This document shows positions 1-64,000 of a stretch of 64,000 bases of DNA, piece by piece. The DNA comes from Podarcis liolepis. Taxonomy: Eukaryota. The notes under the pieces were generated by a model that was not told the origin of the DNA, searched no databases, and saw only the letters and a list, made by a program, of their open reading frames with translations. Numbering within the stretch: the stretch's first letter is position 1; every line of letters starts with the position of its first letter. Location of the stretch: the NCBI GenBank assembly GCA_965112155.1, contig OZ218098.1; one strand, written 5' to 3'. The translations under genes and the position numbers were made by a program.

Positions 1-1529
1 ACCAAACAGGCAGTAGAAGTAGTGCCTGATATGGCCTGATAAGATGGTACCTGCAGGAGGCCCTGCCCTGCAGAGCACAATGGATGATTGGATATAAGGG
101 AAGGAGATGATATTTTTGTCCTGGTCCTCAGCTGTATAGGGCTTTGTGCATCAGTACCAGCACCTTGTAACTAGCCGAGTAGTTAATTGGCAGCCAGAGC
201 TGCAGCACCCATGTACTTTTGGAATAGGGTTCTTAGCCTTCCTGAAACAAGCTATTTGACTATTGTGGGCTTTCATGAGTGCAATGTAAAGTTTGCTGTC
301 AAACTGAGCGTCTCAAGAATTGAGACACTAAGAACATTGTCAGAGCACTGAGAAACATAAATATTTTTGGTGACATTTTTAGATTTCCTCTTCAATTCCG
401 TTTCAAATGAAGTGATTCTAAATGAAGTTATTGAGTGTTTGTGAGGTTATGTTGAACAATTTGTGTGGCACTGCAAATCATTTTGTTCGGGTTTTTTTGC
501 CTAAGCATATTCACATTATTTGTGACTGTAGAGGCCAGAAATGAAATCTGCAATTCTGTGAAGTTCATAGGTTAAAGAAAGGGCCTCTGGACCTCCAGAA
601 TTACAGGCTGCATATTGTTCCAATGAGTTCTTAAATGTTTAATGTGTTTATTTTTTTAGTAACTTTGGATTCAGTAATGAATATTAAAAGAAGTTGGGGC
701 AGTGGGAGATTATAGATGAGGTAAAACAGTTGGGAAATAACAGTTATCATGCAGTTCATAGGGGGTGCTGAGTTTCAGGACTAGATCAGTAACTTCTGGT
801 TCGTTAAGGTCAGCGATCTAGAGATAGTGATTGCTGAGATTGAGTTTAGGGGAGAAGAAAGATGCTCATGTAGTCCTCAACCTGGCTGTCACAGTGGTGG
901 GAAGGAGATGCTTTCCCCTCTACTATACTTTTGGAGAGAGTGGGGGTGGGGAAGTTGAGTTTACAGGATCCATATATTCATGGTATGCATCTCTGAACCC
1001 TAATTCCATCTCTGGATAGTTTTAAGCTGTTAATTTTTCTGCTGAACTGGGCAGGGAGTTATTAATCAGAATTGGAAGAAGCACCCCCCCCCCTTCTCCA
1101 CTGATATGATTTAATTTTAATTGTGATTTTGATATAGTTATATTAATTCTTGTGGTTTTAATATATCTGTAAACTGGGGTCTACACATGAAGGATGGCAT
1201 AGAAATTAATCAGATAAATCTTGTGCTTCCTGGAGGGCAAGAAGCATGCTCAGTCTTCTTCAGGCTATTTTTGTGTATATGTGTGAGAGAGTATAAAGTG
1301 AATATGCAGAAACCATTGCCTTCGGTTTTGTTACCAAAATGATAGTCAAAGGCTATCAGGTTTGCTATTAGAAGTAATATAAGCAGTTGACCGAATTGGT
1401 GTCTAGAGAGTAGCAATGCATTATTGTTTTTACTGGAATTTCTGAGTGCATGCAGAATTGCCCTCAAAAATAAGGTTAATCATCAACTAATCAGCCTCTT
1501 ACTAACACAAGTTCCTCTTGTAATTTCAG

Positions 1530-1634
1530 AAAAAAGCCAAAGGACAGCAGCTGTTTGAACAGATCATGTACCATCTGGACCTCATTGAAAATGACTATTT
1601 TGGATTACGATTCATGGATTCTGCACAAGTAGCA
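1530..1634 (+). CDS. EPB41L5: EPB41L5 coding exon (FERM N-lobe), first exon in window
   Basis: TACTAAC branch point 1500-1506, ttcag|...|gtgagt; [35 protein letters not shown], a band 4.1-family FERM sequence. Confidence 0.96.
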
Positions 1635-2225
1635 GTGAGTGGCATGGGGTTTTTTTCTTCTTCTTACAGTAGTAAAGTTAATTAAATCATACCAGGCCAA
1701 ACACAAGATTTGTGCAAGTGTTAAGTTGTTCTTGGTACAACAAAATTTATAGATGAGTTTAAGAAATTGTCCTGAACTTCAGTATAAAATCAGTTTCCCT
1801 TTTTCATGTCCTCTGTCCTGGTTTTGATAGATAAAATTATGGATCAGAGAGTTGTTGGTTCTAATTCAAATTTCAAAAATGAGAATATGTTTAATTTCCC
1901 CCCCTTTTAATTTGTATTGAAGTAAATCAAACAAATCAAGACAATAAAATAATAGAAGTTCATGACTTCTGTTTCTTTCATAGTATGAAAAGTATTTTTT
2001 TAGTGCCTTGGAGTATTTGTTGCATGTAATTCATGTTACACACATTTTTATTGGATCATAGTTTAAAGGTCCTGGTTTAAAGGCCGCTTTGGACAGAACC
2101 ATTAGAAAGGAGGGTCAGAGGGGGGTAAAAACCCATTGGGCTTTCTGTGGAGGTGTGTGTATGACCTCTCAGTGCCCCAGACCTGACCCATAAAATCTTA
2201 ATGCAGCATCATAGAAACTTTAAGG

Positions 2226-2451
2226 CAGGGGTGGGGAAACTCTGCCCCTTCAGGCCATGCTTTTAAAACCACACTTATCTGCTGGTCAACTGACATCACT
2301 CTGATGGGGGAGAAATAAGTTGATTGGCGAGGGGGTTAATTTTGGTGTTGCCTTCAAAGCTCAGTGTCACCTACCACCACTATGATTTGGCCTTCCAGGG
2401 GTGGGGAGATAAGGATCTGGTCCACAAGGCAGAAAAGGATCCCCACCCCTG
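2226..2451. mobile_element. non-autonomous hAT-type MITE
   Basis: TIR CAGGGGTGGGGA...TCCCCACCCCTG, perfect 8-bp TSD CTTTAAGG. Confidence 0.85.
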
Positions 2452-2483
2452 CTTTAAGGTCATCTGAGAAAAACTATCATTCC

Positions 2484-3143
2484 TGTTACGGAAAAATCTG
2501 GGTGCGGGGCTACTCTGCCACCCAGCTCGTCGGACTAGGTCCGCGGGTCCCTGCAGAAGAAAATGAGCTCAGCCGGACAGGAGCAAACTGCAGAAGATCC
2601 AAGTTTATTGCGCAACAGGTTCAAGGCGAGATTGAACAGCGAGAAAGGGGTGACATGAACTTTTGAAATTTCCCTCCATGTCCCAGAATACAGTGCAAAA
2701 TACATCCCAGTTACATCATGAATACATTAAGAAGAGGTTGGGTTACACAGATTACATCACGAATACATTAGGAAGAGGTTGGGTTACACCGGATTAACAT
2801 ATGGAGGAGGGAGGGGGGAATATGCAGAGCTGGAGATATGCGCAGATAAGCACATCCTGAGAAGACAATGGTCCATGTATGCATAGTCTGTCACCTGGCA
2901 TCGCCCGGAGGAAGGGCTTGGCAGAGCGATTTGACCGGATTAGGGTCTTGACACCTTGCTTGAGGGATTATGGAGGACAGGGGAGGTGTCATGGGGTCCT
3001 AGAGAAATTGAGCAAATTGGCACGTTGATTTTCTATGAATTTTATAGATTTTAGTCCCTTTTGACATTGACAATTGGAAATAAATGGATATAGTGTAGCG
3101 AAGAAGGAGGTGAAGAAGACATGCCCCCCCCCCTTCCGTATCA
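2484..3143 (-). mobile_element. solo LTR (ERV/LTR retroelement)
   Basis: TGTTACGGAA...TTCCGTATCA termini, 4-bp TSD TTCC, minus-strand AATAAA 2604-2609, internal ~38-bp direct repeat (about 2711-2789). Confidence 0.8.
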
Positions 3144-6100
3144 TTCCAAATGGCAGATCTGTCTTCAGTGCAGTTGCAGTTCCGTGTGTTCTGAGAATGC
3201 AGGGCTCTAGTAATCCCATCTTCCAGGATTGTTAGAATTCTTTTTTGGTGTTCTGGTCAGGCACAAAACCTTTCTGGTTTTTGTGTGTGTTGCTGGACTG
3301 TTTCTACCCAGTCTTAAATTCATGATTCAGTCAAAAGGCATATGCACCAAGCACACACAATTTAGTCATGATCTTGGTTAATTAAGTGTGTCTGTATATA
3401 TTACATAGAATTTCACAACTGAGATTATTTTGGTAGTTCTTCATTGCATTTCCACCACCTCACATGCCAGTGCAATGAAAAACTCTTCTGACCTTAATCA
3501 TATTTTCTTGTGACTTGTTCTTATAGCCTAGGGTTCCATGAGCCTCACTTGATACTGTATGATTTACTTGCTTTAGGCAATTTATATTTGTTTGCATTCA
3601 GCTGGTCATTGTGCACTTGGAAGAGTGCATTGCTCAGTCTAATGCAATTGCTCCAGCTTTCTGTTTATTGTGATGCAGTGCTAATGTTTGTCAGGTATAT
3701 AAAAATGGTGTTAAAGACCATGTCTTTTTTATTTTAATGAGCTCTGCCTTTTATACAAATAGTTGAATCTTGAATGATGTTGATGTAGTACTGGCTAAAT
3801 CTGTGAGTATAATTTGGGAGTTGCCTTTACAATTCAAGAGACTTTTTTATTCCAGTGTCTGTTGCTTCCCCCTCTCATTGTATTTTTGGTTAACATTGAG
3901 TTAGAAGGGACCCTAAACAACACCAATGCAAATAATTCACCTTAGTGCTGTATATTCAACCTTAAACCTACTGCCCAGGAAATCATCAAAAATCATAAAA
4001 ATCATCCCAGGAGGAAAAAGGCTTTTGCATGTATTCATTTTGTAATTACAGCAGGAGGTTCATGGCTTGCAGGGATGGCTAGCAGCCCAATAGTAGGGAG
4101 ATCTGTGAGTAGCTTGGCTCAGACCAAAAAAGTTGCAGGACACTTTCTCAGATTGTAAATTTTTCAGTAGGGAGTATCCTCTGGTTTAATCTTTTGACCC
4201 ATTACTCTTACCATAACCTTGCCTTGTTTCGTGAAGTGTGTATTTCTGCAGGATTAGAGTTTGTGCCTGACCCTGCTGAATTTGACAGCTGCGGTAGGAA
4301 AAGAATATATTCCAAGCATTGTGTTGCAGTGTACTTGAAGTAAAGTATAGTTACCAAGCGCAACTGCAACATGAGATCAGGTCTCAGTGTCTCCCAGGCT
4401 TTGTTCTGTAAAAGTAATTCCCTCCCCCTCTTCTGTGTGCCAGTCAAGCTGAACTCTTGGAGATGGCGCTGGTGTTAGGAACTGAGTTGAACTAAGTGGT
4501 GTCGGTGCCTGTCTCTGGTCTGTTAACTGCCTTTCTGTGGAATGTGGAGGAGGTGAAAGAAAACAGATTGGAGATGAAGCAAACTTATACTTTGCCCTAC
4601 AGTCTGGGAACATCTTTCTTTTTTTTCTTTTTTCTCTTTTCTTTTCTTCCTTCCCTGTCCCTGTTGTTTGTGTATACGGCACCATAGCACTTGTAATACT
4701 CTACTTTGGTGGATTTGTTTTCTTATCAAAGGAAATGTATGTTGGATGGGTGCAGACAACTGATGGAAAACTATCCAAAGAAGGCATGTTTATGGTATAA
4801 CTTCCTATAATTGATTGATTGCATTGAATGAAATAATCTTATTTCGTTCCAAAGCAGTAGGACAGTTCCATGAAAATATCAACCAGCAGGCTCTTTTTTA
4901 TCTTCCTATATAGCTAGCATGTTATGTATCTTTTTAAAGATAGTTTTCCAAAGTTTTATTACCTGGCAACAGTTCTACACATGAGTGAAACATCCAGAAG
5001 CAAGGCATGCAGAGTGATTCAGAATTTCTCTTAATTTTTTTTACTAACTTTTAGCTAACTACTTTTCAATTCATTTAACAACCCGTTATTTTATTGGTAG
5101 TTTCGCTTTTGCTTTTGATACCTGAGAATAAATGGTATGTTAGGAATAAATATTAGTGAGGTCTTGTTTTGTAGGTTGCGTGTGAGTGAGTGACTTGTCA
5201 CAAGCAATGTTGGTCACATTAAGCTGGTCACAGAAAACGTTTTCCCCAAAGGGATAAATAAACAGTATGAGAAGTTTGACACTTGCCCATGAAACATTAG
5301 CTGTTTTTGTATGTGGGTGCAGATGGGGAAAATTGATTCACACTTTAAGAGAATACAGTTATCTAAGTTACAGATATATTCTTGAAGTTGCAAAACTCTT
5401 GTGTTGGTCAAATACTTTAAAACACAGTTCTAAAAAGGCAAATGTTAACTATTTGGCATGCTTCTTGGTTTTTGGTTTTTGTAGGGAAGATCAGTCCAGT
5501 TCAACCACAAATAGTTTAATGTTATTTGGAGTTCAAATAATATTAGTTAACACACAAATTATTATGTAAACAAGCTTACAAATATAATGGTGGTAATTAT
5601 GGAATTACCTAACAACAACAGGAACAACAACAGCTGTCATTTAATTATGATTCCACTACTGCTACTCCGTTGGTATAGTTCAGGAACAGTTTAATCATGT
5701 GGTCTTTGTTGGTTTAGATGAATTTTGTCAAGTTTCCCAAATGCTTAGAAATTTGATGGTGTAAGATGGGTGTATGTTGTTTCATACTGTTTGTAATGTA
5801 TTTTAAATTGCAATCCTGGGGCTTTGGTATATTATTAGTATTAGTATCATCAACATTTGCTGCAGGTGGGATTAGAGTTGCTATAGCTGCTGTCATTGTG
5901 AACATCCTGTGTTTAGAGGTGAGCCCATATTTATCACAGGGCTGCATGTGCCATTTTGGGTCAGTCTCAGTCTGGGGGAGTGAGGATTAGGTGATGTCAA
6001 GTTGTACTAGCATCAGATCTGACAACCATCTCCATTATAAGATGCCTGCTGGCACACTATTGACTACAGCATAGGGTGGGGAGCCACGTAATGTATTCTG

Positions 6101-6892
6101 AATGATAGCAGTGGTATTTAAAGGAAAGCCTGAGGCCACAGGTGGTAACTCAACAGTATTATACTTAGAATGGTATCATTACCTATAAGGATGTTATCAC
6201 CTAGGAAAAATACTTGGCAGATTTAAGGAAATACCCAACCCGTAGTTAACATATTTTGTGAACTTAGCTTCTACATCCTTATGTTCTGAACTTAATGTGA
6301 TCTGCAAGTTTTTATCTTGTACTGCTTGCTTCATTCCAGCTGCTGAGCTCTCTGAGAGGAACTTGTATAAACAATTCATGCTAATGCTTGTGTCAGCACT
6401 TGAAAGAGACAATGCATTCCACAATACTAGTTTTTAAGCGTAACTGTGAGAAAGTTTGTGTGCTTGAATAGAAAGGATGCACTTTTAGGTGAAAAGTTAC
6501 ATTGGCATGCCTTTTCCTTTCTTAGATGGGAGATATAATCTTTTTCATATCTCTTTGGTAAGATGGCAGCCTGAAACGCATTGAAACATATGTTAGAATT
6601 CTGACAATCCCAGCAGCTTTCTGGCTCTGTGACTTGCAAAGATACATTTGTGCTGCAAATTGCAGATCATGATTTCAGCGCTCGAGAAATTATTAACTTG
6701 CCTCTTGAAACGTATTCTAGCAAGCTGTTACAGTCAATTAACTGTAGGTCAGGAACACTGAATGTGTTGCTCTTAAAATGCTTTATACTGCTTAGAACTA
6801 TTTTGGCTTGTTCTGTTCTATGAATTTATAATTTGCATACTATATTTTTATGTTGAAAACATAAAGTCTATAATTATTAATTTTTCTTTCAG

Positions 6893-6935
6893 CACTGGTT
6901 GGACAACACAAAGAGTATTAAAAAACAAGTTAAAA
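6893..6935 (+). CDS. EPB41L5: EPB41L5 coding exon
   Basis: ttcag|...|gtaagt, 43 nt, HWLDNTKSIKKQVK, phase 0/1. Confidence 0.95.
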
Positions 6936-7870
6936 GTAAGTGAAGTTTGTGTTTTTAAAAATCTGATTTACTTGAGTAGCGACGAAGACTTTGTTTCCCC
7001 AAAATATACCATGGCAGTATGAAACTGTTCAAAGAACAATGTTGTAATGCCAAGTTTCTGGCATTACAACTGATCTTTGACTGACATTACATTTACTACA
7101 TGATGTATTGAAAGCAAATTCAGTACAGGGCAAAAAGAAAAAAGGGGCTCCAATTGTTTAAAGATTCTGCAGCACATTTCTTTTTGCACTTTCTGCCTTA
7201 AGAGTATTACTAAAATGGATTTGGTGGACTATATTTTAGTAATCTTTGCTTTGCTGACCTATTGTGATGTGTATTTGTATCTTTTCTGTGACTTATATAC
7301 ATTGACTTTTTTAAAAGGAACTGTTCTAGTAATGTAAATCAAAAGGGGGAAGAAACTTTGAAGATCTGGTATTACAGGTGACCTGAATCAGAGGGTGTTG
7401 AGGAGGTGCATGAGTAACATCATATTCCTGGTTTAGAATTTCTCTCATTGGAAGGAAATGAGGTGTGGAGTCTGCTGCAATAAAATGTTTAGCTAGCTAT
7501 CTTCCTATGACACAAACTAACAACAGGAGGTACTCCCCAAAACTTAAGACTGCCTGGGCAGAGTTTATAAGGATTTGATTGGGGTACAAAGCTAAGATTG
7601 ATGGATTTCTCAGTTCATGGAATAGAGCCTTGTAATATTGGGATTAACCTAGATTTGTCTGTTCTTCTTGGCAAGACAAATCAACTTAATGTAATGAGAC
7701 TGAGTTGGCTTCTGGTATATAAAACTACTACTGTTTGTTTAGCATTCTCTTTTTTGCTAGTGTGCTCAGTATTACAGAAGGGATTCCCACCCCCTTTGAA
7801 TTCTGATTAGTGAATATATTTACAAAATAATATTCTTGCTGTCAGAAACCTAATATATTCACTTTTATAG

Positions 7871-7949
7871 TTGGTCCACCATACTGTCTACATCTTCGTG
7901 TAAAGTTTTACTCTTCCGAGCCGAACAACCTACGTGAAGAGCTCACCAG
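7871..7949 (+). CDS. EPB41L5: EPB41L5 coding exon
   Basis: tatag|...|gtacgt; [27 protein letters not shown]. Confidence 0.96.
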
Positions 7950-8848
7950 GTACGTTGTATGCAGTGATACAAACTGGAGATCTCAAATCCAGTACAGGCA
8001 ATGACCAATTTATGTGCGTCTATCACACACACATGCACAGCACCAAACCTGGAAGTGACCCTAAAAATCACTAGAAGGGTGGGGAGGGGAAGGGTGGAAC
8101 ATTTTACATGGGTCCCTCCAATGCGTGCAAGGGTCGAGAACATAGCGTCCTGTACAAAACAAGGATTGCTTGCTTGTTTGCAGTACATTTGCTTTTTGTG
8201 CTATATCTTTCATATGTTGTTGGCGGTCTCTCTTTTTTTCCGTTCATAGATGAATCAAAATTCCAATCCACCTGGTTGTATCTCACTACTGTAATGTCCC
8301 TGAATGATAAAATTGCAGGGAAGGCATTTGGGCAGAATCTCACATACATTGCCACAGTTTCAAGGTGTTCCATTCCCACAATACAGTGAATAGGAGTTCC
8401 CAGCACTTCAGGGAACTGGCAGTTCTTTGCTGCTAGGCGTTTTCCTTTCTGCTGTGAGTAATCCTTATACCCAGTCCTTCTGCTCCGGCCTTTGCTGTAA
8501 ATTGGGTCCTGATAATCTTTACGAAATCATTCTAATGAAGTGTAGTTTTGAGGAAACACTGAACTTTGATAGAAATATTTTTAGACATGTTTGGGAAATC
8601 CATCCACCCCCTTTCAATATTGCACACTAGGAAAACAGAGAAAACAGAAACTACAAATTGGATATTCTTTAATTAGAATTTCATTCTCTTGCGATGAAAT
8701 ATACTGCTCCATGTTTCCATACTTGAAGTGAGAGACCACAGTGCGTTATCTCATAATTAAGTCTAGCTGCTGATATTTGCTGCTCTTCTCCAGTGCTGGA
8801 ATTGTTCACAAACTCATGGATGTTTCTTGCTCTTTCTTCCTGAAATAG

Positions 8849-8893
8849 ATATTTATTTGTTCTTCAGCTAAAACAGGACATTTTGAGTGGCAA
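8849..8893 (+). CDS. EPB41L5: EPB41L5 coding exon
   Basis: aatag|...|gtaagt; YLFVLQLKQDILSGK. Confidence 0.95.
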
Positions 8894-9157
8894 GTAAGTA
8901 CTGTTGATAATTACGCTAAATGAAGGGGGCTTGTCTCTTATCAAATATGTGCAGAAAATTTAGGATATAAATATAGAACATGTGCATCTCCAAGGTGCTG
9001 AAAGTATTAGTAGCTACTTACCATACTTTGTAGCAGTGAACATTAATGGACACTGGTAGTTATAATTAGCCATTTGTTTAGATTCTTTCCTCAGATTTAG
9101 TATTTAAAATTCCACAATTGCATCTTAGAAATCTTCATAATTTTTTACCACCTAAAG

Positions 9158-9207
9158 CAGTGGTTCTCAAAGGGTGTGGCCCGGAGAAATAAGTTTGAGA
9201 ACCACTG
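9158..9207. mobile_element. 50-bp minimal hAT element
   Basis: perfect 14-bp TIR CAGTGGTTCTCAAA; TSD ACCTAAAG/GCCTAAAG. Confidence 0.8.
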
Positions 9208-9654
9208 GCCTAAAGACTATGGTCAGGTTTCTGCAAGGATGTACAAAAGAGGAGGGAGGTGGTAGGTTGAGAATGGGGATGTGCTGCTGTATGTGGTGTG
9301 TTACCTATGTGATGTCAGTTATTAATGGTTCCTTTAATTCAAATGCAGACTTTTTGGGACAGATTTGGTGTGGCGTAATTGAAGAATATATTAATGATTC
9401 CCCAATCCATATATTTGTAGGATCTAGGCTGACTTAGGCAAGCTTATTTGCTCCTTTAATGTAAAGCGTACATTTCTGAAAATCCAAGTGTTATAGGAAC
9501 ATGGGCTTTAAGTATATTTCTGAGTAATATGTCAAGTTCGCTGAAACGGTTCACTACATCTTCCCCTTCCAAATCGTTGACCCATAATCATTTCCTCATA
9601 CTACCGTTGAAATTTGCTTGGCATTCTTTTTTTTTTTTTTTTTTTTCATTGCAG

Positions 9655-9707
9655 GTTGGAGTGCCCATTTGAAACAGCTGTGCAGTTGTCAGCTTACATG
9701 TTACAAG
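9655..9707 (+). CDS. EPB41L5: EPB41L5 coding exon
   Basis: poly-T tract, gcag|...|gtgagc; LECPFETAVQLSAYMLQ. Confidence 0.95.
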
Positions 9708-10319
9708 GTGAGCTGCCTTAAGGGAACTGCCTTTGTGTGGGTGTATTGCTTGAGGTGCAGGACTGATTCGAATAAGACAAGGTTTCCCTTACAGATAGCC
9801 AACCTTATGTAAACTGCTGGTCACATTAATTGCCAGGGATTCAGATAAATTACTGTACTTGTGCTATTTCTGGGCATTGTTGCTTTTTCGCTTTAGGGAT
9901 ATATTTTGTAGCCAGAGGATTATAACAGCTGATAGGGCTTAGTCATGTGAGGCTTATCACTAAGATCTTAGCTTTTTCTTGCTACTGTACAATCTAGCAC
10001 GAGTGGGAAGTATGAGTGGAATCCTGGGGTGTGGACTACCTTATAGTCCTTGTGTAGGAAAAAGGAGGGCAGGCGTGAGAAGAATTAACTTGCTTAAGTG
10101 AAATAATTATTTTTCCATAGATGCCTCAGAGCTTTGGTTCCATTCAGAAAAAGACTGTGAACCTCATATTGAGATTTGTTGGTTATTTTGGCAAAGCAAG
10201 CTCAGAATTCTGCACTTTGACCTCTATATTTGTACTTACTGAAAGAGATGTCAGCTTGGAAGTGTTTATTAGGGATAGTTTGCAACAGAAATTAAGTGTT
10301 TTCTTGATTACCTTGCATG

Positions 10320-10322
<3 letters not shown>

Positions 10323-10378
<56 letters not shown>

Positions 10379-10392
10379 ATGTATGTGTGTGT
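10323..10392. repeat. compound (CT)n(GT)n microsatellite
   Basis: direct inspection. Confidence 0.95.
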
Positions 10393-10817
10393 GCGCGCAC
10401 ACACCTTTATGTCAACAAAATCCTGATTTCATTTTTAAGAGTAATTGCATTACAATGGGTTGTAGTTGCACAGCCTTTGCCTATTTAAGGACTTTAAAAC
10501 CCTTTTATATAGAAATAAGTCCAACTACATTCATTCAATGAAACCTCTAAGTAAGTGTGTCTAGAATCATTATTGCAAGATCGTTACTGCAGAGCAAAAG
10601 GAATTTTCTGTGATTCTCATAGTTCTGATTGTAGATAACTGTGTTGGAAGTAGATACTCATAAGTTCCTAATCAGTGATCAGTGGCTGTTAGTCTTGTAT
10701 CAAATGTAGTTTTTAAAGTTATCTATATTTCCTGTGGGACTTAGAATCTTAGAAAGTATTATATATGCCTGCCGGGTAAAACAGTATGTTGCAAAAAGGT
10801 ACTTCCCCACACAAAAG

Positions 10818-11080
10818 GAGCAGGTGCCACTGTGGTCTAAACCACTGAGCCTCTTGGGCTTGCTGATCGGAAGGTCAGCAGTTCAAATCCACACAACAGT
10901 GGTGAGCTCCTGTTGCTGTGTCCTAGCTTCTACCAACCCATCAGTTCTAAAGCATACCAGTGCAAGTAGATAAATAGGTACTGTTGCGGTAGGAAGGTAA
11001 ATGGCATTTCCATGCACTCTGGCACTCGTCAGGGTGTTCTGTTGTGCCAGAAGTGCTTTAGTCATGCTGACCATATGACC
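10818..11080 (+). mobile_element. degenerate Sauria SINE (approximate ends)
   Basis: similar to the copy at 63315-63666 (GGGCTTGCTGATCGGAAGG, GCAAGTAGATAAATAGGTAC, TTAGTCATGCTG). Confidence 0.8.
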
Positions 11081-12346
11081 CCACAGCCTTGGTACAAAAG
11101 GTAATATATGTGAAAATATTTATAAATTAATGTTGATCATTTTTTTAATGTATGAGGCAACGAGGAACATACAAAAAATGTGATTTTCTGTATTGCTTAG
11201 ATAGGAGAGGGGGACAGACTTTGCGATGTATTCTGACAATCTTTCAGAGGAATTCATAAATTTGCTGTTTGTTGGGATGGTAAAACCCAACTCTTGATTT
11301 TCCCCCCTACTAACAATCTATAGATAGTAGTGTTCAGTTGACAGATAAGAACTCAAGTAACACTGGTAAGATAGTGTTGGAAGATACTGGGTTTGATGGT
11401 ATGGGTAGGCAACTCCCGTGTAATAAGAGAAGACACTTTTGAATCAATTCCCCAGAAGATAGTAATTTTGCAACATGCAACAGTGAAGTGTTGGTATTCA
11501 TGTTTCTGTAGTGGTGGGATGCAGAGATCCAACTCTGTGAAGAGGGCTGCAGCAAAGCCTTAAAGAATTCATGCCTTGATCCCATTTTGGCATAGATTCT
11601 GTTTATAAATTTGCATGACAGTAAATGTTCGATTCCAGGCTTTGATGACAGTGCCCAGTACTCAGTAGAATGCTGAGTAGATCCTATTTAAATTAGCTGG
11701 AGGTTAACCTAGCTTTGGAAGCAAGCAAGCATCAAGTAAATTATGGATTTAGAAACTTCCTTAACTTCAAATTGAAAGACTCATGAAAATGCAGCTTAAA
11801 ATATTTATTCAATAAGCTCAGTTGTGTTCAAGACCAAAGAAATCTATTAAAATATTTACATAGCACAAAATTTAACAAACATGTTATATTATTCAGTGCT
11901 GCTTCTTACATTTCCAGCTTCTTCTTTTTACATTTTAAAAGACTGCATTAAAAATTACATGTTTGTGATGGTAAAAAAAGAAAGTGATCTCACTAAGCAT
12001 CTGCAAGTCTGAGTATCTTAAAAAAAGAGGAATGAAAGAAGTTAAATAACAATGCTAGTTCCCCCGCCAACATAGTTTCAGCAGTAAATGAAAATACTCT
12101 TCCATATAAGTTTTTGTTTGTGTCTGTAGTTCTTCCAAAGCTGATTTAAGATTCAGTTTTAACATACCTGTACTAAGATCAAAATACCGATTTCCTATTA
12201 AACTGTAAATATTTAAATGAAGTTTTAATTATCTTTGAATAAATGTTCAGTGTGTCAATGAAATGAGTCATTGTAGGCCCTTCGGATTTTGCCATTTCCA
12301 AATTTGCTTTTGCTAGAATTTTTTTGAAGTATTCTTCTCTTTCCAG

Positions 12347-12467
12347 CTGAACTTGGTGACTACGACCCTGCTGAACACATCCCTGATATAGTTTCAGAGT
12401 TCAGGTTTGTGCCCGAGCAAACTGAAGACATGGAACTCGCCATTTTTGAGAAGTGGAAGGAATACAG
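12347..12467 (+). CDS. EPB41L5: EPB41L5 coding exon (FERM central lobe)
   Basis: ccag|...|gtaaaa; [41 protein letters not shown]. Confidence 0.96.
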
Positions 12468-12991
12468 GTAAAAAATCTCAAATGGTAAATTGCCACATCC
12501 ATCCAACGCATACTATTGTATGCATTGCTTTCTTTTGCTGAGTGAAAGGGGACTTTAAATTCCTATGAATACTGTCCTGAGTGTTGGTGTTGTATTTCTG
12601 TTGAGACAAACTAGAACATAGTCCAAAAGCTGCCTTCATTTTCTGAAGCAATCACAGCAAGCTACAAGACACATCTAAGACCAGATAGTATCATCTGGAC
12701 AATAGGGTATGCATTTTATGCAGTCTACAGCCTTAGCACTTCTTGATGTTATCAATACAGCTCTGTAAGCTTCCACAGCTTAATTTAGCAGTTCAGTATT
12801 TTCTTAGCCCCTTGATTTCAAAACAAAACTCAAGTTGGCCATTATTAAAACTGAGTCGAGATGAGCACTATTTGGCTTGCTCTACATATATCAAGTTCCC
12901 CTTTTTTGTATTCTTTCTGTAACCTCACTTTTTTATCAAGGCATGTTATTTTTAACTTCATGTGATTTTTGTGTAATATAAATCATTTCAG

Positions 12992-13079
12992 GGGGCAAAC
13001 ACCAGCTCAGGCAGAAACAAATTATTTGAACAAAGCAAAATGGCTGGAAATGTATGGAGTAGACATGCATATAGTCAAG
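12992..13079 (+). CDS. EPB41L5: EPB41L5 coding exon
   Basis: tcag|...|gtaagt; [29 protein letters not shown]. Confidence 0.96.
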
Positions 13080-13977
13080 GTAAGTTTATGGTTGTAGGCC
13101 GTGCTTTTGGGAACGTTATTTTTAGTACTTCTATAAACATAAAAATACCTAAACTTGCAGTCTTTGTAGCAATGAGTGGGATCTGCTTCTTATAATAGCC
13201 TAGTCTGCTTACCTATACAAGTTACGGAGGACAATTTATTTAATACATATCTTGTTGTGCATCTGCCAGAAATGGCTATCTGAAGCTACTGCTTATATAC
13301 CCAGCTGCTATAACAACAACCACATTTGTGAGCTGACCAAAGGTGGGCTGCATGGCTGGGTGGGGACTTTAATCCTGGTCTCCCATGTCAAAGTCCAACA
13401 ATGGATCTCTAGACCAGACACAGTGAATTTATTATCCCAGTGTATTTTGTAGCTAAGAAATGAATTGCTCTGAAATTCTTAATCATAATGTTAAACATAG
13501 TCGGAATAAATATAAATCGTGGAAGTCTTGAGAGATGAGTGCTGAAAATAAACTGAGATTTAATATTGTTTGACTTAGGACCAGGTTTGCAGCCTAATGT
13601 TAAGTAATTCTCAAGAAACCACAAATGATAAAGCATAAATGTAGCTTTCAGTGTAGATTAATATAAGTGAAATGTTCTATGTAACTATGTATGTTTCTAG
13701 AATTCATATCTGTCAGCTTGGCTTGATCAAATCCTCGGAGCAGCAGACAATGTCCTTATAAGCAGTGAAAATAATATCCAAAGATAAAATATTTAATAAA
13801 ACAAAAAATAATAATAGAATAAATGCTTGGTAAGGGGCTTGTTAATAACATCTGTGACTAATGCCTTTAATTTTGCTGCAGTATCTTAACAGTGAATGAA
13901 ATTATAATTAAAGTAACTTGTACCAGCATAAAGTCACATCTGTAGGAATATTCTAATCTAATTTGTATCCCTCTTAG

Positions 13978-14066
13978 GCAAGAGATGGAAATGATTATAG
14001 CCTCGGACTAACACCCACAGGAGTTCTTGTGTTTGAAGGAGAAACTAAGATTGGATTGTTCTTCTG
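13978..14066 (+). CDS. EPB41L5: EPB41L5 coding exon (FERM C-lobe)
   Basis: ttag|...|gtaagc; [30 protein letters not shown]. Confidence 0.96.
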
Positions 14067-14678
14067 GTAAGCAGAATAATTAAAAAATAAATTATTTTAG
14101 AGTCTGCAGCCTAGCCCTAGGCTAGAATTTGTAAGTCTTGTAAGCAAGCACGGTTCTATGTTGGCATTCTCTGTGATTTGCCATAACAGAGCTCTAGGTG
14201 TATTGTGAATGGGTGGAATGATTCTTGAAAATGACTGTACAGCTATTTAGTTTGGGCTTTTGAGAAATTAATGTCTGTGTTAGGCTGCGTGTTTATATGT
14301 AAAAAAGAGTGGTTTTTCCTGAGAGTGCAGATATGTCTGGGTATGGGACATTTATTCAGTAGGATGCGTGTATACTTCTCATTCACTGGAAGGAACTAAG
14401 AAACTGGTCTACATGAATCAAGCATAAACATTCAAAATCAGAAAATTCAATTAGAATTTCCCTTTAAAAAACTCATTTAACATTGACATTTGTGTTAAAG
14501 CACCCCATGGTTAAACTTGTAATTTTTAAATATTAATTTATAGCACAATATAATAGCTGGTGTTCTTGCCGTTACATAGGTTTTTGTAAAATATGTTTTT
14601 ACTAGGTTCTGTATGAATTGTGGTGCAATTGCAGTAAAGTACATACATCTTTTACATTTTAACTTTTTCCCATTGCAG

Positions 14679-14748
14679 GCCAAAGATCACTAGATTGGAC
14701 TTCAGAAAGAATAAATTAACACTAGTGGTGGTTGAAGATGATGAACAG
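14679..14748 (+). CDS. EPB41L5: EPB41L5 coding exon
   Basis: gcag|...|gtagaa; [23 protein letters not shown]. Confidence 0.95.
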
Positions 14749-15169
14749 GTAGAAGGAAGTCTTTGTTCATCTTGCTTCTATTGTTGTGAGTTAGTTTAAG
14801 CATAAGTATCGTAGCCAAAATAAATTAAGGATGGTTGTGGGTGATAACGTAAACATTTTTCCTATTGATTGTAATAGGCACTTAGTGAAAATTATTGTTT
14901 GAAAGTGAATAGTGACCTGTCATATTCTGAAGAGACTGTCCTTAAAATTTATTTTTCTACCCAAGAATGAATAATGAATAACTATTACAGATAGTTGAAA
15001 CATTTACCTAATTGTTGAAACATAATATCATTTTAACACCAACAGGCATTGTTCATCTTCTTGAAGTAACACAGTGTTACTTGATCTCCTCCACATACAG
15101 TATTAGTATTCTTGTATTCTATTCTTCCACCAAGTTACTCAAGCCAGCACTCGTTTGTTCATCTGCCAC

Positions 15170-15330
15170 CCCCTCCAACTTTATCCTCATAATAGTCCAA
15201 TGAGATATAGGCTGAAAGTTACAAGCCTAAGATCAATCACTCAGTGAGAGCATCATGGCTGAATGAGGATTTTAACCTGGCTGCTTCTCCCAGGCTAGGG
15301 TTCAGTATTCTAATCACTAATAATACACTG
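15170..15330 (-). mobile_element. old Squam3/MIR-like SINE remnant (approximate ends)
   Basis: diverged similarity to the 34963-35183 copy. Confidence 0.5.
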
Positions 15331-16197
15331 GATTTCAAGAGTGATCTTTAAGTTTCTACCAATAGTATGTGAGGTTTCTTCCTCTTTGCATTTGGTAAGG
15401 CATATTGCTACAGAAGCAGCACTACCGTTCTTTGTTTATATTAAGTATGGAGAAATTTGGCTGACTTTGTATTACTTCCAAGTAAAAATATGTTAGACTT
15501 TAAGTGCCTAATTAGTGTGTGTTGATTGATTTGGTAAAGAAACTAGAAAATCAGCCTAAGGGAAGGCAGATTGTAAACACTGGTACTCCAAGCCTTCTTT
15601 AAAAAGAAGTAAAAAATGGTTTTAATAAATAAATGTCAACTATCTTGAACAAACCACTTGGAAAATAGAAATGCAATCTTTTGCATTCTGTTTGTCTTCT
15701 TCTTGTCAGGCTACTCAAGTTGTTGAAAACCATTATTCTCCTCCCCACTCCCAATCCGCAGTCAGCACAAAGTATAGCAGCTCCTATGTCAAGAAGGCAA
15801 CATATCGCTCAGCAAGGTCACATGTCTTCAGTTGTGGCTTGGCATTTTTAAAGAAGTTGTGCAGTTTTCCCTTTAAGTGACTAGCGCTGTATAACATGTT
15901 TTATAATTGTAATGCTTTTTTCTGTCTTAATAACAAAAAAGATAAACTGATCCTCTGCTATTTATATTTTATCTCTCTGGCTTATTCTGTGTCAAGGAAA
16001 CAGGAAGAACTTGTTATATCAGTAATGCTATAAAATATTGAGAGCACATTGTTCTTTTCAGTATTTTATAACATTCTTGGTTGAACTTACCTTTGAGTTA
16101 TGGGTTCTATGAATGCCTGCAATTCATGACTCTAGCTGCGATAATCTGAAGGTAGCATCCATAGTAGTTTTCTAAATGCTCCTTTTCCCCCCCTAAG

Positions 16198-16367
16198 GGC
16201 AAGGAGCAGGAGCACACTTTTGTCTTTAGGCTGGATCACCCAAAGGCCTGCAAACATTTGTGGAAATGTGCAGTCGAGCATCATGCCTTCTTCCGCCTCC
16301 GTGGACCCGTCCAAAAAGGTTCCAGTCGGTCAAGCTTCATTCGGCTAGGGTCAAGGTTCAGATACAG
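16198..16367 (+). CDS. EPB41L5: EPB41L5 coding exon (end of FERM, start of FA region)
   Basis: taag|...|gtcagc; [57 protein letters not shown]. Confidence 0.96.
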
Positions 16368-17546
16368 GTCAGCAGTCTCTTTTGTTCAATGCCTTCTTCC
16401 CTGACTTTTTCTCAGATAAGGCACAGTAAAGAAAGCTGGTCCGTGGTTTTGTTTGTAGTAGTCACTACTCTAGATTCCTATTGGCATAAAGGGAAAGTAT
16501 TGAAAGAGGCACTTAGCTCAGTCAAAATAGTCTGTAGGCATGGAAAATCTGCCGCGTGTTAAGCCTTTCTGCTGCTGTGTTCTGCGAAATACCAAAGCCT
16601 AACTTTTACCTTGGCCAAATCCAGAAAAGACTGAATTTCTAGATCTCGTGATTAGAGAAAGAAGCCTGAACTGTTTTTGCATATGCTTATTTATTGGAGG
16701 AAATGGATCTGTAGTTACTCAGCTCGAGTATACATCCTTCCCTACTTTCCCTCCCCCATTTAGGGGATAAAGCATTAAAAAACATTAAACTGAGCCCATG
16801 AACAGATTGGTAGTCAGGGGAGTCAATGTAATATTGGTGTCTTCAGTTCTGATGATTGGGCTCCTGTCAGCAGTTCAGCTGCTCATTTTGAACCAATTAA
16901 GTTCCCAAATGCTTTTCAAAGGAAGCACAGTGTGGAACACATTACACAGTGATATAAGATGGTTGTAACCATTGGATATGGAACTGTGGCCATTTCTCTT
17001 CTCCAGTAGTTATAGCTGGCTCACCAGTTGAAACTGTATTGAAAAGGGCTATGTCAAAGAGCACTCCCATTCTACAAAACTGCTCTAGTAGGTACTAGTG
17101 AATCCTTGCGTTTTCTCCACCGTGTCTTTTGGCTGACTCGCACACAAAGTGTAGAGATGATTTAATGAAAGTGGGGGTAAAGTTTAGCTTCTACAGATGT
17201 AGATTTTTGTGGTGAAACTGATATTTTTGGCACAAAATATATACAGTTGCAGTAATTATCAGCTGAGTGCACATGGACTATGGTTTTCATCCTATTCACG
17301 TTTCTTGTTTCATTCCATTTTTCCTTGTCTCTGTTTTGTTCTTGGATTTTATACTATATCATCTGGTAAGGATCATGTCTGTTTAATATGATTAGAGAAA
17401 CTAATAGTATGTATATGACTGGCTTTAAATAAAACAAAAGCACATGAGAACTAAGCGTTTAGAAGAGCAAGGATAATTGGGTGCTGTCGCTTACATCAGC
17501 TTTTCAAATATAAATGTTTTCTCTTGTTCTTTCTACTTCAATCTAG

Positions 17547-17653
17547 TGGGAAAACAGAGTACCAGACAACAAAGACCAACAAAGCCAGACGATCGGCATC
17601 TTTTGAAAGAAGGCCCAGCAAGCGATACTCAAGGAGAACGCTACAAATGAGAG
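17547..17653 (+). CDS. EPB41L5: EPB41L5 coding exon (FA domain)
   Basis: ctag|...|gtagct; [35 protein letters not shown]. Confidence 0.95.
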
Positions 17654-18519
17654 GTAGCTTGACTCATTGGTAGGCGGTGCCACTCGACTTGATCCAAATT
17701 ACTACTTTGACTTACACTAACTAACAGAATACCTGATCCCCATGCTGTAGCTTAAACTGTTTTTGAAACTAAAAGGTGCTTAATAACTATTGTGGCATGA
17801 GTGTAGAGCCTGGTGTTTCAGAATATCAAATCCACCCCCTTGAGTTCCTAGAGCCAGTGTCTTTGGATCCTTGCCTGTTCTACAAACAGCATACAATATT
17901 GTTAATGGGGCAATTGCCTGGACTTTCCTTCCCTGTCTTCCGACTTATCCATTGTATTTACTAGGGCTGTGCCAGGCACCCGCAGTTCGGCTCAGGGCCC
18001 AATTGGTGATCCTGATCATGCTCAATCTGGGCTATGAGCTGGACTTGGGGCCTTTCATAGTTCTAATGTTTATTCAGCATTTGAAACCCTAATGAACCAT
18101 GTGTTTGATGACAAGGGGACTCTTACCTGCATCATCTTCTCTCCCCCACCTGTTGCTGCCTGAACACCCTCTCCCCTTTTGGCAACCCTAGACCACTCCA
18201 GGTGAACCCAGGGTGCTTGGGGCTGCTTCAGCCCAGTCTAGACAAATCATGGATCTGCCAGAATCCATTTGGAATCTTGGATTTGTCTGGACTGTATGCA
18301 AGGCCCTAGTATTTAGTAGAAGTGTCTGTGAAAGGTGGTAAAGCTGCATGGTAGGTAACCCTGCAAATAGTATATACCTATTTCCCCGTACATTCTAAGT
18401 TTTAGTCTGTTTTAAAATGTGTCCCTAACACTTTGCACAAGTATCTTTGGAAAAAAATAATGCAAGCTTTTTGATATTGTGTAATTGATATATTGGACAA
18501 TTTTTTTGTTTTATTACAG

Positions 18520-18547
18520 GAAACACTCATAAATCTGAAGAAACTAG
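18520..18547 (+). CDS. EPB41L5: EPB41L5 28-nt coding exon
   Basis: acag|...|gtaaga; GNTHKSEETS; bridges phase 1 to phase 2 as required by its neighbours. Confidence 0.85.
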
Positions 18548-19181
18548 GTAAGAGGACCTGTCGGCATTAGGCTTCCACAGTAAAGATTTATTCCATGAAT
18601 ATGTCTTGGTCATCTCTATAGGATTATCAGGAATATTCTCTGATAATATGTTAAAAGCCCCTTTCCTGTTGCTTACGTATTTTTTCATGAATTAGACACC
18701 ATTCAAATTAAACAGTAAAACTCATGCAAGGCAGAGAGCTTAAAAGCTCTTTCCATGCCACATTTTCCTGCCATAGAAAGAGCTTTGTAAGCTCTGCCTT
18801 GCTTACCAGGCTCTGGGAAGGTCTTGCACAGACTCTGGAGATCTCACAAGACCTTGGGATAACCCTGCAAGATTTCCCAGGAGTCCACAACCTCCCAGTG
18901 CCCAGTACGCAAAGCCTGTTTGGTGTGCTGGCTTTGGAAATGTAGGCATGGTCACACTGGGCTTGTTCTGACTGTACACAATTTTGTCTTCACATGCTAC
19001 CCCCCAGAGTGTAACCCCCCCCCCCCCCCAGGATACGATCCTACTGTACTTATTTTTTTACTCCTTTTCTTAGTTGGTGAAAGAGGTAGGTAGCCTCATG
19101 GGAGTCTGCCATCTTCCCTCTACTTATTTTTAATGGTGGTATTAGGATATCATGGTATGTTCATCCTAGTATGTTCATCCA

Positions 19182-19446
19182 GAGAGCCAGTGTGGTGTAG
19201 TGGTTAAGAGCGGTAGTCACGTAATCTGGGTAACCGGGTTCGCGTCTCCGCTCCTCCACATGCAGCTGCTGGGTGACCTTGGGCCAGTCACACTTCTATG
19301 AAGTCTCTCAGCCCCACTCACCTCACAGAGTGTTTGTTGTGGGGGAGGAAGGGAAAGGAGAATGTTAGCCGCTTTGAGACTCCTGAAGGGGAGTGAAAGG
19401 CGGGATATCAAATCCAAACTCTTCTTCTTCTTCTTCTTCTTCTTCT
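19182..19446 (+). mobile_element. tRNA-derived SINE, Squam3-like, with (CTT)n tail
   Basis: A box TGGTGTAGTGG, B box GGTTCGCGTCT, (CTT)n tail, CpGs retained. Confidence 0.85.
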
Positions 19447-20100
19447 AGAGCTAATCAATTCTATGTTTGACTATGCATGTTAATTAACATTGCTGATTAA
19501 AATTGATTTTAAAAGATGCATGTCGTTTCACTGAAAGCAGTGAATTTTTTGCTGTTGTTGAAAGAAGTGCTCTTTCATACCTGCTTTTTATGGTGTGGTG
19601 TTTGACTTAACAGATCTGTGCAAGTTAGCTTCATGTGGAAACCACAACAACCATGCCTTGATGGAACTGGAAACATACACAGATAAGATAAATTAATGTG
19701 TTTTGGTTCCAGGCATCAGGGCTCAGTATTTCACTCTTACCATCGTTGAAAATTTGGCTTTGATTTATTGCACTCCTACCCCTGTTCATCCAGATTGATA
19801 AGACTTGCCTTGATAAGTTCTGCCTACCAGAACTTCATATGGATTATGATGGCTTAGGAAAAAGTCCAGCATATGTGTGAGCATATGTGTAAAACAGTCA
19901 AAGTAAGGGCTGCTTTGGAGTCAAGTGATGCATACAAATGTAAATACAGAAAATGCTGGTTTGGCCTCAGTTTTATTTATTTATTAATGTCCCTGTTGCT
20001 GATCCTACTTGGAGCTGGCAGACCCAGATAAGCCTTAAAATCCTAACAGTTTGATCTTTGATAAATTAACTTTAAACTATTGGTTTTTTCCCCATTTCAG

Positions 20101-20143
20101 CCTTCCAAATAATGTTTTCAGCCAAAATAATGGATCACAGCAA
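20101..20143 (+). CDS. EPB41L5: EPB41L5 coding exon
   Basis: ttcag|...|gtaagt; LPNNVFSQNNGSQQ. Confidence 0.9.
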
Positions 20144-20408
20144 GTAAGTTTGTCTAAGCTGTTTACTTAACATTTTTCTAAGTCTTTGCGTCAAAAGTAA
20201 ACTAATCTCAAATGCAGTTGCCTTGACCTCAGAATTTAGAACCTGTAGTAAATGGAAAGTTGGATCATTTGGTTCTCTTGGCCATAAATGTTAAGCTAAT
20301 ATGAAAATTTACAAACCAAAGTAGAAAACCTTGTGTTCTCATTTTCAAGGCTTAAAAAACCCCAATGAAGGCAAAACTACATTTTTGCTTTGTATTTTGT
20401 CTTTCAAG

Positions 20409-20524
20409 AACTGGAGTGCAATGCCCGCCCTACCCTCAGTTACAGCAGCTCCTTCTGGGCCAGTCTTAGTTGAAATAGAAAATCTCCCACGGAGTCCCGG
20501 GACCAGCCAGCAAGACAAGAAATG
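20409..20524 (+). CDS. EPB41L5: EPB41L5 last exon shared by short and long isoforms
   Basis: tcaag|...TG|gtgcgt; [38 protein letters not shown]. Confidence 0.9.
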
Positions 20525-23500
20525 GTGCGTCACTCTGGTCTCACTTTGCTCTGATTTGGAAATGATGAGTTATTGGTCATTTCACATACCTTTCCTGCAA
20601 CTGATATTGTTCATATTTGTGTCTTCTAAGAAGAATATATTGTTGTGGGGGTCATAGATTGTTCTTTTCAGCCTAATTTGGATACTTTGTCAATTCATAA
20701 TTTGCAGTCCCAGTGTTGCTGGGTAGCACCTTGCTATTCTGCACCCTCATTATGTGCTCCCGCAGTGAAGTGAGTTGAATGACTTGTCCTTCAACCAGGA
20801 TTGTGCTCTAAGCTCTGGCCAGATGAGAAAAGCCATACTTTTCATTACTGCAGGCTTTTCTTCAAAAAAATTTATAAAACCATCAAGCTTCACAGCTGCA
20901 GGTTTGTTTTTTGCAGTGACCAGGAGGGGTTCACTTAAGAAAATGGAAAAGGTTGCAAATAAGAGCTTATATTTCATTTAAATTCCTTTTACTGATGGTC
21001 CAGGCTCTGGCTATCCATCAAGATAAGACCATATTACTTAACTTTCAGCCCCATTCTGGCTCAAAAATATTTTTTGCTTCAAAGGGGACAATTTAATCTT
21101 GGAGAAAAACTTTTAATTCTCTCAGACACTTTGAAAAACTGCAGGATTACAATGCAGTAGACTTAAAATTTATCTTAGGCTGTTCCATCCATGCAGTGAA
21201 CCTTTGACATGTGATCCTAATCTGATTTGCTTTTGTACAACTTATTTATTTGATCTCATTTAATTTGTATGCTATTTAATTGTAAAGAAACATACTTTGA
21301 AGTGGTTATAACAGTGATACAGCAAGTATCGCTAATTTGTGGTCCTAATTGTTCAGATGTATTTGTCTTTTATGCAAACTTAGCTAATTGTATCTGTTGA
21401 CTTAAAAATGCTCTTGACTTTGGCTTTATATCTTGAAGCTGTTCTGAGCTATGATCAAAAACATAATCAAAAGGTGCTTTCTCTTTTCTCTTGCCCTTGA
21501 TTTATCCAGTGTCTGAAATTGGAGGTTTTTCTCTTGAGCTCTTGGTTGCTCTGTCAGTTTCTTCCTTCCCACTGGTGGTGATTGTAAGGTGGTGATACTT
21601 TATTTTTTAAATTCTGTTTTGCCTTATTGGTATGATGGCCTGTCTTGCATAAGCTCAGTATAACTGCTGTGCACATGCTTTTTGGTAACATTCTTGTGTG
21701 TGGTCTTTAGACTCCAGCTCCAAACAGCTCTGACTATGCTTTAACAGCCTTCTAGCGATTTATCAAGGAGTTGCTGCTTCTAAGAATATAAATGGTGTAT
21801 TTAGAAATGTGCACAGCAGTGATTGTGCTGTGAATTGCAGAATTTGGAAAACTTCAATTTGCTCCCGTTCTCCTCCTAAAATGGGTGGGGAGCTGTGGAC
21901 CTCCAGATGATGTTAAACTCCAAATCCCATTACCCCAAACTGTTACAGTCAGTGATCAGGGATGGTGGGAGTTGCAGTCCAGCATCATATTGCTCGAGAG
22001 GTTTTCCCTTTTTTATACCCAGTACAATTGCGGAGAAAAGTAAGTGTGTGGTAACTTCAATTAAGGCTATTGCTACATGTAGTTCCCTTCATTAATATTA
22101 ATTAAAATTTCAAAGTGTGTATAATCACATATAGTATATACAACATCTCTTCCACTGAGAGAAATTGCCAATTTGGCTTCCCACCACAAGAGCCTGCTGT
22201 AAAATAGGCATATATGACTCAATAGGGCGGTCAGATACAAAAGACAGCAGAGTGCCTGCACTTTTAATAGCTGTGTAAAAGAAGGAATTAATTATAGCAG
22301 GTACAGTTGGTTGCCCTAGATATACATATGAGCTACACACTCCTTTACCACTGCTATGTAAAAAAGGACCATTTTGGAAGTACGGTAGCTGTTACGAGCT
22401 ACAGAAACCTTAATAGATAAGAAAGGGTTGTTTTTCACCATAGTTCCTGTTTCATCAACCCCTGGATATTATAGCTTTTCCATCCATGTGTTGCAGTGGT
22501 CTATTCCAGACCTTAGTGGCACAAGGAGAACTTTTCAACTGTAGCAGACGTGCATGTTCGATAAAACTTGTCACACAACCTGTCTGTTTATCCTCGCCCT
22601 GTGTGCCTATACTGGCTCTGGGCGCTTGGAGGAAAACATGGACCATGTGTTCAGAACTTCAGGTGTAAGTTCGCTTCAGCAGTAGCCCAGTATGTGATAT
22701 GGGCAGTATATTGAGTAGATCCTACATCACCTTGGGATTTTATGGGGAAATCTGCATTCTTCCATTTCAGAATTAAATATTCATCAAGCAGCCTACATTT
22801 TTGTTATTCTGCATGGTACGGCCCAGTTCACAGATGATGTTAAAACATTAGTTTAATGCAAACATTAAATGCTCATTTTTGGCTTACTCCTCATAGTAAG
22901 CCACCAGTGATGGTTCTTGCACAGCACTAAGCCAACATCTGGTTTTGTTTAATGGTGGAACAGCACAGCAGCAGTGGGAGAGGAGTAAAATGGACACTCA
23001 TGAGAATCCTGCCCCAGTATGCTGCTTGTTCACATTAAACAGGTGTTTGTTTCTAACCATGATTTAATGTTATTCATGAACTCGGCATGTATGTATGCAT
23101 TTTAACAGGTTGTGCTGCTATTCTCAGGGGTCAGGGGAAGGGGAAGCAGTAAAGAATTGTTTGGAGCTGTATGGTCAGTCAAGTGTGTTGCGTTCAGTCT
23201 GAAGTTTGGAATGAGATTAAGCTGGATGCATTGATGGAATGTGTGTCTCTGCTTGGAGGAGAGCGACTTGAATGTCTCGATGCTGCCTATGGGGCTTTCC
23301 TGCATCAACTCTTATCCCTTTTAATTGGTCTGGTCCCACAGCTTGGCTTTGGTCTTGCTCCTTTCACTTCATCAGCCTTCTTTAGAGAATTTTTATTTAA
23401 GCTCAAAATTGTTAGAACTATGGTGCATTGAACTTCTTAATTTGGTAAAGGATCTGAACATTTTTAAAGGAATGGTTCTTTGCATGTATAGAAACGTGGC

Positions 23501-26305
23501 TGTGTTTCATTATGTCATTTTTAGACATAATTTGAGCTGCAGTGCTGACAGTGCCACTCAAAAGGATAAGCAATGCAACACCATTCAGAGAGTTTACTAT
23601 GAGTTCACATTTTTTATTGTGGAGGTTCCTAATCTATTGATTGTGAAGACAAGGATATTCAGTGTAAACTCCAAAGTTAGGTTTGCACTTAGGTTTTACA
23701 GGATTGTCAAGGTTAATTCCTGATCATAAGGCACTATTGAAATCTTGCTCTGTGTTTAAGGGGCGAATGAGCAGCCTGTGTCTTCTCAAATTCACATTCA
23801 ATTTTAAACATGTTTGTTGCTGCCTTGATAGTGGAACAGAGCAGATGTGGGGCTAGGATGTCAGGTGCTGGTGATCCATCTTCAGGGATTACCAGTTCCC
23901 ATGAGAACAAAGAATAGGGCCATCTTGAGCAGACCTGCCCAGATGTTCCAAGTTCCACTCCTACCCTCCATTAGGCTAATAGACATTAGTCTAGGCTAAC
24001 AGTGTGAACACCTGTAGGGCCTTGTGTAGCTGTACATGCAAAGACTTCCACAAACTCTGGAACCCTGAAATTTATTGCTGGCAGCCATTATGATGAGCTG
24101 TTCATAAAATAAAGGTGGTGTTTGAATTCATACGGCAATGAACCAGATCCTCAACATAAGAAACAGGAGTTGATTTGATTTGAAATTGCTTCTAAAGAAG
24201 GCTTCTTTGCAATAGGCTTGGTATCTTGCATGCTTTTCAAATCTCCTTTACTCTGATGTGCATATTCTTCCTGCGATGCTGCTTGATTGCATAGTGATGC
24301 GATTTTAGTGGAACATTACAACAGAACTGTCATACTGTATTTTCCAAAATGGAAAAGTTGATCAGTAGCAGTCTCACAACCATACTGATAGGCTTTCCCC
24401 CAGTCTTCCTTGGATAGTTGTTGTACTGTCAGTAGAACTACAGGCTTTAGGGCACAAGCTTTGAATATGGTTAAATATTCAGCACACACATATACATGCG
24501 TACACCCACACACTCCAGAAACCAGCCAAAGACTATCAGATACTCAAACTAGCTAAGAAAAAAACCCTGAGAAAACTCCCCTCGTGTATACAGTAGCACC
24601 AAAAGTGGCATGGTACTGTTGAAAATAATAGTTATGACTGTTACTAATTATTAGATTGAAGGATTTAAGAATTCTAAAAGTCTTGTTCAGTTGAGTTGTC
24701 TTCCTTAGCTGGCTTTGGCAGCAACACTCAATTCAATCAAGTGTTCTGATCAAATTTAGTAGGAGTAAGTGTGGGAGACAGGAAGCCAAGCAAAGGTTTT
24801 TACTAATCTCCTGCATTCTTAGGCAGTTTCCTGGTCAAAACCCCCACAGGCATTATAGTTATCTTTTGCTGTCATCCAAAATGGGCCTTCCTAAGTTTTC
24901 TTTGAACACACTAAGCTTTTAGGAAGTGCTTCATTCCATTTTAAAATCAGTGGTTATGCCAATAGGTAGGTGTAGAAGTTCAGATCTATAGATGCATTAA
25001 TGCAGTTAATTTAAAAATACTTATTATTAGGAAATTTGGAATTCAGAACATAAAAGAATGTGATTCTGAATCCAGCTAAAAAGCAAATATTAAGGAACCA
25101 AGTGTCCAAGATATCTTCAATATGGAGCAACTCCAGCTATGCTCATAGGCATTAATTAGCAGTAGAGCGGAGGAGGAAAAACTAGCCCTTCCTCTTTCTG
25201 AAGCGCTAAAGATTTTCTGTCATAACAAGATGGTTTTCCAAGACCATGCATTAATCAGAACTGGGCAAGTCCAGGACAGCTTCATTCATTAACACACTGT
25301 GTCTGCGTTAATGTTGAAAATTGCGCATATCTAAGAAGATTGATTTTGCAATTTCCTAAAATGAAATTTGGGCACAGAAAAAATGGCAGAAACCATGCCA
25401 AGCAAGCAGGATCCAGATCAGTTAATTCTGAATAACATGTGCATGAAATACTCTTGTTTTTCCCTGGCCATGTTCGCATGCCATGTTAAACCATGGTTTA
25501 AGCATTATTTGGATAAGCCTTCCTGAGCTCAGAGCGTCAGGCTTCTGCATTTTCCCCCTCCCCTCACTTGTGCAACAAGGATGAGGACTTCTGCTGTGTT
25601 ATCTTTGCTGTTTACCATTGCATATGAACCAGAGGTCCTGGTTTAAAACAAACAATACAGTAATTAGTTACACACGCAAACTTCATAATCCATGGTTTGA
25701 AGTTGACTTGTTCAGAAACTAGTCATGCGAACTGGGCCACAGTGTTTATGGTGAGCTTCTTCATCATTCTTCTTTGCTTCAGAGTCAAAAACTATTTTCT
25801 GATATGTCAAAGTAGTTCTCCTGTTAAGAATAGTATGTTTGTCCTAAATGTTTAGCAGTGTCATTTAAATCCTTTAACGCTGCTGTGCCTATCAGGTATT
25901 TTGCTTAAAGAAGGAATATAGTGTCAAGCCTGCACATTTAGGCAAATCTATAGCCATTCATATTATAGTAAGCCATGATAAGCCAGTGGGCTGGATAGGT
26001 ATCTGCATTCATTTCTAATTTCATTTTCTGTATGGAGTAGATGCCATATGAAAAAGTGGGGGAGTATTCAAATTAACTGTTGCATTGGTCACCCTGAAAC
26101 CAGCATGACGTCGTAGCAGCGGTGGAGGGTTTGACTTGACAGTCCACAGTTTCATTTCATTAAACCACGCATTGTGCTTGCTGCTAAACAAGTTTGTTCT
26201 TGCTAGTCTGCCACTTCCTCAGCTACCTCTTGCTCCTTCCATTCTCTCTCCTCATTTGTGTCTAGATACTAACTGTGCCTCATCCCATTCCCCAAACCAA
26301 TCCAG

Positions 26306-26492
26306 GCCCCATGATGCTGGTGACTGCTGTCAACGTGGTGGAAGTGCATGGAACGCGTGGTCCCCACCCTCGGCCCACTCAGTGGATAGACACCACTACC
26401 GTGACTTTGTCCGTGACCGCAATGTGAAGAATGCAGGAATGTACAGACAGGCTTTGGGTTCTGGTGTCCAAACCTCTGTTACTGACCTGTAG
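26306..26492 (+). CDS. EPB41L5: EPB41L5 alternative terminal exon (short isoform C-terminus)
   Basis: TACTAAC 26267-26273, then first AG at 26304-26305; phase 2 gives WPHDAGDCCQRGGSAWN...DFVRDRNVKNAG...SVTDL*; resembles my recollection of the mammalian short-isoform tail (DCCQRGG...NVKNAG...TEI). Confidence 0.85.
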
Positions 26493-26940
26493 GACTTTTG
26501 ACCTTTAGGAAGCCTTGATTGTTCCCTGTGACACCCTGGAACTTTGAAGGACAGGAGAAGACATCTTTTAAAAATAATTAACCTATGTGCTGAAACACCT
26601 GAATATGAAGGAATAGCTTTCTAGGTATTTCTCTTTCCACTTAAGAGAAAATACCTTAAGTTTTTTCTTAGTGGAAGAAAGGTTTAAATAGCTTCCTTGG
26701 TTGTAACAAAGCTGCATATTCTAACCATAGAAACTATATTTTGTTCTCAAAGTGTTTCAAGTAAGCATAGCTACCATGAGCAGTTTAATTGTGCTTGACA
26801 TGATCTTTTAACTGTTTTATATTTTTTAAAAATAGAGGAGATGGCAACTGGCAGGTGAAGGCTGCTCCTTTTTAGTTCTTCTGCACTTTTAATAATGTGC
26901 CTAACTGGATATTAAATAGAATTATACTTTTGATATTAAA

Positions 26941-26946
26941 AATAAA
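26941..26946 (+). terminator. candidate polyadenylation signal for the short EPB41L5 isoform
   Basis: AATAAA about 450 nt after the TAG, directly preceded by ATTAAA. Confidence 0.45.
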
Positions 26947-29643
26947 AAGCTTTTAAGGAAACCTGAAGGACCTCTAAGTAGGTTGTCTGAGAGTGTCTTT
27001 CTGAGATGTTTTGCTTGAATGCAAAAACCTGTTCAATTGTGTTTCCTGGAAAAGCATGTCAGCTTGCCAGTATCCTTATTGGTGTGACCAGTTCAGGTTG
27101 TATGATGTAGCTGCATGTGACCAGTTTTCTTCTGCTTCGAAAATGCTAGTTCAACAATGCAGTAACAGCAAAAACAAAGAGGTGCCTCCCTGCAATCTCA
27201 GGGGCTGAGAATCATGAGCCATTTACATCTCCTTCATTACTCCCTTATCTTCTTTGGAAGAAAAATGGTTCTGCAGCCTTCCCAGCTTCCCACATGTCAG
27301 TTTGAAGTCCATGACATTAGATAATTCATCCCTTAGAGCTTTTCTAATTTGAAGGCACAGGCATCTAGGAGGCTGCAGAGCACTGGAAAAATGTTTACTA
27401 TAAAGAAAAACACAGAAAACTAAAGCCAGCTTGCAACAATAAACTAAGTTCTATCCTGCACCAACAAAATTCTAAAGAAAACAGAAGCCTCTTTTGCAAG
27501 GGAAGAAAAATTAGGAGGGCACAGATGTTGGCACAGCTCTACTTTACACTGCATAGATGCAATGTTAAACCACCTAGAAGGGTTGTAGAGGGTTTATTTG
27601 TAGTCACTCCATTGAAATGTCAGACGATGCATAGCAATGATTGCTCTGGATTAGAGAAGCTTGGAGTTAAACAATAACAAAGCTTAAAAACAAAAGTTGA
27701 AAAATAACCAGCTTTATCAAGCTGCACTTCGTTTGTGGTTATTTGCTTAAAGATAAATAAACATTAAAAGGAGTCCAAGGCATCTAAGCCAAGTCAGTTA
27801 CTAGCCTCACTTTTTGCCAGCCCCTAGAGGTATCAAAAGACTTAAAAAGAGGCTCATGCTACCCTGAGCACAGGGCAGGGTTGGATTAGAAAAATGTGTC
27901 CCTCTCCCAAATCCTGCTACCCTCTGCTCTCAGTGTTACACTGCCTGTGCGGAGCTCCCTCTTCCATTTTGTTAGGGGGATCTCTGCTTATGGAAGCACA
28001 CAGACAATCCCTAAATGGAGCATTCCAGGAAGGGGGCTGAGCTGACCCAAAATCTTATGGATCTCAGTATGGGCCTGCTGCGATCACTTGATGCTTTTGC
28101 CTGCCTTCTGCCCAAGCCAGTTTAAGCGATGTGGCTGTGTACACACTTGCAAACTGCTCATCATTATGATTGGAAGAGGGAGACATTGTGAAACATAGGA
28201 ACCTTAGAGGCTACAACACATCATTTCCCCATCCTGAATGGAAGCCTGCGCACACAGCACAGAATACTTTTTCAACATTTGTTAAGTAGGGTGCATTCTA
28301 AATGTACTGTACCTCCCAAGTCTTAAAAACCCACTGGCAGCCATCTCTTTGGCGCATACCTCTTTGTATGTGTGGACCGGGGCACTAATTCAATCATGGT
28401 ATTAGAAATGTACTAGAAAAACCACACCTCGTTTTATTTCCTAATATCAGCCAGCCCTGGTGGACATGATGAGAAGCAGATATTGTGGTCAGAAGTTCCC
28501 TCTCTCACACATACCATTATGGTTAGCATAGCACTTTGTGTATCTTTGCCGGCTGCAGGATGTTCTCCTCCCTGTTAACTATACTGTGCATTCTCTTGCG
28601 GGGAGAGTGCACTATAGTTCGGGAACCACAGCACTACAAGGTAATGTATTAATCTCCATCTTGTGAAAATCAACGAATGAAATGAAGTTGAGAACCAGTG
28701 AAATCAATAAAGCTGCCTAACTTCTTAGATTGTTTTCTATGGGAGAGCAGCAGTTCTCTTCATCACAGAAGATAACTTCTTTCCCATTCCACCCTTTGGG
28801 TCTCCTCCCTCCCTACTCCCCACCTACATAAAATGTGGCTGAGATCTGCAAGTTATCCACCCCAGAATTGCACAAAGCTTTGGTGAGAATTGCACTAGAG
28901 ATTTGGGTTGGGATGTCATCAGTATTCTGATGACACTTGGCTGCATCTTTTGTTTACATGTTTTGATTCCAGAACAGTGGTGTTTCTGAAAATAGTGATT
29001 AGCGTCAGAACTAAAGTGGATGGGGGCAACCAAACTTAAACCAGACATGATAGCAGTCCTGTTACTTAGAGGGTCTGGAATCATACAGAGTAAGCTGCTC
29101 TGGATAATGTTCCAGTCTCTTAGAGATCAGGATCACAAGTTGCATTTGCTTCTGGATGTCCCAAGTGGTGGGAGTGCTTTTTATCAGCTTTAGTTTGTAT
29201 ACCAGCAATTACTGATTTTTGCAAGTCCTTTGCCCACAGATTGTAGGCCATGTATAGTCTCTGTGCTATCAAAAAGTGGAGAAATTGGGTGGGTGGGACA
29301 TACAGATGAATTATGCATAATGATCTACACCAGGTGAGTGGATCTGACATTTGCTGCTGCACTGCAACATGCTCAGGTAAACTGGGTCAAGCAACCATTA
29401 AAAATAAAAGTTAAGATGGCAGAGATGCCCACCCCTTCCAGTGCATAACCACGTCCTTTTTCTTTTCCCACATTCTGCAGGTTGGAGAATGAGCTTCTGA
29501 AATAGGAACCTTCTGTACTATTGGGCCTCCCATAAGATTTAAAACCCTGGATAATGAAAGTTCTAAGTCATGGGGGGAAACTCCATGAGTACAGAATCTC
29601 CCTGCTTTAAACGTTTGCCCTCATGCACCAGAGGGCATAGAGA

Positions 29644-29763
29644 CAGATGGTAGGGAACCTTTGGCCCTCCAGACATTGCTGAACTGCAAGCATGACCAAT
29701 GACCACAGGTGGTGGCAGCTGGTAGTTCAGGAACATCTGAAGAGCCAAAGGTTCCCCACACCA
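29644..29763. mobile_element. degenerate palindromic hAT MITE
   Basis: GGGAACCTTTGGC...GCCAAAGGTTCCC inverted arms. Confidence 0.6.
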
Positions 29764-31082
29764 GGGGGTAGAGATTTGAGCTTTCCCTTGCTCTCCTTAG
29801 GTGTTTGTCATATGAAGAAACTGAACAGCCAAATAGAGTCAGTGAAGAAGGGTTTTCTTTGATACATGGTAACTTCATGAGATGATCATCATGAAATGTA
29901 ATCAAAGGTTGCAGTTTTCCCAGTCTAGGTTGGGGAGGGTATTATAGCAAGGGTGGTGCTTTATCGTGTGTATTTGGGAAGGGTGCTGCAGGAAAATGGA
30001 AGTGAAAGATGTTACCGTAATAATTATTGTGACATGAAGAGTAAAAGAGAAGTGCTGTGTACTAAAGATTGTAAGGAGGATGAACAGAGTGAACAGAACA
30101 CTTCCATTCTATTGCTTCTTAGAATTGTTGTTGTTGACATCAGTCTATCTTGAAAGACAATGGAGCGCACATCTGGGGGCAAAGCCAAACTGCCAGAGAA
30201 TCACAGCTGTGGCTGTGGCTGCAGTAACTCGTAACTACTGCCTCCCACATTGTTTTTGCTGTGTTAGCAGCACCAAAGTGACCTCTCCAGGGCGCAAGCG
30301 TATGGACGTCTTGGGATAACATTAATTACATAAGATTGCCATCTGTATCCAGATCTTTTAAAAGCAACTGTGAAAAAGCATCTGCATTATTAGCATGCCA
30401 GCTTCATTGCAGATCAGGAAAAGCACACATCAGTGGTTGCCAAATTTGTGAGCTTTGTTTAAAAATGCAAATAATCACTTGCTTAGGTGTTCGTGGTTTG
30501 CCTAACAGGAAAAGGTGGGTACCACAAGATGGTTCACATTCTAGAAAATAATTGTGTAATATCTGAGAGGGTCTCAATCATAGATAGCACGGTGTTATGC
30601 TATTTATTTAAAGGATTATGCTCTGCCTTGAGCAAAAAGCCCTCAAGGTAGCATACATAAATCTTTAAAAGCATATGCAAATGCTTGACCAATCCATACA
30701 CTTTGTGGGTTTTTTATTTTTTAGTGCTGGGTAGGAGCTTAAGGAGCCCTGCAGTTGTACTTTGGGGGGGGGGGCTGCATGGTGGATGGGACAGAGCCAT
30801 AGGTGAATGGATATGACCCTTCTCTTTTCTAGTCATGCATAATTCAGAGGTTTCTGAGCACTCATCTCTCTATCCAGGCAAGTAAGAGGCATTGTCTCAG
30901 TTCAAGGACTTCATTCCAGCAAAGCAAAAGGACTTAGGGAGGGCCTAGATCAAAAACAGTGTGGGTTGTCCTGAGGGCTGCATCAAGAGGCTCCTAGGCC
31001 TAAAGTTCCCCACCCTTGCTGCAGAAACTTGCTTTGAATTGTTTGTGCCTAAAACCTTGTTTCCTTATCATATCCCATGTAG

Positions 31083-31255
31083 TGTGCCCCTGATCGTTGA
31101 TTTACTGGATAACAAGGAATTGTTGGAAACTTGTATTGACAATACTACTGATTTTCCTCCTGCCGGAGGGTCAGCTGAAGCGTTGGAACAAACAGGGCTT
31201 GGCTTCACTCTTGTTGGCACAAAGGAGCAACCCTCCGACAAGGCGGATCCTCTTG
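31083..31255 (+). CDS. EPB41L5: EPB41L5 first long-isoform-specific exon
   Basis: gtag|...|gtaagg; CVPLIVDLLDNKELLETCID...KADPL; phase 2/1. Confidence 0.88.
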
Positions 31256-31638
31256 GTAAGGAAATGTCTGGTAGAATGGGAGTTACTGGGACATTTAAAA
31301 TACCTGCTTACTTGTCTGTGATACTGCAAAGTATCTGATGTGTATCTGGAAAGTATCTGGAACGCTTTAACGTTCAACAAGAATTGTGATCCTTCCTAAC
31401 CTCCCAACGTGAGCTTATCTGCAACAGACCGCAGTTCTTAACAAAACAGTAGGATTTCCAGATGCTTCCAGCTGGTGCATATGCAATAATAAGTATGGTT
31501 GCACAGACGATGTTAAAAAAAACAGATAAATTACAGGAAAGTGTAATCCTGGTTTTAATAATTGACAGAAATGACAAAAGATTTTCAGAGCACCATTCCA
31601 GTCTTAGGTTGACTTATATCCTATCTCTATTTGAGCAG

Positions 31639-31727
31639 GTGAGGATGCATCATTGAAACTCAAGCGGCTGGAAGCAGAACTCAACCCTTTGCTGGTTTCC
31701 CAGTCCAACATAAACATCAGTAAACAG
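31639..31727 (+). CDS. EPB41L5: EPB41L5 long-isoform exon
   Basis: gcag|...|gtactg; GEDASLKLKRLEAELNPLLVSQSNINISKQ. Confidence 0.88.
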
Positions 31728-34700
31728 GTACTGAGTATTCATTCCTCCCAAAGTTACTGAGTGTAAAGTTTAGGTTTCAGTGAAATTTGTTACTTTCCTG
31801 CTCTTTAGCCCTGCCTATATTCTGTTTTTGGAAAACCCCTGTAAAAGCTGACTAGATGCATGTGTGAATATGATAGAAATTCTCTGGGATCTTCCTGAAT
31901 AACCTAGACTGGTTTACAGTCTGAGAGGTAGCAGTTGGCACCATATCTTGTTGGGAATACAGCTCCTTTAATTGAGAACAGATTTCCTCCTAAGACAGAC
32001 AGCTTCTTGCAGGACAATTTCAGCCCCAAGGAGTCTCCATGCTAGTGCATGAGAAAAACTCCAGGTTACTGGCTCCCTGACCAAACAGAAGAACCAAGTG
32101 CATTTCCATGAGTGATGTGGAGCTGAACATCTGCTCCCACTCTGAGGCCCAGGTCATGTTCTCTAAAATAATTCACATGCAACAATCCGTCTTAGCAGCA
32201 TCAAGGAAATACTGTATGCGCTGACAAGGTCCACTAGATGCCAGCAATTCATGGGAACACAGGGGATATTTTTTCGTTCCCTGTGCTCATGCAAGTCACC
32301 ATCAGAAACTTTTGGGGTTTCAGCAATTCACAACACACTTTTTTCTTTTGCCTGGTTTGGTGGGGATTTTGGTGCTTTAAGTCTACAAACAAGCATGTTA
32401 GTGTGACCCTTGTCATCCAGCTGCATGCATACCTTCTGCAACCAACAAACAGATTATATCAATGGGGGAGAGGGAAACTAACATCATATTCCTCCTCCAC
32501 TGTTCTTGGAATCAACTCCAGCACAGAATCTTCTTTCTTCTAGCTAGCAGTGATAATGAAGGAAAGCCTTTGACTAGTTACTCCTCCATCATTCCTAGAT
32601 CTAGCTAAAACTCAACAACAGCAGACAGAATCCTGCATGGCTTTCTAATCATTTAATTGCTGTGAGACCACCGTGGGAGCCAATTTTTGGTTGAAAAGCA
32701 GGATGAAAAGGCAATGAGCTAATAAATAATGGGTCTTTTTTTGCTCGCTCTTTAGTTGGCAGGAGTAGCAGAGCATTGTAGCTTACTGAGAGTATTGAGG
32801 AACATGCAGGTCCTCATGGTTTTTTCTGTTTTCTGGCCTATGTTGAAGCACCTCACAAGGAAAAAGTAGTTACTTCTGAATGCTCACGTTTTCCTCAATG
32901 GCTTTCATCTGCCTTGTGCACAGTTCATGGCTAGTGTATTATAAAGATTACACAGTCTGTAAGAAGATTAGCCTTGGGGTTCTTTTCTGATGGCTCTTCC
33001 TCATAAACAGAAGTAAACACACTCAATCCTGATCAGTGTCTAAGTCTGTTTTTTATTGTGCTTCAGCTTTAAAAAATGAAGAAAACAAGACCTCAAGTGA
33101 TTAAGGAAATGAAGGTGTCTCAAACGATAATTAAACTAAAAATATGCGGACCCCCATGAGTATAGGTTATTTGTTCAACTTATGTATTCAGTTTATATTA
33201 ACAAACAAATGCCATATGAATAGAACTAATGATTTTGTGCATGTTGGTACTTGCATAAACTAGGTTCTGTGTTAGGGAGTCTTACACTGTGATTTAAAAG
33301 TGTGGAGGGTTATAGCTGCCTTTGCATAACTGATGTGTGGATTTTTCAATATCAGACTATCCTATGCAGGGAACCCTTAAATCCAGAACAGATCACCATG
33401 TACTTAACCTGTTTTGTTACCATTAAATGGATTCTTTTAAGAGTGCCAAGTTATGTTTTCTTTTCCTCAGTGAAGGTGCAACTCATTTAAGCTTTATAAA
33501 TCATCATTTCCTTTGCACCCAGAAGCACAAAGTAACACAGGAACCCTGTGTTACCCGCTGCCGTTTCAAATGCTTACAAAATTGTGAATTTAATGCTCAT
33601 ATACAATAATGCAGATGTGGCCTAACTTAATTGTAGCTTTTAAACTTTTTAGAAAAGTTTTTTTGCAGAAATGCTTGTATGTTTTATTTCATTTTGTACC
33701 TTTTTCCATAGGCTGGGGGTGGCTCCACAGCCATTTGTAGCGTCTGTCCCTCACTGCTCAACTTATTTCCTTCCCACACTAACCTTAACCCTCCTTATGT
33801 ACAAAATATTCATATAGCAAATAAGCAATTGTACCCGAGGGCTAAAACTTGCTAATTTTCTGGACTTCTCAAAATGGTTTAATATTTTACTATTACTTAT
33901 GATAGCATAATGTAGGGATAATGCTGAAGTCTTGTGGGAGGACAGACCTTCCAACAAGCTCAGCAACAAGATGAGAACCACAAACCATTGGCTCTCTATT
34001 TAGCTGTAGAGGTTTTATCTCACTGCAGTGGGTCCTATAACTTCCCCCCAAACGGCATTCTGAAATACCTTCAGATTCCTTTCATAAACTGATGATGCAA
34101 ATAGTTTAAAATTCAGTTTGCTTTGCCAGCATTTATTTTCTTGCGTTAGGACGGCAGTGAAATATTTTGTTGGAAAATAATCTCCCTGTTTCATGTTTGA
34201 AACTGTAGTATGAATGGCCCTATTCTTACAAGAGAGTTGCTGTTGTTTTTGGCAACTTGCTGGACTGGAAGCTTGCAAGGTTGGCAGTGCCAAGATCTAG
34301 ACAATCATGCTGGCACTGAAGGGAGCAATTAATTTCTAAATGCACAGGCATTCCAGTTTCTTGAGTTTCTGGAATGTAGGGAACAATGCAAGTAAAACTT
34401 CATTAGTGATTTTTTTTAAAAAATGGTATTTTGTAAGATAGATACCGAGCAGTAGGTGGAAAAAAGTAGCTTGAAAACATGACTAAACTCCATAAACACA
34501 CCCACAGCTGGAGAAGCACATCAGAACGACTCTGATGCTCCTGGGACCAAGTCAGCTCTTCTGAGTCCTGCCTTCTCTCTGGAACCCTTTGTGGATGAGT
34601 TCACTTTTAAGAGCATTCTACAGGGGAGGGGGTAATTGTTCTATTGAAATCCAACTCTTGGAAGATTAAATACAACAGCAGACAGATTAAATAATCTGGA

Positions 34701-34962
34701 CTTCGCTCAGCAACCATTGTCTCTACAAATCACTCTAATTCTGGTTGGAAGGCAGAAAGAAACCAGAGAGGCAAAAAGAATATTGCCTCTCCCCATTTGG
34801 ACATCAACAAGGAAGAGGAGGGAGCTCATTTGGATAAAATAGTATCTTAACAGGAAATGGATTTTTAATGTGGAGGTAAAATTGGAAAATTACTTTTTGC
34901 TACAAGCATTTACAAAGTTTATGGGAATCAAAATTTCCCCCCCTCACCCTGGCCCCAGTACC

Positions 34963-35183
34963 TTTTATTTTGTTTATTTATCAATACTTTATCCCACCTT
35001 TGCTCCCAAGGAGCTCAAGGCAGCATATACAGTTCTTTCTCCCTATTTTATCCGCACAACAACCCTTAGGTAGGTTAGCCTGAGAGACTGTGACTGGCCC
35101 AAGATCACCCAGTGAGTTTCATGGCTGAGAAAGGATTTAACCCTGGTCTCCCAGGTTCAACACTCTAACCACTATACCATACT
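34963..35183 (-). mobile_element. Squam3/MIR-like SINE (approximate ends)
   Basis: reverse-complement tRNA head (CTAACCACTATACCA), core GTGACTGGCCCAAGATCACCCAG, (TTTA)n tail. Confidence 0.75.
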
Positions 35184-35361
35184 CACTCTCTGTGTTTCCC
35201 TTTTTATCCCAGTTGTATAGCTGCACTAATAAGCATGTGTTAATGAGCATGTGCCCCTCCGGTTTGGCTCTGGTTTCTTAATACAGTGTGTGTTCCAAAA
35301 CATTAGCAAGCAAACTTTGTTCCTAGTCAGAGCTTTTGCAAAATGCTCCAAATTGTATATA

Positions 35362-35869
35362 CCGTATTTTGCGCCCCATAGGACGCTCCGGCCCATAGGA
35401 CGCACCTAGTTTTTTTTGGGGGGGGGAATAAAGAAAAAAAATTTATCCCCCCCCCAGGTGTGGGGCTGGAAGAACCAGGTCGGGGAACAGTGGGAAGGCA
35501 CGCTCTGCCTCCCCGCTGTCCCCCGAGCTTGTGGGGCTGGCGATGGGAAGAAGTGCGCTGATCCCAGGACTGCAGGCAGCTCTGCACGGCCACCGGGAGC
35601 GGGGCGGACCTTAGCGCCCCGCTCCGGATGGCGGCGCAGAGCTGCGCTGGTCCCAGGACTGCAGGCAGCTCTGCGCAACCCTCTGAGCCGGTCTCCCGAG
35701 GGTTGCGCAGAGCTTCCTGAAGCCTGGAGAGCGAGAGGGGTCGGTGCGCACCGACCCCTCTCGCTCTCCAGGCTTCAGCGAAAGCCTGCATTCGCCCCAT
35801 AGGACGCACACACATTTCCCCTTCATTTTTGGAGGGGAAAAAGTGCGTCCTATGGGGCGAAAAATACGG
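35362..35869. mobile_element. Tc1/mariner-pogo type MITE with GC-rich palindromic interior
   Basis: TA TSD; TIR CCGTATTTT(G/T)CGCCCCATAGGACGC. Confidence 0.9.
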
Positions 35870-36083
35870 TACTGCTTTTGAAACCACACATCTCTGAGTG
35901 CACAGGATTTTCTCCAGTACACTGTATTCAGTCCTGCTTGTCTGTTTGAAGCGTAATTATTTACAGGTTCTGGTTTTGTGACCCCCGTTTGTGTGTCCTC
36001 TGTGCTGCTCCCGGTGGCTATTAATCTACCTAGATTCTCCCTAGAGAGATGCTGCTAATTAATGCACCTCTGTCACTTTGTAG

Positions 36084-36212
36084 CAGGAGGTGGTGAAGCT
36101 GACAGAGAAATGTCTCAACAATGCCATTGAGAGCCCAGTGAGTGCCTCTGTACGGCTGCCTCCAGACATCAAGAGCAACATTCTGAAGGCCCAGGCCGAG
36201 GCAGTGAACAAG
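36084..36212 (+). CDS. EPB41L5: EPB41L5 long-isoform exon (tandem TAG/CAG acceptor; may start at 36087)
   Basis: tag|cag|...|gtaagt; QEVVKLTEKCLNNAIESPVSASVRLPPDIKSNILKAQAEAVNK. Confidence 0.93.
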
Positions 36213-37641
36213 GTAAGTGTTGTAATCCAAGCATTTGCCATTGGGATCAGTAAATGCACATTTCTGCAGTATTTTCTTTGAGTGACTTAGATCTTGCTAA
36301 TATTCCTTGTGCCTGGTATGCAGATATTTTTTGTGGCTCCAGTTTTTGGAAGGCTAAGAAAATCCTGAGGGTGAAACTAATCTCTGTCGTCTTGCGCCCT
36401 CCCACTTTCTGTCTGTGGCTCTCATAGAATATTGATGAGTAGAGCTTTCCATTGCAGATGGCGTGCAAACCTTTTTCTCAGCAAGTGGTGGCTTTTTTTT
36501 TTTATTTAGCATGAGAGAACCGTCCTTTGGCCCGTCACACCTTTCCACATGGTAGTGTAGAATTTTTCTTCTTTGCTGCTCCCCTCCATTCTAAAAGTCT
36601 TGCAAAATCTGCAGGTTGGAAGATTTGTTCTTGCTCATTCTTTTTATTTTCCCTCTTGATAAAAAATACCCTCGCAGAATAAAATGTCTATCTGATCTAT
36701 GGGCTTCACCTGACCGTACTTTGCTTTGGGGCAGAAAGATGTAATTACTGATAACAAAAAGAGCTGTGGAATACCTTTCTTTCTTTATTAAATAAACATT
36801 TTGACTGGAGTCGATGATGCGCATTTGCTGTTAAAATAGTTTCCTGAAAATCTGATGGTTCAAGCTCTCTGTCCCCTTGTCATAACTGGACCTTATAAGT
36901 CACAGGTGCTGCCACATAAAAAGTTGCTGCATTCTCTAATTCTCATTTCCAAAGCTGTCAGTTTAATATTACTCAGGAAATTATATTTAACAGGCACACT
37001 GTAGGATTCAGAGCCCAACTTGACTTTCAGATCACAAGTGATTGAATACGAATAAGTACTTGGGGTCATACTTGATGTGCTCATGCTATACAGAAGCATC
37101 AAAGTGAGATATCTCTGAATGCTAAGCAGGCTACAAGATACAGTATGGTTTTCTATCTCAGTATCCTTTCTGTGCAGCCTGGCTCCCTGCTGGTTTTGAA
37201 AGTGTAATAACTTTTGTTAATCAGGGCATTTGGAGATAGCTATGGGGAGTGAGTGATTTGTATCTGCCTGTTTTTGATGCAACTATTTTGACCTTGCTGT
37301 GTGGTTGGTGTTTTGTTTTTGTTTTGTTTTTTGTCTTTCTTCCTTTTATTGTGGAGCTTAGTATTATACTTATTTTGTATTGTAAACCACTTTAGAAAGC
37401 CTAATAAGATGCAAAGGTGGTGTTTAAATTTTAAAATAAATATGTATTGGTATACGTTGTCCATGTAAAATGGGACTGTTTCAGTTCTGATCATTAGAAC
37501 TCTATTCTGTTTCCTTTTCACAGTAAGCATGTAGCCTGTCCTTGACCTGTTGCAGCGGAATGGCCTTGCTTTTTATAAAATCATAAATCTCTGCAAAATT
37601 CTCAGTTTCTAAAGTGTTCTGTTATGTCTCTTTTCTTTCAG

Positions 37642-37703
37642 GTCATGAGGGAGGACAGCATGTCTGGCAACAAGAACACCAACCTTCAAGATGCTGCTGG
37701 CAG
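37642..37703 (+). CDS. EPB41L5: EPB41L5 long-isoform exon
   Basis: ttcag|...|gtatag; VMREDSMSGNKNTNLQDAAGR. Confidence 0.9.
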
Positions 37704-38928
37704 GTATAGGCACTGAGGGTGAATTGTGCTGAGGGATTCAGGTATAACTGCGCTCATGGCAGTGTGGGCAGTTTGCTTCAGTTACTCTGTGAATCAAGAA
37801 GCCACATGGGAAAGGTTCCCATAAAACTGGAGTTAGCTGGTAGTTTAGAAAGATGTTATCATGAATGCTTAATTTACAAGTAGGCTTGACTGCTTGTCCC
37901 TTGAATTCATGAACCCAATGAAAGTGCTTAGCCCTTTAAAGAGAGAGAGAGAGATTACTTTTCCTCATTACTAGATTGGGAACCTGAGAGAGGGAGGATA
38001 TCACCACCTGGCCTACAGATCAAATGCAAGTATATGGAGGGTAGAGGAATTCCCATGGCTTAGTGTCACTTCTTGGCTGCCCTTCTGAGAGGCAGAAAAG
38101 GAATTAGTTTCAGTGCACTGGTGTGTGATGTAAATGCCATGGGAAGTCCTGGCACCAGCAACTCTTGGCTTCCCGCAGGCTAAGGATTTGCAAAGATTTT
38201 TGTCTGCTAAATTGGTACTAGATTGGGTGCATAAGATGGAAAGAGAGGTGGAATTCTGCAATTCTCTAATCTTGCACAGCTCCAGTGTAGAATTCAGTAT
38301 CCTGAGAATGTTCGCTTTAGTTTTAAAATACTCTGTTTCTATCCACTCAGGCTGTGGGGATCTGTTTGAATGCATGTGGGCAATTATATGAGTGTGGCAT
38401 TCTTATTCCACCTAGCATAGAAAGCTGCCTTACACCAAAACACAGTGTTTTCCTGTGTAGCCTAGTATTACCCATTGTGATTTAACAGCAGCTGCCCGGG
38501 GTCTCAGGCTGAGATACCTCCCCTGCTATTGGATTCTTCTAGCTGGAGATGACAGGAATTCAACCAGAAATCACCTGTATGTGCTCCCACCACTGTTCAG
38601 GGCGGTGCTACGTTTATTGTCAGAACAATCCTCTGAGGCAAGCTAGGCCAAGCACGTGTGACTGGCCCAGGGCCACACAGGAAGCTTCGTCACTAAGAGG
38701 AGATGTGAGCTTGATTTTCCATGGTCATAATTGAATGCTGCTCAACTCTGCCATACATATAGCTCTCTCGAATGTGTACTCTTTCCCTCTGTTGTCGAGC
38801 AGAAGCGTAAAAAATTATGCAGAATAAATTGGTTCCTGGTATATCTATCTATATACAGTCAACTTTATTTCATTTGCCCAGACTTACTTCTTCCTACGTC
38901 TAGCAGAATTATGCTTTATTGAAATCTA

Positions 38929-39277
38929 GTAAAGGTAAAGGGACCCCTGACCATTAGGTCCAGTCGTGGCCGACTCTGGGGTTGCAGTGCTCATCTCGCT
39001 TTATTGGCCGAGGGAGCCAGCATACAGCTTCCGTGTCATGTGGCCAGCATGACTAAGCCGCTTCTGGCGAACCAGAGCAGTGCACGGAAACGCCATTTAC
39101 CTTCCCGCCAGAGCGGTACCTATTTATCTACTTGCACTTCGTGCTTTCGAACTGCTAGGTTGGCAGGAGCAGGGACCGAACAACGGGAGCTCACCCCATC
39201 ACGCGGATTCGAATAGCCGACCTTCTGATCAGCAAGTCCTAGGCTCTGTGGTTTAACCCACAGCACCACCCGTGTCC
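38929..39277 (-). mobile_element. full-length Sauria SINE
   Basis: reverse complement of the 63315 copy; (ACCTTT)n tail; 13-bp TSD TTATTGAAATCTA. Confidence 0.93.
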
Positions 39278-39334
39278 TTATTGAAATCTACATTGCACTA
39301 AAGCCTTGGGCGCATGGTTGAAAATAGCCTAAAG

Positions 39335-39472
39335 CAGTGTTTCCCAAACTTGGGTCTCCAGCTGCTTTTAGACTACAACTCCCATCATCCCCGACCACTG
39401 GTCCTGCCTAGCTAGGGATGTTGGGAGTTGTAGTCCCAGCAACAGCTGGAGACCCAAGTTTGAGAAGCACTG
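39335..39472. mobile_element. palindromic hAT MITE
   Basis: CAGTGTTTCCCAAACTTGGGTCTCCAGCTG...CAGCTGGAGACCCAAGTTTGAGAAGCACTG; TSD GCCTAAAG/GCCTACAC. Confidence 0.85.
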
Positions 39473-39613
39473 GCCTACACCTTGGCTTTTTATTGCTAAT
39501 GCAAAGGTTTGTTCACTGGAGAATAGTGGCAAAGGTGGTATGATTTATATATATGAGATCTTAGAATTCCTATGACATGCTCATAGTCAAACTTTTGGGT
39601 CTGGTTTGTTCAG

Positions 39614-39727
39614 GAGCATTCTTCTGTCTGGAAAAGTTCAGAACAGCCCTCTGAGAGCCCACAGCCCCGTGTTCCAGGAGTCGAGAGAGAGGCTGAAAGT
39701 GATTCCTATCTCCAATGCCTTCATTCC
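39614..39727 (+). CDS. candidate additional cassette exon of EPB41L5
   Basis: ttcag|114 nt|gtaagt; stop-free in the phase-2/2 frame of the host intron (SILLSGKVQNSPLRAHSPVFQESRERLKVIPISNAFIP). Confidence 0.4.
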
Positions 39728-41332
39728 GTAAGTCCTTTGGGAGGGAATATTCTTAAGGCAGGGAAACAGCAGGAAGATTGCTTAGAGATTAAGTCTAGGA
39801 AAGAATAAAACAGCTCAGCATTTGAGTGGCTCACTCAGTTAATCCTAGCAATTTCTAGCCAGGTTAGTCATTTTGCTTGTCTGCCAGAAACCCAGGAACA
39901 ATTAGTATGGCTTATTCACAGTCTAAACAATCAATACTAGAGGAACAGAACTCAACGTCTTAGTGGAGTGCTTCCTCTTGGGCACTGTTGCTGTCCATCC
40001 AGCTCCGTGACAGTGTTGCCATCCTATTTATAACACAAAATCAATACAAGAAATAATTTTTAAAGGCATTATAAATTCGGTTTTGCATTTCTTCACAGCC
40101 TTTTCAGTTGTGGCACCCAGAATATGGAGCAACCTTCCATCACTGTATGCTTTGAGAAAAGCAATGAAAATAGTTTTATTTCTGTGAGTTTTTTCTGGGT
40201 AATTGTTCTTTTTCATGGATTCCACCACATCTACTGGTCTGAAATTTGATTGTAGCTACTCCTGGATTTTTGTTTATTAGCCACCTTTATGTAGAAAAGT
40301 GGATAAAAAGCCTTAGGAATAAAATAAAATAAAATCTTAAGCTCCCTTAGCTTTCTGAAGAGGACCAGTTGTTGTTTCAGCTGTAGCCCTGCACTACTTA
40401 GTAAAGGGCAATATCTAAAGATAAAAGATTATGGTGGTGTGCTTCAGGGCATATTAGAATTGCTTCATTCTAGCTGCATCATTGCTTACTTCCATGGAAA
40501 CCAATATGCTAATGAAGAGTCTTCGTATCTTTACTAATTGAGTTCTCTCATACATTCACTGAATACTCTTCTCATGGCTTATGGTTGGAATTATAACCAA
40601 CTCTGCTGTGCCCCTAATTTGCTCATTTGTTTTGTTTTGTTTCTAAACCATTAGTCCTTTATTTAATAACATGGTCCTTGCTGAGTTTGCAAAAGGCAAA
40701 GTGTTCCTCTCTCTCCTCCCCTTCCTCCTGCCTTTTTACTGATTGATACAAATTTTTACACCCTGTAAACCCAAAGAACTGTCACATCTGAAGTTTCACT
40801 GCTGGGAGAAATAGGATCAAAGAATCATTTGTGCATAAGAAGGAATGAAATGATTGCATGCGAGAGAATGTAAAAATACAATATCAGTTAAGACAGTTGT
40901 ATGAAACCACGGCGATTATCCATCTTTTCATGACTTCATATGTTAAATAGATCTCTGAAAGCATTGTTGCCATATAGATTGTCCTTTTTGCATGTGCCTG
41001 AGAGTGGACAGAGCTTTTGGCATCCTCTTATCTGGCCATTACTTGGATTCCTGTAAAGGAGTCTGTGCTGAATACTCTGGAATAATGTCTTTTTGCAGCC
41101 ATCTGTCCGCAGCACAATGCATTTTAGGGGGCTTGCCTGAGGCAGCAGGTGCTAAGATGCTGTCGTTCACATGACAAAAGACTTCAAAGGCACCCTTTGC
41201 TCCCAGGCAATAATCTTTTCTTTGCCATGAGGCACAGTGATCATTTGTCATGTCTTCAGATTGTTTGTGAAGAGCAATACTGGTTATTTTGCACATGCTG
41301 TGCATGATGGTGGACGTGTTTTCATCTTGCAG

Positions 41333-41426
41333 GAATGAATTAAATGAGGATAATGCTGCCTCTAGCCCTGAGGATTCTTTGAGTCCTCCTAATCTGGCTC
41401 CTACAGAGGAGGCTGCTATTGTAAAG
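41333..41426 (+). CDS. EPB41L5: EPB41L5 long-isoform exon
   Basis: gcag|...|gtatgt; NELNEDNAASSPEDSLSPPNLAPTEEAAIVK. Confidence 0.88.
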
Positions 41427-41798
41427 GTATGTTGTATCTTTGTGGGGACTAGTGGGTTTTCCAGCAGGAGTCAGTTACAATTGCAGCACAGAAGAGTAGG
41501 GGCTGCATACAAAACACTTAGTTGTGCATTGAAACATGCAGCAACATTCCTTTTCTAACTGCAGCGTTTCTTGATTCACCCAGACACTTTGGCTTTGTTC
41601 AGGCATACCATTAAGCCATAGCTAAACATTACTGTGTGTATGAACTGTATGCACTCCCCATCTCGTCTCTCTCTTATTCAGGGAAAGCCCAAGAAGATTG
41701 GGTGCGTCTACTTCTGTTTCTAGCTAACTGCAGTTTATTATGTATGATAAATTCCCCCAGGGGAAGAGGGTTCAAGCCCAAGGCTCATGCAAGATACT

Positions 41799-42125
41799 CA
41801 TAAGAACATAAGAAGAGCCTGCTGGATCAGACCAAAGTCCCATCTAGTCCAGCATTCTGTTTTTACAGTGGCCACCCATATGTGTATCAGCAGCCCACAA
41901 GCAGGAACGGAGCACAACAGCACTCTCCACACTTGCAATCCCCAGCAAACAGAGGCATATTGTATTCTGACAGTGGAGGTGGAAACAATAGCTATTGTGG
42001 CTATTAACCATTGGTACCTTTATCCTCCATTGATTTGCCAAATCGTTTTAAGCCATCCAAGTTGGTGGCCATCTCTACCTCTTGTGGGAGCAGATTCCAT
42101 AGTTTAGCTGTGCACTGCGTGATGT
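41799..42125 (-). mobile_element. CR1 LINE 3' end fragment (approximate ends)
   Basis: CATAAGAACATAAGAA tail repeat followed by GCTGGATCAGACCAAAG.CCCATCTAGTCCAGC, typical of a CR1 3' UTR. Confidence 0.75.
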
Positions 42126-42471
42126 TTAAAATTATGGACAAGCTAGGATTTTGAAAGCCTTCCATAAAAGTCACTATTCTCTCAAACTGAAGAGCTTGTG
42201 TATAGGAAACCTTCTTTACATGTGGTTTGAGCTTCCCATTGCATGCAGTTTAGGTTAGCAACAGTGGGATTCTTTGCTACTGTATTTTATTGTTTCAATG
42301 GCTTAATGAAAAGTGTATTCTTGTATACCAAACCAACATATAAGAGGAATAGATTCACAAGCTTCATCCTCACAACTTGCAGCTTTTTCAAAAGTGGATG
42401 AGATAGTAGAGGGGGAAACCAGCAGTTCCACCCGGTGACAGATTGTAATTTAATTAACTTGTGTTTTGCAG

Positions 42472-42549
42472 AACTCTCCAGAGGACTTAGAGATTTTGTT
42501 AACATCACAGGCAGAGAATCTAATTGACTTTACAGAAGCCATGCCTCGG
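42472..42549 (+). CDS. EPB41L5: EPB41L5 long-isoform exon
   Basis: gcag|...|gtaaga; NSPEDLEILLTSQAENLIDFTEAMPR. Confidence 0.88.
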
Positions 42550-43460
42550 GTAAGAGTGGAAATTAAATGGAACTCAATGATTTCATTGTGCTGTTGATAA
42601 TTTTAGAAGGAAAACATGATTGATTTATGCTTCCATCATTTGCACACAAGGCATCTGTAGTTGCAGTTGATACTTGTCTAAGCTGGTTTCTCATGTAATA
42701 ATTCTTTTCTAAGTGAGCCTTTGGGCTAGTTGAGTTACATTAGAATCCTGTACTACATGTGCATGCAAGCAAAATTCTGGACTGTCTGCAAGTCCTGCCT
42801 AGGCAGTAATTTTTTTCTGCCAGCCCATGACCCTCCTTTCTTACTGGTATCTTTAAAACCTTCCTTTGAGCCAAACAAGTATCTGACAGAACAAAATGTC
42901 TACACGTGGCGAATGTTAAGAGAGCCGTTGAGAATTACATTACATGCAAACCAATGGAAGGAATGAGTCCCACTGCAGCTGGGTGGTTTTGGAATAATTT
43001 TCTGATATGAGCTTGCTTCATTTTAAGAAATCTGATACAACTATTCTGTGATTAGTACTTAGAGTAGAACCCACTCTCCTGATTCTCCGTGAGTGAAGAA
43101 ACAAGCCATCTGTCTGCTCTCTTGGCTTCCCTGGGCTCCTTTGGAGAATAGGGTGCCACCATTCATTCATTCATTCATTTCCTTTTCCGCCAGGGATTTA
43201 AGGCTATGGGTAGTCTCTTCAACCTCAGTGATGTATAGAGAACATGGCTACCTCTTGGGATAGCCTTTCTTCTAGCCCTAGGCGTTTTAAGGAGGGGTAC
43301 CAGTGATACTGCCTGTGCTGCTGTTCAGCTATGTGATCTCTTTGACGTAATGAGGTGATAAAAGAGAGGGGAGAGCAGTGGAGAGCCTTAGGAGAGCAAT
43401 AGACAAACACTTCCTATGTCTTTCTGTGTTTCTAAGATCATTTTTGCTTCTGGGTTTTAG

Positions 43461-43502
43461 GTGTCTTCACCACCAACAGTTTTGCCCAGGTGGTTGGTGC
43501 CA
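43461..43502 (+). CDS. EPB41L5: EPB41L5 long-isoform exon
   Basis: ttag|...|gtaagt; VSSPPTVLPRWLVP. Confidence 0.88.
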
Positions 43503-44273
43503 GTAAGTATATTCACTAATTCTTCAAAGTGATATATATGCTTTTATTTTTAAGCATGCATTCAGGTGATTGTTTTAAAAATGACTCACGCCTAACCAAT
43601 AGTAACAGTAACTGAACAGTATATTTTAACCTAAATCATGGAAGTCCCTTTTAAAAAAAGAAAAGGCTTTACTGTGGTTCTGTGCAATAAATTTCTCAAA
43701 ACCCATCACTTATATTTCATAGCACTGAAGATAAACTGCTTTTGCCATTCTCATTTCATCAGTGTTTCCTTTTAGTGTTTGTGACAGTTATGGTGCCTTG
43801 GGAGCCTAGCTCTACTCCAAAGCAGCTGTGCTGTCTCTATATTCAGGGTTTTCCTTCTAAAGTAGATGCTAGGGCAGTGGCAGGCAAGAGACAGTGACAT
43901 TTCATCATCATGAGAAGACAACATCTGATGATATGGGCAGCTCCTCTTACTCATCTTCACAATGCTGTCTTCTTCAGTGACCAGAAATAACCCTTCCTGG
44001 CAAGTTCAGTATTTCCTTCCTCTGCCCTCCACCCTTGCAAATTACCTCCATGACTTTTGTCATCCAGAGTTTGGAAATAAGCCCAGCTGGGAAAACAAAA
44101 ACAAGGTTGGGGCACTTAGCCTTCTTCCAGCCCATCGGTCCACCTCTGTAAGCATCTCCCTGTAACTGCAGTATCTTGACAAACACATTTTTGGGACCGT
44201 GTACTTGAGGGAATACATGGACCAGGTTGCTTTGTGTGACCTTACTGACCTTCCTTTGGTTTTCATTCTGTAG

Positions 44274-44407
44274 AGTGGACTGGTTTCCAATGGGCCTTTA
44301 GGGAATGATGTTGCCTTATCTCTTAAGGCAGTGAAAGGCAGCACTGAGGCACTGACCATCTCTGCTGGCTCCCCACCTCCACTTTACTCGCCCGAAATCA
44401 TGCCCAG
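44274..44407 (+). CDS. EPB41L5: EPB41L5 long-isoform exon
   Basis: gtag|...|gtaagt; SGLVSNGPLGNDVALSLKAVKGSTEALTISAGSPPPLYSPEIMPS. Confidence 0.87.
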
Positions 44408-45030
44408 GTAAGTCTTTTCTCCTTGCTCCTACATTGGGTTAAGGGAATGCTATGCTACTTGAATTCTAATTTGAATCTTATTTTATTTCATGTTGGCGAG
44501 GGTGTTTTTTTACTAGTCCAGTTCTCCTATTAAACACTGGGAAGCACAATAATAGTTTGCAATTCACTATTCTTTTACCAAGCGACTTTTACCAGTGGCT
44601 TTCTGTCAGTCTTTGGGGCTCAAATTTGTCAGTCTATGTAACTGCTGCTGCATTTCAAAGAAATGCATGTACTACTAGGGCATTTTGTCGGAAGTTAGCA
44701 TTGTAGGCATTCCGCTTATCAGCATATGCACTTCACTGCAGATACTAGTAAAGTTTTATCATTGTTGGCTGTATGTGGCAAAGATGATTCTACCAATAGT
44801 GGGCAGCTCTTAATTTGATCATTTCAATATTTACCCTTGGTGTTTCCCATGTAAAATAACACTGCATTGGCTCTGATAGATATGAATTACCTTACCTCGT
44901 TTGGAATTGTTTGCTCTCCCATCAGGTTATTGAATTGATTGGCTGAGTTCATTCAGTTGCAGGACCCCTCTTCTGAGTAGGACCCTCCCCTTAAATCTCC
45001 CACACAGATTGTGTGTTGCTTTCATTTCAG

Positions 45031-45088
45031 CCCTGCTGCAGAAGATGTTACAACAAGGCCGAAATGTTTACTTACCACTGAACTCTGA
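45031..45088 (+). CDS. EPB41L5: EPB41L5 long-isoform terminal coding exon
   Basis: ttcag|; PAAEDVTTRPKCLLTTEL*TGA, the characteristic CLLTTEL PDZ-binding end; in-window CDS sums to 2016 nt with no frame break. Confidence 0.93.
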
Positions 45089-47751
45089 GCTTTGACAGAG
45101 TCTCATCTTCCTAGCATCTGCAACGTACTCCTGAAATGGACTTAACCTGGAATTGACCCATGCTCAGACCATGGTTAAAACAAAATGCCTGGCAGTTTTA
45201 CTGTGGATTCATGCAACTGGAAATCTAGTATGAAGAGCTGCTGGGAAGCCTGAGCACCTTTTGTAAAGTACACTGGAACACACATTCTGTCGCGTAATGA
45301 AATCTGCAAGGTTTCCATCCACAGCAGTGCTTTTGTCTGCTTATAAAGCTTCTTGCTGCTTTAGGGGTGTAAATAAAGTCATCACTGTGATGAACGAGTT
45401 AGTAATGGGGAGGATAGGAACTTCTAAGGCCACCTGCTGGTGGTTGCTATAAAAAGCAAGTAGTGCTAATGGTGTTTTTATAGAGCAAGCTCTTCTTTCT
45501 TAACATCTCCTTTGAATCCTCTTTTGTACTGATATCTGTCAAATGTTCTTGGCCTTAATCCACTTTCTAGACTTTGCACTTTTGCTCACCATGTATGAAA
45601 GAAACTGAATATGCAGCACCTCTATAGGTTACCCAACTGGCAGGTTCCGCTCTCTCTAGTCAAAGAAGCAAAGCAATTTTCTACCAAACACTTTTAGGCT
45701 ACCATAGTGTGTGAGTGTAACTGTTCCACATTTTGTCCCATTCTCTATAACGTGTCTAAAATACTGCTAGTGTGTAAACTTCTGCTGCAGAAGAGCTTCA
45801 GAATGGAAAGGCATGTTCCCTTGCGGCTTTTCACTGGCTTCTGTTTGGAAAGTTCCTTCCAACGAAACTGAAAATTGTTTTAAGGTATGTTCTATGAACT
45901 TGTCAATAGCTGATTTCTGTACTATAAGTACAGACTAATTAGAATTACTGCCTTTTTCCTATGTTCCACTACAATTTTTTTCCTTCAAATGAGGTTGCAA
46001 TTGGCAGGTTTTACATCTTGATTTTCTAGTCTAGTCTAGAATGTGTCTAGAATGTGTTCAGACACATTCCAGTAGTTCACCTATCTTCTTCAAATTAGAC
46101 CAGTGACTGGACATTTAGTGAAAGAGTCTCCCTCAGTATATTGAAGTGCTAATAGTTTTGGACCAGTGGGGAAATCTTTTTCTACTACAAACTCAGGGAA
46201 ATTGCTGTTCATTCGTGGAACTACGTGAATCCCAAGTTTAACTCATGCTTAGCATTTTTTTGTTTGTGGACCAATTTCTCCATGGGCATTGAGAGCGAAC
46301 AATAAAACTTGGTAGGACACAGTTACTGGTTAGGACACGATTCTATTGTTAATGTTCAAAAAATAACTTTATTCTTTTGGTTTTCAAAAAAGACAAAAAA
46401 TGTAGAAATGTGATCATCTTTATCTTCCCAAAATGGCTCTCAACTCGCTGCCCAGTTGGAAGGGTAGGTTAAAAGAATTGAAGCAAGTTCACTTAAACTT
46501 GATTTATTTAGTGTTGTATCTGTTTCAAGAAAACATTTTATGGTGCAAGAAACCTTCCTTGTTTTGGGGGTGGGTTGACACAGGCTAATGAACCAATACA
46601 CTATGAACAGCTTGATCACCCTTCCCTTTCCCCATTCTTTACTTGTTAAATGCTGCTTCTGAAATAAGAGCAGTTGCAATGCTTTTTATCTGTAGCATTG
46701 TGAGGATCGAATTTCATTTTTAAAGTATGCTCTGAGTGTAGATTATCAGCAAACTGGAGAAGAAACTGCCTAAACCATTTCAAACAATCTGGAGGTAAAA
46801 TCCAAATCACCTCATGAGTTTTATCAGTAATTTTAACAGAAGAGTGTATTTTAGATGCTACAGTAATTATTTTTAATATACCCCCGATTACAAGAGAGTG
46901 GAAGTAGAAGAAAGGTTAATAAACGGTTTCCTATCTAGAATGTTAGTGAAACTTCCTTGAGTTTCCTAGATTGCAGGTATAGCTAGTTTCTAAAATGTTG
47001 CATGTTAGGGTTGTTAGAGAATGACTACTGAACAACAACAAAATTTGTGTTGCTCTGTGTGATTTAGAGTCCTATGCAAGCCAAGCCAAAAACAAAGGAA
47101 AAATGGAGAGATGCTCAGATGTAAGAAATTGTTCTCATTTCCACTACTGTAAAATTCTGAATTACTAGGAAGTCTTAGACTACAATATTGCTGACCACTA
47201 TAGCTATCAAATGTATTTTTAAAAATATATAGCCAAAATTGATTATTCATTTGACTGATGGAGGAATACTGTGCAAGACACAGATCTCATGATCTATATT
47301 TATATTTTATTTAATGGTGAACCTACATGACTTGCAAAGTAGACAGTATTTTTCCTAGAAACAAATGCCTATTCCTGATCACAGTAAGAAACTGGGTATG
47401 GTATATAGCCCTTGTTATTGCCATGCAGTTCATGATGAGATGTCATCAGTATTCAATGGTTGCGTTGTACAAAAGAAATAATGCTTATTGTGTCATGCAA
47501 ACACTGTCATATGAAAGCTGCAGTTATCACAGAGGGAACACAGTCTTTCATAAATGCAATATGTGTTAATGGAGGTGAGCAGTAAAGTTGCTCACCTGAA
47601 CATTTGGCTATAAGACACTGGCTTTAGGGGTTAATTAAGGTTGACGGCATATATGCAGATTACTGTTACCTGATGTTAGAAGGATTGTGCTGGTTGAGAG
47701 CAACCACTATATTGAGAAATGCTTGGAAAGTAGCTTTTGTTCTGCCTATTG

Positions 47752-47840
47752 CAGGGGTGTGGAACCTGGTGCCCTTTAGATGTTGCTGGACTACAAATGG
47801 GGTTGGAGACATCTGAAGAGCCACAAATTCCCCAGCCCTG
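47752..47840. mobile_element. short degenerate hAT MITE
   Basis: CAGGGGTGTGGAA...TTCCCCAGCCCTG. Confidence 0.55.
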
Positions 47841-48143
47841 GCCCAATGCATGCAGAATTTCACTTTTGTTTACAGCAACTGATCATAAACTAGTTCATGG
47901 GCTGACCATGCTTAGAGTTCATACATTTACCAAATGGCAATTCTATCTACATGCTAAAGGAATAAGTGCCAGCCTTGGCCTCCAGCTCCCCAAACTAGTA
48001 ATGTGTGAAGCAACAGCTTTAGATGGAGTCCTATACATGTGTAAAGCCAATGGAGAATCATGCCTCTGTGTAGTAGAGTCTATAGACCACACATCTTGTA
48101 TGTTACAGTACATGCACAGTAGAGTTTGTAAGGAGGCTCACTC

Positions 48144-48144
<1 letters not shown>

Positions 48145-48177
<33 letters not shown>
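48145..48177. repeat. (TATC)n microsatellite
   Basis: direct inspection. Confidence 0.95.
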
Positions 48178-49704
48178 GGTGAGCTAGACATTGTGTTTCA
48201 CTAGTGATTATGGCTGTTTTGTTCTCTGGTGCAAACACTGAATATCAACAGTCATCCTCCTGGAGCAAAATGTTCAACTTTTTTCTTACTGTGAAATTGA
48301 TGGCCCTGGGGGAGGTATGGCATTCCGCATGCATCAGAGAATAGGGAGCATTCTACTGCAGCACCCCCAGCAGAAAGGTTTGGTGACTGATTTGTTTATC
48401 CTCTTACTTCCCTCAACTGGACAATCTTACTTTAAAGTATGTAAGATTTATTATTTTGAGTTAGAGTATTTTGTTTGTTTTTAAAAAATCACACCCACTA
48501 ACTGCTGTATTTGTAATTCTTTTTAAATGATGTAGAGCTTGACACTAGCTCTGAGTATAACTTATTTGTTTTTTTAAGTATTATATATAAGGAACACTGT
48601 GTTTCATGGTAACATATATAAACTGTGCTACAGTAACTGCAGTGAACTGAACATCTGTATATGGGAACTGTGATTTGTAGTCCACTTGGAATCAGTCACA
48701 AACTGTTGTAGTTTATTTCTAAATATAACACAACTGTGCAAAATGACTGCCTCTATCTGTTTTTCTTTTACAATAATTTTGCAATGTGCAAACAATCTGC
48801 TTCCTTCCTGCATTTTTGCCTGTCCCTAGCAGCCCCCCTTATCTTGGGTGAAGTTCTGTGTTTCTCATACAGAACTGACAACACACTATTTTCTGCTGAC
48901 CTCTCATATGAATGATACCAAGTAATAGTTGCACCCAAACAGAGAAGTTCAGTCTTAAGATTTCTACCCACAATTTTGTCTGGAAAGTGAATTAATTGAT
49001 TAGCTGACCTAGAATTAGGCCTTAAATTTTATTCCAGAATCCAAATTGCTTCTTAGATCAACAAATTTGACCTCCACTTCATTCTAAGTGGGTACACTGA
49101 TTCTTAAAAGTGTTTTTCCCCATTGCTACAGGCAAAGTGCCACATTAAGTCTAAATCAAATGGTGACTAATGACCAGCCATATTGCCAACAATTTAATAA
49201 TATATGCTTTTGTAATTATTGTCCAACTTTAAATCCTTCATCAATCATGCATTGCTTCTCAGATACAAACAGCATACATACAAAAAATGATGCTTATATA
49301 GTTTAATCACAAAAACATAGTAATATAATTTTATGTAGTTTTATCACAAAAAATAAATGTCAAAGTCTAAAAATATAAAAATAAGATCACTTATAAGCTC
49401 ACCATGTGCTGTTTAGTGGCAGCTAAACTTTTAAAGACAATTTGAAGAGCAGCACTTCTGAAACTGATAAGGCGTACAGCAAGCTTTTACAATAGCTGTG
49501 TACTTTGTAACCTTGTTTTCTGGCAAATGTCAGGAAAGGTTAACTTCAAGGGACCATTTTCCATCTCTGATTGAGCACAGCAGATTTCAAGATTCACCAG
49601 TGGGAATGGCCAAACAAAAAATATCCTTCCTTGGGGACCAGCAAAGTACTGCGATCGTCCCAAACAAGCACCAGAATTGGTTTTCAGCATAATATTAAGT
49701 TACT

Positions 49705-49850
49705 GTAGAATCATAGAATTGTAGAGTTGGAAGGAACCACAAGGGTCATGCAGTCCAACCCCCTGCAATGCAGGAATATATTCCCCAGTGTGGGGCTCAA
49801 ACCCATGACCCTGAGATTAAGAGTCGCATGCAGCCCCAGCTGCGGCATGC
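49705..49850 (-). mobile_element. tRNA-derived SINE with CR1-like tail (Squam2/PolIII-SINE-like; approximate ends)
   Basis: minus strand CGACTCTTAATCTCAGGGTCATGGGTTTGAGCCCCAC tRNA-Lys-like head, (ATTCTATG)-type tail. Confidence 0.7.
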
Positions 49851-50353
49851 ACATAGTTTTGAAATAAGCTAGGGGGAGATTATCTCGTTTCCCCACTTAA
49901 ACTCCAGGTAGATCGCATCTTCCAATAGACTGGCAAAAAGGGGGGGACACCCTCCCCCCATCCAAAGCCTAGCTACTGGGGAAGGATGGAGTGAGTGTAT
50001 GCACATCTGTGCACTCTGCCTTCCCTGGTTTAGGGAGAAGCCTGCTTGCCTTAACATATCTTAACTACAGGGGAATTAACTTAATTTTGGTTCTTTTTCT
50101 AGGGGTCTAAAATTAATTAGCAGGGCCACTTTATATAGAGATGATGGGGTGATGTAGATTCAAGTGGTATGGCAAAGCAGCTAAGAACTAAGTTGTCCAC
50201 TGGTTTCAACATACCCTTGTGTACACCTAGGTAAGACAGAATCTTTTACCAGCACTCCTATCTGCAACTTTGGGATAACAACTCTGATCCTACCTTACAG
50301 GGTTGCTGTAAGGATTAAGATGGTAACCTAAGAAGGGCTTTAAACACTCTAAA

Positions 50354-50682
50354 GCAATGCTTCCAAAACATTTTCTCATGGACCACTTGAAGGTTGCTGA
50401 GAGTCTTGGTAGACTGATTAAGGATTTTTGTGCTGTTGTAGCAACTGTAATTTGCTAGGCTGGCTGCAGTATGATTTTTAATTGTATTTTTATTGTTCCT
50501 TTTGTTTTCTGTATATTGTATTCCAATTCATATGCCATAGATTTCAAATTGTAATTCAGTAAGAATACAATATAAGGCATAAAAAACAATTAAAAATCAA
50601 TATGACTATTGATGTTCCATCTTCAACTATAAATCCAGAGCCATGTTGCAGACCACCATGGGCCACAATTTGAGCAGCATTG
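50354..50682. mobile_element. degenerate hAT non-autonomous element
   Basis: CAATGCTTCCAAA...TTTGAGCAGCATTG with CTCTAAAG/CTCTATAT flanks. Confidence 0.55.
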
Positions 50683-50813
50683 CTCTATATAAATAGAATA
50701 ATTAACTGTAGGGACAAGCAGCAGGTTTACTGGACGCTTTTTCTGCATTCACAATGAAGCTGCTTAATCCAAGCATGCAGGCCCAAACCAATTCATTGAA
50801 AATAGCAGCATGG

Positions 50814-50819
50814 TTTATT
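50814..50819 (-). terminator. candidate polyadenylation signal of the kelch gene
   Basis: AATAAA on the minus strand ~155 nt after the stop. Confidence 0.4.
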
Positions 50820-50974
50820 TCCCTGAGTGAGTGGCTCCATGAAGTGGTAACGCTGTCATTCTAAAATACTTAGATACTTCATATTCACATGACATTTTGG
50901 TTTCATGACAAAATGGGTAAAATACAACAGGGTGTATTTTTGTTCTCACTCCTTAGTATGTGTATATGCGTCAT

Positions 50975-51671
50975 TTAAATTTTGTCTAGCTCCATTTGCC
51001 AAAATGAAATTGAAGAGGAACTTGACAAAGGTTTACCTCCAATAAGCAGCAGCACAGCAGAAGACTCACTAATGTCCATGGAGGCAGAAGACTCACAAAT
51101 GTCCACAGAGGCAGGTGTCAGATCAATGAAACTTGCATTTTCCTCTGTAAAGTCCTGTTCTCTTGGTAGGTTTAGGTAGGATGTTCTCTCTCTCTCGGAC
51201 AATATGCATGCTTTCTCATTTGCACTCAGTTCTGAACTCGAAGTGGTTTGGCGTGAGCAAAATCCTGGCTCCTCCCGAGACAGGTAAAAGGTTTTCATTT
51301 CAATTTCAGTGCTACCGTCGTTGCTGAATGTTTGGTATGAGGGCTCCTGGTGAATAGACTCACAGAAACAGGCATGCTGCTTAGAGATGGCCAGTAGCTT
51401 TGAACAACCCATTTCTTTTTGATGCAAATAGCTGAGTGACTTCCTTGAAGAACCAGCAATCCCTTGGAAGCCATATCCAATCCCCAACATGCAGTGAAAA
51501 GCTTTGGATGAAGGTTCTGTTGTCCTAGCCAGTTGTTTCCACATCTGAGATGGAAAATGGTATTTCCACAGAATACTGCTTGGCCTAGTATTAGAAATTC
51601 CTCCGCCAAAGAGCAGCATGGAATCTTCAAATATTAAAGCTGAGTGTCCCACCACTTTAGGAGGCCCGTGA
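50975..51671 (-). CDS. kelch-repeat protein, terminal coding exon 7
   Basis: ttag|SHGPPKVVGHSALIFEDSMLLFGGG...VLLLIGGKPLSSSSSISFWQMELDKI*; total CDS 1368 nt = 455 aa. Confidence 0.9.
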
Positions 51672-52002
51672 CTAAACACAAGCACAACAGAGAACAAGGA
51701 ACACAGATCAGTAATGTTTATGCTGATGAAAATGAGGTAGGATTTTAGTTTCTGTTTGGTCAGCACTATACAGCACCATTAATTACATAAGATAGAGGGA
51801 ACTGCACTGAATGAAGGTATCTGAATGTATAATGCTCCCTAAATTGGCTGTTACGGATGATTATGCAATAATTCTTGGTCAGCCCAAGTTGAATATACTT
51901 TCTTTTAAACAGTACAAACATTTGTGAAACTGCCCTAATTTTTAAAAAGTTACCTCCTCAAAAAGTCTCGGCCTGATTCTGACAGAAATGTGTGGCTCAG
52001 TA

Positions 52003-52358
52003 CAGTGGTGCCTCGCAAGACGAAGTTAATTCGTTCCACGAGTTTTGTCGTCTTGCGATTTTTTTCGTCTTGCGAAGCACGGTGTCAGGAAAGTTTTGGA
52101 AAAGCTTCAAAAATCACCAAAGTCTTTAAAAACCTCAAAAAAGGCTACCACACCGCGTTCTATGAGTTGCTCCTCGAAGTCAAGTCGCAACTGTATTAAC
52201 GGTGTTAAGAAAAAGGAAACAAACTTGCAAGACGTTTCCGTCTTGCGAAGCAAGCCCATAGGGAAAATCATCTTGCGAAGCAGCTCAAAAAACAAAAAAG
52301 CCTTTCGTCTAGCGAGTTTTTTTGTCTTGCGAGGCATTCGTCTTGCGAGGTACCACTG
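52003..52358. mobile_element. Tc1/mariner (Tigger-like) MITE
   Basis: TA TSD; TIR CAGTGGT(G/A)CCTCGCAAGACGAA; internal CGTCTTGCGA repeats. Confidence 0.92.
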
Positions 52359-52572
52359 TATATAAATGCAATCCTCCCTTATCACAGCATTGTAATTTTG
52401 TATATCAGGGCTTGACTTCCCACGGCAGCCTCTTCCAGAACAAGAGACCTTGCCCAAGAAATGCATTAGAAATGCCTTCTGCTTTTCAACAGCGTTCTTT
52501 GGATCACAGAGAATGTGACTAGAATGATGCGAACATGTGCATTATTAAAGCATGAATTCAACAGCTTATAAG

Positions 52573-52712
52573 CAGAGGTGGGGAACTTTTGACCCTCTGG
52601 ATGTTGCTAGACTACGACTCCCACCATCCCCAATGAACTGGACACACTAGATGGGGCTGATGGGGGTTGGGAGACCCACAACATCCAGAGCACCACACAT
52701 TCCCTACCCCAC
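52573..52712. mobile_element. degenerate palindromic hAT MITE
   Basis: CAGAGGTGGGGAAC..CTCTGGATGTTG / CAACATCCAGAG..TTCCCTACCCC. Confidence 0.6.
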
Positions 52713-52912
52713 ATTAGAAAGGGAACCAACTTGCTGTTCCACAAAGTACAAATACAGCTTAATCCACATCCCTCAGAGGCAGCCATCGTAGCTGCCTAGT
52801 TCCCCGAGACACACATATTTTTAACCTTTCTAATTTTGGGTAGTTTTATCTACTCCATTCTCAAACTACAGCTTGCTGAAAATGCTGGTTAATAGCTCTC
52901 AAAAGATTTTAC

Positions 52913-53093
52913 CTCGTTCTGATACTAGACCAGTTGGCAGCCATGAAATCCCACTTCCAGAAGTCTTTTTGTTCACTCAGACCCATCAGCCCTCCAAACA
53001 AGTACATGTTGTTGCCATGAACCACAGCTGAGTGGCCATGTCGAGGGCCTGGGCTACCACCGTAAGATACAGCTGGTGTCCACTGTTTTTCAT
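52913..53093 (-). CDS. kelch-repeat protein, coding exon 6
   Basis: ccag|NEKQWTPAVSYGGSPGPRHGHSAVVHGNNMYLFGGLMGLSEQKDFWKWDFMAANWSSIRT|gtaaaa. Confidence 0.92.
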
Positions 53094-54257
53094 CTGGAGG
53101 AAGAAGATTACAGTCCATTTCTGTTTCAACATAGGGGCAGGGAACCTTTTCCAACATCTACATTCCCTTCTGTGGCTTGCATGCCAGTGGGGTAGGACCA
53201 GAGACAAAAATCAACAGATGTGACTAAAGGCTGTGCACAGTTCCCCAGATCCAAATCATTTCAGGTGGTGAGCTGATGTTTAATAAGGGTTCGCAAAAAC
53301 CTAACTAAACATACGGTTGGGAGGGGAGCAGGGGAAGAAGTTGTGTCTTGTCCTCTTTCTCAGTGGGGAGCAGGAGGGTTTAATCCTGCAGAGTACTCCT
53401 TCACAAGTGCCTTTACCACAGGAATACAAAGTTAGATGTTTCTACATATCCACCATCCTCCTTCAAGGCATTCAAATGACATCCTGTTGCTGTTACACAT
53501 TCCAGACAGGCATAAGCATTTGAGGAGGGCATGCATGGAGCAGGGCTCTTAGAGGTGTGGCCTGGGAAGAGTCTAGAGGACCAGGTAAAGAGGCTTGAAA
53601 GGTCATATTTGGTCCATAAGCTTGAAGTTCCCCCATCCCTGGTTTAATTCAATACCCAGATAAACAGCTACAGAATTGCATTTTCATTCTCATTTTAGAT
53701 GTTTCAAAAGGGTTTTGTATCATAACCACCAGCCACTTCAGTAGGGATGGGGAGCAGGATCCAAAATAGCCCTACCCACTGCTGGCTACTTTGACAGAAC
53801 TGTCCACCTGCCAGTCACATGACATCAGGGGATTGAGTTTCAAAGGAAGAACCCAAAGTACACTCTTAAATTCAAGCTGTGGCTGCAAAGAATCAAAGGA
53901 AATTCTAGCTGTTTTCTTTCTAACTAATTGGGTGGTTGCTAAATTTAAAACACACACACACACACACACACAAAAATACCACTTTGACAGGTGGGTAGGG
54001 TGACAGAAAAAGTGCAAAATTCTACCAGCAGCTGGAAAGGAACAATTGGAAGTGTACATAGAGCGTACTACCAATTTTTCATTTTCAAGATGGCCGTGCA
54101 GATTTACCTGTCCCATGGCTGATGCCGTATGACACCAAGTGATGGCTACAATTTGGGCCAAATCACACCACAGCCCAAGGAGGATGCCCAATAAGCCTAA
54201 TAAGGACACAAGCCAGAGGTTCCTCACATGCCTACAGAGAAAGCTCAACTTACTTAC

Positions 54258-54378
54258 TTAGACATAAAGTCCAGAATTCTTGAGAAGCACCCTTAAGGTC
54301 AACGTATCCGCCATACATGTACATGATGCCTTTGTAGACGACTGCACTGTGGCCCTTCCGATTAACTGGAGCTGTTCC
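54258..54378 (-). CDS. kelch-repeat protein, coding exon 5
   Basis: gcag|GTAPVNRKGHSAVVYKGIMYMYGGYVDLKGASQEFWTLCL|gtaagt. Confidence 0.9.
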
Positions 54379-54532
54379 CTGCGGAGAGGATAGTAATGAA
54401 ACAACTACCATTAACAGTTGTTGCCATCACATCTATCCAAGCAGACCCCCCCCCCTTACTACTTCCACTTAAAAATGCATTCACACTGGCCTTGTAAAAC
54501 ACCAGTACCTGACACCTTTATGAACATCAGTA

Positions 54533-54763
54533 CAGTGGTACCTCAGGTTACAGATGCTTCAGGTTACAGACGCTTCAGGTTACAGCCTCCGCTAACCCAG
54601 AAATAGTACCTCAGGTTAAGAACTTTGCTTCAGGATGAGAACAGAAATCGCGCAGCAGCAGCGGGAGGCCCCATTAGCTAAAGTGGTGCTTCAGGTTAAG
54701 AACAGTTTCAGGTTAAGAACAGACCTCCAGAACAAATTACGTTCTTAACCCGAGGTACCACTG
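54533..54763. mobile_element. Tc1/mariner (Tigger-like) MITE
   Basis: TA-CAGTGGTACCTCAGGTTA...TAACCCGAGGTACCACTG. Confidence 0.88.
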
Positions 54764-55994
54764 AGCATTTCTGTTCATACAACCACTTGATGGGTATGGG
54801 ACGGGCTTGTTCTCAGTTGAAGGAGTAGAGAAAAGCAATGAACAGCTGTGAGAGTTACTGATATTCCACTGCACTGCAAAAGCAAGCATGGTGGTGCCTT
54901 TGGAAGGGGCATGCTATCCAAACTTTTCTAACCAGGAAGGCAGAGTTAGTTACATGGTCAATCTACTCCAGAATCACCTACTACTATAAAAATTAGGTAA
55001 CAGAAAATTCAAGTCCAGAATAAGCAGTAGGAGCACTTCTAATAATAAATAGCTAGTGCAATGAAGTACAAGAAATGTAGTGTGTCCATGCAGTGTTTCC
55101 ACCAGAAGAAACCACCCTAACTATAGAGAAGGGCATCATCTAGGAAAATAAACCCCTCTCAGAAAAGGATGGATTAGCAAATAGTTGACGGGGGGGGGGC
55201 CTGCAGGTTAAAACTGGCAATTACATCATAGTTGAGGCTGTGCCTCAGATAATTCACCAGAAGCAACGACCCTCAGAAACAGTTGCATGTTTCCTTCAGG
55301 TTTGTTTGAATAGTGAGTCTTCAAAGTGCTTTCCCCCTGAAAAAAGTGATAATACAGCACTGTTTGCAAAGTTGGTTAGGACCAAGTGTGTCTGATGGAG
55401 GATGAAAGCAGCCTGGAAGTTCTTTACAACATAGAAATAAAGCTCTGGTACAGTTTCACAGGAGAAAAAGTTGGAAAGGCAAGGCTGCCTCTGTTCACCC
55501 TTTGACTAAGCCCCTACTACTGCTGCTGCTTCGGAGGGAAGGTAGTTCAAAACTTGAAGGAACAAGTGCAGGCTGCCCCCACCACACAAGACCTTGATCC
55601 TTGATGTTAAGAGCTGCCTGAACCTAAGCTCTTGGTTGTGTGTGTGCTTGTCTTCATGAAGTGTGGCAGCCTACACTTCCCTAGTGCCCCATGCTTCCAA
55701 ATGGTATGCCTGGTTTTCACCAAAATATTCTTTAGTACCTATATACATGAAGAAACCCTGGTATTTATTAATGAAAAATTATATAGCTAACCTTTAACAT
55801 TATCTGGGCAGCTCACAATCTATAACTAATAAACCATAAGTAATTTGGTATAGAGAGCAGTTATAAATGTGCTACATATTATAAACAAAGAAATACTCAT
55901 GGATTGTGTCCAACTGTGTTGCTCAGCTGGCAGTAAAGTCAGTAGAATGGGGAAGGAAGCCATTTTCAGCTGTCCCCCGTCCCCCGCCCTAGTA

Positions 55995-56199
55995 CAGTGG
56001 TACCTTGGGTTAAGAACTTAATTCATTCTGGAGGTCTGTTCTTAACCTGAAACTGTTCTTAACCTGAGGTACCACTTTAGCTAATGGGGCCTGCCGCCGC
56101 GCCGCTGGAGCATTATTTCTGTTCTCATCCTGAAGCAAAGTTCTTAACCCGAGGTACTATTTCTGGGTTAGCGGAGTCTGAAGCGTCGAGCTACCACTG
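55995..56199. mobile_element. same MITE family as 54533-54763, opposite orientation
   Basis: TA TSD; CCACTTTAGCTAATGGGGCCT and ATTTCTGTTCTCATCCTGAAGCAAAGTTCTTAACC are reverse complements of the first copy. Confidence 0.88.
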
Positions 56200-56534
56200 T
56201 AATATGCTCCAGTGTGCTGGGGGACCCTTCAAAGCAGATTTTGAAGGGTGCCAGAGGCTGCTGGGGATGAAAGCTGCTGGAAATTGCTTCCCTCCAAAAT
56301 ATAAGATCCAAAAATATACATGCTGTATAGATTATTTAAGAATATAGAAGAAATGAGTATCCCTCCCCTTACAGTGAAAAAGTGATACCAACAGCATAAA
56401 ATTACTCTGCTGCTGCATTTCCCCGGATGAACTCTGGAACAGTTTTCAGAACATATTCCTAAGCAAGCTGTTGGATCAACAAAGCAACATGTTTCATGTA
56501 TGATTCACACATTTCTGTTTTCCAAATTTCTTAC

Positions 56535-56581
56535 TTCACTCTCCCCTGCTGTGAGTTGGCGCTCCATCCATTTAGCTGAAT
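56535..56581 (-). CDS. kelch-repeat protein, coding exon 4
   Basis: gcag|DSAKWMERQLTAGESE|gtaaga; phase 1/0 fits neighbours. Confidence 0.8.
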
Positions 56582-57193
56582 CTGCAGTTTCAATAAAATA
56601 TCAGTTACAATACTAACCACAAGAGGGTACTCCTGCTCTATTTGTAATGTCATGCAAGGCCCATTGAACTTTGGAGACGGGAACCAAGAAAGTTGTTCAG
56701 TTCTCCTTAACAGCAACTAAGGTAGCTTTCATCTGTCATAAATATTGCCCAAAAGTAGCATCTCAACAGTGTTTGTCAGAAGTGACACTGGCAAAAAATA
56801 AGAAGTACCCATGGCTCAGTGTTTTGCATATTTAATGCTACAGGTTCAATCCTAGGTATATTCAGGGGTTTTTTTTATTAAAATAAAAATCTGATATCAT
56901 GGCAAAAAGAGACTTAGGGGAGCCACTTTGAACCAGGATAGACAATATTGGATGGGACATACCACTGATCAGACTCAGCTTCCTGTGGTCAAAAAATACC
57001 ACCATATTTATTGTCCCCAATCCAAAAAGATGATGGATGTACTGTTGTTATGATGTTATAGTATTGGCTGGTAAGGCGTTGTGTCCCCACCCACCATCCT
57101 TGGGAATATGCAGAAGATCTCATCTTGCTTTCTCATGAGGCCTGGACCTAAGAAATACACTATAGCAAACATACACTATAGCATACACTATAG

Positions 57194-57680
57194 CAGTGTT
57201 TCCCAACCGGTGTTCCGCGGCACACTAGTGTGCCGTGAGACACCGGCTGGTGTGCCGTGGGAGGAAGGCGGGCGAGTCGGGCGGTGAGAGGCGGCGGCGG
57301 CGAGGATCCGCGTCGAGCCGGGGGCGGCTCCGCGGTGGTGGTGCCGAGCGGCGGGGCAGCGCGCACAAAAGGGAGGAGCGCGAGACAGCGGAGGAGGAGG
57401 AGGCCGGCATGTCCGGGCAGCAGCAGCAACAACAGCAGCAGCAACTCCCGCCGCCGCCCCCTCCTCCGCCCGCTATCGCCGCCGCCGCCTCAGCTGCCCT
57501 CGCTCTGCTGCCTCCTCCCTCCCCGGCAAGGGGGAGGGAAAAAACTTTCGCTTTTGTGCGTCCCTCCCGGCGTGACGCTGCGCGCTGACGTCACGGGGCG
57601 GGGCTTTAATGGTGGTGTGCCGCGAGATTTTTTTCCGGCTAACAGGTGTGCCGTTGCCCAAAAACGTTTGGGAAACACTG
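57194..57680. mobile_element. hAT-type non-autonomous element carrying a CpG-island-like cargo
   Basis: TIR CAGTGTTTCCCAA, perfect 8-bp TSD CACTATAG, subterminal GTGTGCCG repeats at both ends. Confidence 0.92.
57586..57603. promoter_or_regulatory. CRE (TGACGTCA) plus adjacent GC box inside the hAT cargo
   Basis: TGACGTCA 57586-57593, GGGGCGGGG 57595-57603, extra TGACG half-site at 57573. Confidence 0.5.
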
Positions 57681-58329
57681 CACTATAGCAAAAGAGCAGA
57701 CCCCTGGTTCTCAGCCACAAGCCAACTATAACTCTTCTGTAATGTTTGAAAGGTATTAGTATGCCACTAAATTGGCTTGAGGCTTCTGGCTGCAATTCAT
57801 AGTTCCCAGGAACTGAATCCCTGCCAACTATACAGAAAAGACATGATCAACAAATGGAAGAATGCTAGGACTGTCCTGGCCCTAATACTCAGTGTTCTGT
57901 CACAAATATATAGCTGAATTACTAAATTTGTGTTTAGTGAAACATTGATTCCAACACAAAGGTACTTAAGTGGATTTCTCAACCTCCTCCTACTCCTGTA
58001 CTTTTGCTGGGTAGTTTTGCTGTGAATAATCCTATAGTGAATGAGACACGGGGGAAGCTTCTTGTTAAATAGCGTGGTGTTTCTTTTTCTATAGATACGT
58101 TTACCTGAAATGTTAAAACATTCTATAGTTCAAATGGATTGACTATTGATCTTACTGGAACTTGACTGGAAATCTGATGCTTCAAGCAAGCTCAGGCAGA
58201 TATAATGGCAAACAAGGCATGCCAAAAGATTCTCACCTGTCTACTCCACCCAAACAGGCTGCCCTACCTACGTATTTATCAAATCTATATGCAATCCTGT
58301 TTAAAGATGTTGCTTGTCTAGTTCCATAC

Positions 58330-58408
58330 CAGTGTCATACATCCAAAGAGGATTCTTTCTCAGTGTGAAAGCAGAATCCACCATTCCACCAAAGATATAG
58401 AGGATACC
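58330..58408 (-). CDS. kelch-repeat protein, coding exon 3
   Basis: ttcag|GILYIFGGMVDSAFTLRKNPLWMYDT|gtatgg. Confidence 0.88.
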
Positions 58409-60333
58409 CTGAAAGTAAAATAATGATTTTCTTGTAAAACATACTTGTATCTTCCAAAGTCAAATGCAATCAAGTGAATTCATTGTAAATTTCAAATCAC
58501 AATCTAAGCTGCACTCCAGCAACAGACATATGGAAGGAGTAATGGTCCCATGCACCATGCTCTACACATACATACACCCACCCCCCCGCTCATGTTTCAT
58601 GGAGAGAGGCGCAGAATGGGCTGTGCCAACTTTTGTGATTGCAAGCACACTTAAATATTGAACACACAGAATTAAATCCAAAAGACTTGCTTACTAAGGC
58701 AGATCCCTATAGCCACTTCAGGTGGATAGTACTGTGGTCACAAACATTTATTACAATATTTGTTGACAATGAACCTTTCTGCAAGGTGTTAAAGCCTACA
58801 GCCGGAGTGGAGAACCCTTTTCAGCCCGAGGCCACATTCCCTTGTGAGCAGCTTTTGGGGACCATGTGCCAGTGGTGATGAGAGGGCAAAGCCAGTGGGG
58901 CAATGGATTTGACAGGAGGGCTACATTCCTGTAATGCAAAATGCCAGGCAAGCAAGAGGAATTATCACAGGGAAAAGAAAGACAGGGCACGTAGCAGTGC
59001 CAGTGAGGGGAGAGGCCTAAGAGAGCTTAAGTGCCCGATAGAGTTGCCCAAATGTGAGTTTCCTCATGCTTGGACTGTAGGAATGACAAAAATATTTTAA
59101 ATGCACTATTGTGGGGGTATCTAGAACGTCTACTGAACAAATAATAATTTTGAGGCACATCTTTTAAGGGGGCTGTGCAAATTGATTTGTGGGACATATG
59201 CTTGGGGCTGATTTGAAATGTTATGTTACCTCCACAGAGGCTGCAGAAACGCATCAGGTGTAACATTTAAAATGGGTAGTGTCAGCAGTTACAAAGATAA
59301 CTGAGGAACATGGCAGATGCTGCACGTACTAAGCTGACACACAAGATAAGATGTTTTTAAAGTGTATGCTTGCCAGCCAGAGCACCACATAGATGTGCTT
59401 TTTGACAGCTTTCGCATAGGCCAGCTGTAAGGTTTCTAATATTTAAATCAGCCCTAGTAGGTAAAAATAAATTGAATAACGTTATTGAAAGGAATGTCCT
59501 TCTACAGCTGACTGACTGTTTCATTGTCATTTCCTCTCAACGAAACAACCTTGTCACTAACAGAGAACAATATGCCAAAAAAAACACCTGCAAAAAAACC
59601 ATGGTACTCTGTTCCTTATTTCACCTAAAAGGAAAACAGCAAACCAAATGCTTGTTTCACCTTATTTCACCTAAAAGGAGAACAGCAAACTATCATCTTA
59701 CTCCAAGAATAACGCTACCCACTCACTAATTTAGTTAAAGAAAAACAACAACCATACATATGTTTGCAAGTGTGTGTTTGTTCAATCACACTTTGTATTT
59801 ATAGGTTTATGTCTCAAAAATGTGATCAGTGAAAGGAGGCCCACAAAGAACACAGTAGCTGAACCTCTCTAGGAAAGAAGGGCTATTCCCTCCCCTTCTA
59901 GAGTTCTTTCTGCTAACAACTGTCACCTGACCTATAGGAATACAAGTGTTACACATACCCAGCAGTTTCTCGGGGGGGGGGGGCTGGATATTTTTGCTGC
60001 TGCAGGAAGAAGAGAATAGAGATTCTTACCCTGAAGCAGAAGTCTGAGCCTACCAGGAAACTAAACTACAGAACAGCACCAGCCACACAGACTATAATGG
60101 GGAAATGACAGGTAGAATCTAGACACATATAAAAAACGCTGTGGAAATGCTTTTTTAAGAAGTGTTTTGAAAAATATATTGAATTTGCCATAAGCTCACC
60201 ATCTAGTGTCACATTTGTATAATGCACTTAAAATACAATTAAAACATTATATTTGCAGCTGTATAGCTGAGTCCACAGTAGCAAAGAAGAACTAGTTATT
60301 GTATTATACAGGACCAAATCAATTCAAACTTGC

Positions 60334-60413
60334 CTGATAATCCACCATTGTGTGCTCTTCCAGTTCTTCAGGGCCATCTTCTGAGTTTTCCAGTCTCTCC
60401 CATTCATTATTCT
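60334..60413 (-). CDS. kelch-repeat protein, coding exon 2 (GC donor)
   Basis: ctag|ENNEWERLENSEDGPEELEEHTMVDYQ|gcaagt. Confidence 0.82.
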
Positions 60414-61820
60414 CTAGAAATTGTTTTGATTAAGATTGTCAAGGTGTGAAAGGGACCCATGAAATCACCTAACCTGTCTTTCTCCCAACATGGAGCAGTT
60501 ACTTATATCAAGCTCTGTTAAAATTCCACAGAGATTAAGCAAGTAAAACATGGACTGTCATCCTCTGTGATGCATTGAAGTGGATACCTGTGGGTCCCTG
60601 TGTATTATAAAACAAGGCAAGAGCTTCAGCTCTATGGACAAGTTTCACAATGGCCAGTCTGCAGCGCTGGAAAATATTGGCTCCATCTGCTTGCACTAGT
60701 CTCCAACAAGACTTGTCTGTTAAAAAGGATGCATGTTATTGGACAAATGCAGTCTCGGTTTGCATTTTATTGAGCCTCTCTCAAACAGTTGCTGGCCATA
60801 GACAAAACACATAGCTGAGGCAGAAAATGCACATCAGAAATATGGGCTTCCACCAAAAACAGTCACCACTTACCAAGAGTTTCATCCTTTCCCTCCATAA
60901 CCATAGTTTAACTTGCTTAGCATGAGAATGCAGTGAGACTTCCTGCCCCTCCAGTGTCAGCTGATGTAGAACAGCAGCAAGGAAATGCATGTATTTTACT
61001 ATATGTTATAGAGGGAGCGTGGACTGGACATATGACATTTTGGCAGCAGCCCGATTTTTGATAATGTGTAATTAAACCCTGTATTTATCCCATGGCCTAG
61101 TACCCTGTGACTGGCCTATGATTAATATCCACAGATACACAGAACACAACAATGTTCTTTAGAATCCATTTTGGATAGTTGCCACTGAGAATTAAACCCC
61201 ACCTCCAAATTCACAAACTTTCAGATATAAACTCAGCATTCTCCTAGTTTCTGAAATGGTAATGACATAAAAGCTGTTGCGCTGGATCACACAAGAGAAA
61301 CAGCAATGGTTTCTGAACAGGTATGTTCACTTTTCCTTATCAACACAGGAAACCAAGGGTATGGTTTACCAGAAAAACAAAAACATTTGCCTGCAAGTGC
61401 CACAGGTAGTCATCATAATACTTCTACATTATTTTTATTTTCATATGTGGAAAAGGTTTGCATTAGCTTTCCGTAAAGGTGGGCTTGAATGAAGAATCCA
61501 CATAACAATCATTATTCTTATTGTTATTAGGGTGATAAAGTTTATTCATTAATCTTACTTTGCTTACTTGGATTGGGGAGGGGCAGGAATCTGCTATAGA
61601 AAGAATCTGGTGGAAATTTCATCAGGTTGTCAAGAAAAACAGGTTTGTGTGAATACAGCATGTAGATTTGGTTTAGTCAGTGGCATAATGATACATGTAA
61701 CTACAATATATGACATCTGAAGGCAGCTCTTTATAGCAAAGTTTTTAACGTTTGATGTTTTACTGTGTTTTTATAATTTGTTGGAGCAACCCAGTCAGTT
61801 GGGTAGGATACAAATAAAAA

Positions 61821-61850
<30 letters not shown>
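61821..61850. repeat. (GAT)n microsatellite just inside kelch intron 1
   Basis: direct inspection. Confidence 0.95.
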
Positions 61851-61852
<2 letters not shown>

Positions 61853-61871
61853 AGTGAACAGGAAAACTTAC

Positions 61872-62034
61872 CTATCTTGTATCGCCAGAAATCATTCAAG
61901 GTAGTATTTTGCCGTCCACCATAAACATAAAGGAACCCCCTGCAGATGCAGCAGGCATGCTTGAATCGGTCACATGGAGAAGATTTGCTCTGTGGTACTG
62001 GCTTCCATGAATACTCTGCTGTTTTTCTTTTCAT
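61872..62034 (-). CDS. kelch-repeat protein, coding exon 1
   Basis: ATG at 62034 (in-frame TAG upstream at 62088); MKRKTAEYSWKPVPQSKSSPCDRFKHACCICRGFLYVYGGRQNTTLNDFWRYKI|gtaagt; acceptor at 62091-62092 implies an upstream non-coding exon. Confidence 0.88.
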
Positions 62035-63314
62035 CCCTGGGTTAGCTGGAAGGCATACCCATGTCAAGAAGATTTCTCCACAGTCCTAACCTGAATACAG
62101 GAAGAGAAAGTCAAGAAAACAAAGATGGTTGATGGAACATACTAGAATGCTAGAACTTCCAGAAATGACCAAAATGTTGCTAGGTTCAAACTGGTTATCT
62201 AAGGGTTTTATGATATAAGTTAACTCATGCACCATGATGTACTGTGAGTCTCAGATCTGTAGACTTACACTGGCTTTACTGAAACTTCTCTCATTGATTA
62301 AATAAAATAAAACAACTCTGTCCAGGAGCCAAACATTAAAGACAGTTCTACAGCAATGGAAACAATTCTTATTTGAGCCTGCTGAAGTAGAGAAGTTACT
62401 ACAGAGAGACGTGCCTCCACAGATTTATTAATGTTTTGATGATGATTCTATTATTTGCAACAAAAGTACAAACTCAAAGAGGAAAATGGGTAATGTGACA
62501 AGAACAGCAGCACTCCAAAGTTTGTTAAATTTTATTATAGTTTATTGTGGTAACAAAAAAAAATATTTTATTTTTCAGAAAGAAAAAGAAATAGAGGAGA
62601 TTTTGACAGTGAAAGTTCAAAGTAGTAATCAAGAAATGTGTGAAAGGGGACTCAAAGAGGGAACAGAATTAAGAAATATTGAACAGACAAGGTGCAAGGA
62701 CAAGACAGTCCTAACCATATCTAACTCAGAAGTAAGTCCAACTGAATCAAATGGGGCTTACTTCCAGGTAAGCTGGGTCAGGACTGTATCCTAGATTAGG
62801 AGAGAAAGCACTTTGACTTAGTAGAGACAGAGCAGATAATTGAAGAAATATATAGTCAAGAAATAAATAGTTTGAATTCATCAAGAATTACTGGTACTAC
62901 TTTTCTGATTTGAAAAACAAACAAAACCTTACACTGTTTGCTCAAAGGATAATACACTGCACAAAATCATCCTGTAAAACCAGTTTTTGGCTTCCATTTT
63001 GGCAAAGCAACAGTGGCCAAGAATGTTCTAATCACATAAACCTTTGGATAATTTCAGGTTCTTTACTATAATAATTAGTCACTGTATGCTGGATCTCTTA
63101 CCATCCCCTGGGCACTGCAAGTTTGGCTATATACCTAGTCAAATGTGTTAACATGTGGTTAGGTTTGCTGCTCAAATTGGAATTGAAACTTCTAGTTAGT
63201 AGTCAAACTCTCTAGACATGCCATTTAACATGTCACCATTTTTAATGTGGCATCCATCCACAGTGGATTTCTTATGTTAGCATACACAAATAATCAGTAA
63301 GCATACTTTCCTTT

Positions 63315-63666
63315 GGGGACGCAGGTGGCGCTGTGGGTTAAACCACAGAGCCTAGGGCTTGCTGATCAGAAGGTTGGCAGTTCGAATCCCGGCGACGGGG
63401 TGAGCTCCCGTTGCTCAGTCCCTGCTCCTGCCAACCTAGCAGTTCGAAAGCACATCAAAGTGCAAGCAGATAAATAGGTACCGCTCTGGCGGGAAGGTAA
63501 ACGGTGTTTCCGTGCACTGCTCTGGTTCGCCAGAAGCAGCTTAGTCATGCTGGCCACATGACCTGGAAGCTGTACGCCGGCTCCCTCGGCCAATAAAGTG
63601 AGATGAGCGCCGCAACCCCAGAGTCGGTCACGACTGGACCTAATGGTCAGGGGTCCCTTTACCTTT
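63315..63666 (+). mobile_element. full-length Sauria SINE
   Basis: GGGGACGCAGGTGGCGCTGTGG head, B box GTTCGAATCC, ACCTTT tail, 12-bp TSD ATACTTTCCTTT. Confidence 0.95.
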
Positions 63667-64000
63667 ATACTTTCCTTTCTGAGAGAGTTGGCTCCTAGAA
63701 AGGTTTTGAACCACTTTGTGAAGTTTGCTGGGGCTGAGATCCCTTCATCGCCCACACCCCGCCAATACAATATTTGAAAGGGGGCCCAGGTTGATAGGCA
63801 TTGCCATTCAAATGGTGTGCATGTCTTGTGATCAGTTATGTAGGGTGGGGCTGCCCCCTTGTTAGATAATCCACTTGCTATGTTCAAGAAAAGAACACAT
63901 CCTTCCTTGCTAATTAGATACCTGCTAACAAATAAACTTTTGGCTTCTATAGGAATAGACCACAGCACAGTGGTACAGCACACACTTTGCATATAGAAGG

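Follow-up and report, generated by a model that had tools for sequence, protein, structure and literature searches.

An old and unstudied family of animal kelch proteins, with an intact lizard member whose propeller is predicted to have a split sixth blade

The - strand of the window (the whole stretch of 64,000 nucleotides of Podarcis liolepis DNA that was analysed) raises the question of whether a series of small exons encoding kelch repeats constitutes a functional gene and, if so, to which family it belongs and what its product might do. A sequence-only reading had proposed seven exons with consistent phases, 1368 nt and 455 aa, and these were confirmed at the coordinates it implied: the exons join into a stop-free 1368 nt (455 aa plus the stop), the intron phases are 1,0,1,0,1,2, all acceptors are AG, and donors are GT in five introns and GC in intron 2. 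The features are as follows.

62035..62090, - strand: probable 5' UTR portion of exon 1, judged from the sequence, with an acceptor at 62090 and an upstream in-frame TAG
61872..62034, - strand: coding exon 1 (ATG at 62034), encoding blade 1 and the N-terminal strand that closes blade 6
60334..60413, - strand: coding exon 2, followed by the GC-AG intron; colinear with orthologues
58330..58408, - strand: coding exon 3, strands B-C of blade 2
56535..56581, - strand: coding exon 4 (47 nt)
54258..54378, - strand: coding exon 5, blade 3 with R130, K131, H133, D150 and G153
52913..53093, - strand: coding exon 6, which encodes blade 4; RNA confirms its donor
50975..51671, - strand: coding exon 7, blade 5, the split blade 6 and the stop; acceptor confirmed by RNA
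50400..50974, - strand: 3' UTR with RNA coverage on this strand; AATAAA at 50819 and 50494

A further non-coding exon probably lies outside the window, 5' of the acceptor at 62090. The protein shares 444 of its 455 residues with the Lacerta agilis RefSeq protein (98% identity) and is colinear with it save for one 5-aa gap, and because of this the seven-exon join is beyond chance. Spliced expression was found at the exon 6-7 junction which, together with the 3' end, was the region covered by the RNA comparison: the joint 51671/52913 (CT..AC) is present in RNA contigs of two of four lizard runs, in a third it is crossed by seven raw reads with a placement 2-3 nt off next to a SNP, and in the fourth coverage is almost nil. 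Exon 6, the exon searched for, is single-copy in the lizard genome. A decaying or misassembled gene without present function might be suspected from the low RNA depth, which runs from 2-8x in one run (X23) to near zero in another (X21), but this suspicion is already largely refuted and is now barely credible, for the frame is intact, the identity to Lacerta is high and full-length orthologues occur, among the matches listed, in every major jawed-vertebrate group except therians; 10 CDS differences are listed from the RNA of a related lizard and 6 of them are silent, a weak indication (p about 0.02-0.05) in the same direction. The gene is thus a real, intact, spliced lizard gene. Pfam gives kelch families alone for its product, BTB being absent and likewise the F-box (N-terminal in FBXO42), which bears out its earlier description as kelch-only. 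The tail-to-tail arrangement also stands, the neighbour being a + strand FERM_C gene with the C-terminus ...LLTTEL at ~45088, which we take to be EPB41L5 on the strength of its C-terminus and synteny.

The gene had been thought unnamed, but fish records already carry it as si:dkey-3d4.3 or klhdc3l; these fall inside the same clade in the tree, have the same length and layout as the lizard protein and show no essential difference from it, and the lizard gene is their orthologue. The layout of the fish klhdc3l group, i.e. five contiguous blades, an insert and C-terminal hhhhGG..W strands, is found in the lizard protein. The family forms one clade with support of 99/97 (99/99 for jawed vertebrates) and branches by phylum. 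It is of LZTR1/KLHDC style, as was first suggested, and the tree rejects 1:1 orthology to KLHDC4, KLHDC10, HCFC1 or FBXO42 as well as to KLHDC3 and LZTR1, the true copies of which lie elsewhere in the lizard genome (G000:C3:106.2 Mb and G000:C6:31.87 Mb, respectively). The locus that we presume to be RABEPK, represented by a partial sequence on a long branch, also fell outside the clade. The tree was built without KLHDC1 and KLHDC2, the latter having a profile score of 68 bits. Among the matches listed LZTR1 scores first by sequence with every profile (131.6 bits with profile A1, 181.9 with A4), but the tree does not resolve it as the sister of the family. The name klhdc3l hints at a kinship with KLHDC3 that the data do not support; many RefSeq names for family members are arbitrary '-like' labels, and databases misname the family as LZTR1, KLHDC3, HCFC2, gefF, Tea1/3 and others. 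No literature on the function of the family was found and 'dkey-3d4.3' went unmentioned in the main article text that was searched, whilst 'klhdc3l' is mentioned in one paper, as the neighbour of a QTL.

This old, unstudied family of animal kelch proteins has members in cnidarians (sea anemones included), protostomes, deuterostomes and the platypus. The ranked protein matches on which this range is based have lengths of 230-858 aa, and neither the best 120 of 289 nor the best 120 of 353 included a marsupial or placental protein. The earlier description of the gene as non-mammalian or lineage-lost therefore survives in its second half, since no therian match is among those listed, and fails in its first, the platypus having the gene; its loss probably took place in the therian stem, once the monotremes had branched off. 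In therians the slot between EPB41L5 and RALB is presumably occupied by the retrogene TMEM185B. No TMEM185 lies next to the lizard kelch gene, the TMEM185 matches of the lizard genome being on C21 and C11, and a literature search found nothing relevant on therian loss of such a kelch gene or on a TMEM185B retrogene. Kelch catalogues centred on mammals overlook a gene of this kind, which is single-copy, dates back to the cnidarian-bilaterian split and is apparently absent from humans and mice, and the family offers a gene loss that can be dated (after monotremes) and is tractable in zebrafish, Xenopus and chick.

Five kelch blades had been counted originally, but an AF2 model of the Lacerta orthologue predicts a six-bladed propeller with an N-terminal velcro strand, as in KLHDC1/2/3/10, in which the sixth blade is split by a disordered insert of ~140 aa. 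Mean pLDDT is 77.9, with 85-90 for the C-terminal strands and 32-54 over most of the insert; this model superseded a first one (28 sequences, pLDDT 52). The predicted parts of blade 6 are the following.

51476..51505, - strand: blade 6 strand A, aa 280-289 (predicted)
51056..51475, - strand: disordered insert within blade 6, aa 290-429 (predicted; pLDDT mostly 32-54)
50978..51055, - strand: strands B-C of blade 6, at the very end of the protein, LLLIGGKP...FWQ (predicted)

The top structural matches are tied, LZTR1 with Z 36.9 (rmsd 2.8, 303 aligned, 23% identity) and KLHDC3 with Z 36.4. A putative pocket on the top face would be made up of R23, K25, R41, R130, K/R131, D150, R181, H182 and K437, and its basic residues are conserved from insects to lizards. 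Such a pocket would bind an acidic surface, most likely that of a small GTPase as with LZTR1 (a CUL3 adaptor for RIT1, MRAS and KRAS, whose PDB entries are complexes with these three), or else an acidic peptide. Blade 1 of LZTR1 reads R-S-K-H, which is also the commonest form in non-gnathostome family members. By kelch topology the insert, leaving between strands A and B, would emerge on the face opposite the pocket.

The insert is weakly conserved (mean identity to Lacerta 18%, vs 54% for the propeller), but it contains short motifs, two of which can be placed in the lizard.

51287..51304, - strand: IEMKTF motif, aa 347-352
51320..51337, - strand: YQTFSN, a YxxΦ-type motif kept chiefly in amniotes

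The IEMxxF-type pattern, which corresponds to no motif that we can name, is present in 69 of 72 jawed-vertebrate members and 20 of 55 others. When the 55 non-gnathostome inserts were compared with doublet-preserving shuffles, ΦxNxx[FY] occurred in 35 (shuffles mean 13.7, maximum 23), [FY]xNPx[FY] in nine (0.1), [ILVM]E[ML]xx[FLM] in 20 (4.5, maximum 9) and the dileucine [DE]xxxL[LI] in 34 (20.3, maximum 27), with no enrichment of five decoy patterns; these figures come from 21 patterns chosen by eye from the tested sequences, among which kin share motifs by descent. Plain YxxΦ was not enriched, and neither the BC-box, LIR, RVxF, LxxIxE, clathrin-box and SxIP patterns nor PxIxIT, NPF, WxxF, DPF, FxDxF and Cys-pair patterns exceeded the shuffle maximum in the insert. 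The lizard insert itself has IEMKTF and YQTF without ΦxNxx[FY] or the dileucine, and most cnidarian members are without these motifs. Motifs of the ΦxNxx[FY]/FxNPxY and acidic dileucine types are read by FERM/PTB and AP adaptors; sorting signals of such kinds normally work in membrane proteins, and no membrane anchor is evident in the vertebrate protein. NxxY/F is the cargo motif of the SNX17 FERM domain (PMC11589680).

The reading preferred here, tentatively and with a probability of about 0.4, is that the protein is a non-E3 adaptor which links a target bound by the propeller to the membrane-sorting machinery; its insert would use IEMxxF to recruit partners, and many relatives would do so with ΦxNxx[FY]/FxNPxY and acidic dileucine motifs as well. 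A KLHDC-like substrate receptor had been the guess of the sequence-only reading, and it is somewhat unlikely that the protein is a ubiquitin-ligase receptor like KLHDC3 or LZTR1 which reaches a cullin or other E3 through a partner or through a non-canonical motif, for which IEMKTF would be a candidate. E3 receptors make up nearly all of the close structural matches (KLHDC2/3/10 have Z 34.5-36.4 and share the basic pocket), and K/R131 sits at the -2 register apparently held by R240 in the RSR anchor of KLHDC3, the register being deduced from alignment of residues (PMC11568203). FBXO42 (Z 32.7) shows that an E3 receptor can hold a disordered loop of ~280 aa within its propeller, although there it is strands 5B and 5C that the loop separates, rather than 6A and 6B as in the lizard, and an F-box is present (PMC13233325). 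The guess is nevertheless weakened, the kelch fold apart, because neither a BC-box nor the R/F-S-R carboxylate anchor of KLHDC1/2/3/10 was found. Those receptors carry their BC-box after blade 6, where the lizard protein ends without a usable one; the sole recurring consensus match (38 of 127 sequences) falls in the predicted blade 6 loop and strand C, ~15 residues before the C-terminus. No blade gives the triad in the sequence register, K/R-G then H/Y (here K-G-H) standing in its place. BTB and F-box are absent, and where LZTR1 continues into BTB-BACK the orthologues stop after blade 6, which in the lizard is split by the long insert.

It is also unlikely, and slightly more so, that the protein simply sequesters a small GTPase or serves as its effector, comparable to RABEPK or to LZTR1 without its BTB, with the insert acting as a spacer or in phospho-regulation and its motifs unrelated to sorting. 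The first rank of LZTR1 by profile score among the matches listed and the poor conservation of the insert would suit this, and a kelch-only effector of Rab9 is known in RABEPK (PMC12035522), but the insert motifs are well above shuffles and decoys in several phyla. RABEPK (p40) resembles the lizard protein in being kelch-only and non-E3 and is tied to membrane traffic. We know of no split blade in it. By profile score it is the nearest relative of LZTR1 among the matches listed, and since any cullin adaptor is absent from it, the lizard protein could show how such propellers work without ubiquitination.

Cnidarian and hemichordate members bear an N-terminal, MG-starting, NCS/calaxin-like EF-hand module, seen in five representatives including Nematostella, Stylophora and Glandiceps, the Stylophora form being a cluster of 32 members with many Logan contigs. 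Vertebrate members are without it, and when the lizard sequence upstream was searched for an exon encoding EF-hands, from position 55,000 of the window to just beyond the first RALB exons, nothing better than E 3 emerged. The ancestral module, probably myristoylated, would have conferred Ca2+-dependent membrane targeting. A fuller scheme, which must be considered doubtful, is that a myristoylated Ca2+ sensor was ancestrally fused to an LZTR1-like, GTPase-binding propeller that controls a RAS-family GTPase by passing it to endocytic sorting adaptors rather than to a cullin, as part of an animal-wide pathway. In this scheme the gene persisted in lineages from cnidarians to the platypus but disappeared in the ancestor of therians; there TMEM185B presumably fills the slot between EPB41L5 and RALB, and the promoter may have passed to it. 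A ciliary or sperm-flagellar scaffold, ancestrally regulated by Ca2+ and lost in therians with changed sperm or cilia biology, is very unlikely: calaxin is the best PDB match of the module (E 7e-19), and the matches listed include a flagellar protein as well as the kelch domains of outer-arm dynein, but those dynein domains score 98 bits vs 182 for LZTR1, vertebrates lack the module and the NCS family follows close behind calaxin.

The seven exons that the sequence-only reading had assembled into a kelch gene were all recovered at the same positions and join into 1368 nt without stops, encoding 455 aa plus a stop codon, with a GC donor in intron 2 and GT-AG boundaries in the remaining introns. 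The identity and orthology of the gene are near certain. The joined protein and its Lacerta agilis orthologue (P0001) are identical at 444 of 455 residues with a single 5-aa gap, which places the genome among lacertid lizards, exon 6 has one match genome-wide, and a single-frame kelch scan, from which exon 4 was left out and in which two of the eight frames were off-frame controls, gave matches from six frames that correspond to six of the seven exons. Lizard RNA mapped on 50400-53900 of the window bore out spliced expression: 52913 is joined to 51671 (exons 6-7) at CT..AC in contigs of runs X1 and X5, and 7 raw X23 reads span this joint. First mates of the X23 exon reads lie on the plus strand, which fits minus-strand RNA from the gene; coverage from X21 was almost nil. 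The remaining five junctions are based on colinearity with orthologues. Features of the window are as follows.

Ending at ~45088, plus strand: FERM_C gene, which we take to be EPB41L5
50975..62034, minus strand: kelch gene, ATG at 62034
51056..51475, minus strand: insert (aa 290-429), a predicted disordered stretch
51057-51114: 27-bp tandem duplication (2.1 copies, 90%) giving the insert a 9-aa repeat, common to Lacerta agilis and present in none of the other squamates aligned
52000-52360, 54530-54760 and 55990-56200: short transposon-like elements with CAGTGGTACCTC-type ends in kelch-gene introns, the first with very high multi-locus read depth
57195-57690: GC-rich intron 3 element carrying GCA/CCG repeats, with a near-identical copy in the RALB region (L007 about 6350-6980)

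A tail-to-tail arrangement with EPB41L5 had been proposed; the arrangement stands, EPB41L5 being the presumptive name of the neighbour. Outside the window are RALB, on the plus strand some 51 kb beyond the ATG, and a gene for inhibin beta B, and TMEM185-family matches fall on other contigs. If the human order is EPB41L5-TMEM185B-RALB-INHBB, the kelch gene occupies the slot that TMEM185B has there. Just past the window, some 6 kb upstream of the kelch-gene start codon (L002 about 4000-4700), a CpG-rich patch with a plausible minus-strand donor may represent the promoter and a non-coding first exon. Between the kelch gene and RALB sits a Ty1/copia-type retrotransposon whose 850-aa open frame has gag, protease and integrase (L003:2931-5480, minus strand; G000:C1 about 90.10 Mb), and between the RALB CpG island and first coding exon is a GC-rich tandem array with repeat units several hundred bp long, after which come 200 N (L006 about 1000-4600).

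Full-length relatives occur in lizards, snakes, tuatara, turtles, crocodilians, birds, amphibians, lungfish, ray-finned fish, sharks and platypus. The gene had been called unnamed, but some records carry si:dkey-3d4.3 or klhdc3l, and others arbitrary '-like' names; the protein is already in databases and a fish gene symbol exists. In the open-access main texts searched, no study dealt with what the family does, with its loss, or with the split blade, the motifs or the EF-hand form. A platypus query matched platypus itself at 999 and 676 bits before dropping to alligator at 453, and no marsupial or placental name appeared among the best 120 of 353 matches (six of them unnamed Logan proteins), nor among the best 120 of 289 in a second search. 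This supports, but does not prove, loss in the therian stem, so that of the suggestion "non-mammalian or lineage-lost" only the latter half survives, platypus having an orthologue. An exhaustive HMMER search gained many longer proteins; 30 records looked up comprised 21 named members outside jawed vertebrates, one fish and 8 unnamed representatives, none being from fly or nematode. Those looked up came from lamprey, tunicate, amphioxus, hemichordate, echinoderms, annelid, molluscs, tick, ostracod, insects and cnidarians. With the family profile, scores of invertebrate members run from about 198 to 296 bits, against 132 for human LZTR1 and 116 for KLHDC3. In shark and ray orthologues (P0083, P0090, P0093, P0097) the C-terminus is extended by CE(T/M)FLKC, which may be a lipidation site and which bony vertebrates lack.

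In an IQ-TREE analysis of the kelch part (LG+C20, bootstrap not fully settled), 37 family rows form one clade with 99/97 support, apart from five other kelch proteins and seven lizard paralogues, the latter approximate exon joins, some partial and on long branches, their names being presumptive except for KLHDC3 and LZTR1. Subgroups track phyla, and the tree singles out no sister group. Identity with KLHDC3 or LZTR1 is ruled out, genuine copies of both lying elsewhere in the same genome. Two near-identical loci, presumably RABEPK-like (L046, C21:38.96 Mb; L058, C20:18.32 Mb), share even intron sequence and reflect either recent duplication of the locus or its duplication in the assembly; L052 (C1:29.91 Mb) is a further multi-exon kelch gene.

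The five blades originally counted were not borne out. AlphaFold2 (Lacerta orthologue, 127 sequences, mean pLDDT 77.9) predicts a closed six-bladed propeller in which blades 1-5 are contiguous and blade 6 is split, with strand A at 284-288, B and C at the extreme C-terminus, D N-terminal, and a low-confidence stretch of about 140 residues between A and B. The distance from residue 285 to the last GG ranges from 88 to 168 aa among 72 jawed-vertebrate members and from 149 to 814 aa among 55 others; the 55 were picked from representatives partly for their C-terminal GG..W strands, family-like rows lacking them (e.g. P0141, P0153, P0154, P0163, P0171, P0196, P0221, P0235, P0244) being left out, so the count is no measure of how universal the split is. 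Polar top-face residues kept in both groups are R23, K25, R41, E/Q73, R130, K/R131, D150, R181, H/Y182 and the K/R after the last GG. In line with the claim of a kelch-only gene, members from vertebrates, amphioxus and insects have kelch families as their only Pfam matches. In five representatives (Nematostella, Stylophora, Glandiceps and two unnamed) the protein begins with MG, and an EF-hand module of ~220 aa precedes the propeller. Among solved structures this module comes closest to calaxin and NCS/KChIP/hippocalcin proteins, and its structural neighbours in the Atlas are calcineurin-B-like proteins, GCAP and KChIP. The full 831-aa coral form is encoded by many Logan contigs, which makes an artefact of gene modelling unlikely; there are also isoforms that lack the module, and it was found neither in other stored family members nor upstream of the lizard gene. 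This putatively ancestral form would be myristoylated and bind Ca2+.

Twenty-one patterns were tried on the inserts, chosen after the sequences had been seen and in relatives that are not independent; among the 55 non-gnathostome inserts three types beat shuffles, including doublet-preserving ones, and five decoys do not. These are ΦxNxx[FY] (35/55, shuffle mean 13.7; strict FxNPxY/F form 9/55), [ILVM]E[ML]xx[FLM] (20/55, mean 4.5) and acidic dileucine (34/55, mean 20.3). The 72 jawed vertebrates have the IEMxxF type in 69 (1.5), ΦxNxx[FY] in 30 (4.8) and YxxΦxN in 15 (1.4), with no enrichment of strict dileucine; the window's own protein has only IEMKTF and YQTFSN. The same motifs are shared across arthropods, molluscs, echinoderms and chordates although the region is only ~10% identical to that of the lizard. 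PTB and AP adaptors are readers of sorting motifs. The SNX17 FERM domain recognises its cargo through NxxY/F (PMC11589680), and retrieval of zDHHC2 is driven by dileucine and NP signals (PMC5711357).

The best structural matches to the Lacerta model are effectively tied between LZTR1 (Z 36.9, rmsd 2.8, 303 aligned), KLHDC3 (36.4) and KLHDC2 (35.9). The substrate-receptor role guessed from KLHDC likeness finds no backing in the BC-box and R/F-S-R anchor, which define KLHDC1/2/3/10 (PMC11568203; BC-box consensus from PMC12035522) and neither of which was recognised in the family; a non-canonical E3 receptor is unlikely, though the foremost of the alternatives. A simple GTPase effector ranks next and is likewise improbable, a ciliary scaffold is distinctly doubtful, and decay of the gene is scarcely credible. 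We tentatively favour, at a probability of about 0.4, a non-E3 adaptor with a target-binding top pocket and an adaptor-recruiting loop. The basic pocket would take a target that is acidic and, in view of kinship with LZTR1, probably a small GTPase, the disordered loop on the bottom face would recruit sorting adaptors, and the ancestral form may have added Ca2+/myristoyl membrane targeting. FBXO42 offers a precedent for a long propeller loop, although there it lies at 5B-5C (PMC13233325) rather than between strands A and B of blade 6.
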